Origin: Podarcis gaigeae
Lineage: Eukaryota
Direction: 5' to 3' (one strand)
Assembly: GCA_964106915.2 (NCBI GenBank)
Contig: OZ066919.1
DNA: 64,000 nucleotides
Part shown: one piece after another, positions 1 through 64,000 of the stretch
How positions within the stretch are numbered: the stretch's first letter is position 1
Layout of the letters: each line of letters begins with the position of its first letter
Program-made: the position numbers and the translations under genes
The notes under the pieces: generated by a model
Databases searched by the model: none
What the model was told of the DNA's origin: nothing
What the model saw: only the letters and a program-made list of their open reading frames with translations

Positions 1-1141
1 ATAAACCTCGTTGGGAAAATAAAATCCCACAAGGCTAGGCATGTAGTAGAAACTTCTTCTGAAGGCATTCAGCACTCCCTCTTTTTTCAGATCCAAATAA
101 CTTTCTCCTTTTGTCCCTCATTCTGCAAGTTAGGGTATAGGATAAGAGATAAATGCATATAGGAGAGAGAGAACTTGGAAGAAAATGGCAGAGCTGCCAC
201 TTGAGCATCAGTACACAAGCTTCCTAAGCATTATAAGATGAAACTCTGAATCTCAGCATATGCTTCCTGGGGGTAGACAACATGCCTTCGTTCTGTAGCA
301 TGCAGCTGATTCTGTGGAGCCCACCCAAGGGAATAGTACTACTTTCCCGCTTGCATTCCAGCAGTTGAGACTGACCTCAAGATGTGGGGGAAGCATTTTC
401 TTTCAAATAAAACAAAACACCATTCCCTCTATTTCTGAAGTTGACAAGCATATATGAATGGCACCATTTATGTACAAGGAGGGGATATTTGCAGGCTTGA
501 GGGAACACCAAGATTTACAGAAGTACAAAAAAATTAACAAACAAAATACCCAAAGGGGAGACACCCCCCCAGTCAAAAAAGAACTGAGCATGCTTAGTTG
601 CTGCATAATGCTTATTCGTTGTTAGAGCTTGGAAGTGCAAATCAGGGAAATGGGAAGTATATCCTATAGAAGGGCAGGGCTGGCTGACTGGAACTCTGAA
701 TAGGAAAACTCCATGCTACAACATTTTGTTGCAAGTTCCACTTGTAAATTTCTGGTTTTCTGTGTGTCCAGAGAAGAGTCTGTACACCTGATATATTATT
801 TTGGCCCGGGCTACATGTGTAGGTCATGTAGATGGGGTGTGTCTTCTTGTATGCATCTGCAGCCCTTTTGTTCATTATATGTATTTTTAAATTTCAATGT
901 TGAATCAATGTTGAAAACTTATAGGGGCTGAGGGAATTCTGTTTTTCTAGTTCTATTCTGGGAAACCAGAGAGCACCCCTCTCTATGCTAGAGTAAGATG
1001 CCGACCCTGTCCTTCTAAGCAAGAGTTGCTATCCCAATAGTGAGACTGCTTCCTCAACCCATCAAATGGTCCCTTACCCATTTACGGTAAGAAAATTTTC
1101 CTTTCCCTCACAACTTCACCTGGGGCTTTACACATAAATAC

Positions 1142-1145
<4 letters not shown>

Positions 1146-1192
<47 letters not shown>
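1146..1192. repeat. (TC)n microsatellite
   Basis: Pure TC dinucleotide run of about 23 units. Confidence 0.97.
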
Positions 1193-1195
<3 letters not shown>

Positions 1196-2061
1196 TGTCT
1201 CATATCTCCACTCCTGCCCATAAACGCCACAGTGAGGCCACAGCCTGATTGAATTTGGAAGCCTTTGTTTACAGACGTCTGGCTGGACAAGAGGCTATTT
1301 ATTGAATTTTCCATGAAATGTTGCTCCCTTAATGCTGTAAAGAGCAGGCTGCCCACATCAAGAGGGAGGTTGTGTTAACAGATCAGGTTACTCTAAGATG
1401 CATTGTATGCCTGTCCCACACTCTCTCTGCATGCTCAGGCAAGCTTAAGTGTGTGCCTGTGTGTATACATACACATATCATTGGGGACTGATGTTGGGAT
1501 TGCACTATAGTGGGAACTGTCTTTTGCCCATGGAGTTGTATCTTCCTCACACCAGAAAGGACTGGTAGTTCCTTTCAAAGAGACTCTGTCATTACAAGGC
1601 TAGTTGTGCTGGTACATAACCTTCAGCATCAGGGTAGAATGTGCAGTTGAGAAAATTAATTACATAAGATTGTATCCCAGATTCTAGCCCCCACAAGCAG
1701 AAATTCATGATGAAGTATTTTGCTTTCTGCTTTTTGGAAATTTTGGCAGCCTAAGTATAAGACTGGCCAATACTCCAATATTTGGAAGGCTTGGACTGTT
1801 CCTCAAGAGCAGGTGGGGCTTGTGCCTGAGCAGTGTCTGGGCAATGGTGGCTATTTATGGGAGTTAACCAATAAGTGTGATCTATGTATTCATAGATGCT
1901 GTTATGCAAAAAGGAACATCATAGAATGCATTACAGCAGAGATGTATTTTGTGATGCAGGCAGTCTAATTTTTGTTCTATTTGTTTTTGTTAGATGTCTT
2001 AAGTTAAAAAGAAAAGAACAAATTAATGTGACCCAATATTTTGGTCGAAGGAAATAAATTA

Positions 2062-2230
2062 CCGTATTTTTTGCACCACAACACTCACTTTTTTCCTCCT
2101 AGAAAGTAAGGGGAAATGTCTGTGCGTGTTATGGAGGAAATGCCTACGGGTGGCATGCCTACGGATTTTCCTCCTCTTAAAACTATGTGTGTGTTATGGT
2201 CAGGTGCGTGTTATAGAGCGAAAAATACGG
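2062..2230. mobile_element. Tc1/mariner-superfamily (Tc2/pogo-like) MITE
   Basis: 23-bp TIRs: CCGTATTTTTTGCACCACAACAC versus the right end read in reverse complement, CCGTATTTTTCGCTCTATAACAC (4 mismatches). Flanked by TA at 2060-2061 and 2231-2232. Confidence 0.88.
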
Positions 2231-2914
2231 TATGTTGTGTGGGCTGCTTATAGATTAGTCCCTAGTAAATTGACCAAGAAAAATAAAAGCTTTTTTGCAA
2301 AGCATGTAAAAGATCCACACCACATCCTTTGACCTCTAATCCTGTTTCGCAATGGGATGGGTGAGAGTTATATTCTGCCTAAAATAAGCTATGTCTACAA
2401 TTTTCTCCTGTAGCAGTTATCAGTACATGGGTTTCCTCTCCTCCTTGGAAAGAGAAAGTGTGCAAATGTATATTGAAAGGCTCTGAACTGAAAGCCCCAG
2501 GATTCCCAAGGAAAAACAAAAGGGCTTCGGAGAGTCCATGTGTTCACCATGTTAGAAAAACAAACCCCCACAAATAGAGCATACGAAAAACTGTGAAGAG
2601 GAGGTGATTTCAAGGAGAACTGGAGGGGTGTGTCCCCAGTATCACAGCATTTATTTGGGTCTTCCTTCATTGGTGCAGGCAGGAGGGCAGGATGGTTGTG
2701 GGATTGTTTTCTCAGACTTGATTGGTTTATTTATCCTTGGACCAGACTCCCATCTGGTTGAACTTCAAACGGGAGCTGTGGCAAAGCTACTGGGAGAGAG
2801 CAGCTGAGGAAAGCATAGAAGTATTCCTGGAAATAGAAGTGGCTGTGTGTGAAGGGGAATGGTCAGGATCGGCTCCCAGAGCCAAGCTGTATGACTCACT
2901 GTATTTTGCTTGCC

Positions 2915-4730
2915 TTTATTTATTTAATGAAAATGTTTATATACCATTTCTCTTTAATATGAAGATGGTATATAAGAAAACAATTCAATACAAAATAACA
3001 ATTCAAAATACAATAAAAGTAATCCAATTACAACAGCATACTACAGTTTCAGTAACCAGGAATCATTCAGTTGATAGGTTCCAGCTGTATGTCAGGGGAG
3101 AGTTCACTCCACAAGCTGGGAGCCACCACTGAAAAGGCCTACCTCCAGGTTGCTGCAACTTAAACCTCTGCAAGCTAACATAACCTAATAGGGTTATCTC
3201 CCAAGAACTTAGTGAATGGACAGGTATATGTGGCAGAAGGTGTTACTTTAGATGGTAGTCAGTGTGAATCCTTTAACAGTTGTAATATGTGCACAGTAGT
3301 TTGCCTCACTTAGCATCTTAGTTGCTGCATCATGAGTTGCACCTTCTGAACCAGTCTTAAGGACAATCCCACATAGAGGGCATTCCAGTTGTCCAGTCTT
3401 GAGGTTACCGATGCTAGGCTATCTAAGTCCAGGAATGGTCGTAACTGATGCAGTTACAAATGGCACTCTTAGCCACTGAGACATCCAGTGAAAAAGATGA
3501 ATCAAGGAACACCTCCACCCCAGGCTACATATCTTCAGGGCTACATATCTTCAGGGGGAGTACAACCCTGTCTTGAACAGGTACACTCTTCCAGGGCTTC
3601 AGTCTTATCAGGATTCAGCTGCAGCATATTGGCTGTCTTTCTGCTCTCTACTGCTTCCAGACACCATCCCTGAATCATTCCTGATTCAGATGTAACAACA
3701 TGACAGAAAGAAAGCTGGTATCATCAACATACTGATAATATTTAGCTCCAAGTCCCCTCAAGACCACCCCCAATAGCTTCATATAGATTGTAGATTGAGA
3801 AGATGATTCCTTGCAGCACCCCACAGCATAACTGTCAGGGGTCCGAAAATTCAGTGTTACTGTCTCAGACCATCCCTACAGGCAGAGCAGAATGCAGGGA
3901 GGTGGTCCAGGAGGAGATAACGGTCAATGATATCAAAAGCCACTGAGAAACTGAGCAAGCATAACATGGTCACATTCCCTTATCTCTCCAAATCATCTAT
4001 AAAGGCAACCAATCTTTATTCCATCCCAAAATCACATCCAAACTTAGACTGAAATATTAGATGATCAGTATCTTCTAGTAGTTCAGCTGAACTGAAACCA
4101 CCCTTTTGAGCAGCTTACTCAAAAATAGGATATTACCAACTGAGTGTTAGTTGTTTAAAAAAAATGTACAGGGTGCTTTTTTTTCAGATGCAAGTGCACT
4201 ACTTCCTCCTTAAGAATGGTAGATGCCACTCCCTCGTTCTTCATAACCAGGACCCACTTGATCGGCCCACTTTGGATAGATTGAATCAGCCATCTTGGGC
4301 AGGAGTTGAGAGAGAAGACAATTAGCTGGACAGTGGCAAGCACACTTTCCACATTTTCAGACCACAAAATCTAAAACTGATCCCATAAAGCCTGATCAGA
4401 CAATACATTGAATGCCTCATTTGGACCTGCTACAACAGAGGTGGGAAACTGAATCTGGCTAGTAGAACATAGAGTGCTCTCTCCCACCTCCCGTGGGTCT
4501 CATAAATCTCCGGATGTCAGATTACCTTTTTTGCTCATATAGGAATGCAGAGCCATTTTTGTTTTGTTGCTACAGATTTTGCATACATGCACACATACAA
4601 GCCCCAGTTTGGACATGATGACTTCCTTGCCAGTCCTACTTTCTCCTCTAACCAGACACTGAATACCATTCTAAATGCCTGCCCACCCCTAGTCACTTAC
4701 GGATTGCCACAAGAATCAGGAACTTGATTC
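2915..4730 (-). mobile_element. Old degenerate L2 (CR1/L2 clade) LINE, 3' part with RT remnants
   Basis: Minus-strand remnants of RT motifs: QY(V)DD near 3721-3740, GV(L)QG near 3808-3821, an LDLSAAFDT-like motif near 3915-3965, NYRPVSNIPF-like near 4120-4155 and SLNSCP near 4297-4320. A TTTA tail at about 2915 and the L2 3' motif CACAAGCTGGGAGCCACCACTGAAAAGGCC are also present. Confidence 0.8.
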
Positions 4731-7031
4731 TGCTTGCCAGCCAATAAGTGGTCATTAGCTGCCATTCAAAAGACACAATGGAGTTCAGTGAAGCAGGGGC
4801 TGATCCTGTCTACACCAGGATGGAGGTGTTTTGCCTTCCTACCCAGCAGTCTGCCTGTGAATTTAAAAGTAGTGCAGTGTAAGCCACAGTTGCATGTACA
4901 TGGATCAAATTTGGTGGCAGGGCCTATGTGAAGAATGCAGGAGCTGCCTGAGACTCATTTTTCTATATTACTTGAGTGAACAAGCAGTTGGCCATGTGCC
5001 AAAGACAAGCAGCAGCTGGAGGTCACCCCTTCTTTCACTCTCTCAGTCTCACCCAAGCAAACCTTAGTCCTGTTAGGTTTCAGGCAGGGTGAAAGGGCAG
5101 GAGGTAAGCAGGAGACCGTGAGAGGGAAGAGCAAGAAGCAGCTGGAAGAAGGAAATGCTCAGTTCCTGTTCTTCGGGTCATTGCCTAGAGCAGCTGGGCG
5201 GGCCACTTATTTTCTTCTCATCAGCTCCCTAAATCAGAGAACCTATATGGACTGTTAAATAGATTTTTAAAGTGAGTACTATAGTGCTAACTATATCCTT
5301 GACATTAGCATAAATTTCAGGTAGGTTTCACAGGTGAACTGGGCAAGTGATCTGGGGCCAGGACTGGAGGGAAACAGAATATTTCTGCTGAAATAATCAT
5401 CACAGTATCTTTATAGCCTCAGTTCACATAACCTAGCATACAGAGTCCATGCACAGAGTTGCTTGTGAGGAGCTCCACACACTTGCCCATCAAACAGAAG
5501 ATTGGTGCTGGGTGAGAGGAGGCCTGGAATGACATCAAGCAAGATTAGAACTGCCTCAATGGCAAATCTATTCCTGAGAGCATCAGTCATCTTTTGTGTT
5601 GGCCATTTGAACTTGATAGACAATAAAATAAGAGTTCTGATCAGAAATCTGACTTGCTCTGGCAGGACTTGTCTACAGAAGGGGAAAGTACAAGGAGAAC
5701 CCTTCCTTGCCACTGACTTTTTGGCTTGCAAGACTTAGGGACACAGTTGTGATTTAGGGATTGTATCCATCTTGACTAATACTCATTGAGAAATTAATCA
5801 TTAATCAAACTGTCATTTTTTAAGTTTTAATAAACCTTGCTTCCCTCCTTTCCTTTGAAGTGAGCTGCACACATCTGATAGCTTCCATTAATTTGCTATG
5901 GGCCTGCTACACATTGATAACTTGAATATCTTAAAACCATGTAGGCCTCAGGGCTATATAACAATGCACTCTTTCCTTCAGCTGGAAAGTAGGTGGAAAA
6001 AGAGAGCTAGTATCATTCCTAGGAGTTAGACAAAGGTGTTTGGTTGCACTGTATGGGCACATTGGAAGGAAAACTTGCAAATAATGGGGTCAGCCTTTGC
6101 AGAGGCTGGGTTTCCCGTCCCTTTACTTCTTAGCAGTCCCTGTTAAATCTGATCCTTTGTTTTAAGGGTCTGCCTGGCCCTTATGGGCAGCTGCAAATGG
6201 CAGTTTCTAAACGATCTTCACGCCAACTCCGTTGGTGCAGCAAAAACATCAAAGCCTATAATTCACGCCCTCCTGCGTGCTGTGCCTCACAAATGTTGAA
6301 CCTTTGATGTGTACACCCCCTTTCTCCTTGTTACCTGCACATGGGGGCTAGTCTGTGTCGACTCTTTGCAACAAGATGCCAGACCTGCTCAGTAAGGCAG
6401 TTTTATAGGGCATCTGCTGTCATTCAGTGTTTTTGCCCATTTGACGGGACATCTGTGCAACAGTAAAGAGGGGGAGGGGAGGTGGGGACAGCTGCTAAAC
6501 AGCACCTAGACCCTTTCCCTCAGCATACACACCTGCAAAGAAGTGGATAGACTTTGTACCAGATGTACCATGTCCACTCTTTAACAATTCATGCTGTTGC
6601 AGAGAACCCTCTGCCTATTGCCTTGTGCCTATTAATGTTCCCCTCAGATAGCTCCGTGTCTTACTTCTTCTCTGCTTTGGAGTCTGAACTTGGTTGCATA
6701 TACTGGGAGGTCTCCTTTTGTGGGGGAATTGGGGATGTTAGCATTTGCTCCATGATTACTGCTTTCTAGAACAATGATTTTCAATTTTCTGAGAAAGACA
6801 GTGTTTGCTATGAGAAAAGCAGGAATGGCTCACAAGCTTCTCTGAATCACCACTTCTGCCATTTGCAGCTTTCTCTCTACTGTATAGCCTTTTGGGAGGA
6901 CTGGGAGGCATGTTCTGTTGCAGGAGTGGAGAAATGCAGGAGGCCAAATACACCTCTTCAGGCTTTCCTATCTAGCTCTTAAGACACTCCAGGCTACTTA
7001 CTGTTATCAGCCACACACCCTCTCCCAAGGG

Positions 7032-7171
7032 CATTGTTCCCCAAACTTGGTTCTCCGCTGTTGTTGGACTACAACTCCCATCATCCCTAGCTAGCAGGAC
7101 CAGTGGTCAGGGATGATGGGAGTTGAGTTGTAGTCCAACAACAGCTGGAGAACCAAGTTTGGGGAACAATG
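7032..7171. mobile_element. Palindromic hAT (Charlie/Buster-type) MITE
   Basis: Near-perfect fold-back CATTGTTCCCCAAAC...GTTTGGGGAACAATG with an 8-bp TSD, CCCAAGGG (7024-7031) and CCCTAGGG (7172-7179). Confidence 0.9.
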
Positions 7172-7293
7172 CCCTAGGGTCACACTCCTCACCAGCCTTA
7201 CTTCAAATCCCCCTTGGACATTGCATGTTGTTTTTCTTTTCTGGCAGGGGAGGGTTTGCTGAAATTCTGATGATGCCTCTTGATTGTCTAGAT

Positions 7294-7404
7294 CAGGCTT
7301 CCTCAAACTCGGGCCTCCAGATTTTTTTGGCCTACAACTCCCATGATCCCTAGCTAGCAGGACCAATAGTCAGGGATGATGGGAATTGTAGTTTGAGGAA
7401 GCCT
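7294..7404. mobile_element. Second hAT MITE of a related family, internally deleted
   Basis: TIR CAGGCTTCCTCAAAC / GTTTGAGGAAGCCT, with the same CTACAACTCCCAT..CCCTAGCTAGCAGGACC core as 7032-7171. The left flank GTCTAGAT partly recurs as CTAGAT on the right. Confidence 0.8.
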
Positions 7405-7627
7405 AGATGGAAGGAGCAGAGGAGTGTGTTTAAAATCTAGCCTGGTGTACAAAGTTAACATTTGCATTTGTTGCTTTTCCCACTTTTGACTCTGGCCTCA
7501 GCTACCACTGGTATTTGGCCCCTGAAAGGTTGTCTAGATGGAAATGCAACCCTTGGGGTGAAAATGGTTCCCTACCCCTGTTGTATGGCGTGCCCTAGTT
7601 TGTGTAGGATGTGTAGGATGTTTGTGT

Positions 7628-8154
7628 AGCAATGACAAACCTAGAAAAGCAATGACAAACCTAGACAGCATCTTAAAAAGCAGAGACATCACCTTGCCAA
7701 CAAAGGTCCGTATAGTAAAAGCTATGGTTTTCCCAGTAGTGATGTATGGAAGTGAGAGCTGGACCATAAAGAAGGCTGATCGCCGAAGAATTGATGCTTT
7801 TGAATTATCGTGCTGGAGGAGACTCTTGAGAGTCCCATGGGCTCCAAGAAGATCAAACCTCTCCATTCTTAACGAAATCAGCCCTGAGTGCTCACTGGAA
7901 GGACAGATTGTGAAGCTGAGGCTCCAATACTTTGGCCACCTCATGAGAAGAGAAGACTCCCTGGAAAAGACCTTGATGTTGGGAAAGATTGAGGGCACAA
8001 GGAGAAGGGGACGACAGAGGACGAGATGGTTGGACAGTGTTCTCGAAGCTACCAGCATGAGTTTGACCAAACTGCTGGAGGCAGTGGAAGACAGGAGTGC
8101 CTGGCGTGCTCTGGTCCATGGGGTCACGAAGAGTCAGACACGACTAAACAACAA
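7628..8154 (+). mobile_element. Bov-B (RTE clade) LINE, 5'-truncated 3' end
   Basis: ORF 7622-8212 gives the Bov-B C-terminus (RKAMTNLDSILKSRDITLPTKVRIVKAMVFPVVMYGSESWTIKKA...AWRALVHGVTKSQTRL). There is a CAA tail and a 12-bp TSD AGTTTGTGTAGG at 7597-7608 and 8155-8166. Confidence 0.97.
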
Positions 8155-8850
8155 AGTTTGTGTAGGTAACAGTGAGGTCCAACTTTCTTGGCTTGGTCCC
8201 TATATAAATTGAGGGTTCAACATCAAAGGTGTCCAAAAATCTCTCAGTTGTAGGGATTTAGAGGCAGGTGTCTGAAGGGTTTCTATTTATCATCAAGGGT
8301 AAGAAGTCTGAAAAACAATACTGTAGAAGAATAGATTGTTTTAATAGTTCCTGTATACTACTTAGATGTTTTACTACAATCAAGTAGTATATAATTTTAT
8401 TTAAATAAAATAAATAGAGCAATGCAGAACTGTAACAGCTCAGTTTACCTTTCTTCTTGCTCCCAGTCCACCCCCATGAGTTTGCCTCAGTATGAAAATT
8501 CCTGAGTGGAGGAGATGCAGGCTTTATTTTGTTTTCCTGATGTTCCCTTACCTGCTCATTTCCACATTTTATGTGCTCTTTCACATGACGTAAAAGCCAC
8601 ATCTGGAAGTCTAGTGGAATCTAACAGAAGTTGAGCTCTGATTTCCATGTTAATGGTTTCCAGAAAAAAAAATCCATTTTCAACCATGTAACCGGGCTGG
8701 GGTAGGGTGGGACTGCAGGAGTTTTCTGTTGCAATTTCACATATCAAAATTTGGGTCAGTACCCTGGCATAAAGTTCTTTCCTGCTGTTTAAAAATTAGT
8801 GTGACATGGCAATGTACCAATAAAAAAGCCACAGTTCCATAATGCAACAG

Positions 8851-9133
8851 GAAGGGAAAGGGAAGGACCCCCTAATGGTTAAGTCCAGTCAAAGGTGACT
8901 TTGGGGTGTGGTGCTCATCTCGCTTCAGGCCAAGGGAGCCAGCATTTGTCCACAGACAGCTTTCTGGGTCATGTCAGCATGACTAAACTGCTTTTGACGC
9001 AATGAAACACTGTGACAGAAGCCAGGGCACATGGAAACTCCTTTTACCTTCCCGCTGCAGCAGTACCTGTTTATCTGCTTGCACTGGTGTGCTTTCAAAC
9101 TGCTAGGTTGGCAGAAGCTGGGACAGAGCAAAC
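8851..9133 (-). mobile_element. Sauria SINE (Squam1), 5'-truncated
   Basis: AAAGG-type tail, then GGACCCC...GTCCAGTC...GCTCATCTCGCTT...CAGACAGC...GGGTCATGT...TTTACCTTCCCGC...CAAACTGCTAGGTTGGCAG. Same family as 62500-62872. Confidence 0.88.
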
Positions 9134-10200
9134 GCAACAAGTACTGCAGTGCAAAAAGTATATTAGGAATTGGGACAGAAGGTCTAGCACTATAACTAAA
9201 ACAAGCTAATGAAATAAACCTCTTGTCTGAATGTAGTCACAGCTTCACACTAAGCTGGACACTGGGTGTATGCACCTGTTTATAGGGTCTGTAAGCCACC
9301 TACAGTAGCCGGGCACTTGCGTTTGTCAAGAGAAATGTGCTGAAAGCCCTGCAAGTTCTGTGGGACACTAGGCTGTGAATCATGCAATTTGCCTCTTTAT
9401 TTAATCACATTGAACTGGTTTAGTTCTCCAGTGTCAACATATATTATCTACTTTAAAAAGGTGTTTTACAGGCTTAGGAGTTCTAAATATCATTTATAAA
9501 TAATTAATTCCACAATTGAGCTTCATGGAAGAAGGATAGCTCTTCATTATAATACCTGTGCCTTTTGAAATATCACTGTTATTTATTGTGGCACCTCTGT
9601 ATCAGAAGGAATTAGTGTACTCTGGAGGCTACAGTGTGTAATCTTGCATCGTTTCCAACAGGAGCTGATGGAGAGACTAGCTTAAAATGGTGGGTTCTTG
9701 CCACTTAGATTTTTTTAGGAGCAGGCTAACTGCACTTGGGATGTTATGTAACCCATGTGGATCAGATTTGGCACAATAAATGCATGTCTGAATCCATTCT
9801 AAGCCACCGGGGCTTGTAGAGAAGTTGTAGGAGGTCGCACTTACTGGCTCAAGAATCCAGTGTGTCGCTTTGTATTCATCTTTAGAGTATCCCATTGGCC
9901 TATTTGGGGATAAGAATTGGGCCATTTTACAGCAGATTGCTATTGTAGTGGGTGGAACAAGGTGCAAACCTGATCCTCCATTTGAGGATTGAGGTGGTGG
10001 TGGAAGGGCTGGAATTCTCCACCCCTCCCATATTATTTGACAAATTATGACAAGTTAGCTGATGATATAAGATGACATAATAAAAAGCATTGCTTAATAG
10101 ATGGGTGTTGCCCCATTTCCTTTTCTACCTCCTTTAACTTCAAGGGCCAATTTTATTATTTTTAATGCTTTTTTTTGCAAGAGCAGTTCTGTGCAAAACA

Positions 10201-10232
10201 ACATACATACATACATGTATATGTATGTATGC
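10201..10232. repeat. (CATA)n/(TATG)n quasi-palindromic microsatellite
   Basis: ACATACATACATACATGTATATGTATGTATGC. Confidence 0.8.
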
Positions 10233-12077
10233 ATTTACTGTGTAAGTGCTTTCAGCAGCAACCAGTAGAAAGAGGTGCACTTCATCCACTTCTTTGAGCT
10301 GATGGAAAGAACATGACTAGATGATGAGCACCCAGCAAAATGTAATCACATTGATTTTACAAAAACAACAACAGCACTGCAGTGCACCCACACTTGAGAA
10401 ACATGGGGTTTTATTTTGGATTTCCTCCTCTTATTGGATTATCGACCCATTGGGAAAATACACATTAATTGAGGGGAAGTGCAGGCTGCCACTTGGATAA
10501 GGACAGTGTCATGTGGATGATATGAAAAAACATGCACACGTGGATCGCGTCCACTTCAAACTGCTGTGGTACATACACTGTGATTTCAAATAATGGAAGA
10601 TTATTCAGTGTATATCATTTTTGATTAATGCTAGAAATGTTATACTGTACATGCAAGGTGCCAATGGAAGGAAAGGGGAAGACATGTGACCACCCCTCTT
10701 CATAAACAACCTTCTCTTCTCTGCATCTGGTTGTAACCTTTCTGACATTCAGCACATCCCTGCCCTGCTTTGTTTTGACTCCTGACAAGCCTTTCAATTT
10801 GCTCTTTTCTTTGAAGAGCTGAGAAGTCATCAGTAGCCCCTCTCCTGCTCTCTCCTCTCAAATTATTGAGCGCTGGTGTTGAGTTTCAGCCCTGGCGGAC
10901 ATGAATGGGGCAGCACCATTGATCCACAGGGCTCAAGTTCAGCTGGCTGCCAGTGTGACCCTATTCCTGAGTGGGTTGTGGCTGCCTCAGCTTACAGTGG
11001 CTCTTGCTTCTTTATGCAAAGGGACAAGAAGGATCCTGGGGTTCTTTGTGTGTACATGTATGTATCTATGTGTGTGAACTGTTATTGTATCATGAGATGG
11101 AAAGGCAGGTGCCACAGCATGCTTGGAGCTGGGAGTCAGGCAGAATGAACAATACTTGGAACAAGGCTATGCTGTGAACACTTCAAGGAAGTGTGCCTGT
11201 TTCAGTGTGCATGTGCAGCATGGGATCAGCAGCTTAATTTTAATTCCAAATATTTGCAATAAAACAAATACTGGCATTTTGTCCCTTATCCTATATTTAT
11301 GTTACTTCTGTGTCTCTGCCCCCAGTTCCCTATTGCATCAGAGAATCACAAAATACTCCTCACAAAAGAAAGTTACACCAGTCATCGAGGAAGGCTTTTG
11401 TATTTCTTTATTTGTAGGGATGGAAAGACTTCGAGAATGTGGGTGCTGAGAAGGAAATCGGCTCAATACTTTGTAACAACTTAGACATCTAATTGTTTGT
11501 CAGGCATCTTCGTGAGGGCAAATCCATTGGTCTAGATAAAAAGTTAGGACTTTGCAGTGCCAGGTGAGAAATGTGAAAAAGAAAGATATATCTGTACCGT
11601 ATTGCTCAGTGGGACAATTACTGTGTGTAATTTTAGCCTGAAAATAACTTCTAGATGAAGGGTGTGTTTAACTCTTTTTCTACGCAACCACTTTCTCTCT
11701 AAAACTCACCCCAACACCTGTTTCCCCTCTACCCCCACAGAGTTCCTGATCCATATTTGAGAGGTTTACATGGTTTTACAACCCTATGAAGAAGAGGAAG
11801 CAAGTGGGAGTGGTGGTGGATTTCCTCTCCTGTAGCTTTGTCTATATGAATCACCATTTTCTCAGGGTCTATTACAATATAGTTGCAGTATAATGCATAA
11901 TTTGGCCCTTTGTAGATCTCTGGGTTCCATTCTTACTTGTTGTTAAATCTGTCTCCAAAATCTTTGACCTTGCTGCATATCTTTATACCACCACATCTAA
12001 TCTGGTCCAAGATCAAAGGTTGGCTTTTTAGAGAAGTTCAAATGCAAGCTTATGAAAGATAGAGTGGTTTGTTTCCT

Positions 12078-12444
12078 TAATAATAATAATAATAATGAAT
12101 AATAAATTTATACCCCACCCATCTGGCTGGGCTTCCCCAGCCACTCTGGGCGGCTTCCAACAAAATATTAAAATGCAGTAATGCATCAAACATTAAAAGC
12201 TTCCCTAAACAGGGCTGCCTTCAGATGTCTTCTAAAAGTCTGGTAGTTGTTGTTCTCTTTGACATCTGGTGGGAGGGCGTTCTACAGGGCGGGTGCCACT
12301 ACTGAGAAGGCCCTCTGCCTGGTTCCTGGAACCACCAGAAGGCCCTCAGTGCTGGACCTCAGTGTCCAGGTAGAACAATGGGGGTGGAGACGCTCCTTCA
12401 GGTATACTGGACCAAGGCCATTTAGGGCTTTAAAGGTCAGCACC
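12078..12444 (-). mobile_element. L2 LINE 3' fragment (younger family)
   Basis: (TAA)n tail, then TATACCCCACCCATCTGGCTGGG...GGTGCCACTACTGAGAAGGCCCTCTG...TTTAGGGCTTTAAAGGTCAGCACC. Paralogous to 49258-51122. Confidence 0.85.
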
Positions 12445-12956
12445 TTTAAAGTTGTAATGTATTTTGCAATTCTTGATTCTCTTAATAGAAGTCAATGTTG
12501 AATCCCTTCCATCTTCTTTATAGTCCAGTCCAAGGAATTCCCTTTATATTTTCCTCAGTACATTTCTGTTTTTGTACATTAACCATAGTCTAAGCAAAGT
12601 AATAAATCTAAGCACGCACATATTCCTTGCTGTACAGCCTCTGAAAAATAGAGAAAAGTGTTCTTTTTCTTTTTTGCTATAGGTCCTGCTGCCAGAAATA
12701 GTTGACTGACCAGTCAATGAGAGCTGTTTTTTACAGCTTCCCCCCTGTTGTTTGGGACAGCAAGACTTTAGTCTAGAATCACAGGGAAGTATTTCACATT
12801 GATTAGCTAGTCAGTGATGAAAGATGCCTAAAGCAAGATAAAATAAGGTAAATAACTAGTTTTGAGAAAGTCAGTAGAGAACAGCTGTAGACACTTCCAT
12901 GTGTTGCTTGGAAATGATATTTTCTACCTCACTCTGCCAATGGAGCTAGCAAACAA

Positions 12957-13545
12957 TGTGTTGTTGCCATCCATTTACCCTGAGAGACAATGGAGTGTGC
13001 CTCCAAGAGTGAAGTCAAGCCACTGTGTTAGCAACACCGAAGTGACCTCCCCAGGGCACAAACCTGGGCAGTGTATATGGAGGTCCTGGGCAGCCCAGAC
13101 AACAACCCTCCTCTTGGCCTTGCTGATGTCGTCCAAAGGAAAGCAGAGCAATATGTTTGGCACCTTTTTGATTGCAGGAGTTGCTGGAAAGATGTGTACA
13201 AGGTGCCATCCAACTGTCTTACCGACTCCATTCCAGATTTGTTTAGGATTTACTTACTAGCTTTTGCTTCTCCTGAAGATATCCTGCAAGGCAGCAGAGG
13301 TTTAGGATCAGAATTTTCCTTCTCCTAGATGGGCTACCTTCCCAGGTTGATGAACCCTATCTGCACCTCACTTCCCTCCATAGCACGTGCAGAAATCACC
13401 TTCTTGACTGGTGGATCCACTCAATCCACTGGAGCCTGTTTTCACATGCGGGGGAAGTCCCTAACTCACCAAGGATCTGACACCAATTGGCTACCCTCAC
13501 CTGGTTTAGCCGACCAGTTGAAGCCCCATCCTGCTATTCACTGAT
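12957..13545 (-). mobile_element. Non-autonomous, internally deleted RTE-clade element (5'UTR plus 3' terminus)
   Basis: The left end (TTGTTGCCATCC...GAGAGACAATGGAGTGTGCC) matches the 3' terminus of the RTEs at 19437 and 31905. It contains the RTE 5'UTR-type motif TTTTCCTTCTCCTAGATGGGCTACC (13314-13338) and no RT ORF. Confidence 0.7.
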
Positions 13546-14741
13546 GTTTCTCCCGTACTGGCCAAACCTGGAGACAGAGGGTGGAATTCAGTATCATGCT
13601 ATTACAAATGTTCTGTCTGCATAAGTATATCTTCTTGCTAGATTAAACAATCCCCCCATATGCTGTACCGGGGGTTCTTCTGACCCTCCTGTCAATTTCT
13701 TGGGGGGCACACTGTGGGGAGATGAGAGAAAGGTCTAAAGTGCAAGCAGAAGTCCTTAGACAGTGCTTCTGCTGATGAGGTTCATTAAATGACTCCTGCT
13801 CAGTGTTTTAGTCTGGGTAAATGTTTGGCCCAGCAGGGCTGTTCTTGTGTATATGATGTGAAATTGAGTAGCTCTCAGTTCAACTAGAACTGTGGGTTTG
13901 CCTGGCCATACCTATCACATTTGTTATATCAGGAGCTTCTCTCTTGGGCTTGTTTTGCTCATGTTTCTAAGGGGGGAGAGTGCAGCTGTAGTGGTGACAG
14001 GTTTTGCAGCTGGCCTGGGAGGACCCAAACACGTGCTTTTAAGAGGAAGGAAAAAGTGCAGCTTTTATTAAACAATAGCATATCTTCAAATTGGATTATG
14101 GCAAATTTTCAGGGACACCACAGCATTGATTGGCTGGCCTGGAGTGGGAGAGGCTATGCATAGGCACGCCAGCGCGTGTGCAATCGGATCTCTTCCATTA
14201 GACTGATCAATAACTGCTGTGCAAGGGTGGTGGTGGTGTGGAGTGTTGACAAAACTGAATAAATATAGATGTGAGAGCTGAGAAATTGCATTACAACCAG
14301 AGGGTCCAAGCACAACACACATAACCCTTTCACCTCGCCACCCAGATTCCTGGGAGGGTTAACTCTTTCAAGGGCAGGGGCATGGCACTGGAAGAACCAA
14401 AGGTAAAGAAACACTATGTCACAGACCGGGCGTCCCAGACCCTTCAGCTTTTTTGACAACTGCTCCTTGCTTGCTATCCTTTTTTCTCTTGTCTTCCCAT
14501 CTGATGAGAGAAGCCCTACACATCAAGTGAGGGAGTAGAGAACCCAGTCTACCCTCCCATTGCTTTATCCTTTCAAGAGGCAGCCTCTGCCTTCTTCAGG
14601 ATTTACCTCTACCTCATTTCCATGACTTCCTCTAAGACTGACAAGCATCAGGAGGCATCTGGAAGCCTGCAGCCTTTTATCATGCCCATTGTAACTCACC
14701 TTCAGAACCACCCCTCCAAGCTGATTACCAGTTGAGCTACT

Positions 14742-14742
14742 T

Positions 14743-14778
<36 letters not shown>

Positions 14779-14793
14779 ACAAGCAAACAAACA
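14742..14793. repeat. (GCAA)n microsatellite degenerating to (ACAA)n
   Basis: Direct tetranucleotide run. Confidence 0.95.
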
Positions 14794-15200
14794 ATCTAGC
14801 AACTGCTTCTCCACACACTCCATTGCCATGGATGTCATGCTGTGGAGTTCTGTTTTCCAACTCTGCCACTCTGGGCTACAATTATTTTGCTCTGCAAATG
14901 CTTGGTCAAGAATCAGTTCAGCAGGGATGAAGGAGTGAGTGCCTGTCCCTGGCAAAAGCCAGGGTTATTATTTCACACCAGTCAACATACTGCTCAGTAA
15001 GTAGGAGAACATGGTGTTGAATTGCCATGCTAATGATTCCAAGTTCCTGTCAAGTAGTGGGAATGATTTGGACTAAGATGTGTGGTGTATATATTTTGTG
15101 TCTGTGTGCCTACAGTGAGCTCACATTGCAAACCATGCTTACTGAGGTCTACACCTACAGGCGTTGTTTTTATAAAAAAATGATATACAAGTTGCATCAA

Positions 15201-15220
15201 TGTCCCACTAGGTGGTAAAC
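15201..15220 (+). promoter_or_regulatory. Candidate CTCF site
   Basis: CCACTAGGTGGTA (15205-15217) resembles the CTCF core CCASYAGRKGGC, with a TGCA upstream. Motif match only. Confidence 0.35.
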
Positions 15221-18200
15221 TTGCTTCCGTTTGCACCTGTTGCAGATTCTCTTCTCTCAACACCCTGTGACCTAAACAAGTCCTGCTGAGGCAGCCATAT
15301 TGGGCCATCTCTAATTAGTGTTCATTGAACACACTGTTTTGCTTTGGCCAGACAACACAGCAGTGACCTCTTGACCTTTCATTTTGGTTCAGAGCCCCCT
15401 GACAGCTGTGAACCCTGGGAATGTCTTCTGCTCTATTCCCCTCCCCCTGTCTCATCCTTCTCACCCAGTGGCCCCAGCCATGCTTGGATGAAGGTGCTGA
15501 CTGGGGTGGCATGTAGGCCAGGAGATAGCATCTGCCTCCGTAAGCTCTTTCCTGAATATGATTTAAAGTAATAAGTGAGGAGGAAACCTGTAATAAAGTC
15601 AGCAGCACTTTGCTCATTAAGGGGAAAAAGACTATGCTGGGCTAGGAATAATATTAATTAGACAGATATATGAGGAGCCGGGAAGCCTTTCGGAGATATA
15701 TATGGTGCCTCCAAGATGGATAAATGGGAAAAGCAGCATCCACACTTTTGGCAAAAAATAGATTTTGGGGGTAGAGTGGGATGGGCCTGAAGGCATTATG
15801 TAAACTAGGGTGACATTACCAAGAAAGGCAAACTTCCAAAACAATCTGATAATATCATTCATAGATAACTGATAACTGATCCCTCAGGAACTGGCATGTT
15901 TAAGGTTGTTTTGTGGTATATAGTTCCAAGAATGATGCTGTTTGGGCTTAGCTTATCCTGCCAAGCTCAGAGAATGACACCGGTGTATTATAACTTTTGT
16001 GTTCCTGGGTTATAGTTGGCCCAACTTTTCTCATGGTTGATTCTCATCTTGCTTCCTTAGTACCCTTTCCCCCTCCCTGCCCAAGTTAAATATAGCAGCT
16101 GACTTTGGAGGTGATTAGTAATAAAAATTTAACAAGCGTCTATATGAACGTCTTTCTGTCACTTTTATGAGGCCATTTACCGCTGGGGAGATATACCTTC
16201 CATTTCCCCCTCACAAGAAGTTCCAAAGCTCAGAGGCAGCATACCGTATGGCCAGCCCTCCTCATTTTGACAGGTAGTGGGGGAAAGGAAAACAACATAC
16301 CCACCTTGCATTCCGAGCCAACACTGCCATTTCCCTCTGCACAGACTTTCAGGTGTTCTCCATTCTCCAGTGTGCATAGCTCTGACAAAAATCAATGAAG
16401 CAGCATAAGATGCCTTCTACTCCTCTTGCCTTCCTTTAGTCTTTGTTTCTGTTTTGAAGAGCCACCTTCTACTGGATAGCCCTTGCAAAGGTGAAGGTAG
16501 ATCTGGATCTACTGGTAGATCTCTAGGTGATTTGCATAAGATAGATAAGGCTATCTGACTTCAAATAGTGTAACAACAACAGCAACAGAATTCACCCCCT
16601 CCACTCTGAATTATACTGCTGAAATGAAGAAAGCTTAGGGTAATTAGGAGTGTTATTTGTATGTAGAAGGGCTATGGTATCAGGTCAGGTCTGTAGTCAA
16701 AAGCAAATTTATGGGCTCAGAATGATTCAATCCTAAATGTATGTCTTTTGCACTTGGCTCTGGATGATGGAATTGAAGTCTGCTTACTCCTTAGAGCATT
16801 AACATACATAAATGAGTAATGACTCTAATATGAAGAATTGCTATGCGTACAATGGTAATGCTGAAGTATTCAGGTGTCTTCCTATTCTGTCCCTTGGACG
16901 GAAGTCCCACATGGCTTATATACAGTTTTGGGTTGTTTTTATGCTTTGAAAGCACTGCACTTCTTTCATACTTGTATTAATTAGCATTTATAAGATTGTG
17001 GTCCATGTTGCACAAATTGGTATTTTGGGAATATAGGCCGAGTTGATCTAGGTAGCATTTGGCCCTGTCCTGTTTTGCCTAGGGTGGAAAGCCTGTGGGA
17101 TACCAGAAGTGGAATCCTACTTTCTCCCCTTCCAGTTGGCTCAGGGGTTGAGAGAACCCGCAGAACATCATGCCAGGGGCGGAGATGGAAGATTGTTCCA
17201 TCAGGCAAGCTGAACCAAATGCATGAGCTGAGGGAACAATTGTCATAACACTGTTGAATATATTCAACCTGAAGAGGTGAAAGTGAGCAGGAGTTGGAAG
17301 AGAGTTGCAAGTAATGAATCACCAGCATATCAGGAAGCAGAGCAGAAAGGTATCATGCACCTATATCAGTAGCTGCTCTTCAGAACCTAGGATAGTTCAG
17401 AGAGTGGCACTGACATTTATCTGACAAAAGCTGAAACTTGATGGCAACTGCACTAAACCTAGTCCCACAGGTGCAGTTGATGGAATTTAAAGGACCTGGT
17501 TTGTTGGAGTGAAGCTGTGTCAGTGAATGACAGGACACATGGTCCAGGGTACTTATCAGAGCCAGCCTGTCTGCTTAGTTCCTCTTTGTCTTTCATTCAT
17601 TCCTGACCAGAGAGCTCAATGGCACCCCTGGTCTCCCTTTGCCAGCAGTACCATGCAAATTGTGTCATGTTTTATTTAAGGGAGGCTGTACATGCTGTTT
17701 TGCCAGGCATGTGACTATGTCTAGGAGCCCTTTGAGTATAGGGAGATACTAATTGCAATGGGCTTTTTCCATGGCAATATGGGGTAGAAACTGGGATTTA
17801 GGAAGACTGACTTAGAAGTAGACAGAGAGAAGTATGGCTCTGCCTATGCTGTAGAACGTATGATCATTCTAGCCTCATTCTGCTGCTCCAGGAGGAGGTC
17901 AAGAAGGCAAAGTTACCAGAGAGGTGAATTATCAGAGGGAGTGGTAACAATGGGTCAGGCAGCTCCAAGCAGGGGGTAATAGAGTTAAGGGGCAGCATCT
18001 TGTGGGGAGCCCGGCATTAAAGCAATGAGTAGAGCTTAATCTGCCCCGAGCAAGGGCAGCGAGGTCTTTAATATTATGTCAGGCACATGGGCTGCGCTGG
18101 CGGGCTATCCTTCACAGCAGCTAATGCCACTGGGATAACTGAATTAGCCCCTTTTCTGACGGGGAGAGCATGGGGTTGGCGGCCGGGCGATCGTGCCTTG

Positions 18201-18579
18201 CAGCTGCGAGAGAAGCGAGCAATGGACTGCAAATTCAATCAGGTGAGCGGGACCGAAGGACGCAGGTGTTCCCTCACTTCTAAGCAACCTCTTCTCCAGC
18301 CCACAAGGCTTCATTCCAGTCCTAAGAGTCCTGATGCTCAGTCCCTGTCCTATTCCAAGCCACTAGAACCTGACTTTGGCTTCCAGTACTTCTCACCCCC
18401 TTTCTCCTCCCAGTGAATGCAGCAGTTCTAGTATTCTAGTATTCTGCGCCTCTCACTCTGCAAGAATTAAGGACGTCTTGTCTGATTCTCTCAGTTTTCT
18501 GAAAGTGATTTAGCTAAGAGGATAGTAGTTTCATCTTGGTTATCAGGAGAGGGAACCCAAGCAACTCCCAAGCAGAATA

Positions 18580-18821
18580 TAGTGGTACCTTGGGTTACAG
18601 ACACTTCAGGTTACAGATGCTTCAGGTTACAGACTCCGCTAACCCAGAAATAGTACCTCAGGTTAAGAACTTTGCTTTAGGATGAGAACAAAAATTGTGC
18701 GGCGGCAGCACAGTGGCAGTGGGAGGCCCCATTAGCTAAAGTGGTACCTCAGGTTAAGAATAGTTTCAGTTTAAGAATGGACCTCCAGAACGAATTAAGT
18801 TCTTAACCCAAGGTACTGCTG
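18580..18821. mobile_element. Tigger/pogo-like mariner MITE
   Basis: TIR (C>T)AGTGGTACCTTGGGTTA / TAACCCAAGGTACTGCTG, TA flanks at 18578-18579 and 18822-18823, and internal repeats CAGGTTACAGA and CAGGTTAAGAA. Confidence 0.88.
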
Positions 18822-19436
18822 TATTGCTGATTATGGAGTTCAAGTGCCCTGGATGCTAGTTCCTCCTTGCTTACTGTTGTTTTCAATTGTAGGGCTAATT
18901 CTGTTTCATGTCATGTGGGTTGGATATGAGAGAGAAAAACACTAAATAATAATTGTGACAGTTGTGGTGTTTCCCATTCTTTCATGGGATTCTGTTGTTC
19001 TGCCTAAGCTGAGCCGAACCGCGCCCCCCTCCCCATCGTAAGTTAAGTAGATTGTTAGGATTGTTGTTTCTCACAGAGGGTGAGGAACTGGATCCAGCTG
19101 GTGATCTGGATAATTACTTCTCCCACAGAACAACTTTGACAGGTGGGTTGAGCCACCCACGTGTTGATCACCTGATGTTATTATGGCACCAAGGGACAAC
19201 TTCAAAGCAGTTTTCGGTAACCCCAAACCAGCTGATCAGTAGTTACAGTGAGTTGCTTTGAAGTTTGTTTGTGGGGTGGTTTGGATTCCGACAACTCCTG
19301 CAAACAGACGCTTTTTCTCTGCAGATCTGCAAGCAGGCTGTAAACAGACAAAGTGGGGCTTGCAGGAAGCTCATTTGAAGGCACATTGTCAGTGCCAGTC
19401 AGTTTATCAACACTGACAAGAGTCCCATTGACTGCT

Positions 19437-19945
19437 CTGGTTGGTTGGCTCCTGTCTGTCTTGGGAGACAATGAAAGATGTGTGAAGTCAAACTGTTGGA
19501 TCGTTACAGCACCTGCTTTGACCGTAGAGACCAATATGGGAGAGACATGTTTTATTGCAGTTGGGGCAGATGAAGGCATCCGGTTGTGCTGTTGCAGGTG
19601 TACCATGCATTTCTTCTTTCTGCACTCCTTCCAGTGGTCATTCCTCCTCTAGTCTTTGCTGTGGATACGCAAGATGATTGATTGTCTCCAGGTGCTGTGG
19701 TTGTCTGCAAGGGATTGCCGCATGGTGGGGTTAATGTTGCCAGCCGTCATGTCACGTTTACAGACATCTTTGTAACACAGAATTGGTCTGCCAATGGCCT
19801 GCTCCCCATAGAGAAGCCAGCTCCCCAAAGAGCATGTCCTTGGGGATCCTGCCATCTTCCATTCTGTGGGCATGACCAAGTCAGCATAGACGTTCCTGAG
19901 ACAGGAATGCAAACATGCTGGGAATATGTGCTTGGAGAGTTCCCA
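19437..19945 (-). mobile_element. RTE-clade LINE 3' fragment (not Bov-B)
   Basis: Minus translation gives RPILCYKDVCKRDM...WRQ and the C-terminal zinc-finger-like DAFICPNCNKTCLSHIGLY. (CCAA)n tail at the left end. Confidence 0.88.
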
Positions 19946-20039
19946 GTGGGGAACTCCTAGTGCTTCCAATCAGCTGGTTGTTCCTTTGCAGGTGGGACTC
20001 GCTGCCAGCACCAATCGAGAGCTCACTTTAAGTTCCCAA

Positions 20040-20330
20040 ATATTATTACTATTATTTATTCAATTTGTTTACTGCCCTTCATCTCAAGAGCCCAAGTCGG
20101 TTCACAACATAAAAATACAAAATGAGAATCCAAAATATATAAAAAACCAAAAACAAATCAATAACCCCTTCCCACAAACCTGTTTAAAAAGCCATAGAAT
20201 GTTAATCAACTAAAGGCCTTGTTATAGAGATACATTTTCACCTAGGGTCTAAAGATATGTAATGAAGGCACCAGGCAAGCCTCCCTGGGGAGAGCATTCT
20301 ACAATTAGGGAGCTACTGCAGAAAATGGTC
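20040..20330 (-). mobile_element. L2 3' fragment
   Basis: TTA/TTTA tail, then ...GCACCAGGCAAGCCTCCCTGGGGAGAGCATTCTACAA...GGAGCTACTGCAGAAA. Confidence 0.7.
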
Positions 20331-20732
20331 CCATGTGCACCCTTGTAAAAAGACCCAGAACGCGCACACAAACCCTAAAGGAGCGTTCACTTGCATACTC
20401 AGTCTTCTCCCTTGAGATGAGAACTGTGTAACTGACTAGACTTGCCTGATTCTTTAAAAGCAGAGCAGGAGTGGTGTGTTAAGTGTTGGCCAGCATCTTT
20501 TTCTTATGCCTAGCCATATATCTTAGAATTCTGCTGATGAACCGTTGAACCTTGTATCCTGTACTTAAGGGTTGATGCTGAGACTGAGTGGTGATTTCAT
20601 CAGTTAAGTTTTGGAATTTCCTGAGCCAAGAGTCTGAGTCTTTCATTTGATGATGGGAGCCAGGACAAGCTTAGTCTAGGCCTGTTTCCTACCTCACCTC
20701 ACCCCTTTTTGTTCATGTGCAGGTATTCTAAC

Positions 20733-21039
20733 TAGGCCTGGATGATATATTAATACATCATCCAGGACCAGTTTGAGGGCCAGATTGCAATGATGCCTTC
20801 ACCTAGCGGTATGTCGTGGGTGGGGCTTGCCTGCCGCCTGGCACCTTACCTTCCTTTCCCTGCTGCCTCCTTCCTCCCTGCCAGGCGCTGGCAGTGTTGG
20901 GAGTGAGGCAGTTTCACCCAAGCGCCCTGTGGGGCCAGGGCCTATGCTTCTTGTTCCCCTCTCCACACCAGACACTGGGAGTGGTGGTGGTTTTACATGA
21001 TACATTGTGATGTTGAAAACCTGATATTGCCCGGCCCTA
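20733..21039. mobile_element. hAT-like non-autonomous DNA transposon
   Basis: Termini TAGGCCTGGATGATAT / ATATTGCCCGGCCCTA. The flanks ATTCTAAC and ATTTAAC form a degenerate TSD. Confidence 0.7.
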
Positions 21040-21635
21040 ATTTAACCTAGGGCTCCTTGAAAAAGCTGTCTTATGTTCCTCAGGTCTGCACTGCGGTAAC
21101 AGTGCCCTGCCGGTAAACCTTTAAAAGGAAATACAGTGAGGGAGGAATACATTGGAATTTAATCTTATTTGTATTATTTGCAAGGATGATATTACTGTGT
21201 CAAGTATTTTCAGTTCAATAATATGTATCATTTAGTCAAAGGACCCCTTGACAGGTGATGATTTCATACATTTAGACATAGGAAAACTGCATGTAAATCA
21301 TCATCTGTGACAAGCATATGTATTTCTGTTGCCTTTCTTAGCATCCTGAACAAGAATGGGTGTGTCTGTGTCTGTTTATTTCACATTTTAGTGCAAAACA
21401 AACATAATTCACATTTTCTGAAGAAACAACACAAACCAAAACACAACTATCCTTCTAAATTTGCCCTTCTCTCTGTGTGGTGCAGGGCAAATGTTGTGCA
21501 TTAAAAAGAGTATATCATGAGAATGTGTACATAAAAATGCACATATTGGTGAAAATAACATAGAAAAATGCATTATATGAGGGAAAATTATATACAAAAT
21601 GTGTATATGAGAAGAAATACACACAAAAATGCCGA

Positions 21636-21697
21636 TATTGCAAGGGGTTGGTCTAGGGGACCCTTAGAGTCACTTTGAACTCTACAGTTCTGTGATT
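21636..21697 (+). mobile_element. CR1-type 3' tail (SINE or LINE fragment)
   Basis: ATTGCAAGGGGTTGGTCTAGGGGACCCTT...AACTCTACAGTTCTGTGATT. Confidence 0.6.
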
Positions 21698-22584
21698 TGA
21701 AGACAAATTCTTATAATAACTTTAAAAAAAAAAACTCCTGCAAGTTCATGTGAAGATGTGGAACTGAACTCCATATTATCTGGAGAAGCTGAAAATGACA
21801 GATTCGCCCATCCCTTCTCCCAGATTCCTCAGAACTCATTGTAGCTGCTTTTTGCTTCTTTAAGGAGCACAATTTATGCTCCTTTCTCTGTTTTTCCATT
21901 AAGTCAGAGAAGCCCAGCTCATCAGAGGTGTGTGGCAGGAGTAGATAATCCAGTTTACCCTCACCCTCACTAGTTTCTTTATCTTCATTCCCTCCCTTTC
22001 CATGACTTCCTCAGAGGTGAGGATTCTGGAATCTTTTGGCCTCTCATCAGCCCCACATGAATCCCTATCTGGACTGACTGCTGGCTGGGCTACTCATGAG
22101 CAAGCAGTTGGTTTTTCCCACAGTGTGCATTTCACCAAGTCTACTCTTGGTATACACCAAGGCATTGGAAAGGCAAAGTCAATCACAGTTCTCATCCTGT
22201 CTGTGTACATTCTGCAAAACAGATCTTTTGGCCACACATGATGGTGTGAAATTATATCTCTATAGGGAAATGTTGCAAGCAAACATTAGCCCGTACCCTG
22301 CCTAAACAAGAGCAAGAAAATCATCTCCATGTCAAGATCAGTTGTACTATGTAGCACAAAAACTGTGTTTCAAGTTCTGTGAAATAAACTCAACAAGCTT
22401 ATCCAGTCTCTAATTCTCTCTCTCTCTCTCTTTCTTTCTCTCTCTCTATATAATTCTATTAAGTTTTCATATTTTTCCTTTGTCACATTCATATCAAATC
22501 ATATAATCTCATACCAAGCATCGACTCCCCCCACTCCCACTCTCTGGCTTTCTTAAGCAATCATAATCCTCTTAGCATTTCTTT

Positions 22585-24021
22585 CTCTTTTTTTTTAAAT
22601 TATATTTTATTAATTTTCCATCAAAAGAAAATACAAATCACATTGCAACTTCTACAAATTCTCCTCATTTTTAGGCTTCCTTCAGCCTCTCTGCCAATCA
22701 TCCGAATTAATTTTTCTTTAACTACACATTTCCAGATTTTGCTATTACCTTTATCCCTACCCCCCCTCTTCTATTTCCCTTTTTTGTAATATTTCTTATG
22801 TTATTACAGAGCTTCTTTAAATGCCACTAACGTTATTTCACAATCACTTATACATTCCCAATACTCAACTAACTTTCCCCAGTCCTCGATGAACTTTTGA
22901 TCTCGTAGATATCTGATCTTCCCAGTCAGTTTATCAAGTTCTGCATAGTCCATCAGCTTCATTCTCCACTCCTCCAGTGTTGGTATTTGTTCTTGTTTCC
23001 ATTTCTGGGCCAGTAATATTCTTGCCGCTGTTACTGCATATTGGAAAAATTTATGATGCTTTCTATTTATTTCATTTCCAACGATTCCTAAGAGAAAGGC
23101 CTCTGGTTTCTTAGCAAATGTATATTTCAACATTATTTTCAGTTCATTATATATCAACTCCCAGAAGCTTTTCACTTTCTTACATTCCCACCACATATGA
23201 TAAAATGTACCATCCTTTTCTTTACATTTCCAACATTTCTTACATGTCTTATACATTTTTGCAAGTTTTACTGGTGTAATATACCATCTATATATCATTT
23301 TCATAATATTTTCCTTTAATGCAGTACATGCAGTGAATTTAATACTTTCATTCCATAGTTTTATCCAATTATTAAATTGTATATTATGACCAATATCTCT
23401 GGCCCATTGTATCATAACTGATTTAACTTCTTCATCCTTTGTATGCCATTCCAACAATATCTTATACATTTTAGATAAAATTTTATATTCATTATTTATT
23501 ATTTCTAATTGAAATTTGGAATCTTTCTCTACATATCCATATTCTTTGAGATCTTTTTTAAACATTTAATTTATTTGAATATAATGCAACCAATCATATA
23601 CCAACTCTTTTACTTCTTCATAGGGTTTCATTTTCCATTTCCCCCCTTCTTTAACAATCAAATTTCCATATGTAATCCAATTCTTTCTCATATTAATTTT
23701 TTTTACACTCATAACCTCTAAAGGAGACAACCAGTGTGGAGTTTTTGGTTCAAGTAGGTTTTTATACCTATCCCATATTTCTATCAACGATCTTCGGAAA
23801 ATGTTGTTCTCAAAGCCTTTATGGATTTTCTTCTTTTCAGCCCATAGATACGCGTGCCATCCAAATCTGTTATCAAATCCTTCTAAATCTAACTTTTCTA
23901 ACTTTATCCATTCCTTTAACCAACAGAGGCATGAGGCTTCATAGTACAATTTCAAGTCTGGCAAGGCGAAGCCTCCTCTTTCTTTTGCATCAGTTAGTAG
24001 CTTAAATTGAATTCTTGGCTT
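22585..24021 (-). mobile_element. L1-B, non-inverted 3' segment (ORF2 C-terminus, 3'UTR, polyA)
   Basis: ORFs 23566-23964 and 22804-23565 (one frameshift) give ERGGFALPDLKLYY, WYITP and the CCHC knuckle CWKCKEKDGTFYHMWWEC. Poly-T is at about 22588-22596, and the TSD is at 22571-22584 / 24253-24266. Confidence 0.95.
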
Positions 24022-24252
24022 CTTATAGATTTATATCAGAATAACTATATACCAGTGTGGAATGGGATAAAGAAAGATCTGGAAGTGTGGGGACGAATGA
24101 AATTGTCGTTTTGGGGGAGGATCTCAACGATAAAGATGAGCGTGCTGCCAAAGTTATTATTTTTATATCAAACGATTCCAATAATCAAGGGGACTGGGAT
24201 TTTTAAAGAATGGCAAAAAGTGATTTCAAGGTATATCTGGCAGGGTAAGAAG
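24022..24252 (+). mobile_element. L1-B, inverted 5' segment (twin priming)
   Basis: The plus strand encodes IDLYQNNYIPVWNGIKKDLEVW...GRISTIKMSVLPKLLFLYQTIP...YIWQGKK. In ORF2 this directly precedes the KPRIQFKLLTDAKERGG that starts the minus segment at 24021. Confidence 0.92.
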
Positions 24253-25760
24253 CTTAGTATTTCTTTATCACTCTATTTACCTTCTTACTATACTTTTAAA
24301 AAAATACTTTAGTATTTGTAAATCAGTTTCAAAAATTATCATTACAAAATATTTTAAATCAATTCTGCAAAGGATTTCAAATGTTTACAATGTTCTTTCA
24401 TATATTGTATAAATTTACTCCAGTCCTTTTCTTTTCTTTTCTTTTTTGATTTTATTGTTACCGTTTACATTAACACACCATACAGAAAAAGAAAATAAAT
24501 TTCCATCACCACCGAAGAAAAAAGAAGAGAATTAATACATCAACTAATAACCTTCAAAACATAAAATAAAAGTGGTCTTTTTCTGTCGACCAGACTTCCT
24601 GTCTATTCCTTATTACAGATTCTGTATTATTTGTTCACTGCCATTGCATAACTAGTTTTGTTCAAATTCAGTATCCCTTGATCCATTCATAGGTTTTACC
24701 ACATTCTTAACACTGCTACTGAAATTATTTGAACACTGCATATGACCTTAGACTACTATTATTATTTTTCAAATATATTTTAAAAACTTTCCATTTTGAG
24801 ATAAATATCTGTTTTGGTTTATTTTTATGTCTTTTCTGACATGCTATCTAATTCTGCGTATTCTGCCAATTTTTGAATCCATTCTAATCTTGATGGGACT
24901 TTATCACTTTTCTAATTTGCCGCAATGAGAACTCTTGCTGCGACCGTAGCATATAAAAAGATCTCTTTAGCTTTTTTAGGAATATCCGAATCTGTGATTC
25001 ACAAAAGGAAAACTTCTGGTTTCCTATTTAAATATATTTTAAATATTTTTTTCCAATTCTATGTGGATGTCCTCCCAAAACATCTTGATTTCTTTACACT
25101 GCCACCACATATGGAATACAGTACCTGGCTTTTCTTTACACCTCCAGCAGTTATTTGGGTCATTTTTTAACATCTTGGACAATTTCCAGGGGGTTAAATA
25201 CCACCGATGCTGCATTTTAAGAAAATTCTCTCTCAGAGAGTAACAGGCTGTAAAATTTCAATTTGTTTTAGGCAGGCTTTCCCACTGCTTCTTTGTTATT
25301 GAGTACCCAAAATCTAGCGACTACTTAATCACAGCCGCTGTAACATCCTCCTCCTTGACTTCCCAGTCAAGGAGGAGTTGGTATACTTTAGAAAGTGTTT
25401 TAATTCTGGAGTTCACCAAATCCTATTCAAATCTAGAAGTCTCAGTGGAAGATTTTTAATTTCAGTTGGTTATTATCCTCCTTTAGGAGTACTTTATATG
25501 TTGGCCAGGGTTCCTGGGTATTTTTTCTCTTGACCGCCTTAGCCTCTGTTGGCGAGATCCACCAGGGAACCTTGGGTTCGAGCAGGTTTTTATACTTCTC
25601 CCAAACCGTCATTAGGGATTTCCTAATCATATGGTTTGAAAAATTCCTATGAACTTTTGCTTTCCCATACACTAAGTACGCATGCCATCCTCATTGATTG
25701 TCATAACCCTCCAAGTCTAAGAGGTCTGGGTCCTGCAGCGTACACCACTCTTTTAACCAG

Positions 25761-25853
25761 AACAAAAAAAATTCCTTCCAGTAGCACCTTAAAGACCAAC
25801 TAAGTCAGTTCTTGGTATGAGCTTTCGTGTGCATGCACACTTCTTCAGATACC
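25761..25853 (-). mobile_element. Short Penelope-like element fragment
   Basis: 93-bp insert between direct repeats CTTTTAACCAG (25750-25760 and 25853-25863). It carries a minimal hammerhead of the kind typical of Penelope-like elements. Confidence 0.8.
25814..25853 (-). ncRNA. Minimal type I hammerhead ribozyme
   Basis: Minus strand GGUAU-CUGAAGA-A-GUGUGC AU GCACAC-GAA-AGCU-C-AUACC. Stem I is GGUAU/AUACC, the CUGANGA and GAAA core is intact, stem II is present, stem III is the palindrome AGCU, and the cleavage site is UC. Confidence 0.85.
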
Positions 25854-26385
25854 TTTTAACCAGGTGAGACTCCAGTCCTTTTCAAACAGTTTGTCACGCT
25901 GGTTTCGGATTTTCCCTGTCAGCTTTGCCAGTTCTGCATATTCAATCCTTTTTATCTGCCATTCTTTCAAAGTTGGAAGTTCCTACTGCTTCCATTTCTG
26001 GGCTAAAAGTGTCCTTGCAGCCATGGTAGCATATATAAACATATTTAAATCTACTTTTGGAATTTCTTCTCCCACAATACCCAATACAATCTCTAATTCT
26101 TTGGTCATGTTAAAACACAGTTTTTCCTTTTTAAAAATTACAGCTGCAGGGTGAATCAAGATCAGGACTATGATGTAGGAATGTAGGATTTATCCCTTTT
26201 CTTCAGTGCTGCACTCTGGTGGAAATTGGCCTGTTGGTGTTGCGTACCAACGAGAAGCTGCTATTGGACCCCAAAAGTTAATTTCTGCCGCCCAACAGAT
26301 GACATTTGGAAGATAAATGGAAAATAACTTCAGTCACTCATATACAATAGATCACTATTTTCTAGGTATCTGTGAAAGTATATAA

Positions 26386-26425
26386 AGCCCCTGAAGAAGG
26401 CATTTTGGCTTAAACACATTGGGCT
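26386..26425 (+). ncRNA. Degenerate minimal hammerhead ribozyme (Penelope-type remnant)
   Basis: AGCCC-CTGAAGA-A-GGC ATTTTG GCT-TAAA-CACATT-GGGCT. Stem I and CUGAAGA are intact, but GAAA has become TAAA. ACACAT is consistent with CpG decay of a palindromic ACGCGT. Confidence 0.6.
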
Positions 26426-26635
26426 ATTTATAAAAATTAATGCAGTCTTTCTTTTTGGAAGCTAATGAGTGTTTTTACCCAAATGCGAACTACCTGCTTT
26501 ACATTCTATGGCAATTCAGTGACAAGGAGGTAGTATTGGTTGCTAATGTGGTATTTAACTGAGCTGAAGGAGGCTGAACAAGGGGTAGTAGATGAAAATT
26601 TCAGTGGAATGTTTTCAAAAGAGGAATAATTTAAC

Positions 26636-26792
26636 CAGGGGTGCCAACTTGAATAAAATATTGGGGGGCCCACATAATCACATGACACAACACACCATCA
26701 ACAATGCCCATCAACCTCAGAGGGGCCCAGCTCCCTCAAATATTTTATTGGGGTAGTCCAAGGAACCTCAGCCCCTAGGGGCTGGTCCTGTG
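26636..26792. mobile_element. hAT-type MITE
   Basis: Starts CAGGGGTGCCAACTTGAATAAAATAT, with 8-bp TSD AATTTAAC / AATCTAAC. Same family as 30575-30760. Confidence 0.78.
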
Positions 26793-28099
26793 AATCTAAC
26801 CATTCATTGTCAAAGAAAACAAGTATTTCCCTAAACTGTTAGGGCTGAAACCTCACAAATTCACTTAGGCACAGTTTCCGTATTTTGCTGTACTTTATTT
26901 AATACTTTTGTATTTGTTTTGTAAAACTAAAACAAGCTACAAAACCTCCAATTTTCATATTAAATACAACTGAGTCTGAACATCTCCAGCTGTCTTTAGC
27001 AAGTCAGACCATTCGTGCAGTCTAACCCAGTTGTGTCTGCACTGACTGCCAAGATATCCAAAGTCTTAGGCACAGATATTTCCCAGACTTTGCTATCTAT
27101 GATCTTTCAAATGGAGATGATGGGAACTGAACCTAACATTTTGCACATCCAAATCATGTGATTGTACCATGGGACCAGTGACTCATCTTCTAGCTGTGAC
27201 TAGAAGTGGATGGACAGAGGAGAGCATACAACGAAAAACATAACTGCAGAATGAAACATATTCACCAGGGTTAATACATCTGCCCTATTCACTTTACCCT
27301 TCTGTCAGTTCAAGGGGAAGAGTTGGTGTGGGAGTTGGAGGCCTGAGGCAAGAAAGATAGCAAGGAAGGGAAAATGGGGTAAAAAAACCCTATCTAGGGA
27401 TTGGGGATGGAAGTAAGTGAATGGGCATAGGAGGTTTAGAGGCTAGCAAATTGGGTTAGGGAAGTCAAAGAGTACTGACTATTGACTGTAGGATCTTGTA
27501 TATATCAGCCATTTTTATCATATAGATGTAATTATTTTAGTTTATATCTTAACAGGTAAGATCTGCCAAGTTGGAATAGCGGTGGCAAGGTAAAGGCAAG
27601 GTTGAACAAGGCAAAGGAGGCTTATCACAGACTACTTTTGTTGTTTTAAACTAGGGAACAAGACTGACTTAGAAGCTTTAATAGGGACAGGGCAATACTA
27701 CTTGCTCGAGCTGAGAGGTCTGATTTTCTGCCTCTTGTCACTAAACTATCCCTGCCTGACTTCTGAACCTATTATGGAAAGCTCAGGTACTCACAATAGC
27801 TTTATGAAATAGATTAGACACAAGGTTACCTATCAAGTTTTGTCAGTCAGTGAGTGTTTTAACCTGGTTCTCCTGACCAGACTGAACCTTCAATTTACTC
27901 CAGTATGTGTGCTTCATATACACAGATGCTTAGTGTAAGTACAAAGTATTCCTTCTTCATGGTGATAATACTCTGTTTTTTTTTACCTTCTTCTTGCATT
28001 TTGTGTTCTCCTAGAGGGCTTTTTTTTTTAAGCCCTTCCTTTTGCTCCACCTCTCCCCGCTCTCCAAAAATGATTAGAAAGAATTATTGCCATTAGGAC

Positions 28100-28359
28100 N
28101 NNNNNNNNNNNNNNNNNNNNNNNNNNNNNNNNNNNNNNNNNNNNNNNNNNNNNNNNNNNNNNNNNNNNNNNNNNNNNNNNNNNNNNNNNNNNNNNNNNNN
28201 NNNNNNNNNNNNNNNNNNNNNNNNNNNNNNNNNNNNNNNNNNNNNNNNNNNNNNNNNNNNNNNNNNNNNNNNNNNNNNNNNNNNNNNNNNNNNNNNNNNN
28301 NNNNNNNNNNNNNNNNNNNNNNNNNNNNNNNNNNNNNNNNNNNNNNNNNNNNNNNNNNN
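28100..28359. other. Assembly gap (260 N)
   Basis: Run of N. Confidence 1.
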
Positions 28360-28769
28360 AGCCATCCAAGGAGCAGTTAGGGATGTTCTTAAATGGGGAA
28401 GACAAAGTAATCAGGGCCGCGACTTCCTGACTAAAGGATCCTCTTCCGGAGATGAAGAGCTGTATGTCTGAGCAAGAAGTACATACACTTTGTGTCTCCC
28501 TTTGAGACCGTTGAGGCCTTATAGAGCCACTTCATGCCATCTCCTTTCCAAATGTAAGGCCACATCGGGCACCTGATCATACAAACGTGTGTGGTTCTAG
28601 GTCTGCACCAGGGAGAGCAGGAATCAGATCATCTGACCATGTATGGCTAAAATTAATGATATATGAACCAGGTGCCATGTTGAAGATGAGATTAACGTAA
28701 GAGATAATGAAGTTACTGTAGACATCTACTGCACATCATTTGCTTATAGGATTCTGCTCTAAGACTTGA

Positions 28770-28905
28770 GCAGGGATGATGAACTTGTGACCATCCAGGT
28801 GTTGGACTCCCAATTCCCATCATTTGCAGCCAGCATGGCCAATGGTGAGGGATGATGGAAACTGTAGTCCAACACTATCTGGAGGATGATAGGTTCCCCA
28901 CCTCT
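28770..28905. mobile_element. Old palindromic hAT MITE
   Basis: GTTGGACTCCCAATTCCCATCAT...GATGATGGAAACTGTAGTCCAAC fold-back with a GGTTCCCCACC end. Confidence 0.7.
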
Positions 28906-30239
28906 AGTTTAGGAGGCTTCCTGAGCCCAAGGTTGTACCCTTTGACTACCTGAACTAATAACATTGATAGTATGACCCCACCTTTTACTATTCCCCCCCC
29001 TCCACCCATGTTTTTACACACACAGTTGCCAATTGAAGATAGCAGTTCAGAAACCTGATAGTGGTCTCTAGGACACAAAAGTGCTTTAAATGTTAAATTT
29101 GTTAGTTAAGCTGCTTATATAGGACTCCTTTGTTATTTTTGCAGCAGACACACAGCCACCCTTTTGTCTTAATAACTGTCATAGAATCCATAACTACGCC
29201 CCAGTTGTTAGCTCAATTATGCCAGTGTCCTTCCTATCTCTTACTAATGCTGTAGGCCCATCATGTGCTGTATAGAGTTGTACCCTCTTAGTCAAAGTAT
29301 GTTGCCTTTCACACCTGTCAGATCCCTTCTAGGTTCCTGTGTTTGGGCAAGTGATAATAAAAGGTCCCTTTTATATTTTCCCAGTCACAGTCTTATGGAT
29401 GTCTTGCATTTTTCTTGTGTGTCTGAGGCATCAAAGGTGGTCCCAGAGGTGTGGTTGATGGTAGAGTTACAGTCTGAACTTGAAGGCAATTCTAGAGATG
29501 TATTGGAGCGGCCATGGAATTGTTTGATGTTGTTCTTCTCTTCCTCAGTTGGTTCTTTTTCTGCTTCTAGGATCCTTTTTGTCCTCAGCCAAAATACTTC
29601 CCTAGCCTTCTCATTCTTCTCTTCCAGCCAGCTTGCCCCAAGTCTTCTGAGACCAAGGCCAAGTGGGAGTATCTGGGATGGAAATGAAGTCCACAAAGCT
29701 TTTAAAAGCAAAACAAGACTTTTCCAAACTTAGTGATTAGCATTCTTCATAGGATACATTCTTTTATATTTGGGTGTAAATGAATTTGGCATTTCAGATT
29801 GGACAAGTGGGATGTTAGAAATGAATTAGAATGAACAGGAAGATCACTTAATTAATACTGCAGGAGGTGTCCATTCTATAAACAGAAAACAGTGGATATG
29901 GAGTTCACGAGAACACACTTGAACAGGAATGACAATACCACTCTGCTCCTTCCATCCTAGATAAGAAGGCTTCCTCATCACACCTCAGTGTGATCACGTT
30001 TGTCCTTGCCACATCACAGGCAGGGTAGGCAAGGAAATGGAGCACAGTGCATAGCTTGTAAAATGCCATTGGATGAGATTAGAGCAGGATGGGGCAGCAA
30101 TGTAAACAGGACAAGCTTTGTAAACACAACTGCAGCTGGGATAAATTTAGCTGGTTGGGGTTGCAGCCATAGCACTGCAGGACACTGTGTCAGGGCATTC
30201 TTGTTAGGAGGGGAAACTGGATAAACAAACACAGCTTGT

Positions 30240-30365
30240 CGCTTCTTCTTTGCTTTGTCCCTCAATTGTGTCCCAACATTGTTATTCCAGTTGGACAATT
30301 GTGCCGCACACTGAAGGAACCAGGCATAAATTTATGGGTATTTTGATGTCCTCATCCCTTTACAT
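30240..30365 (-). pseudogene. Possible Tigger/pogo transposase CENP-B-type HTH remnant
   Basis: Minus frame reads KGMRTSKYP*IYAWFLQCAAQ...GTQLRDKAKK, resembling KRMRxxKYxxxxxALYxWFxQ...GxxLxEKA. It has in-frame stops, and no DDE domain was seen. Confidence 0.4.
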
Positions 30366-30574
30366 TACTTGTACTTATGGATATTTGCTTATGAGTGTGG
30401 GTCCTTTCTGGCTCTCCTGAGAGCCGAACTGTGCCCACCAAATGTTATCCAATTCAAATGCAATCTCTTGAATGTTCAGGAGTGTGTGCAATCTGCATAC
30501 TGTGTGTGTATTTTATGCATGGTTCCTTAAATATGTACACTTGAAGGAAGAAACTCTTGAGCCAACACCAGGAG

Positions 30575-30760
30575 CAGGGGTGGCAACTTGAGTAAAATAT
30601 GAAGGGGCAAGTAAGCCCCGCCCCGCACAACTGATCACATGACACAGTGCACACACACTATTTGAATGGCAATGCCCATAAACTTTGAGGGTGCCCAGCC
30701 CCCTCAAATATTTTATGGGGGGGCTGAAGACACCTTGGCCCCTATGAGTTGACTCCTATG
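30575..30760. mobile_element. hAT-type MITE
   Basis: CAGGGGTGGCAACTTGAGTAAAATAT...GAGTTGACTCCTATG with TSD ACCAGGAG / ACCAGGAC. Confidence 0.78.
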
Positions 30761-31904
30761 ACCAGGACTATAATTAAAACACACAAAAACACAAACAGAC
30801 AAACTCAGAAGTATGAAAATACCTTTGAACATTATGCTACATTGTAAGGGGAAATATATTCCAAGAAGTATTTGGCTGCTATAGATGTGTGAACTACAAA
30901 GGCCTTTAACTTGCTATCTCAAGATATCTGAGGGTCTGTCTATGTTAACTTATAGAGAGAACACTTCAATTCCCAAGCCTTCATTACAAGGCATTTTGGA
31001 GATGAAAGTCTTTAGAACTTTCTGAGTATGTTGATAACTTGCACACATACACTCAAAAGAAAAAGCCAGATAAATTTTATCGGTTTTTACTCTGGAAGCA
31101 ATATGCTTTAAAGCAAGATAGATATATATGCAGTGTAGTGCTGGTCTATGCTGCAAGGCCATCTGATTTTCATTTCTTATCACATGGATGCCCGCATTCA
31201 CCATTTCAAGCACATGCATTCTCACACCTACCTATTGGCAGAAAAATCTGCATACCCATAACATGCTGTCCACATTTGATATAAAATCCAATGACATGTG
31301 ACATTTGGAAAAGGTCACTTCTCCCCCCAGAATTCATAATCCTGCTCCAGCCAAAGAATCCACAAGGTCATCATCTCTTCAGTGGGTCTATTGATTCCTC
31401 GGGGGGGGGGGATGAGAAATGGGATAGGGATTTCTTTATCCATCCGGCAAAAGGGGCTGAGGATGGAGAGGTTGTAGGATAATTACTAGGAGATGGGGGA
31501 GTTGCCTGTTAGTCTGATGACAGCTTCAAAGATTGCATGAGAGAGGATAATTAGCTGAAAACAGTTCAAGAGTCATGGACTCCATATAGAGCAGGTATCA
31601 ACTACATGTTCATATGGAGTTATGAAGTAAAGGTCAGGCAAGAGGGGAGAATGGTTTTGCACTTGAGTCATGCTTGTGGACTTTCCATAGGCATCTGGTT
31701 AGCACTGTGAGAATAGGATGCTAGACTAACACGCTTGGCAGGCTTCATATAGCTTGCAGGCCAAGGCCCATGCCTGACCCTAGAGTCGATTACTGCAATG
31801 CATTTACAGGTAGTTGTCTTTGAAAACAGTCTTGAAACTTCAGCTTGTCCAAAATGAGATAGCTAGATTGTTAACTGGGACTGGCCTTTCTGATCATATG
31901 TGAG

Positions 31905-33480
31905 TATTTGTTGTTTGTATCTGTCTGTCTTGTGACACAATGGAAGAGTGCACCTTTTGTTGTAAAGTCAAACCTTTGGAGAGTTACAGTGCCTGCTGTG
32001 GCTGTAGAGACCAATGCAGGAGAGACACGTTTTATTGCAGGTAGGACAGATGAAGGCATCTGGTTTTGCTGCTACAGGTGCATCATGGTGTTTCTTTTAT
32101 CTGTGCTCATCCCAGTAGTCATTCCTCCTCTGGTGGCTGCTGTGGATACATGAGCTAGCTGACTCTAGGCATTTTGATCATCTGCAAGGGATTGCCATAC
32201 GGCGGGGTTAATGTTGTTAACCTTCATATCTCATTTTCAGACATCTTTGTAACACAGAGTTGGTCTGGCAACAGGCCTAGTGCCTGAAGCCAGCTCCCTT
32301 TAGAGGACGTCCTTGGGGATCCTGCCATCTTCCATTCTTTGGACATGATCAAGCCAGCATAGACATCACTGAAACAGAAGCGTGAACATGCTGGGAATGT
32401 GGGCTTGGGGGAACACATATTTGTTTGAGACTCAGTCCTGGAAGGCATTGAGACGTTGCTACTGTTGGGTGTCAGTTGCCTACAACTCACTTCCATAAAG
32501 CAGTGTGCTCAATGCTCAAGCCTGGTAGACCTTCATCTTGCTATTAGTTGTTAGTGTCACATTTTCCCATACCCTTTTGGAGAGGTGAGCCATTGCCCCA
32601 GCTGCCTTGCCAATACACTTGTCCAGCTCTGTGTCGATGGAAAGTGTCAATGGAAAGGTAGAGCCCAGGTAGACAAAATAGTTTACCATCTCAAGAGCGT
32701 GGTCACCAGTGCTGATGTGTGGAGTACTTGCAACATCCTGACCCAGGAAGTTGGTCTTTGTCAGGCTGATGGTGATGCCAAACTAGGTGCAGCCTTTTGC
32801 AAAACAGTTGATGAGTCTCTGTAGAGTGGTGTCAAGGCTGTGTCATCTGCAGACACCATCTCTCAGATAAGAACCTTCCACACTTTTGTCTTGAACAGAC
32901 CCCTGTCAATCCTTGAATGAAAGTATGCACCACCTTCAATTGAGCTGAAGGCATAGGAGAGCAACAGTGAAAAGTATATGCCAAAGAGTGTTGGAGCAAG
33001 AACACGGTCCTGTTTCACACAGCTATTTATAGGGAAGGCGCCTGAGGATACTTCATACTGGACAGTGCTGTGCATGTTCTCATGGAAGGACACAATCATC
33101 TTGTGGAGCTTAGGTGGGCATCCTATCTTGCTGAGCAGTGTTAAGGGTCCTTTTTGGCTGACAAGGTCAAAGACCATTGTCAGGTCTATGAAGGTGATGT
33201 ACAGGGGGCATCTCTGCTCTTGGCATTTCTCCTGGCTCAGTGAGAAAATAATGTCAACTGCTGACCTGAACTCTAAAGATGCATTATGACTTGGGATAGG
33301 CCCTGTCAGCGAGTAACTGTAATCTGTTGAGAACTATGTGGGCAAAGACTTTCTCTACAGTACTCAGCAGGGAGATACTATGGTAGTTGTTACAGTCATG
33401 GCAGTCGCCTTTGCTATTATAGAGGGTCAGAATGCCGGGGTTGTGCAAGTCTTGTGGCACGGATCCTTTCCCCCAACTAC
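31905..33480 (-). mobile_element. RTE-clade LINE, degenerate RT and 3' end
   Basis: ORFs give TLYNSKGDCHDCNNYHSISLLSTVEKVFAHIVLNRL and IGCPPKLHKMIVSFHENM...VKQDRVLAPTLFGIYFS. An ADD motif lies near 32842-32851, and the 3' end is homologous to 19437-19945. Confidence 0.92.
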
Positions 33481-33494
33481 TCCCATGTGAAGAG

Positions 33495-33950
33495 TGGGTC
33501 AAATTCAAAGTGCTGGTTTTAACGTTCAAAGCTCAAAATGTCTTGCGGCCAGATTCCCTAAAGATCAACTCCTCTTACACTTACTTACACTGACCCTAGG
33601 ACCTTTAGGAGTTCTTCTCAGGGTGCCAAATGAGGTATGGTGGGTGGCTGTCAGAGAAATGGCATTTTTATTGGTGATACCCAAATGCTCTCCCCAGAGA
33701 GACTCACCTGGGGCCTATGTTATGGTCTTCCTAGTAGCAGATGGCGACGTTTTTATTTTCCTGCTTTAAGATCTTAAGTGGCTTTACCTCAGTTGTGTGA
33801 GTGTAAGTTTTATTGTTGCTGGATTTACTTATTTATTTTAATACCATGGCAGGCTTTATTCCACTTAATTTTTATGGTTTTTAGTTTTTATTGTTAACTT
33901 CCCATAGGACATTGTTAATTGGGTGGTATACAAATGATGCAAATCAATCA
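33495..33950 (+). mobile_element. Old L2 3' fragment
   Basis: Degenerate QIQSAGFNVQS/FK.L region of L2 ORF2, then CTCCCCAGAGAG...CACCTGG and the terminal GGGTGGTATACAAAT. Confidence 0.6.
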
Positions 33951-36900
33951 GTGGATCAATTTATATAGTCCTGGGTTTAACCACATGCTCATGGTGGTTG
34001 GATGAACATAGCAGTTGTGGCTTTATTACTATAGAATCAAGAGTGTGTGACGAACAGCCACCTGGACTGCAATTTGTTTTTCCTTAGCAATTGGTTATTG
34101 CTACAGGCAGTGGTAACCCTAGCTCTCTTGTCTCTTTCCTCTCCTTTGCATATTTTTGACTCATGCTTCTTCCATGAAGCTCAAGGATATTGTATCCTCA
34201 CAATAAACCTGTAGATGTACTTTAAATTGCATATTTGTGATACAGGTTTATGTGAACTGATGTCATATTTCTGGTGTGTAGTCATGAGCAAGATCAGCCC
34301 TCATAATCACATAGCTGTCTAGGTTTGCATACAGCCAGACTGAAAGTAAGTACATGACTCCTGGGGAGGGCAGTATGGTCAGGGTTCCTGCAGAATTTGA
34401 ATGGACTGTCTCTTACTATGGTACCAATCTGCATGGCACAGTTAACAGCAACTCAGAAGCTGAGCGGTTCATCAGCATGCGAACTTCCTGGCACGTTCCT
34501 GTTGAATGCTGGAATGTATAGGAAGCATACAGAAAAGGAAGCCCAGTGTGCCATTGTACAACCTTTCAGTCTTACACTTAGAGAAGCAAAGAGTGTACTT
34601 CTTTAGCTTGCTCCTCATTCTTCCAATGTGCAGCACAAATACTTGGGTATCAAGCAAAATGCCAGAAATCAAACACACTGCAAGAATGATTCCCAAATAA
34701 ATGCAACGCCTTTATGGAAGGCTCAATTTGTAGGCGATTAAGCCATATAACAACAGTATGCTAGGATTGCTAGATTTTGTACCCATCTTTGCAATCAAAA
34801 TGAGGTCTAGTAATTAGAATTTTGAAGGTACCAGAACAGACATTCTACAGTAAATTTGCCTACCATTGAAAGACAAAAGGCTGGATTCAATTATAAAGGT
34901 GGGCTAATGGGAGCCAGTGCAAGGAGTTCTGCTAGTGCAATGGAACTTTCTCTCCTCTCTTCTCCTCCCTCTGCATGCCCCACAACCTAAATTGACTAAA
35001 TGTGTGTTGGGAGAACTCCCAGAACAGCACAGGGAGAGGAGAGGGGAAATTGTTTCATTGGGCAAACTGAAATGCTTGTGCTGATGGAATGATTGGAAAA
35101 GTGTGATGATGAATTTCTCCCATAATGTTTGTGCTAAAATTGGATTGTAATTTAAATTGGATGGTAATTTGATTAATTGTAAGAATGCCATTAAAATGCA
35201 TAATTATCAAAACAGATTTCAGAATATCCTTTTTACCACAACACACTGACTGAACCTAGCAGAAGGGCCCCAGTTCCAAAACTAATCTATGCCTACTGAA
35301 TTATTTTGAGATATCTAGTGGGCATCCAGGAAAAAAATGCAGATTATAAAACTGGTTTATTTCTGGATTGGGAATTGGAGAAGTTTCCTACTCCCTAATT
35401 ACAAGCCACACCATTTGTACAATTCTTAAATGTCTTGTTCTATGTCTTATTTTCCTCTTGGCAATAATGGAGCAGCTGTATGCTGTTCACGTTTACAAGT
35501 CTAGATCAGATGTAACACTTGCTGAATTTAAGGGTTGCAATTGGGAGTATACCTCACTGATTTTCAGGCCATCATGTGGGAGAGCATTCCATACTCCTAT
35601 TGAGGTGACTTTTCAAAGCAGAGAGGACTATTGCGGATGTGGCCCTTTCGTGCTGTCCAAACCACTGTGAGTTATGGCTTCTCCAGCCTCTAATTATGCA
35701 GTCAGCCCCCAGTCGCCTGTTCCTAACGAGGCTGACAGGCTAATCTCTCAAGAGCCCTTAATGTGTTATCATCTCTCGCTGGGTGACCTCATATTTCTAA
35801 CTGCTTTGGTGGGGGGAGGAAGGAAAAGTGTCGTCTGCTCTCCCCCCTCAACATAAGCCCACATCCTCAGGCTCATCTGTTCAGGCAAGGGAGATCAGCC
35901 CATCCATCACCTACCCCGTTGGGCTATTAGATGATTAAAGGCATTTTTTATAATATTTGGGCGAGTTTTCAAAGCTTCTTGCAAAGTGTCTGATTAACAC
36001 CCGTTTTAACCCCTCACTGGTCAGATTGCAAACCCCAGGAGCAGGGGAGATGCACATGGGCAAGACTGTTAAGAGATGCCTGCCTTCAGCAGCATTTATT
36101 TTGTCTGCTCATGCCCAGATCACTGACAAGGTGTGATTCATGGTCCCTGGACACCTGCAGGAAACAGTTCTTCCTTGCCAACTGGGACCTGGTGGTTTAT
36201 GAGGTTTTAACGGTTCCAGGGGACAGGAAATGGGACCCTGGTTTGTTATGCAACAGGCTGTGCAGGCGCTGATTATGTCTCCTCTTGGTAGCAGATCCAT
36301 TAGTTGCCCTTAGGAGCAGAGGGTCAGGATGGATTGCAGTTCTGTGACCCAGCAAGGAAAGCAGCTTGAGATGTGAACACCACACAGTCTTTGGCATTTT
36401 TTACCTTATCCACATGCCTACCCTTGTGCCCATTTCCTAGGTTCACCCACACCTCAGGTCACACATTCCTTCCAGATCTGTTCCTTTGGGCAGTTATCTG
36501 TTGCAGCTAAAGGCATGGAGACTGGGAAAGTGAGCCATGGGACAGAATTGTGCATGGTAGTGGTCTCTTTGTCTACCAGAGCCCCCTTTGGATTTGGAAC
36601 TTTCAGCCAACTCTGCTCAGGTTTTTCTCTACATTGATTAAAGTTAAGGTACACAGGGTTGTGTACATATGTGATGCAGTTGCACAGCATGTATAGTCAT
36701 GATTAAGGCCCTTTGCATGGAGGAATTGTAGTCATTAAAGGGCACTGAGTAACAAACACAAAACAGTGTTCTGGAGTTAAAAGTTGATCATGTCTCAATT
36801 GTAAAAAGTGCCAATATTTTAAGAGAGAGGGTAGCTGACTTTTAAGAGAGAGGCTAGTTACTTGGGGAAAGGGTGGTTTTTCTGCTTCATGCTGTCTGTA

Positions 36901-38429
36901 CATTAAAATGTTATGCCTACTCAAGGAGCATACAACTTTCTTTAACAGGTTTTTGAAGTGCAAAGTATATATGGGTTGAACATTCTTTCTACGGTTTATC
37001 TAGCCTTCAAGGCAAATATTCTGATGGATGATACCTTATGGGAAGCTGTTAGTTGTTGGGGGCTTTTGAGAAATGGTCTATTCACAAATGTTCCTTTTGT
37101 GCTTTGTTTGTAAGACCCCAGCACTTGAAGCAGAAGCTTCAGATGCTTAATCCCATGACGCTTGCTGAGTTTGGAAAATCTCAGCTGTTAAATGTCACTT
37201 GCTCAGTAGTAGGAGTCAATTGATTGATTGTCGTCCTTTGTGATGCTCATTGTCATATTTCATAATCTCAATTTCTTGTCAATTGATTGCCAGATAGAAG
37301 CGACAGCCAAGGAGGGCCGCCAGCGTCTGCAGGGGCCAGCCAGCGCATGGCGTTAACTTTCCCTCTCTGTAAGTGTTCCCTTCTTTTATTACTGTTGTGG
37401 GGTGGTTCAGAAAATGAATAGAATAATAGTTTGGGTAGATGATAATAGTCCTGGGGATAACTGTGCTGTTAGCATTATCAAACATGTCACATTTTTCAGG
37501 CAAGAAAAGAGAACATTTATTTTTAATAAAGGTGTTTTCTGGTGCTTGGCTGAGAATAGCACCTAGGAATCCTGGCTCCTTAGCCCTCACTGCTCTAACT
37601 TCTAACTTCTAAAAAAGAGCTGGGAATAAACTGAGCATTGTCTTGTCAATGTTTTAAGGAAAATGTTATACGAAACAGAGATATTAGTCTAAATGTTGGT
37701 AGGGCTGAAGATTATGGGTGGAAACTACTTGCAAACTGTGTTCAGGGTGGTAGGTGGGATATATTATTGTTATGGGAGGTTCAACACCATGTAGGCAAGC
37801 CCAATCAAAGCTCTGCCCTCTCCTCCTCTCACGCAGCTGGGAAGACTTCTGCCAAGATTACTTTCAGTTTCAAATAATCTCATTTTAATGCTACACGTGA
37901 AGCAGGAATCTTGGTATTCAAACCACAGTTATCAGGACTGGCCCAAGGCATTTTGCTTCCTGAGGCAAAGGACAAGATGGTGCCCCCTCCTCTTCCACAT
38001 ACAGAAACCAGCTGGACTGGCAGCTGATCTTACTTCAACTGTATGACTGTATATCATCCTCCACTGTGCCTGAGGCAGCAGGCCAGGTTAGGGAGACAGT
38101 TTAATTTATACAGTTCTCTCCTCCAACAGAGGGGGAATGTCTGGTTTAAAGTTGTTTTGTTTAACAATGAACCAGTGTTCATTTAAAATCAGGATTCCTG
38201 GTTTGCACATTATGCTAACATGAGATTATTTGAAACAGAAATTTATGCCAGTAGAAATCCTCATCCCAGCCATGAGGTGGTAGGGGAAGAAGGGAATGCA
38301 CAACCTGAATGCTTTGCTTGGGCTTTCTATGGTTCATCCATGCCACAGTTCCTAAACCATTGTTTACTGTTACCTGCAAACCAGCCATTGCTTGGGTGGG
38401 TCAGACAAATAATTTATCCTGGATTAGAC

Positions 38430-38660
38430 AGTTTATTTTTATCTATTTAATTCATAAAATTTATATCCTGTTGAATAGCAGAAAAAATATCCAAGTGGTT
38501 TACAAAAAAGATAAAACAATAAAATAATCACTTTGAAAATTGCAACCATAATTTAAAACATACAGAAAATAAAAGAGACTGAAACAAAATAAAATTCTTA
38601 CAAACTTTCTAAACATCTAAACAATGACTGTCAACAGATGCTACTGAAGATATGCAACTG
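38430..38660 (-). mobile_element. L2-type 3' tail fragment
   Basis: TTTA-rich tail, ATTTATATCC...AAGTGGTTTACAA and an A-rich linker. Confidence 0.55.
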
Positions 38661-38771
38661 CTTTGCAGTTATGTTAACTCATGACTGTGTGTATTATGCT
38701 TATACAATGTTAATTCATGACTGTTTGTATTAGGCTTCTATTGGGCATTAGACCATACATAATTTGAATTC

Positions 38772-38980
38772 TACCATAGAACCTACAACAGAGAAAGCTG
38801 CTTATACTGAGTCAGACCATTGGTCCATCTAGCTCAGTATTGTCCACAGTTATGACTGGCAGCTGCTCCCCGGTTTTTCAGAATGGAACTTTTCCCTCGC
38901 CCTACTTAGAGAAACTGGAGATTAAAACTGGGACCATTTGTATGAAAAACAGATGCATTGCCGCTGATTTGTGGCCCTTC
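38772..38980 (-). mobile_element. tRNA-derived SINE with CR1-type tail
   Basis: GCTGCTTATACTGAGTCAGACCATTGGTCCATCTAGCTCAGTATTGTC tail, with a degenerate tRNA head (A/B boxes) at the right end. Confidence 0.8.
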
Positions 38981-39989
38981 TCTTCAATTGCTCACCAAGA
39001 ACCTCAGCTTTTAATTTATTAATTTTTATAGACTTCTGAGTTTCAGGAAAAACTTTGGAAGTGTATTGGAAATGTCTGATGAGAGCTAAGAATGCAATGG
39101 ATGTTTTAAACAGGGCTTATAAGAACAGAGCTGCCCTTCTGCTCCTTGTTCCCCTGTCTTCTTCAGATTAATGTTATTCTTCTTTCTTTGCCCTGTGCCA
39201 CAACCTTTCCATTGCTTACAACTTCTGAATGTAACAAAGCTCCATGTTATACAACAAGATTTACTTAATGCAGATTAATTGAGCAATCTGAATGCCTAAT
39301 TTGCCATGCCAGGGGGGATTGGGCTGTCACGTAATGGCAATGGGTTTATTCCAGGCCTTTTTGCTGTGCCAGACATGAAGGTGGTGCAGTGAAGAGGCAT
39401 TTCACCACCAGCAGCTTTTGACCTGGTGAGTGCAAACGGCAGGGCTGTGTTTGTGCTGCTGCTGCTGCTGGCTAGGGCTTAAGACTGTAGCCTAAGTCCT
39501 ACATCCTGTTTAACCTATTTGTAAAACACAATTTCTACATGAAACTGTGAAATGTGATTGATCCATTGATTAAATTTATAAGCCCACCCTTCACTAAGCA
39601 TTGTCAGCCTTGTTTGAAGTAGGGAGGGGGGCTTCGCTTCACTTGCCCCCTGTATTTGCATTTTACAATGAAAGCCATTGAAACCAGAATCTATTTGATG
39701 GTCTTCTCCCATAATTTAGGACATCTTTGGAAAATCCACCCCCATATTGTTCAGGGTGAAATTAGAGTGTGGGCACTAGACTAATAGGTAAACTGGTTTG
39801 GAGAGTGGCTGCTCAGATGGCTCCACCTGGTTCCTATGGCAGTGTTTTGTGTATCTTCCATCTCTCCCCCCCCCCCCACTCCAAACAACCTTTACTGGAA
39901 AGCATATGGAAAGGAGAGCAGCCGACCTTTGGCACATTTATTGACACTCCCAGAGTTCATACTGCAACTCTACAATCTTTCCCTGAGAT

Positions 39990-40240
39990 TATTAAAAATT
40001 AATTGATCACTTTTATATCCCCCCACGGTGCCCGACACTGTCGCTGCGAGAGGGGCCAAGGGGAGGAGGGCGTGTGCAGGCGTAGCAAACACACTGATAA
40101 ATGTTAATTACTCTTTTATGGCCCTTGTCAAATTCCAAAGCAAGTCATAAATTCATTAAACTCTAACGGATTAAGCACATGCAGCTTATTTAGCCGCCAT
40201 AAACAAGATCATTTGTATGTTGGTTTTTCCTTTTTTATTG
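39990..40240. promoter_or_regulatory. Candidate conserved enhancer (HOX/CDX, PBX, MEIS and bicoid-class sites)
   Basis: No recognisable repeat, and CpGs are retained. Motifs: TGATAAAT 40095, TTTTATGGC 40114, TGTCA 40126, GTCATAAA 40144, GGATTA 40168, GCCATAAA 40196. Confidence 0.6.
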
Positions 40241-43200
40241 CTTCAGCAGCAAAAAGGAGAAAAAATTGACTCAAGAGCTCCTGATAGGTTTGAAAAGTTG
40301 GGCAGTTAATATCCTGCTGCTATTGTCTCTTATTGTTTTGTATACATATAGCTATGTACATTTGATATTTGGCATGATATATTATTACTGTCTTATTTCC
40401 GGATAACAAGAGATAATATAGTAATATACCTTTTAGAGAACCAAATTGCATTGGTGAAAATTCATTCTGGCTTTCAAGTTCTTCAGCAACAAATAGATCC
40501 AACTCTTGCCAGTTGACATTGATCCCAGTACAAAGCATGACCACCACCTATTTTGTATCTCCCCTGTCATTACACAATGTATAGTATCAATATAATATTA
40601 TGGTAGTTCTGGTAAAACATGCAGCCTTCTTTTATGAAATGGTTTCTGCTTGAATTGACCGCTTTGGAAGTATGCTCAGGAACACCACATTTTCTTAGGA
40701 TTCAAAACAACAGTATTTTGACTCTACAGAAATAAGATGATTTCCTAAGCTGGAGCATGCATTACCCTACTACAGGCATAAATGTGGTCCCCAGAATGTC
40801 ATGAGAACCTGTTGGATAGAACACCAGTCTCACTTAATTTCATTGACCTCAGAAGAAGAGATGTTCCTAATAAGAGAAATGAAAAGCTGAGGCAAAGGCA
40901 CTTGATTGAATTTGTCCTTAAGACTGAAAGCTCAGGTCTCATGGTTCAGTGTTATAGCCTGCACAGCTTGGTTCTGGTCTCATGGTCAACTAGTTGACTG
41001 GGTCTTCCTTGGAGGAGAAATGGAGCACTGCAACAAAATAAATTCAGTATACTTAAGCTCCAGCTACTGGAACAATTGTCTCTGCAAATTCCCTGGAGTG
41101 TGGATTTTTAAGTACTGACAGGAGATACTGAAATGACAAAGGATGGAACTTAGAGGTTCCAAAAGACAAGGGCTTGCTACTGAAAACAGCAGCTATTTGT
41201 TCAGGTCTCCCCTCCTCCTTAACATCTGGTACAGCTTATCCTGTGTCCTCCTGATATCATTATGCTGCATTTTCCTGTCCCAGTTCTACACGCTTCTGCC
41301 ACTGGTATACATTGGGACATGAGCAAAGTTGCATTACACATTATGGAAACAGAGTCGACACAGGGCTGTCATTTTCAGAAGCAGACTTTTGTTCTTTCAT
41401 AATGTGTTGTTCTGCTCTGAAATGTGACCGTTCAAGTCACAGGGAGACTTCGATCAAGCCTCAGTTGATCCTCTTTGACACAAAAGTCAGTGGTGAGTCT
41501 AATTAGCACGCCACATTATAGAAATGTATGTGAAAAGTTCTAACATTCATGCCCAAAATCACCATGTCAGCTCTGCTTTTTCAAGGCTGGCAAAGAGCTC
41601 TTATTTTGCATGCCTCAAAGTCTCAACCCCCCAAAACAGTATGGTTGCCTGGAGTTGCAAACACCTTTGATTCTGTGCATGGCTGCCCCATGTGGTGAGC
41701 TATCAAAACTGCAGCTTTTAACATCTACATGGCAAAGTATTCTTAGGATTTAGACTGGCCCTATCCACCAAGGCTGGCCATTGTGTCCTAAGAAGGGCTC
41801 TCAAAGTCTTCTTGCTTGGCTTAGGCATTACTTGAGTAGCAAGCTCTTTCTGGCTCTCTTTCTTTTAGGTGTTCCTCAGTTCTTACTCCTTGGTTCAGCT
41901 CTTGGCCCTCAGTTAACCTATAACAGATCAGCTTTGACAGATCAATCAATTTTTATTTTTTTACTGCAACAACATTATAGAACACATACAGGAATCTATT
42001 TTGCAAAACTGCAGATGTCAGTCAAAATGCTGTCTTAGATAGACAGGACCACAGCCTATCATTACAACAAGTGAGATCTGGGGTGGTATAGTGGCTAAAA
42101 GACTGGGGTTGCCATCCTAACCCACTTATCTGGGAGCAGATGCCAATGAATTCAATATGACTTGCTTTTGAGCAGATATGGTTAGGGCTGTGCTGTGTGT
42201 GACTAATCAGAAAATTTTCAGTTCAAATCTCACTTTCCCTATGAACTGACTTGATTGCATTAGGCAAGTGATTCCCCCCATTTTCTGCAGCCATCCATCT
42301 CTAATATAGGAATGATGATAGCATTGAGCATTACAAGGTTGTTGTCTACAGCAGGATAATGTATGCCAATCAAGTGCTTTGAACATCATAAAATGTCCAA
42401 AGCACATAAACACTCCTTGCTTTCTGCTTAATTATAATAAGTAGATCCCCAAAACTTCCATTGGGACAAATTTGACACCACTGTTTTCTCCTCTGTTAAA
42501 AAAAGGCCACTAATAAGCATCCAGATATGGCATTGGTCTTGGTCCTACCCATTGGTGCATTGGAATATTTGTGGGGCGCCCCTTGCCTCGAGACATAAAA
42601 ATCTGCCCTCAAGTTTGATGGATTTATGAGCACAGGGGTGGGCAGTCAGGGGTTAATGGAAGAACTGTGCCCTGTGCTCAGCGGTAGCTAACAGCCACTA
42701 GCTAATAACTTTATGGCTTCAAAGCAAGGCATTTATCATGCTGAAGTTTGTTTATGCACTAGTTATACAGCACATTATGGCAGATCTAAGTTGGACTGAT
42801 AAATTCTAGATGACAAGCAAGGCTACTGAATGGGGCTTTCCGAGTCCAAAAGACCAGTAGCTTTTTCCTGAACTCTGCTTCCAAGATAAGAATGTTTTCC
42901 CTCTCTATTGTTTAGTGTGCACAAAAGTGCATAAATTTAATGTAAAAGAAGACATGGATAATGTCCAAGACTTTTGCAAACCTCCCACCTTGTGAACAAG
43001 AGCTAGCAGTGTGTATGGATAGATGTGTGCATAACACACTCATTTCTGCAATACAGAAGCGGAAGTATGTGGCCAGAATAAGTACAAATCAGGCACAATT
43101 GTTTTCTCCCCCAAATGTCTCTTATTTATGTCATTTAATCTATGTGGATGAGGGGTTAGGACCAGCCATCAGGAATGTTTGCAAAGAGCAAGTGTTGAAC

Positions 43201-46200
43201 TCTAAGCCCTTATCACAAAGCATTCCCTAAAGAACCCTTTGGAATTTTGAGTTGGCTCTGGCACTTTTTGCATATTTTCCGTTTTCCTATCAGCATGCTG
43301 ACTATAAGTTAAAATCAAACCTGAAATTCCTGTTCCATAAGTGTTAATTCCAAGTATGATTTTGCTTTGCTGGAACAATTCTTGCAGAATGGAATATCTG
43401 TGGAATGCTGAAGGAAAAATGTTGGCATATTCTATTTTGGTGGAGACATTCTACATACTGCATTTTGACAAACCTAGGATTGCAACCCAGTGTACACTTT
43501 ATGTACACTATACATATATGCTGTATACCAGGAGTAGCCAACATGGTACCATCCATACATTGTTGTATTCCAGTTCTTGCCAACCCCAGCTAGCATGGCC
43601 AGTGATCAGGGATGATGGGGTATAGTCCAGTCTCTGGAGGATTTTGGAACTCTGAGGTGCAACTCAGCTTGCTGAGAGGGGTTTGCATGGTGTTAAAACA
43701 GAAACAGAAGGGAATCTCCAAATTCCCACACTGTCTCGTTGCTCTTTGCCTGTGTTGATTTTATATTTGATCTTAGACTGATATTCCTAGGTTGCAGCTT
43801 TCACTTCTGGTCTCCCCTTCACTTCTCTTTTGGATCCTTTTGGGAGAGGTCATCCTTGTCTTGTCTGCCAAGCACAAAGAGAACATTGTGTAGGCTATCT
43901 CTTTTCATGTCTTAGTCTCATTGACACATTGCATTATATGGTATGTGCTTAATAAATTTCCCTGTGATATATTTACAGAAACAAACATAGGCATAGATAT
44001 ACTTGTCAGTGGCTTGTGTGGTTTATCATATAAAAGTGGAGTATAAAGAAATAAAGTTAATAAACTGGAATAAACACACTGGCCTGACAAGACAAGGAAT
44101 GGAGATCTTGCAAGGTGGATGGAGACATGAATTCTTGGGCCCCAGCAATGGAAGAGGTAAGGCACAGTATTAGAATGCTCAACACAGGCTCTGCTTCTGT
44201 GTGGTGACTGGTACTGCAAGCAAGATCCACACTTCCACTGCGTGTGTATCCAGATTCCCAACAGTTTATGGGGTTCCCACAGTGACCCATTTGTAGATTG
44301 GTTGGATTGTGTAGTCTTCATCTATATCTATGGCAGTGTACTGATAGATGTATCCTGAACTGAAATGTTTTGTGTTAATATTTGTATACATTTGCATGTT
44401 CACCCCTGAATTGCCTGATAGTTCCTGCATGTGTGTTCCTTGGATACATAAATTTGTTCGTTCATGTGACTGGAGAGGTTTCTCTCCATAGTTGTGTATA
44501 TGTGTAATGATGTGTATGGTGGGCATCTGAATTATATTGTTCTGTGAATTGTGATATGGTTACCTCCTGCTTCATGGCTGTGCACATATGTTTGTGCATG
44601 AACACATAGTCTGCTCTGACAGCGTGGTTACATTGTGTTCGTGGGTTGGTGTGCAAGTCTTTGTATGTGAGTGCCAGCCCTTGTGGGCTGTAAATCCTGC
44701 TGCCCAGCTGAGGAGGTTGAGCGGTTTATTGCTCAAGGCCAGGCCCATGAATCAGGCAGAGGTGTCGGAAGACGCATTAACTCGTAGCCTTTGCTCAGTT
44801 GCTGTGTGGTTCCAGGAGGGGCCCTGGAGGCAGCGATTAAAGGCGGCACCTTCCCCTTTCAGTTTTATGGTAAGAGGAAAGCAGTAAATTAGAGGCCCAG
44901 AGGCTTTAGGGCAGGCCTCGCCCTGACATTGCTACCTGCTGCTGCCCTGACAGCAAGCAAGTTAGGCCCAGTCCAGCCCTGGGACAGAGAGTTTTCCAAT
45001 GGACTGAGGAGCGAGATCTGTAGTGTGAGAGAGCTGATTTGTAGTGTGAGAGAGCTGACTCTCCTTGGATAACTTTGAGTTTGGGCCTGTATACAGGTAC
45101 CTTTTCCAGCACAACAAACATTTATTCTTCTTTACAGGCAAATACGCACAACACACAGGCAGTGCCACAAACTCTGTGTATGGTATATAAGGTCCCAAAG
45201 TGTATAAGTTTCATAACATGGGAATCACCCAGTTGGATTGGAAGTAGAAAAGCTGTACCTGTGAATGTTGACAAAAATTGTGACATGTCTTTGATGTTCA
45301 CTTTGGGGACCAAGGACAGGGTGAGCTTGAGCAAAAGAATATCTTGAGAGCAAGTAGGTCCTAGGCAATTATACAGTGATATCCACTTAACCACTTCAGT
45401 ATCTTTAGTTCTTCCTACAAAGGACTTATTCTCATGTTGCTATTGTTGTTAATATTGTACACATATTTTATCCTCGCCTGAATGTTTTCTCAAGTTATGG
45501 AAACCTGACAAGAGGTGCTTGGTCCTCTCCTCTTAGGATAGTTTGCATTTCCTGGTTTGCCCATTTCTGCATTCATTTAATGTTGAGAAGCATCGTAGGG
45601 AATATGGGAGACACAGGCATGTTGTAAGACTGAGAAAAATAACAGAAATTTACAGCCACACATTTAAGAGGTGACACCAAACTGTGTGCTTGCCTGCAGG
45701 ACTGCTCGTGATAGTGTTATGCAACACAGTAGAAAGAAATCCATAGGTGATTAGTGAGTTGTGTGAGGGCATTGTTTGCTGCTTGGACATTTATGGGAAA
45801 TTGGAGTAAGTACAGAGAAGAGGGAAAAGGATGAAAGATGAAGAATGTTAGACATATCCAGCTGAAGTTTACTTTATTTAGCTTGAAACTGACTTCCATT
45901 TAATAGAAGCTGCCTTCATTACTTAGCATGTTAAGCCTTTAGATCAGGCTTCCCTCTTGAAGAATCACTGTGGACTTTGATGCATGTCCTATGAAAAACT
46001 TGAGGACTGATTGCTTTATCGTAAAATATGATCCATTATGTGCATTATGTGAGATGCTTATTTAAGAAGAACATGATTGATTCTTTTGTCATCAAAATTA
46101 ATTTCTGTGAGTCAATGTCTTAACAAACACATGGTCACTGTTACTGTGGTGTCACAACTTGTGGCATTGGTGGTGTGGCACAAGGCAGTCTGGAATACCA

Positions 46201-46682
46201 GCGCAACATCATGGTTCAAACAATGGCCACCTTCAACATTCACAGGGAGTTGTATCCAACACTGCAGGCATGGAGTTTTGCTCATGCACTAGGATTTCCC
46301 CTCCCTCTCTCTGTCAGTCCCCCCCCCCCATCTCCAAATGTGCTCTGGAGGGTCTTCCAACCCTCTGGAGCAGATTTTGAGGGTGCATTGGGGACTGCAG
46401 GGGAGAGGAGAAGGAATTTTTTTGTTGCACAAGTAGAGCAGCAGCAGCATTAAATATGAAGCAACAGGGCTGGAACTAAAGATGCTACAAGAAGCCTAGA
46501 GCTGCTGCCACTCAGTAACTCTCCCCACTTCTTGGTAACATCTAGTATAACCTAACCTTTGACATGGTGTCATCATGTTGCCTGTTTCCTCCCTCTGTCT
46601 CCCTGACAGCCAATAATCTAATGTAGGAATGGGGATATGCACAACACAATCACTTTGAGTTACATAATGTGTTACATTAGAC

Positions 46683-46789
46683 CAGCTTTCCCCAACCTGA
46701 TGACATCCATGTGTTTTGGACTCCCATCAGCTACATACAGCACAGTTGTAGTCTAAAACATCTAAAGGGCATCAGATTGGGGAAGACTG
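46683..46789. mobile_element. Old palindromic hAT MITE
   Basis: CAGCTTTCCCCAACCTG / CAGATTGGGGAAGACTG with flanks CATTAGAC and TACTAGAC. Confidence 0.72.
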
Positions 46790-49581
46790 TACTAGACATT
46801 GCCAAGAAGAGGGAAGAAAGATGGAGCAGCTGGTGCTCTGTGTCTCTGATAACGTCTTCCTTGTGCATGACAGTGTGAGGTGAAATATTTGTATGGGGCT
46901 TTGCAAGTGTTCCAGTTTTGTCATCCATTTTATCAGGTTGTACCAGAGGCGTCCCTGGTGCCTGGGTATGTCTTAATACCCCTAGCACCACTGTAAGATG
47001 TCTGCCAAGAGAAATGTTTCTTTTTTTTCCTTTTTGTATTGCTTGCCTTTTGGCCTAGAAAGGCAGCAGCCTCTTTTCCTCTGAAACCTTTTTATGACTC
47101 CGGGTATAATTAACTCAAGCCATAAAATTTTTTCGAATCCAAATAGATATAATTAACATTTAATGTCACTGGGTTTTTTGTGGATAGTCAAGACTATTAA
47201 GAAGTGAGTATTGATTGAAGAGGTGAAGCAGATGTTTCAGTTATTGGATCAGGACATCAGAGGGAAGAGGGAGCCAGGAGGCTGTGCTGGAGCTGATCCA
47301 GTGACACTTCTGTGCCTCCTGGAAGAGATTGGTGTGCTAGGAAAAAGGCAGAGATTTTGTAAGTATTTTGCAGAACTCCTCCTCACTTGCACTTGGCCTC
47401 ATCCTCCTGCTGCTGCATAAGGGAAAGACAGGGAAGCAACATCTGGCTGGTGGCGGCAGCAGCAGCAGGAGGAGGAGGCCAAGCACAAGAGAAGAGGAAC
47501 CTCCAGCCATTGAAGCCGCGCTGCTGCCACACTCGGCTCCTCCCGCTGTCCCAACATCACGTGTGCCCCATTGGCCTCCTCTCAATCTTCTGCACAAGTA
47601 GGCCCCTCTGCCTATGAGCATGGTTACCTAAGACTCCTGCTGGCCAGTCTGTATGTCCAGAAGGTAAACTGCAGAGGTGCTTTTTTCTGAAGTCAAAGCT
47701 GTTTGAGTTATAAATTCAGAAATAGAAAAAAGTGAGCGGTGTCTACATAGAGTCAAACTACACCTCACAAAGTTTCAGCCATTTGCCTCAGTATTGCACC
47801 CAATACCCATGCAACTGTTTAATCCAACTATGGTAAACCAAAACCAAGGTTATTCTGGTAAGAAGGTTCTTAGATAAGGGAAGAGGGAAATGGAATTGCT
47901 CTTTGGCAACATTGGATAGAATTGCAGATCTAGCCTACAAAATGCCTAAACTAAATATGACATGTTAGCTGTTGGGGTGCTAGCCTTTGAGGATTGGGGA
48001 ACTGGAGGAAGTGCTAGATTCCAGGAAGGCCTGTAAAACAAACCTGTCCTGTGTGTGAATTCACTTTAAATTGTCAGAAACCCTTATTTTAGTTATTAGT
48101 TACATTTGTTTCACACACACTCAGTTTTAAAAATTCTGTCAGGAAGACTTTAGAGCTGGAGGGCCCATGTATTCCTCAAGATCCATCATAGCACCTCTTA
48201 TTGGTCATGTCATAACTAAAGTGATCTTGACTGGACAGTTGCTGCTCACCTCCCACTGGCAGCTGTTTAATACCGATGAATGGTAACAACTACCTGGCAT
48301 GGGCTATCTTTTCCCTCCCTGGTTCTTATTTAGCTGCCTAACCCCTGGCCTCAATCCTGACTGATTATGCATCTGTTTTCCCTGGTCCTGCAGCATATCT
48401 GATTTGAGCCTGACCCCTTGGGCCAAGCCTTGCCTCCTTGCTAGATCCCAGGGCTCTTTAGATGACATTCTTGGCTGATTCCCCTGCCAGACCTGCTTGG
48501 GAAGTGCCAGGCTGGGTGAGAGAGTGATGGCATGCCATATTTTGTGTGCCCCCTGATCCTGGGAGCAAGACTTCCAAGCCCTGGGATTGATTGGGGCTTC
48601 TGATGCTGACAGATGACATGAGCACAGGAACATGAGGCAGGTCAGCAGAGCAGAAACCAGCAAATGCAAAGAAACAGGCTGCATTGAGTTTAATAAATAA
48701 AACAGTGACATGCTGTGCTAGGGCTAGGAGTAGGAGGCTAGCCCTGCACCAGCAGCTTCTGGCACCCCTCTGCAGCTGACACCAACGTACCAGCTCTGGA
48801 TTCACCCCAAATGCCCTAGACAGCACAGAGCTGCCTTTCTCTGCCCACACACAAACTCTGATTGTTTGGAAGCATCTCCTGCCCTGAATGTTTTGTGTTC
48901 CTTGTACTGATCAGTGATTATCATGGTAAGGAGGAAGGAAACACTGTTGGCATCTGTGTGCTAGCATCTCCATAGAATTTATTCACCTTTGCTCACATGT
49001 TTTAAGATGCTCAAATTGGTACAGCACTGTAGCTTTCTGAGTTCTTTAAGTACACATCTTTCATTCCTCACCTGACCATTGAAAGTGGGAGCCATTCTTG
49101 TCCAGTATCCAGAAAAATATAAAAAATGTATACCAAAAATAATGGGATTGGGCTATTACAACAGAGGACCATTTTCTACTTTTCACACTAGTTGGCAAGA
49201 CCAGCTGGGTGGACATTTTAGCCAATATAAGGGCCTCCTCAGATCTTCTTCCTCCCCTAATAATAATAATAATAATTATTATTATTATTATTTATATGCC
49301 ACCCATCTGGCTAGGTTTCCCCAGCTACTCTGGGCAGCTCCCAACAGAATTAAAAACACAAGGAGACACCAAACATTTAAAACTTCTCTAAACAGGGCTG
49401 CCTTCAGATGTCTTCTAAAAGTCAGACAGGGTGGGTGCCACTACCGAGAAGGCACTCTGCCTGGTTCACTTCTTGCAGGGAGGGAACCGCCAAAAGCCCT
49501 CGGAGCTGGACCTCAGTGTCTGGGTTGAATGATGGGGGTGGAGACAGTCCTTCAGGTATACTGAGCCGAGACTGTTTAGGG

Positions 49582-51056
49582 CAGGGGTCTGCAACCTTTA
49601 AGACAAAAAGAGCCACTTGGACCCGTTTCCAAAAAAACAACAACAACTGGGAGCCGCAAAAACATTGCAACATTTAAAACAAATATAACACTGTATATAT
49701 TGTTTCTTGCCTTAATGCTGTATATACAGGATCGTGCAGTCAGCTGTCAATCTCAAGAAAAAAGGACAAATAGCTAATTAAAATATTTAATTTACAACCA
49801 GTAAATTAAATACCACTTCAAAACAGTGACCAGTGTATATGGCCCCTTTCAATGCAGCCTGCTTACAAAGGCGGGAAAGACCAGCAATAAGCTGTTGCAT
49901 AACGTTCCCCAAAGAAAGTGTTAGCTATTCACCAAACTTCCCCCTGCTTAGTTTAAAAAGGGGCTTCAGGCAACTAACTCCCACGTGGAATTTCCTATAG
50001 TAAGATGGCGGCCACCTCAGAAGACCACATGGGCAGATAAGATGGCTGCTGGGACGATCCGGTTACCCAGCAACAGCACAGCTGTTTCCGACGCTTTTGA
50101 AAGCAGCCGGCAAAGCAAGCGTTGGAGCGCCGAAGCCACCTCACCCCCACAACTAGAATGCTGCGCATGTGACCAAATGGCGAGGACTTACTTTGCTAGA
50201 GACAAGCCCCGACACTACCACAAGCCTCCCTCTCTTCGCACCGCCCAGCCTCCCAAGAAAAAAAACCCACCTCAAACAGTCACAAAGCACAAATTCCACG
50301 CGACCGCAACTTGCTATGCCCAATAATCAATGCCCCAAAATGCCATAGAAAATTAATCAGGGCCCCAGTGTACCATAAATCATAATCAGTGGCTGATGTA
50401 AATAATAATTAATAATGAGGCATTCGTCATTATAAAAATACCTTTTTATTATTCATTTGTTTGACCCCTCAGAATTACTCCTCCTCATAGAAATAAAATT
50501 AACAAGTTACCTTTTTTTGAGTGTGTGTTCTTCACTCCCCTTCAAAACAGTGACCAGTGTATACGGCCCCTTTCAATGCAGCCTGCTTTCCCCAAGGAAA
50601 GAACAATTCACCAAACTTCCCCCTGCTTAAGTTTAAAAAGGGGCTTCAGGCAACTAACTCCTCCGCCTCCTCCCCTCGCCTCCTCCCCTCGCCTCGCCTC
50701 CTCCCCTCGCCTCCACTCCTCGCCTCCTCCCCTCGCCTCCGCTCCTCGCCTCCTCCCATCGCCTCCTCCCCTCGCCTCCTCCCCTCGCCTCCACTCCTCG
50801 CCTCCTCCCCACGCCTCCTCCCCTCGCCTCCTCCCCTCGCCTCCGCCGCTCGCTTCCTCCCCTCGCCTCCTCCCCTCGCCTCCTCCCCTCGCCTCCTCCC
50901 ATCGCCTCCTCCCCTCGCCTCCTCCCCTCGCCTCCGCTCCTCGCCTCCTCCCCTCGCCTCCGCTCCTCGCCTCCTCCCATCGCCTCCTCCCCGGAGCCGC
51001 AGCAAAGGCTTTAAAGAGCCACATGCGGCTCTGGAGCCGCAGGTTGCCGACCCCTG
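49582..51056. mobile_element. Non-autonomous hAT (Charlie/Buster-type) transposon, 1475 bp
   Basis: 16-bp TIRs CAGGGGTCTGCAACCT / AGGTTGCCGACCCCTG, a perfect 8-bp TSD GTTTAGGG (49574-49581, 51057-51064) and subterminal GAGCC motifs. Confidence 0.95.
50660..50991. repeat. 13-bp minisatellite (CCTCCTCCCCTCG)n with variant units
   Basis: About 25 units including CCTCCACTCCTCG, CCTCCGCTCCTCG and CCTCCTCCCATCG. Lies inside the hAT element. Confidence 0.95.
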
Positions 51057-52559
51057 GTTTAGGGCTTTAAAGGTCAGCACCAACAGTTTGAATTGTTCTC
51101 AGAAACATACTGGGAGCCAATGTACAAGTCTCTATCCATTTTGATGTGAAGGTGAATTGCAAAGTAAAATTTTGCCTATATGGATTCCAGGACTTATTTT
51201 TTAAGGGACAACATCAAGGGGAACTTGGCAGCAGGGTGGAGACACAAGGCCTTGCACATTTTCTATGTAACCTCAGAAAAACTTCCTGGGAGGCAAAGGA
51301 GGCAATTTCAAACAGCCCTTTTGGAAGAGGATTATAATGTGGAGAGACAAAGGGGTGGGAGGCCTCATGAGTCTCTCCCTAATCTAACATGGCAGTGTTG
51401 GTGGAGATTACAGATATGAACTTTCCTGAGGAAGCCCTCTTGGCACAAATGGACATGTAGCCACACTCAGGCAATGTGTTGTCCACCCACACTTGGGGAG
51501 GAGAGGCAGAACTGTCCACAACATGGCAAGATATGCTGCAATTGGAATTGAATCCTAACAATTCTAACTGATGTAATAAAGTGTCAAGTGACTGAATATC
51601 TGGCCTTGTAGTTAACTTGAGGCATTAAACTTATGGTATGGTCCTAGCAATCCTGTGGGCATATTTTCCCACCTAATCCTGCAGCAATCCATAAATTATG
51701 TATGAGGTTGTCCTGTGTTTGTGTGTTTAATAGAAGTTTTTCAAACTGTAAATTCTAACAGGTAGGTTTTCAGTATTTGATATTTTTGGCTGAGAAATTG
51801 GCAAGTACCCCACTTTGCACTTTTGGGATAGGGAAGGCATCACAGGGTCACTGTTGGAGAGGGATGAGGGATTCAAGGTGGTATACACCAAGCTCCTTGA
51901 GACCTCTGGCACACTTAAGCGCATGCACTGTTCTTCTGACCACTACCAGCCTGCAGACCCTTCAGAGGATGCAGCTCTCATAGTGGAGAAGACTGCCTGG
52001 ATAGAAGTAGAGTCAAAGCAATGCTTCACCATGCTACAACTCTCTGTGAACTAGTTGGTGAAAGGCAGTATCTCCCCACTTTTCTTTGGGGCAGCCTTCA
52101 AATACTTCCGTTGCCAAGGCCTTGTGGGTATCTGAATGGAGAGGCAGCTTGCATTCAGAAAGGATCATTTTGGGGGATTTGGGAACTATCTTCACCAGTG
52201 CATCTGCATTAAGTGATGGGTTTTGCAGCATTTGCTGCTTCCAGGTAAATTCCAGTTCTAGGGTTTCATAAAGTTCCCATTGAAACTGTAGCCAGCAGCA
52301 ACTGAAATCATGTTGCAGCACCTCATCTAGCAATGTTGCAGTTATCTTTCAGTATATGCTTTTCCCAGCATAGAACCCTTGCATGTTATAATCGTTTTTG
52401 CTACTGTATTAACAACGCCTTATTGGCATCCCAAAGTTACCTGTAGATCTGAAGACATGGCTACACTGCTTCCCCTCTCTCCTGCAATCAGAGTCTGTCT
52501 ATCTCTACTATAATATCAGCCTGTTTCTCTTTAGAGTTGGATGGAGTTTGAGAAGGTTT

Positions 52560-52650
52560 CAGGCAAGGGTCTCTACCTGCCTACCTAGACTGAACCTTGG
52601 ACCTTCTGCATGCAAAGCACCTGCTCTACCACTGAGCTACAGCCCTTTCC
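52560..52650 (-). mobile_element. tRNA-derived SINE head
   Basis: TGAACCTTGGACCTTCTGCATGCAAAGCACCTGCTCTACCACTGAGCTACAGCCC is the reverse complement of a tRNA-Ala-like head with A and B boxes. Confidence 0.8.
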
Positions 52651-53083
52651 TAAGATTAACTAGATTGCACTGAGTAATTCATGTAAACCTTTTAGAACAG
52701 TCCATTCATGTTTCCTGAATGCTCATTCTTCCTCTTCTCGCAATTGCAAACTCAGTCTTTTGCTACTTCAAAACTAACCCATGCATCAAGACATGTCAAT
52801 ATGGTGCAGTGTGTCAAATAAAGCGGGGAAAGAGCCTTAAAATTCGATAGTGATAGGGACAGATTTAATTTCTGCAGAAATCAATTAGCTGGAGAAAACA
52901 GGGTGCTGGGTGTGGTGAACAGGTATATAGTGCAGTGATGCAGATTCAGTTCCTCCTGCTCACCTGTCTATGTTGTAATAGAGTTGGGGTGGAAAGCTGG
53001 CCAGGATGAATGTCAGCATGACAGGTGCAAATTAGTTGTAGGAAGAGTTTATGTTTTTAGGTTGTAGTCCTATTCATACTTAC

Positions 53084-53476
53084 CAGTGACATGCAGTTAT
53101 TTTTTTTTCATAGGGGAACAGTTAAGGCCAGAGGCACCAACATGCAAGGGGAAGAGGGGGGGGGGGCACAACTTCATGCATGTGATATTGTGAAGTTGTG
53201 TATGTGAGCATCGCGCCTCCCTCCCTAAGCCTGTCAGAAGCTTCTTGGGCTTTGCAAAGGAGATGCCAGAGCTCTGACAGGATGCTAGAATCCTCCTGTC
53301 TCCTTCTGAAAGCCGATGGGCTTTGGCAAGATGGCAGGACAGATCTTGGACCCATCAGAGCCTTGCACCTCCCTCCCTAAGCTGGGCAGAAGCTTCCCAG
53401 GCTTTGGGAAGGAGGCACCAGGGGAACATTTAGGGGACTAGCCTAGTTCCCTTAGTCCAATTACCACACGGCACTG
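53084..53476. mobile_element. Probable DNA transposon (CAGTG...CACTG) with an internal duplication, inserted in an older MITE
   Basis: CCTCCCTCCCTAAGC..CAGAAGCTTC..GGCTTTG occurs twice (~53216 and ~53368). The flanks rejoin to a CCTATTCATACTTAC...CACTGAACTCAGTGGGACTTAC palindromic repeat, also seen at 61074-61150. Confidence 0.5.
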
Positions 53477-54049
53477 ATACGTGTCTGTGAATTTCTCACT
53501 GAACTCAGTGGGACTTACGGTATTTCTGAATAGATATGCATTGGATTGCTCAGTTAAAAGGTTTTATGCAAAAGCACTCAAAAGGAGAATATTAAATAGT
53601 GAAAGACCACAGAATAAGTTGCAGGCTGCATAACCCCCTTGTGCAAATATCAGCTGCAATGCATGAAGAAAGCTGCCCTCTTAGATCTTTAACGGTCAGT
53701 GGTAATGGTGGGATGAGCTCCTGAAAAGACACAGGTGCAAGAACAATGATTGCACAAGTGATCTCCCAATCTGTTGACTTGGCTACACATTGACTGACGT
53801 TGAATCAATTGCTGAATAGTCCAGACCACCCTGGCATTGTAGCAAAGCTTAAATTGTCCTAGAGACTTGTACCATGATAGACACAACTTGCATAGTGGAA
53901 ACCACTGGTATTTTTCTCAGGATATTACAAGTTCCCCCAATTCTGGTCCTCAAGACTGAACAGAGTACTTTTAAAACATATATATTACATATTTGACTGA
54001 ACACAGTACTGTAGATGATGGCTAGCAGGGCTGCATACAAGTGCATTGA

Positions 54050-54490
54050 CTAGTTTTTCTTTATCTTTAGATTCATTATATCCCTCTTTTAGGCCAAAGT
54101 CTTTGAAGTGGTTCACAATGACACCATCATATAAACTACAGACAATAAAATAAAATCTTATCTTAAAACATAGTTGTTAATACTACTAATGCAACCTTAA
54201 AAGTAGGAATTGCAAAACAATAACAAATAATTTTAATTCAGGGTTCACGAGTTAAACATCAGTCCTGTTTGACTCGGGGGGGGGGGGAGTGCATGCTGGA
54301 AAAGGTGAAGAGAGAAATTCCCTGAGCAAGTTCGGGGTGCCACACCTGAGAAGAACCTAAATCTTATAGCTGTCTGCTGTACACCAGATAGCAAGGACAC
54401 TTAAAACAGGGTTTTCCGAAATCATATTAAAACACGGGAAGGGATATGTGGAGGATATACTCCTCCAGATAGCCAAAACCCAAACTGTTT
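54050..54490 (-). mobile_element. Old L2 3' fragment
   Basis: ATTATATCC...AAGTGGTTCACAA tail, GGGGTGCCACACCTGAGAAG and CTCCTCCAGATAGCC..CCCAAACTGTTT. Confidence 0.6.
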
Positions 54491-54714
54491 TATTATCTCA
54501 GTTCCCACCTTATTTTGGTCAACATTTCTCATGCTTATTTTATCATACAGCAAACCCCTCTCTATTGCTACTATTTAGCCATTTATTTTCCTATTTTGTA
54601 TTTGAGGTTTTTGGCCTGTGTTATCATTTTCTTGGAATTAAATTTAAGTGTCCAGTACTCTCAATTTATCAAGAGGGTTTTGAATGTTAATATTTCCTTC
54701 CGAAGTGTTCATGG

Positions 54715-54800
54715 TCCCTTCCAACTTTGTGTCATCTGCAACTTTGATAAGTGTGCTCTACTCTTTTATCCAAGCCATTAATAAAAAGGTTGAATAGCAA
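54715..54800 (-). mobile_element. CR1 RT core fragment
   Basis: The minus strand reads approximately LFNLFINGLD...LIKVADDTKLEG (CR1 consensus LFNIFINDLD...LIKFADDTKLGG). Confidence 0.75.
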
Positions 54801-56034
54801 CATGTTTGAGATAATCTAATTACATTACTTTGGGCTGGAATGCATTCAGGGTTAGCTCTTAGCCACTGGGTCACATTCTGTTCCCTCTGCTGGATCAAGC
54901 GCTTCCTTCAAACTTTGGTTTAAGCTTGCTCCCCTGAAGCCAGAGATCTGAGTGTGATAGCATAGTCTTGCATTGGTGGAAGATGCAGGATGGCGGGTGA
55001 GCTTGTGGGGCAAGGCGCCTGGGGAGCTGTTCATCTAATTCCAGGAGGAGAAGTGTGTCAGCCTGAGCAAAATTGGCTGGCTGCTGGATTTATTCATTTT
55101 CCCTTGTCTCTGCCTTGTGGCAGGTGTTATGCTAAGAGCCTTCGCCGTGCAGCCATCTCACTAAAGCCCAGGGCGGCTTAGCACTTTAAATGGTTTTGCT
55201 GCCACTGCAGTGATCCATGCTTGTCAACAATTTGAGAGCCCTGGAGAGTGTCCACACAAACAAGATGGTAGAGGAGGAGGAAGCAGCCAGCAGCAAAGCT
55301 AAAGCAGGTACAAATGCATCCAGCCTAGACACGAGGATAAGCTATTCAGCTTCTCTTATTGTATTTGAAATGTTACTTACCTATGTATGAACTGATTTAT
55401 ATCGGAATCCTAGAAATTTCTCTCATCTCTGCACAAAAGCATCTTGCATTTCTTCTTTTCCAATGGCTAAATGTTAAGCACAGAGCCAAGGTTAGGACAC
55501 TTAAATGCCAACAGGCAAGTAAAGTCAAGTTTGAACAATTTCTGCATTCAATGACCAGCATAGTAGGGGACAACATTTCCACTCAGCCCAGTCTTTATTT
55601 ACAAGGCCAGGGCAAGAAATTGTATCCAGGAAGATTATATTTCCAATTGAAAATATTACCTAGCTACATGGAATATAGCCAAGCATGCAGACTCCTAAAC
55701 AAAACAACCTGAGCTCTTGATGCCCAGGGTGTCTCATAAAGTTTCTGAAAAATCTAAGTCACTTACACACAGGTGTTTGATGTGGATTCCCAAGGTAGCT
55801 AGTTCACTGTATCCAGAAGGAAGTTAAATTTTGAAACAGTGATCAATACAATTAGATTGGTGTTTGGAGCACTGAAACCTGCTCCCAGAAACGGAATTGC
55901 TTCTATGGAAGTACTGTATTAAAGGCATGTGCAGCCAGGCTGAACCAAAAGTGGTTGGCCTCTGAAGCCAGCTTGTGGTGTTCATACAGTGTTGTAGATC
56001 TTGTTATGTGTTAGCATCAGGTGCTTTATCATTA

Positions 56035-56200
56035 ATATTTTTATTTATTTACTACATATCTATACCACCCTTCATCTGAGGATCACATGGTGGTTTACAA
56101 TATAAACACACAATAATGCATACCACAATAACAATAACACAGTACCCCCCCCTCAGTTTAAAATGCCATAGATTGTTTATTAGCCAAAGGTATGGGAGAA
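56035..56200 (-). mobile_element. L2 3' tail fragment
   Basis: TTTA tail, TATACCACCCTTCATCTGAGGATCAC..GGTGGTTTACAA. Similar to 20040-20230. Confidence 0.65.
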
Positions 56201-58891
56201 GAGGTGCATTAAAGGAGTCACAATGTGGGCTATACTTTTCTTTTTATGCTGAAAGCACACAACTGTTTAAAGATTTTGTAGCCAGCTCCAGTTGCCTGAT
56301 ATTGATGGGAGAATCATGAGACTTCAAAAACAGAGGGGGTTCATTGGTTTTTTGTTGCCAAATCATTATCACATGAAACACCTATGCTTAGTCAAAGACA
56401 CTTTGAAGGAACTTTTATTTTATTGACATTTATATCTTAATACTCATGTTTTAAGGTGTGTGCCCTGCTGTCTTGAAAATGGTTAAATGAATGCATATTT
56501 CACTATGAAGACCATGCGGGGAGAAAAAAAACAAAGCTACTGACCAAAAGTACATCTGAGCAGCAAATTGGACATAAATAATCATACTCTTGACTGATCC
56601 TAGCACATGGGTGACAGACAAATTAAGACCATGAGATTTTGAGGTGCATGTCAGTAAGCACTGGATGTAACTCTTGGTCAGTGGGTTCCCTCTTGGGTAC
56701 AAATTGTTCTCACTGGACTAGAATCTGTGGAGCAAATGGCCAACAATCTATAAGCCACCTGGCCATTACATAGGTATCTAGGCCCTTTTCCATATTTTTA
56801 TGTTTTGTTTTGCTAGTTCTGCTTGCCATCTCAGGTGGTGCTGGTGGTAAAACAATCTCCATGAGTCAAGGCAATGGTGCTGTGGCCTGCAGGATACCTA
56901 GCGTCATATTCCTCATATCTGGCAGGATTTGATATGGTTTCAGTTATCCAGCACAATGGAAAATTGTTAATCATATGACTCTTTCCCAAGGAGAGGGAGA
57001 AATGACTTTAACAGCATTGGTGGGTTAACGGCTTGGCCTCGCTGATATGGCAAGGAGTTCAGTTCATGTTTGGTTTTAATAACCATCCCTTATTGCTAGC
57101 AAAAAAGATTCAAAGCAAACAGGCAACAGGGCAGTCAGAAGCCCTGTTGCCTACAACTTTTTCTCCCAGCCCGCCCCATACATTTACCTAACGCTAATGA
57201 GATGTATTGATTGGAATGATGGGATTTGTAAAGGTCGTGGGGTGACAGTCCATAAAACCAGCTGTGCCGGATCTGCAGCATCAGGGCCGATGGGTCTGGG
57301 GGGACAGATTAAGCCTTTGCACTGCAAGAGCTGACATCAATTACCTTGCAGATGTGTGAGCAGTTATAATGTATCTTCCCATGAGGCAGTTAACTCCACA
57401 GAGGTTCCTTTCCCCTACTCAGTTCTCCAAAGCCTGTTGAGTTATCTGGTTTAATCTTAGTAAATCAGAAAGGGAGAGGGACACAGAACTGCTTGTGCCA
57501 TACCCTCTTGGGAAGTGCTGGCCCACTTCCAATGCCTTTGTCATGTGCTGTGAATTCTGACTGAGTGATCAGCATAGATATGGTCCCGGAATCTAGACTG
57601 CCAGTTACCGTTTTGCATGATAGACACATGGTGTTTCTTTAAGGTCCTGGCCAGAATGCATAGTGAACTTCAACACACACATACACATTTCACACCTGTA
57701 ACAATAGATGACTTCTCCTTACCATGTGGCAGGAGATGCTTTCCCCTTAATGTTTCACTCCAGAACATGTGGAATGGTAAAAACAGTGGGCTGTGAGAAA
57801 CTCTGGAACACAGTAAGGGATTGGCTTGAAGATATTTTTGAAGACGGAACTTAAGGTAACTTAAATAACTGTCAATGCTTATCACTGCATTTGTTGTAAA
57901 ACTGCCACTACCCATAAGCTCAGTTTGCAATAATCAGCACACTTTAGCCTGCATACCCTTAAGGAGGTGTTCCAAAATAAGGTATTTAAAATGCAGTTAT
58001 CTCTTTTTACTAGTCCTTAAGATATTCCTGCCCTATGAAATTTCAGTCATTTGTGGTCAGCTTCTAATTTTTGCTTGTTTTTATTTTTAAAATGAAGAAA
58101 TTGCTGATTAGAATCATGACAGCTTCTCTCTAAGGGCATGTCTTTGCAGATCCCATTTTTAGATCTAGTACTCAGTTATCATCTAGTGAAAGATATCTCA
58201 TTTGAATTTGCTGTCTACTACTAATAAAGATTTTTTCAAGGCCTATGAATGTGTCTTACTTCCAACCCAGCCAGGTTATACTACATGTTGAAAGTAGGGC
58301 AAGTATCAACAATATCTGGCCTGCCAGTCAACATAAGCCTTATAGTTTCCTTCTTTTGGCCCACTAATTCCTGGTCTGGATTATTAGTTGTTCTTTTGAT
58401 GCTATCATTCCAGACCTAGTTCAGGATTTGGTGGAAAGCCACATTCCTTTTTGTGTTGATTTGAATTTGGTGCATGAAGGCAGACCTAATCCCAGTTATT
58501 TCATTATTTAGCCCTTTGTTGACTTCCATCCAAGTACTAAAATCCAAGCACTTAATCTCTACAGGTACATAGACCAGCGTATGCATCTATTCTAGTAATC
58601 ACTCTCTGTTGGTGGGTAGAGATTGATACTTAGGAGGATTTCAGATCCTTACTGTTAGCAGCAGGTTTATTATGCTGAAATGATGTATGGTATGCGCATG
58701 GTCCACAATGTACCGCAATGGCAGGTCTGAGGCAGAGGGAGTTATTAGCCTGATCCTTGTTGTTCTCCAATGTCATAGATGGTACTACTGCTCTTTAGTC
58801 CAGGAGGATCTTTGGTACAGCATAATTTTTTTCTCAGTACAAGCACCTTGTTACTCAAGTTGCATTATGTAGTCTTATCTAATTCTCTTAC

Positions 58892-58953
58892 TCAAATGAG
58901 CTAGTGGTAGGTGATGTAGTTCAAGCTACGTCACCTACCACTAGTTCTTTTGA
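58892..58953 (+). other. Long inverted repeat / candidate pre-miRNA-like hairpin
   Basis: 29-bp stem with a 4-nt loop (TCAA), one U.U mismatch and three G.U pairs when read on the plus strand. Confidence 0.6.
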
Positions 58954-59678
58954 TCTTTGTTTTCCTTCCTTGGAACCTGGCCATGCACTTTTGGGGAGCA
59001 AAGCTGCTTGCCTCTGGCTCTTAGGGCACTTTGTTGTTGGTTTTGAACTGAACATACAATAATAAAAAATAATAAAAACTGAAAAGTGTGTTTTATCTTG
59101 ATGTGCACATTTCTAAATTTATTTTATCTTAAAATATATACATTTTACACATTTTAGTACAGTTTATAAGTTGAAAACAGTATTGTAAAATTTGAAGAAG
59201 TATGAAATCTGAAATATAGTTACATTCATCCTTAGCCAAAGAGGTGTAGACTGCAGGGGAATTCATAGAAATCAAATTCTTCAGCCATCACTACTTTGCC
59301 TCTGAACATCAACAGACCTTCATACAACATATTTTCCCCAGAGGGAAAAGCATCTGGTCCTCTGTTCAAGGTGCAGTCAAAAGATACAGGCTACTGCATC
59401 TCACATTTAGTTTCAGCCTTGGATTGCTCTGCCTAGGCAATCCAAGGCTTCCCACATGATGCCACATCATGGGATGGAGCTGCTTCCTGTGGCTAAAATC
59501 CTCTAACCACAATAAACCAATGAAAATACATTTGTGGGCACCAGAAGACTCCACCTGATTTTGAAATTTTCCCCAGAGTATGTTGCCATGGGGGAATTTA
59601 ATATTAAATCCCAGCAAACACCCTCACCCTCTGCTCTTAACTCATCCATGAATGTAGCAGCATCTGTTCCTTCTTCCA

Positions 59679-59680
<2 letters not shown>

Positions 59681-59751
<71 letters not shown>
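59681..59751. repeat. Compound (GT)n(GA)n microsatellite
   Basis: About 15 GT units followed by about 20 GA units. Confidence 0.97.
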
Positions 59752-59753
<2 letters not shown>

Positions 59754-61599
59754 CTTGTGGGCTTGCTTGCTCTTTCTCTCTCCTGCTTTTTCTCTCTGCG
59801 CTGGTAATGAGTGGTTTGCAGTGGGAACTAAATGAAGTTGATTGCCCACTGGTGTCTGCCATTAGTGGTAATTAGTTAAAACATCAGAGTATAAACAGTA
59901 AATTGGATCTAATAATTAATACTAGCACTCAAGCATATGAGATAGACTGGGAGAGAAGCAGCAGCTTGTAAAATCAGTCGGGGATGTTTTAATTAAAAAA
60001 GAAAGAATGTAAGTAACACTGTATTGGAAAAAAGGACAAAAGGCATTGTGGCTGCCTGCGCTCATTAGCAGCCTAAGATTCTGTCTGCTCCAGGGCGCAG
60101 AGGAGGGACTACTAGCCCCCAGAAAACTCCAGGTGTGGAGCAAAGCAGGATCTTGGGTTTTCCATTGCATGCTGAAGGAGAAGGCGGAATAATTCCTCTG
60201 GCAAGTTAATTTCTGGAGCAGCGTGACATTTATTGGGGTTTGCCCCATCTTGGGTTAGTAGAAAGGTTTTGCAAATGTAACTTCTTCTTTTTTTGAAGCT
60301 TGTAAAATTGCAATATTTTCGCATGCCCACCAGGGTTTCCTGTTTTCAAAATCATAAAATTCGCAACAGGTCCCAAGTTTATACTTTTTAAAAAACAAAA
60401 TATTTTTGATAAGGGCAAAATATTATTCTTTTTTCTTTTTGCTGAAGACCAGAAGGTCTACATATGTAAAATGAGAGATGTAAAGGAATTAAAATAAAGA
60501 AAAGCAAATTACCTAAACAGGGCTGCAGTTTTACACACAGTTAAGCATGATGGGCAGAACAAACTATAACAAGGCAACGTGTGGCATGAAGTACCATGTT
60601 CACCAGCCCATATTTACAGCCCTAGTGGCCAGGGTAGAGGATAGGGTGGGTTTTTTGTTTTGATTTTGCTGCACTATCTGCCGTCTGGAACAGCAGATTG
60701 AGCACTTCTTCAGGAAACAGACTGGCCATGGATCCTGTGGATCCCACTCCACCCCGTGATGCTCCGTTTTGTGTTCTTCTGCTGATCACCTCAGGCAGTA
60801 GATTCCCAAATGCCTATGAGGCCTCCAAGTCAGCTGAGCTGAATGGTGAGAAAACACTGCCTAATCCAAACCCCTTCAAGTGATGCTGAGCAAGGGATTA
60901 GGATTGCACTGTTGAAGGTTTTTTATTTCAGTATAAATGAAGCAACCTTTACTGTTGTTTCTGAATCACAATCAAGCATGCCAAAAAGGACAATGAAGTC
61001 AGAGTTCATAATAAATCAGAATTTGTTTCATGCTTGGTGCAGCTTCTTTCCACCTTTGAGCCTATAGGTTTGGGGAACATGTGCAGTTATCTGCAGTGCA
61101 GTCTATTCAGACAGAAGTAAGTCCTACTGAATTCAGTGGGACTTTCTCCTTAGTAAGTGTGTACAGGATTCCAGACCTTTTTTTTTTTTTTAACTGAAGT
61201 TGACTTTGTGCACATGTGCAGTTATTATCTTGAGGACAAAGCATACGAGGCTGACCACTCCTGAAATAACAATCAGTTATGGCCACTGGTGCCCTGAAGA
61301 TCATTCGAATTTCCTAGTGTATATCTGCACAGTTCTATATTCACAGATCTGCTGGACTGTTTCCTTGCTTCCCATCTCAACTATCTTTATCCAGAGCTTA
61401 GTCTGCTAGTGGCCTGCACTGTTGATGCAGAGTGGCCTGGAATCAGGCAAAGATTTTCAGCCCACATAGCTGGCTTCCTACAGTGAATGCAAGAGTGATG
61501 TGGAAGAAATAGTACCTGATTTTCCTGATGATGCATTGATGTTTGTGTGCTGCTGAATATGCTACAAACTTCCTTCTAACATTCTTCCATTCGTGTAAG

Positions 61600-61748
61600 T
61601 CATAGAGCCATAGAATTGTGGTGTTGGAAGGGACTACAAGGGTCATCTATTGATCCCATAATGCAGGAATCTTTTGCCCAACGTGAGGCTTGAACCCATG
61701 ACCTGACATTAAGAGTCTCATGCTCTTCCAAGTGAGCTATCTCTGGCT
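61600..61748 (-). mobile_element. tRNA-Lys(CTT)-derived SINE with CR1 tail (Squam3-like)
   Basis: Minus strand TAGCTCACTTGGAAGAGCATGAGACTCTTAATGTCAGGTCATGGGTTCAAGCCTCACGTTGGGC, followed by AAAAGATTCCTGCATT...TAGATGACCC...CCCTTCCAAC...ATTCTATG. Confidence 0.88.
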
Positions 61749-62106
61749 GTACCATGTTCACCTATTGTAGGTCCAGTCTGTGTTCCAAAGCTACATTTCC
61801 AGAAAGAAGAAGGAAAGATCTAACTTGGAGGCCCACATTTTTTAACACATTGATGGTGGCTGATATGATTATAACAAGGGACCTTATGCTTCATCCTCCT
61901 TTCCTCCCCCATTTCCTTCCTGTCTGAGAATTCATCCACTATCCCAGGTCCAGTGCCTTAGGCTGTCACCAGAGAGAGAGACATAATAAATAATAGTAGG
62001 AGTGAGGTGGTGCCACATTATGTCTTCATAATGTACCAAGTGTCTGTGCTAAAAGCATTAGTAAGAAGGTGAGATATCCCTCCACTGGGTAGTGAATAAA
62101 AGCTCT

Positions 62107-62108
<2 letters not shown>

Positions 62109-62146
<38 letters not shown>

Positions 62147-62171
62147 ACGCGTGCATATATATATATATATA
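62109..62171. repeat. (GT)n-GCACGCGTGC-(AT)n alternating purine-pyrimidine tract
   Basis: Direct observation. Confidence 0.95.
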
Positions 62172-62499
62172 CATTACAGCCCTGCTCTTCCTCAAATTAG
62201 CTGGAACTGGCAGATTCCTAAGAAATGGCCTTTCCCCCCTCCTGCTCGACACACAGAGGTTTTATGCATTTCCAGGAACTGTGGTATTAAACCTGGAGAT
62301 GTTGAAATTGTTGTGGGACTAGACCTGAGTTGTATTGTGCTGAATTTTTCTGGATTTTTATTTTCATACAAATGTTCCAGGGTTGAGTGAGGAGGAACTA
62401 AAATGTTTATGACAAAACCTCTACTTCCCACTTTTTAAATGTGTCTGTTCATGCCCATTCACAGATACTGTACTGCTTTTTCAATCTGTTGCTGCTTTA

Positions 62500-62872
62500 A
62501 AGGTAAAGGTAAAGGACCCCTGACAGTCCAGTCGCGAACGACTCTGGGGTTGCAGTGCTCATCTCGCTTTACTGGCTGAGGGAGCTGACGTTTGTCTGCA
62601 GACAGTTTTTCTGGGTCATGTGGCCAGCATGACTAAGCCACTTCTGGTGAAACCAGAGCAGTGCACAGAAACACCATTTACCTCCCCGCCGGAGTGGTCC
62701 CTCCCCGCCGGAGTGGTCTACTTGCACTTTGACGTGCTTTCAAACTGCTAGTTTGGTGGGGGCTGGGACCGAGCAATGGGAGCTCACCCCGTCGTGGGGA
62801 TTCGAACCGCCAACCTTCTGATCTGCAAGCCCTAGGCTCAGTAGTTTAGACCACAGTGCCATCTGCATCCCT
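62500..62872 (-). mobile_element. Full-length Sauria SINE (Squam1)
   Basis: (AAAGGT)n tail, a B box (GATTCGAACC) near 62799-62808 and a tRNA-like head. 13-bp TSD TGTTGCTGCTTTA at 62487-62499 and 62874-62886. Confidence 0.95.
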
Positions 62873-63339
62873 TTGTTGCTGCTTTAGGTCAGTACAAAAG
62901 GGGACACATCTCTGTTGTACCTGAGTTTACCACATAGTGCTGAAATCACTTTCATTGCCTGCTAGCACTGTGAAGATCCCTGGTCCAAATGTAGTTGTGT
63001 TCAGTGCCAGATCTTCAAATTTTGCCATAGAAGGCAAAAGTCTGCTCTGGCACCCACCTCTCCCTGATTGTGAACAATGGGCTGTAAACCTGCAACCCCA
63101 AATTAAACAGAGGGAGGAAGCCACAGATCCTGAAAAAGTCCTACAAACAGCCTTTTACAATGCTTAATTCTTTGATGCACCTTAACGTCTTTTACAGTAA
63201 TGATTTTCCCCAACCCTAAACCAAGCTAAGCAAGTTTGCACCTAATACTTAGGTAGAAGACTTCTAGGGAAGCCATACCCAAGCTTCCTTGAAGGAAGGC
63301 TGGATAAAGTTTAGCAAATAAATAATTACGTAGTACTTT

Positions 63340-63481
63340 GTCACTTAGCTCAGTATTGCCTGAACAGACTGGCAGTAGATCTCCATGGTTCTCTCCCAAC
63401 TCTATGTGGAGATATGAGAGATTGAACCTGGCACTGTCTACTTGCAAAATAGATGCTCTCCCACTGAGCTATGGCCCCTTC
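63340..63481 (-). mobile_element. tRNA-derived SINE (same family as 38772-38980)
   Basis: TAGCTCAGTATTG...GACTGGCAG...GATTGAACCTGG...GATGCTCTCCCACTGAGCTATGGCCCC. Confidence 0.78.
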
Positions 63482-64000
63482 CCCCTTGTGAATCTTGTAT
63501 TGATTTTGAGGGGCAATCCCAACAACACAGATGAAGTATTTTACTCAGGATGTCAGCAGAGGAGGAAAGGGAAAACTTTCCCTCTCCACATTTGGATCAC
63601 ATTAAGAATCAGCGATTGATTAGCTAATGGGGGTGATTTTAGTAAGAAAATGGCACAGGATTACCACCCACCCAGAGCACTGTAATCCTGAACTACTCTT
63701 TCTGCTGCTGCTGCTATCTCCCACTAGTTCTGGCCCACTGCTCATTCCTTCACTAACTTTTCCCCTCCTCACCTTCCCATGAGCATAGAACAAACCCTGC
63801 ATTGTTTCAGGCAGTGGCAGGTATGAGAAAGGTAGGGGCAGGGTACTGTTTGCTGCCACCCCTAACCTGCCACCCCGGGCAGTTTCCTCCACCCCTCAAT
63901 TTGGGCCTGGTTATGACTCTAGGAGAGAAAGTGGGTGGGGATGCACATCAAATGTATAATCGCCATCTAGTTCCTTCCCCAACTAGGGGCAGGAGTGTTA

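Follow-up and report, generated by a model that had tools for sequence, protein, structure and literature searches.

A 92-bp insertion in the 64,000-nucleotide stretch of Podarcis gaigeae contig OZ066919.1 analysed here (the window) is real and young, since a contig from organism C carries the empty site, and contigs from organisms A and B run from the flank into the element. Read on the minus strand, the insert starts with a minimal hammerhead ribozyme. It belongs to a family that probably has thousands of copies, and is very probably derived from a Penelope-like element (PLE). With moderate confidence, it is read here as the terminal stub of a Penelope-like retrotransposon, lodged in a broken LINE-1 and copied from uncleaved RNA by PLE enzymes. 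Members of the family likely have a preferred rather than a random 5′ stop.

The hammerhead motif and its insertion site

On the minus strand, the insert begins as a type I hammerhead from its very first base (Table 1). Stem I comprises four base pairs (GUAU, 25852–25849, with AUAC, 25818–25815), to which the junction G at 25853 adds a fifth. The core CUGAAGA (25848–25842) follows, then a bulged A (25841) and stem II, which has five base pairs, a CAUG loop, and G 25840 with C 25827 as its closing pair. GAAA (25826–25823) is succeeded by G-C-U-C, of which G-C (25822–25821) forms a palindromic stem III without loop III; a U-C doublet stands at the cleavage site, with the predicted cut between 25819 and 25818. 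The 54 nt that come after stem I end in a U-rich tract. The motif thus has the elements of minimal type I hammerheads (core CUGANGA, GAAA and UH, with stems I and II) and those of the PLE type, namely an extra base between positions 9 and 10.1, a G10.1–C11.1 pair, and a loop-less palindrome at 15.2–16.2.

A minimal-hammerhead descriptor matches once in the 64-kb window, at this site, and in none of 200 dinucleotide-shuffled windows. The preliminary description, which had seen a complete core with a self-complementary stem II and a palindromic stem III on the minus strand, is confirmed; its predicted cut site and its estimate of about 50 nt ending in a U tract also agree with the present measurements. 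Rfam gives no hammerhead match at the gathering score, nor at E ≤ 10.

Stem II shows no variant among the rows displayed for the family, and its palindrome may be a family trait; it could seed dimers via the loop, or trap dimers as an inactive duplex. An ATG at 25834–25832 lies inside stem II.

Table 1. Features of the insertion and its LINE-1 surroundings (window coordinates).
Feature	Position	Strand	Basis
92-bp insertion, terminal stub of a high-copy hammerhead-bearing family, likely Penelope-like	25761..25852	−	Repeats, empty site, depth jump over exactly that span
Minimal type I hammerhead	25814..25853	−	Motif descriptor, fold, published Penelope-type consensus (PMC4209133, from its supplement)
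Stem II, perfect 14-nt palindrome, intermolecular duplex possible	25827..25840	−	Fold predictions
U-rich 3′ end of the copy, internal to the family, likely reverse-transcription start region	25761..25771	−	Loose ends at 25761, 25764–25766
Target-site duplication, element 3′ end	25750..25760	.	Single copy at the organism C empty site
Target-site duplication, element 5′ end	25853..25863	.	Base 25853 adds one pair to stem I
Decayed LINE-1 ORF2, middle to C-terminal, downstream of the insertion	24831..25760	−	tblastn to neighbouring copy, 42–46% identity
Few bases of ORF2 middle plus second C-terminal LINE-1 piece, joined near 25869	25864..26090	−	Paralogous contigs start at 25869–25872

The 11-bp direct repeat reported for the insert is an exact match, with a spacing of 103 bp; its chance occurrence is about 4 × 10⁻⁷ at a fixed place, and 2 × 10⁻⁴ when shifts of ±10 are allowed on both sides. 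An insert between direct repeats therefore stands as first described, with an amended length: 92 bp lie between the 11-bp repeats, and the 93 bp originally given require a 10-bp repeat, with the junction G at 25853 assigned to the element. The sequence fits either boundary.

Part of the 1.6-kb stretch around the insert is present in 20 of 24 listed sequencing runs, and four runs were examined. In organism C, one contig of depth 12.6 lacks exactly 103 bp, i.e. the insert plus one repeat; it has 113 letters to the left and 43 on the shorter side, and it crosses the LINE-1 rearrangement junction near 25869, which is particular to the insertion locus. This empty site in a relative substantiates the claim of a mobile insertion. 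The contigs from organisms A and B join the left flank to 24 letters of the element, with 0 and 1 mismatches, respectively; 24 letters are fewer than the 31-letter bridging rule. The LINE-1 frame is restored on removal of the insert and one repeat. The insertion probably dates from the interval between the divergence of organism C and the later separation of A and B.

At the protein level, the LINE-1 flanks are 42–58% identical to a neighbouring copy, whose C-terminal ORF matches human LINE-1 ORF2p (E = 1.2 × 10⁻¹³). The host LINE-1 is itself rearranged; a C-terminal ORF2 piece (25869–26090) is joined head-to-tail with a middle piece that runs to a second C-terminus at about 24831, and the insertion lies some 10 bp from the rearrangement junction (25869–25875). 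Another LINE-1 3′ fragment, at 22804–24030 on the minus strand, is less decayed and has an open C-terminal frame of 253 aa. Other features of the window are a tRNA-like match (63407–63478, minus strand, 32.9 bits) that is probably a SINE head or pseudogene; a reverse transcriptase-domain match below the Pfam cut-off (32866–33333); a 216-aa frame without match (7562–8212), which we take to resemble the C-terminus of an RTE-type LINE; a protein-like 114-aa frame on the minus strand (29388–29729) with no match in Pfam, PDB or the ESM Atlas; a low-complexity tandem repeat with long open frames on both strands (50600–51070); and a 260-base assembly gap (28100–28359).

A retrocopy or SINE mobilised by LINE-1, whose target consensus is a TTTT/AA nick, was considered and rejected: the insert joins six bases beyond TTTT/AA in the duplication, and there is no poly(A) in either orientation. 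The short target duplication (10–11 bp) without a poly(A) tail, at a site also seen empty, is in keeping with a PLE. Rotifer PLEs have target duplications of 8–10 bp (PMC3846280).

Extent of the family and the position of its 5′ ends

Summed contig depth over the insert is 1.3–4.2 million (four bins wholly inside, three DNA runs), while single-copy flank contigs have depths of 13–46 in three DNA runs. Such a sum is not itself a copy number; with division by 31 for contig overlap, it leads to a rough figure of 2,900–5,100 copies. In run X2, 3,058 of the 7,660 aligned records are at least 99% alike, and the family is therefore young. Relatives in metagenome, viral and prokaryote collections were sought with loose patterns, which gave 47, 26 and 40 loci; these are chance hits, because none of the 115 matches in the 113 loci was preceded by the catalytic core, and BLAST aligned none of them with the 92-mer. 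A strict pattern had no matches in metagenomes, and a 17-base piece of the element was absent from the papers searched, which were mostly open-access.

Family sequence extends beyond this copy in both directions. At the 3′ end, loose ends at 25761 and 25764–25766 have a common continuation of about nine letters; the U tract is therefore internal family sequence, not a tail or terminator. As regards a 3′ tail of the PLE type (30–40 bp), the family consensus continues for at least about nine letters past the U tract, the reach of loose-end consensuses being only 30 letters. On the 5′ side, a plurality continues for 7–8 letters (about 14 in the RNA-labelled run X15). The unit is thus not the self-contained one of the preliminary description. 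Among the eight joints listed there are three opposite-strand joints and one go-back joint, each with one end at 25850–25852. Copies with inverted and partial-tandem 5′ structures are hence present, and both kinds of joint are typical of PLE insertions (PMC8557442, in the parts consulted). Go-back rows ending at 25822–25823 look tied to the 31-letter word size.

These observations bear on the two origins initially offered, of which the Penelope terminal product is the better option. The other, a discrete non-autonomous mini-family (a SINE-like solo retrozyme), in which an internal promoter would drive transcription of the short copies and PLE enzymes would move them again, is unlikely. The clustering of 5′ ends is compatible with it, as is the internal promoter described for D. 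virilis Penelope; solo monomers and retrozyme families of 51–972 bp, with a mean of 176 bp in reptiles, also occur (bioRxiv 10.64898/2026.07.22.740005, sections seen). Furthermore, the C that this copy has at 25806 is lineage-biased, its share of depth being 32% in organism A, 39% in B, 7% in C and <1% in H; however, a young autonomous subfamily would yield the same pattern. The main objections to a mini-family are that copies run past both ends with common family sequence, and that 3′ ends are spread over 25761–25766 and beyond.

The 5′ ends behave differently from the 3′ ends. Partly aligned contigs break at 25851–25854 in at least 105 of 674, at least 101 of 672, and at least 123 of 526 cases, and depth shows no steady fall towards the element 5′ end. 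The preliminary description had made a discrete family depend on the distribution of its ends; the 5′ ends are indeed non-uniform, yet strongly clustered at stem I. The loose-end rows listed are 24 of 511, with ranking and filter unstated, and some ends may be favoured; the 487 unlisted rows have a mean of 2.6 contigs each. Contigs near their own ends are favoured in end counts, and where an RNA starts is not visible in contigs.

A rather improbable alternative is that a PLE was truncated at random on its 5′ side, with the start at stem I arising by chance and the pile-up reflecting clipping at the reference end and a contig-filter artefact. PLE insertions are usually 5′-truncated (PMC8557442 and bioRxiv 10.64898/2026.07.22.740005, as far as these were accessible), the small share of loose-end rows listed leaves room for a bias, the plurality at 25852 does continue upstream, and the pile at that position (76, 60 and 55 contigs) is partly forced by longer copies clipped at the reference end. 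The rows at 25851, 25853 and 25854, however, cannot derive from longer copies. Those at 25853 (29, 41 and 27 contigs) leave the family continuation at once and enter unrelated flanks, with an agreement of 0.40–0.41. Similarly, 8 of the 12 break rows listed (of 20) break at 25851–25853, after following the continuation for at most two letters. Interior positions of the element should be equally detectable, yet none occurs among the loose-end rows listed for the three DNA runs.

What causes the stop is less certain; run-off to a transcription start site is a tentative candidate. Directly before stem I, the continuation (ACTGAAAC, plus strand) can be read as a TCAGT initiator-like motif, but also as an acceptor site for splicing. 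For the excess of C at 25853 (junction G), three origins are conceivable: a copied cap, folding back of the cDNA onto its own complement of stem I, or a filter effect. An extra G at the junction, as a copy of the cap, is known from work on LINE-1; the joint 25818/25852 in run X5 has the geometry of a cDNA fold-back on the stem I complement, and such a fold-back is, besides splicing, an alternative to run-off for the 5′ end itself. For comparison, the terminal repeat of rotifer Pen2a has a TATA box and an initiator-like TCACT (PMC3846280, excerpt). In D. virilis Penelope, an intron ends at helix I (PMC4209133, excerpt), and the internal promoter has its start site about 120 nt further upstream. 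No description of PLE copies with clustered 5′ ends, or arising by run-off, was found in the literature covered, which was mostly open-access and in part available only as extracts.

Probable copying from uncleaved RNA and predicted ribozyme activity

PLE hammerheads are often sense-oriented and about 90–210 nt away from the 3′ end (PMC8557442, positions in File S2 against lengths in File S1). Taking about 100–200 nt as the typical range, the present motif is similarly placed; it is on the sense strand, and the ribozyme starts 92 nt from the end of the copy. Long copies of an endonuclease-bearing PLE would be expected to lead upstream into an ORF with reverse transcriptase and GIY-YIG domains; in the window, GIY-YIG matches were found in none of the 146 frames scanned (of 261 frames of at least 65 aa), and the only reverse transcriptase match among these 146 is 7 kb from the insert. 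For Poseidon of Anolis, the accessible part of PMC11167929 describes a purified protein that nicks AT-rich DNA on both strands and primes internally past the hammerhead; its template is mainly uncleaved RNA, and cutting by the ribozyme requires the presence of the protein.

A terminal stub could arise in an analogous manner. The PLE endonuclease would nick the plus strand after 25760, and the other strand 10–11 bp away. As in Anolis Poseidon, the reverse transcriptase would then use an internal priming site, here the U-rich tract that lies about 55 nt beyond the ribozyme. The cut site is preserved whole within the copy, and the template was presumably uncut. With the 3′ end of the copy 58 nt past the intact cut site, neither end coincides with the ribozyme cut, and an uncleaved RNA template is therefore favoured. 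In the family, synthesis often stops at the first bases of stem I, perhaps by run-off at an RNA 5′ end, with the initiator-like motif just upstream. Repair leaves the target duplication of 10–11 bp. The product would resemble a strong stop, the first terminal repeat being used for priming instead of the second; if the transcript started at the motif, the priming site would lie about 90–130 nt from the cap, and a stub would result. The extension of this scheme to the family at large, in which stubs would be strong-stop-like, their 5′ ends would mark the PLE transcription start, the junction G would be a copy of the cap, and thousands of solo hammerheads would follow, is more speculative, and we regard it as somewhat doubtful.

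A retrozyme-type product would be defined by the ribozyme itself; tandem RNA would be cut by dimeric ribozymes, circularised and reverse-transcribed. This model has been published for tandem canonical hammerheads (PMC7229834, parts seen), and run X15 has one go-back joint of 76 bp. It is nevertheless very improbable for the present copy, which stands alone, carries an unbroken cut site and ends elsewhere on both sides. Among the rows listed, none has a loose end at 25818–25819, and only one of nine Xenopus dimers was cleaved in vitro (bioRxiv 10.64898/2026.07.22.740005, partial text).

The pairing probability of stem I is 0.86–1.0 in the isolated motif, 0.01 in the bare 92-mer, and 0.11–0.33 with flanks; it falls in the longer sequence because downstream sequence competes. 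The fold of the 92-mer is no better than that of shuffles (z = +1.3). Within 25783–25852, the predicted fold of the bare 92-mer pairs the core and the 5′ strand of stem I with sequence about 30 nt past the ribozyme; this may constitute an off-state and is not significant against shuffles. Nearest-neighbour energies are −17.7 kcal/mol for the double-hammerhead dimer, −37.2 kcal/mol for the stem-II duplex dimer, and −20.2 kcal/mol for two monomers, so that a non-catalytic stem-II dimer is favoured by about 19.5 kcal/mol over the double hammerhead in this model without tertiary contacts.

A second copy of the insert does not occur in the 64-kb window, and no host gene or transcript across the locus was found in the window frames or the listed runs. 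For run X15, the RNA origin is a guess and the species is another one; it gives no evidence of expression here. A FAST_1 host gene (34907–35203, minus strand) was rejected as a weak match below the cut-off with no homologue. In the portions of PMC4209133 consulted, single minimal motifs do not cleave and dimers cleave at a low level. The lone, loop-less ribozyme is probably inert at this locus, because the window holds no partner, competing folds are favoured in the predictions, and single minimal motifs do not cleave elsewhere. The suggestion that a minus-strand transcript could be cleaved on pairing with another copy is possible in principle and finds no support here, with no second copy in the window and competing folds predicted. 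That the host has adopted the ribozyme to cut a minus-strand transcript at this locus is scarcely credible; despite an intact core and a predicted stem I probability of 0.13–0.33 in genomic context, this is a young insertion inside a dead LINE-1, absent in a close relative, with no host gene identified.

Relation to known hammerhead-bearing elements

Solo minimal hammerheads from truncated PLEs have been in print since 2014, reptiles included. Cervera and de la Peña (PMC4209133) describe thousands of motifs, mostly single and ‘probably related to truncated PLEs’, with similar motifs in turtle and snakes, and PLE-derived monomers are described in reptiles (bioRxiv 10.64898/2026.07.22.740005); both sources were available in part. 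Among the minimal type I hammerheads of Cervera and de la Peña (2014), the nearest example printed in the pages seen is a motif from Chrysemys picta. It has the same core, a bulged base before stem II, a G-C closing pair, a loop-less palindromic stem III, a 4-bp stem I and a U-rich 5′ flank, and PLE-type motifs there are likewise mostly single and dispersed. The letters of stems I and II differ in a compensatory manner, and only here is loop II the palindromic CAUG that creates a 14-nt palindrome. The turtle motif bears no mark of PLE association in the supplement, and in the sections consulted, neither the junctions of solo copies nor the distribution of their ends is described.

Poseidon of Anolis carolinensis (Frangieh et al. 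2024, PMC11167929, in the parts seen) is similar in having a hammerhead near the 3′ end of the insertion, an uncleaved template, copies that end past the ribozyme at more than one site, and an ATG within stem II. It primes in an AC-rich stem-loop 111–118 nt into the ORF, about 85–92 nt past the cut, whereas the end of the present copy is a U-rich tract, 58 nt beyond the cut, and the ATG frame here closes after nine codons.

Non-LTR retrozymes (Cervera and de la Peña 2020, PMC7229834; Li et al. 2026, bioRxiv 10.64898/2026.07.22.740005; both from partial text) are also short and non-coding, with a type I hammerhead; PLE terminal repeats have been proposed as their origin, and solo monomers occur. 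They are, however, tandem units, for which two or more hammerheads in a row would be expected; the insert is a single copy in 64 kb, with a target duplication, a minimal ribozyme and no end at the cut. R2 and L1Tc, with their 5′ HDV-like ribozymes (PMC6765202, excerpt), resemble the insert in that the ribozyme lies at the 5′ border of the inserted sequence. In those elements self-cleavage frees the 5′ end; in the present copy, 33 nt separate the 5′ end from the cut downstream of it, and self-cleavage therefore cannot make that end.

Taken alone, this copy is ordinary, being one of likely thousands, and serves at most as a presence/absence marker between close species. If 5′ ends of the family do stop at the edge of the ribozyme, then the copies would be an in vivo read-out of where PLE transcripts start and where their reverse transcription is primed, the abundance of solo minimal hammerheads would be explained, and the ribozyme would not define the ends of the inserted sequence. 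Should stubs also prove to be strong-stop-like, solo minimal hammerheads in animal genomes at large would be a by-product of PLE priming rather than of random truncation, and a source of retrozyme monomers.
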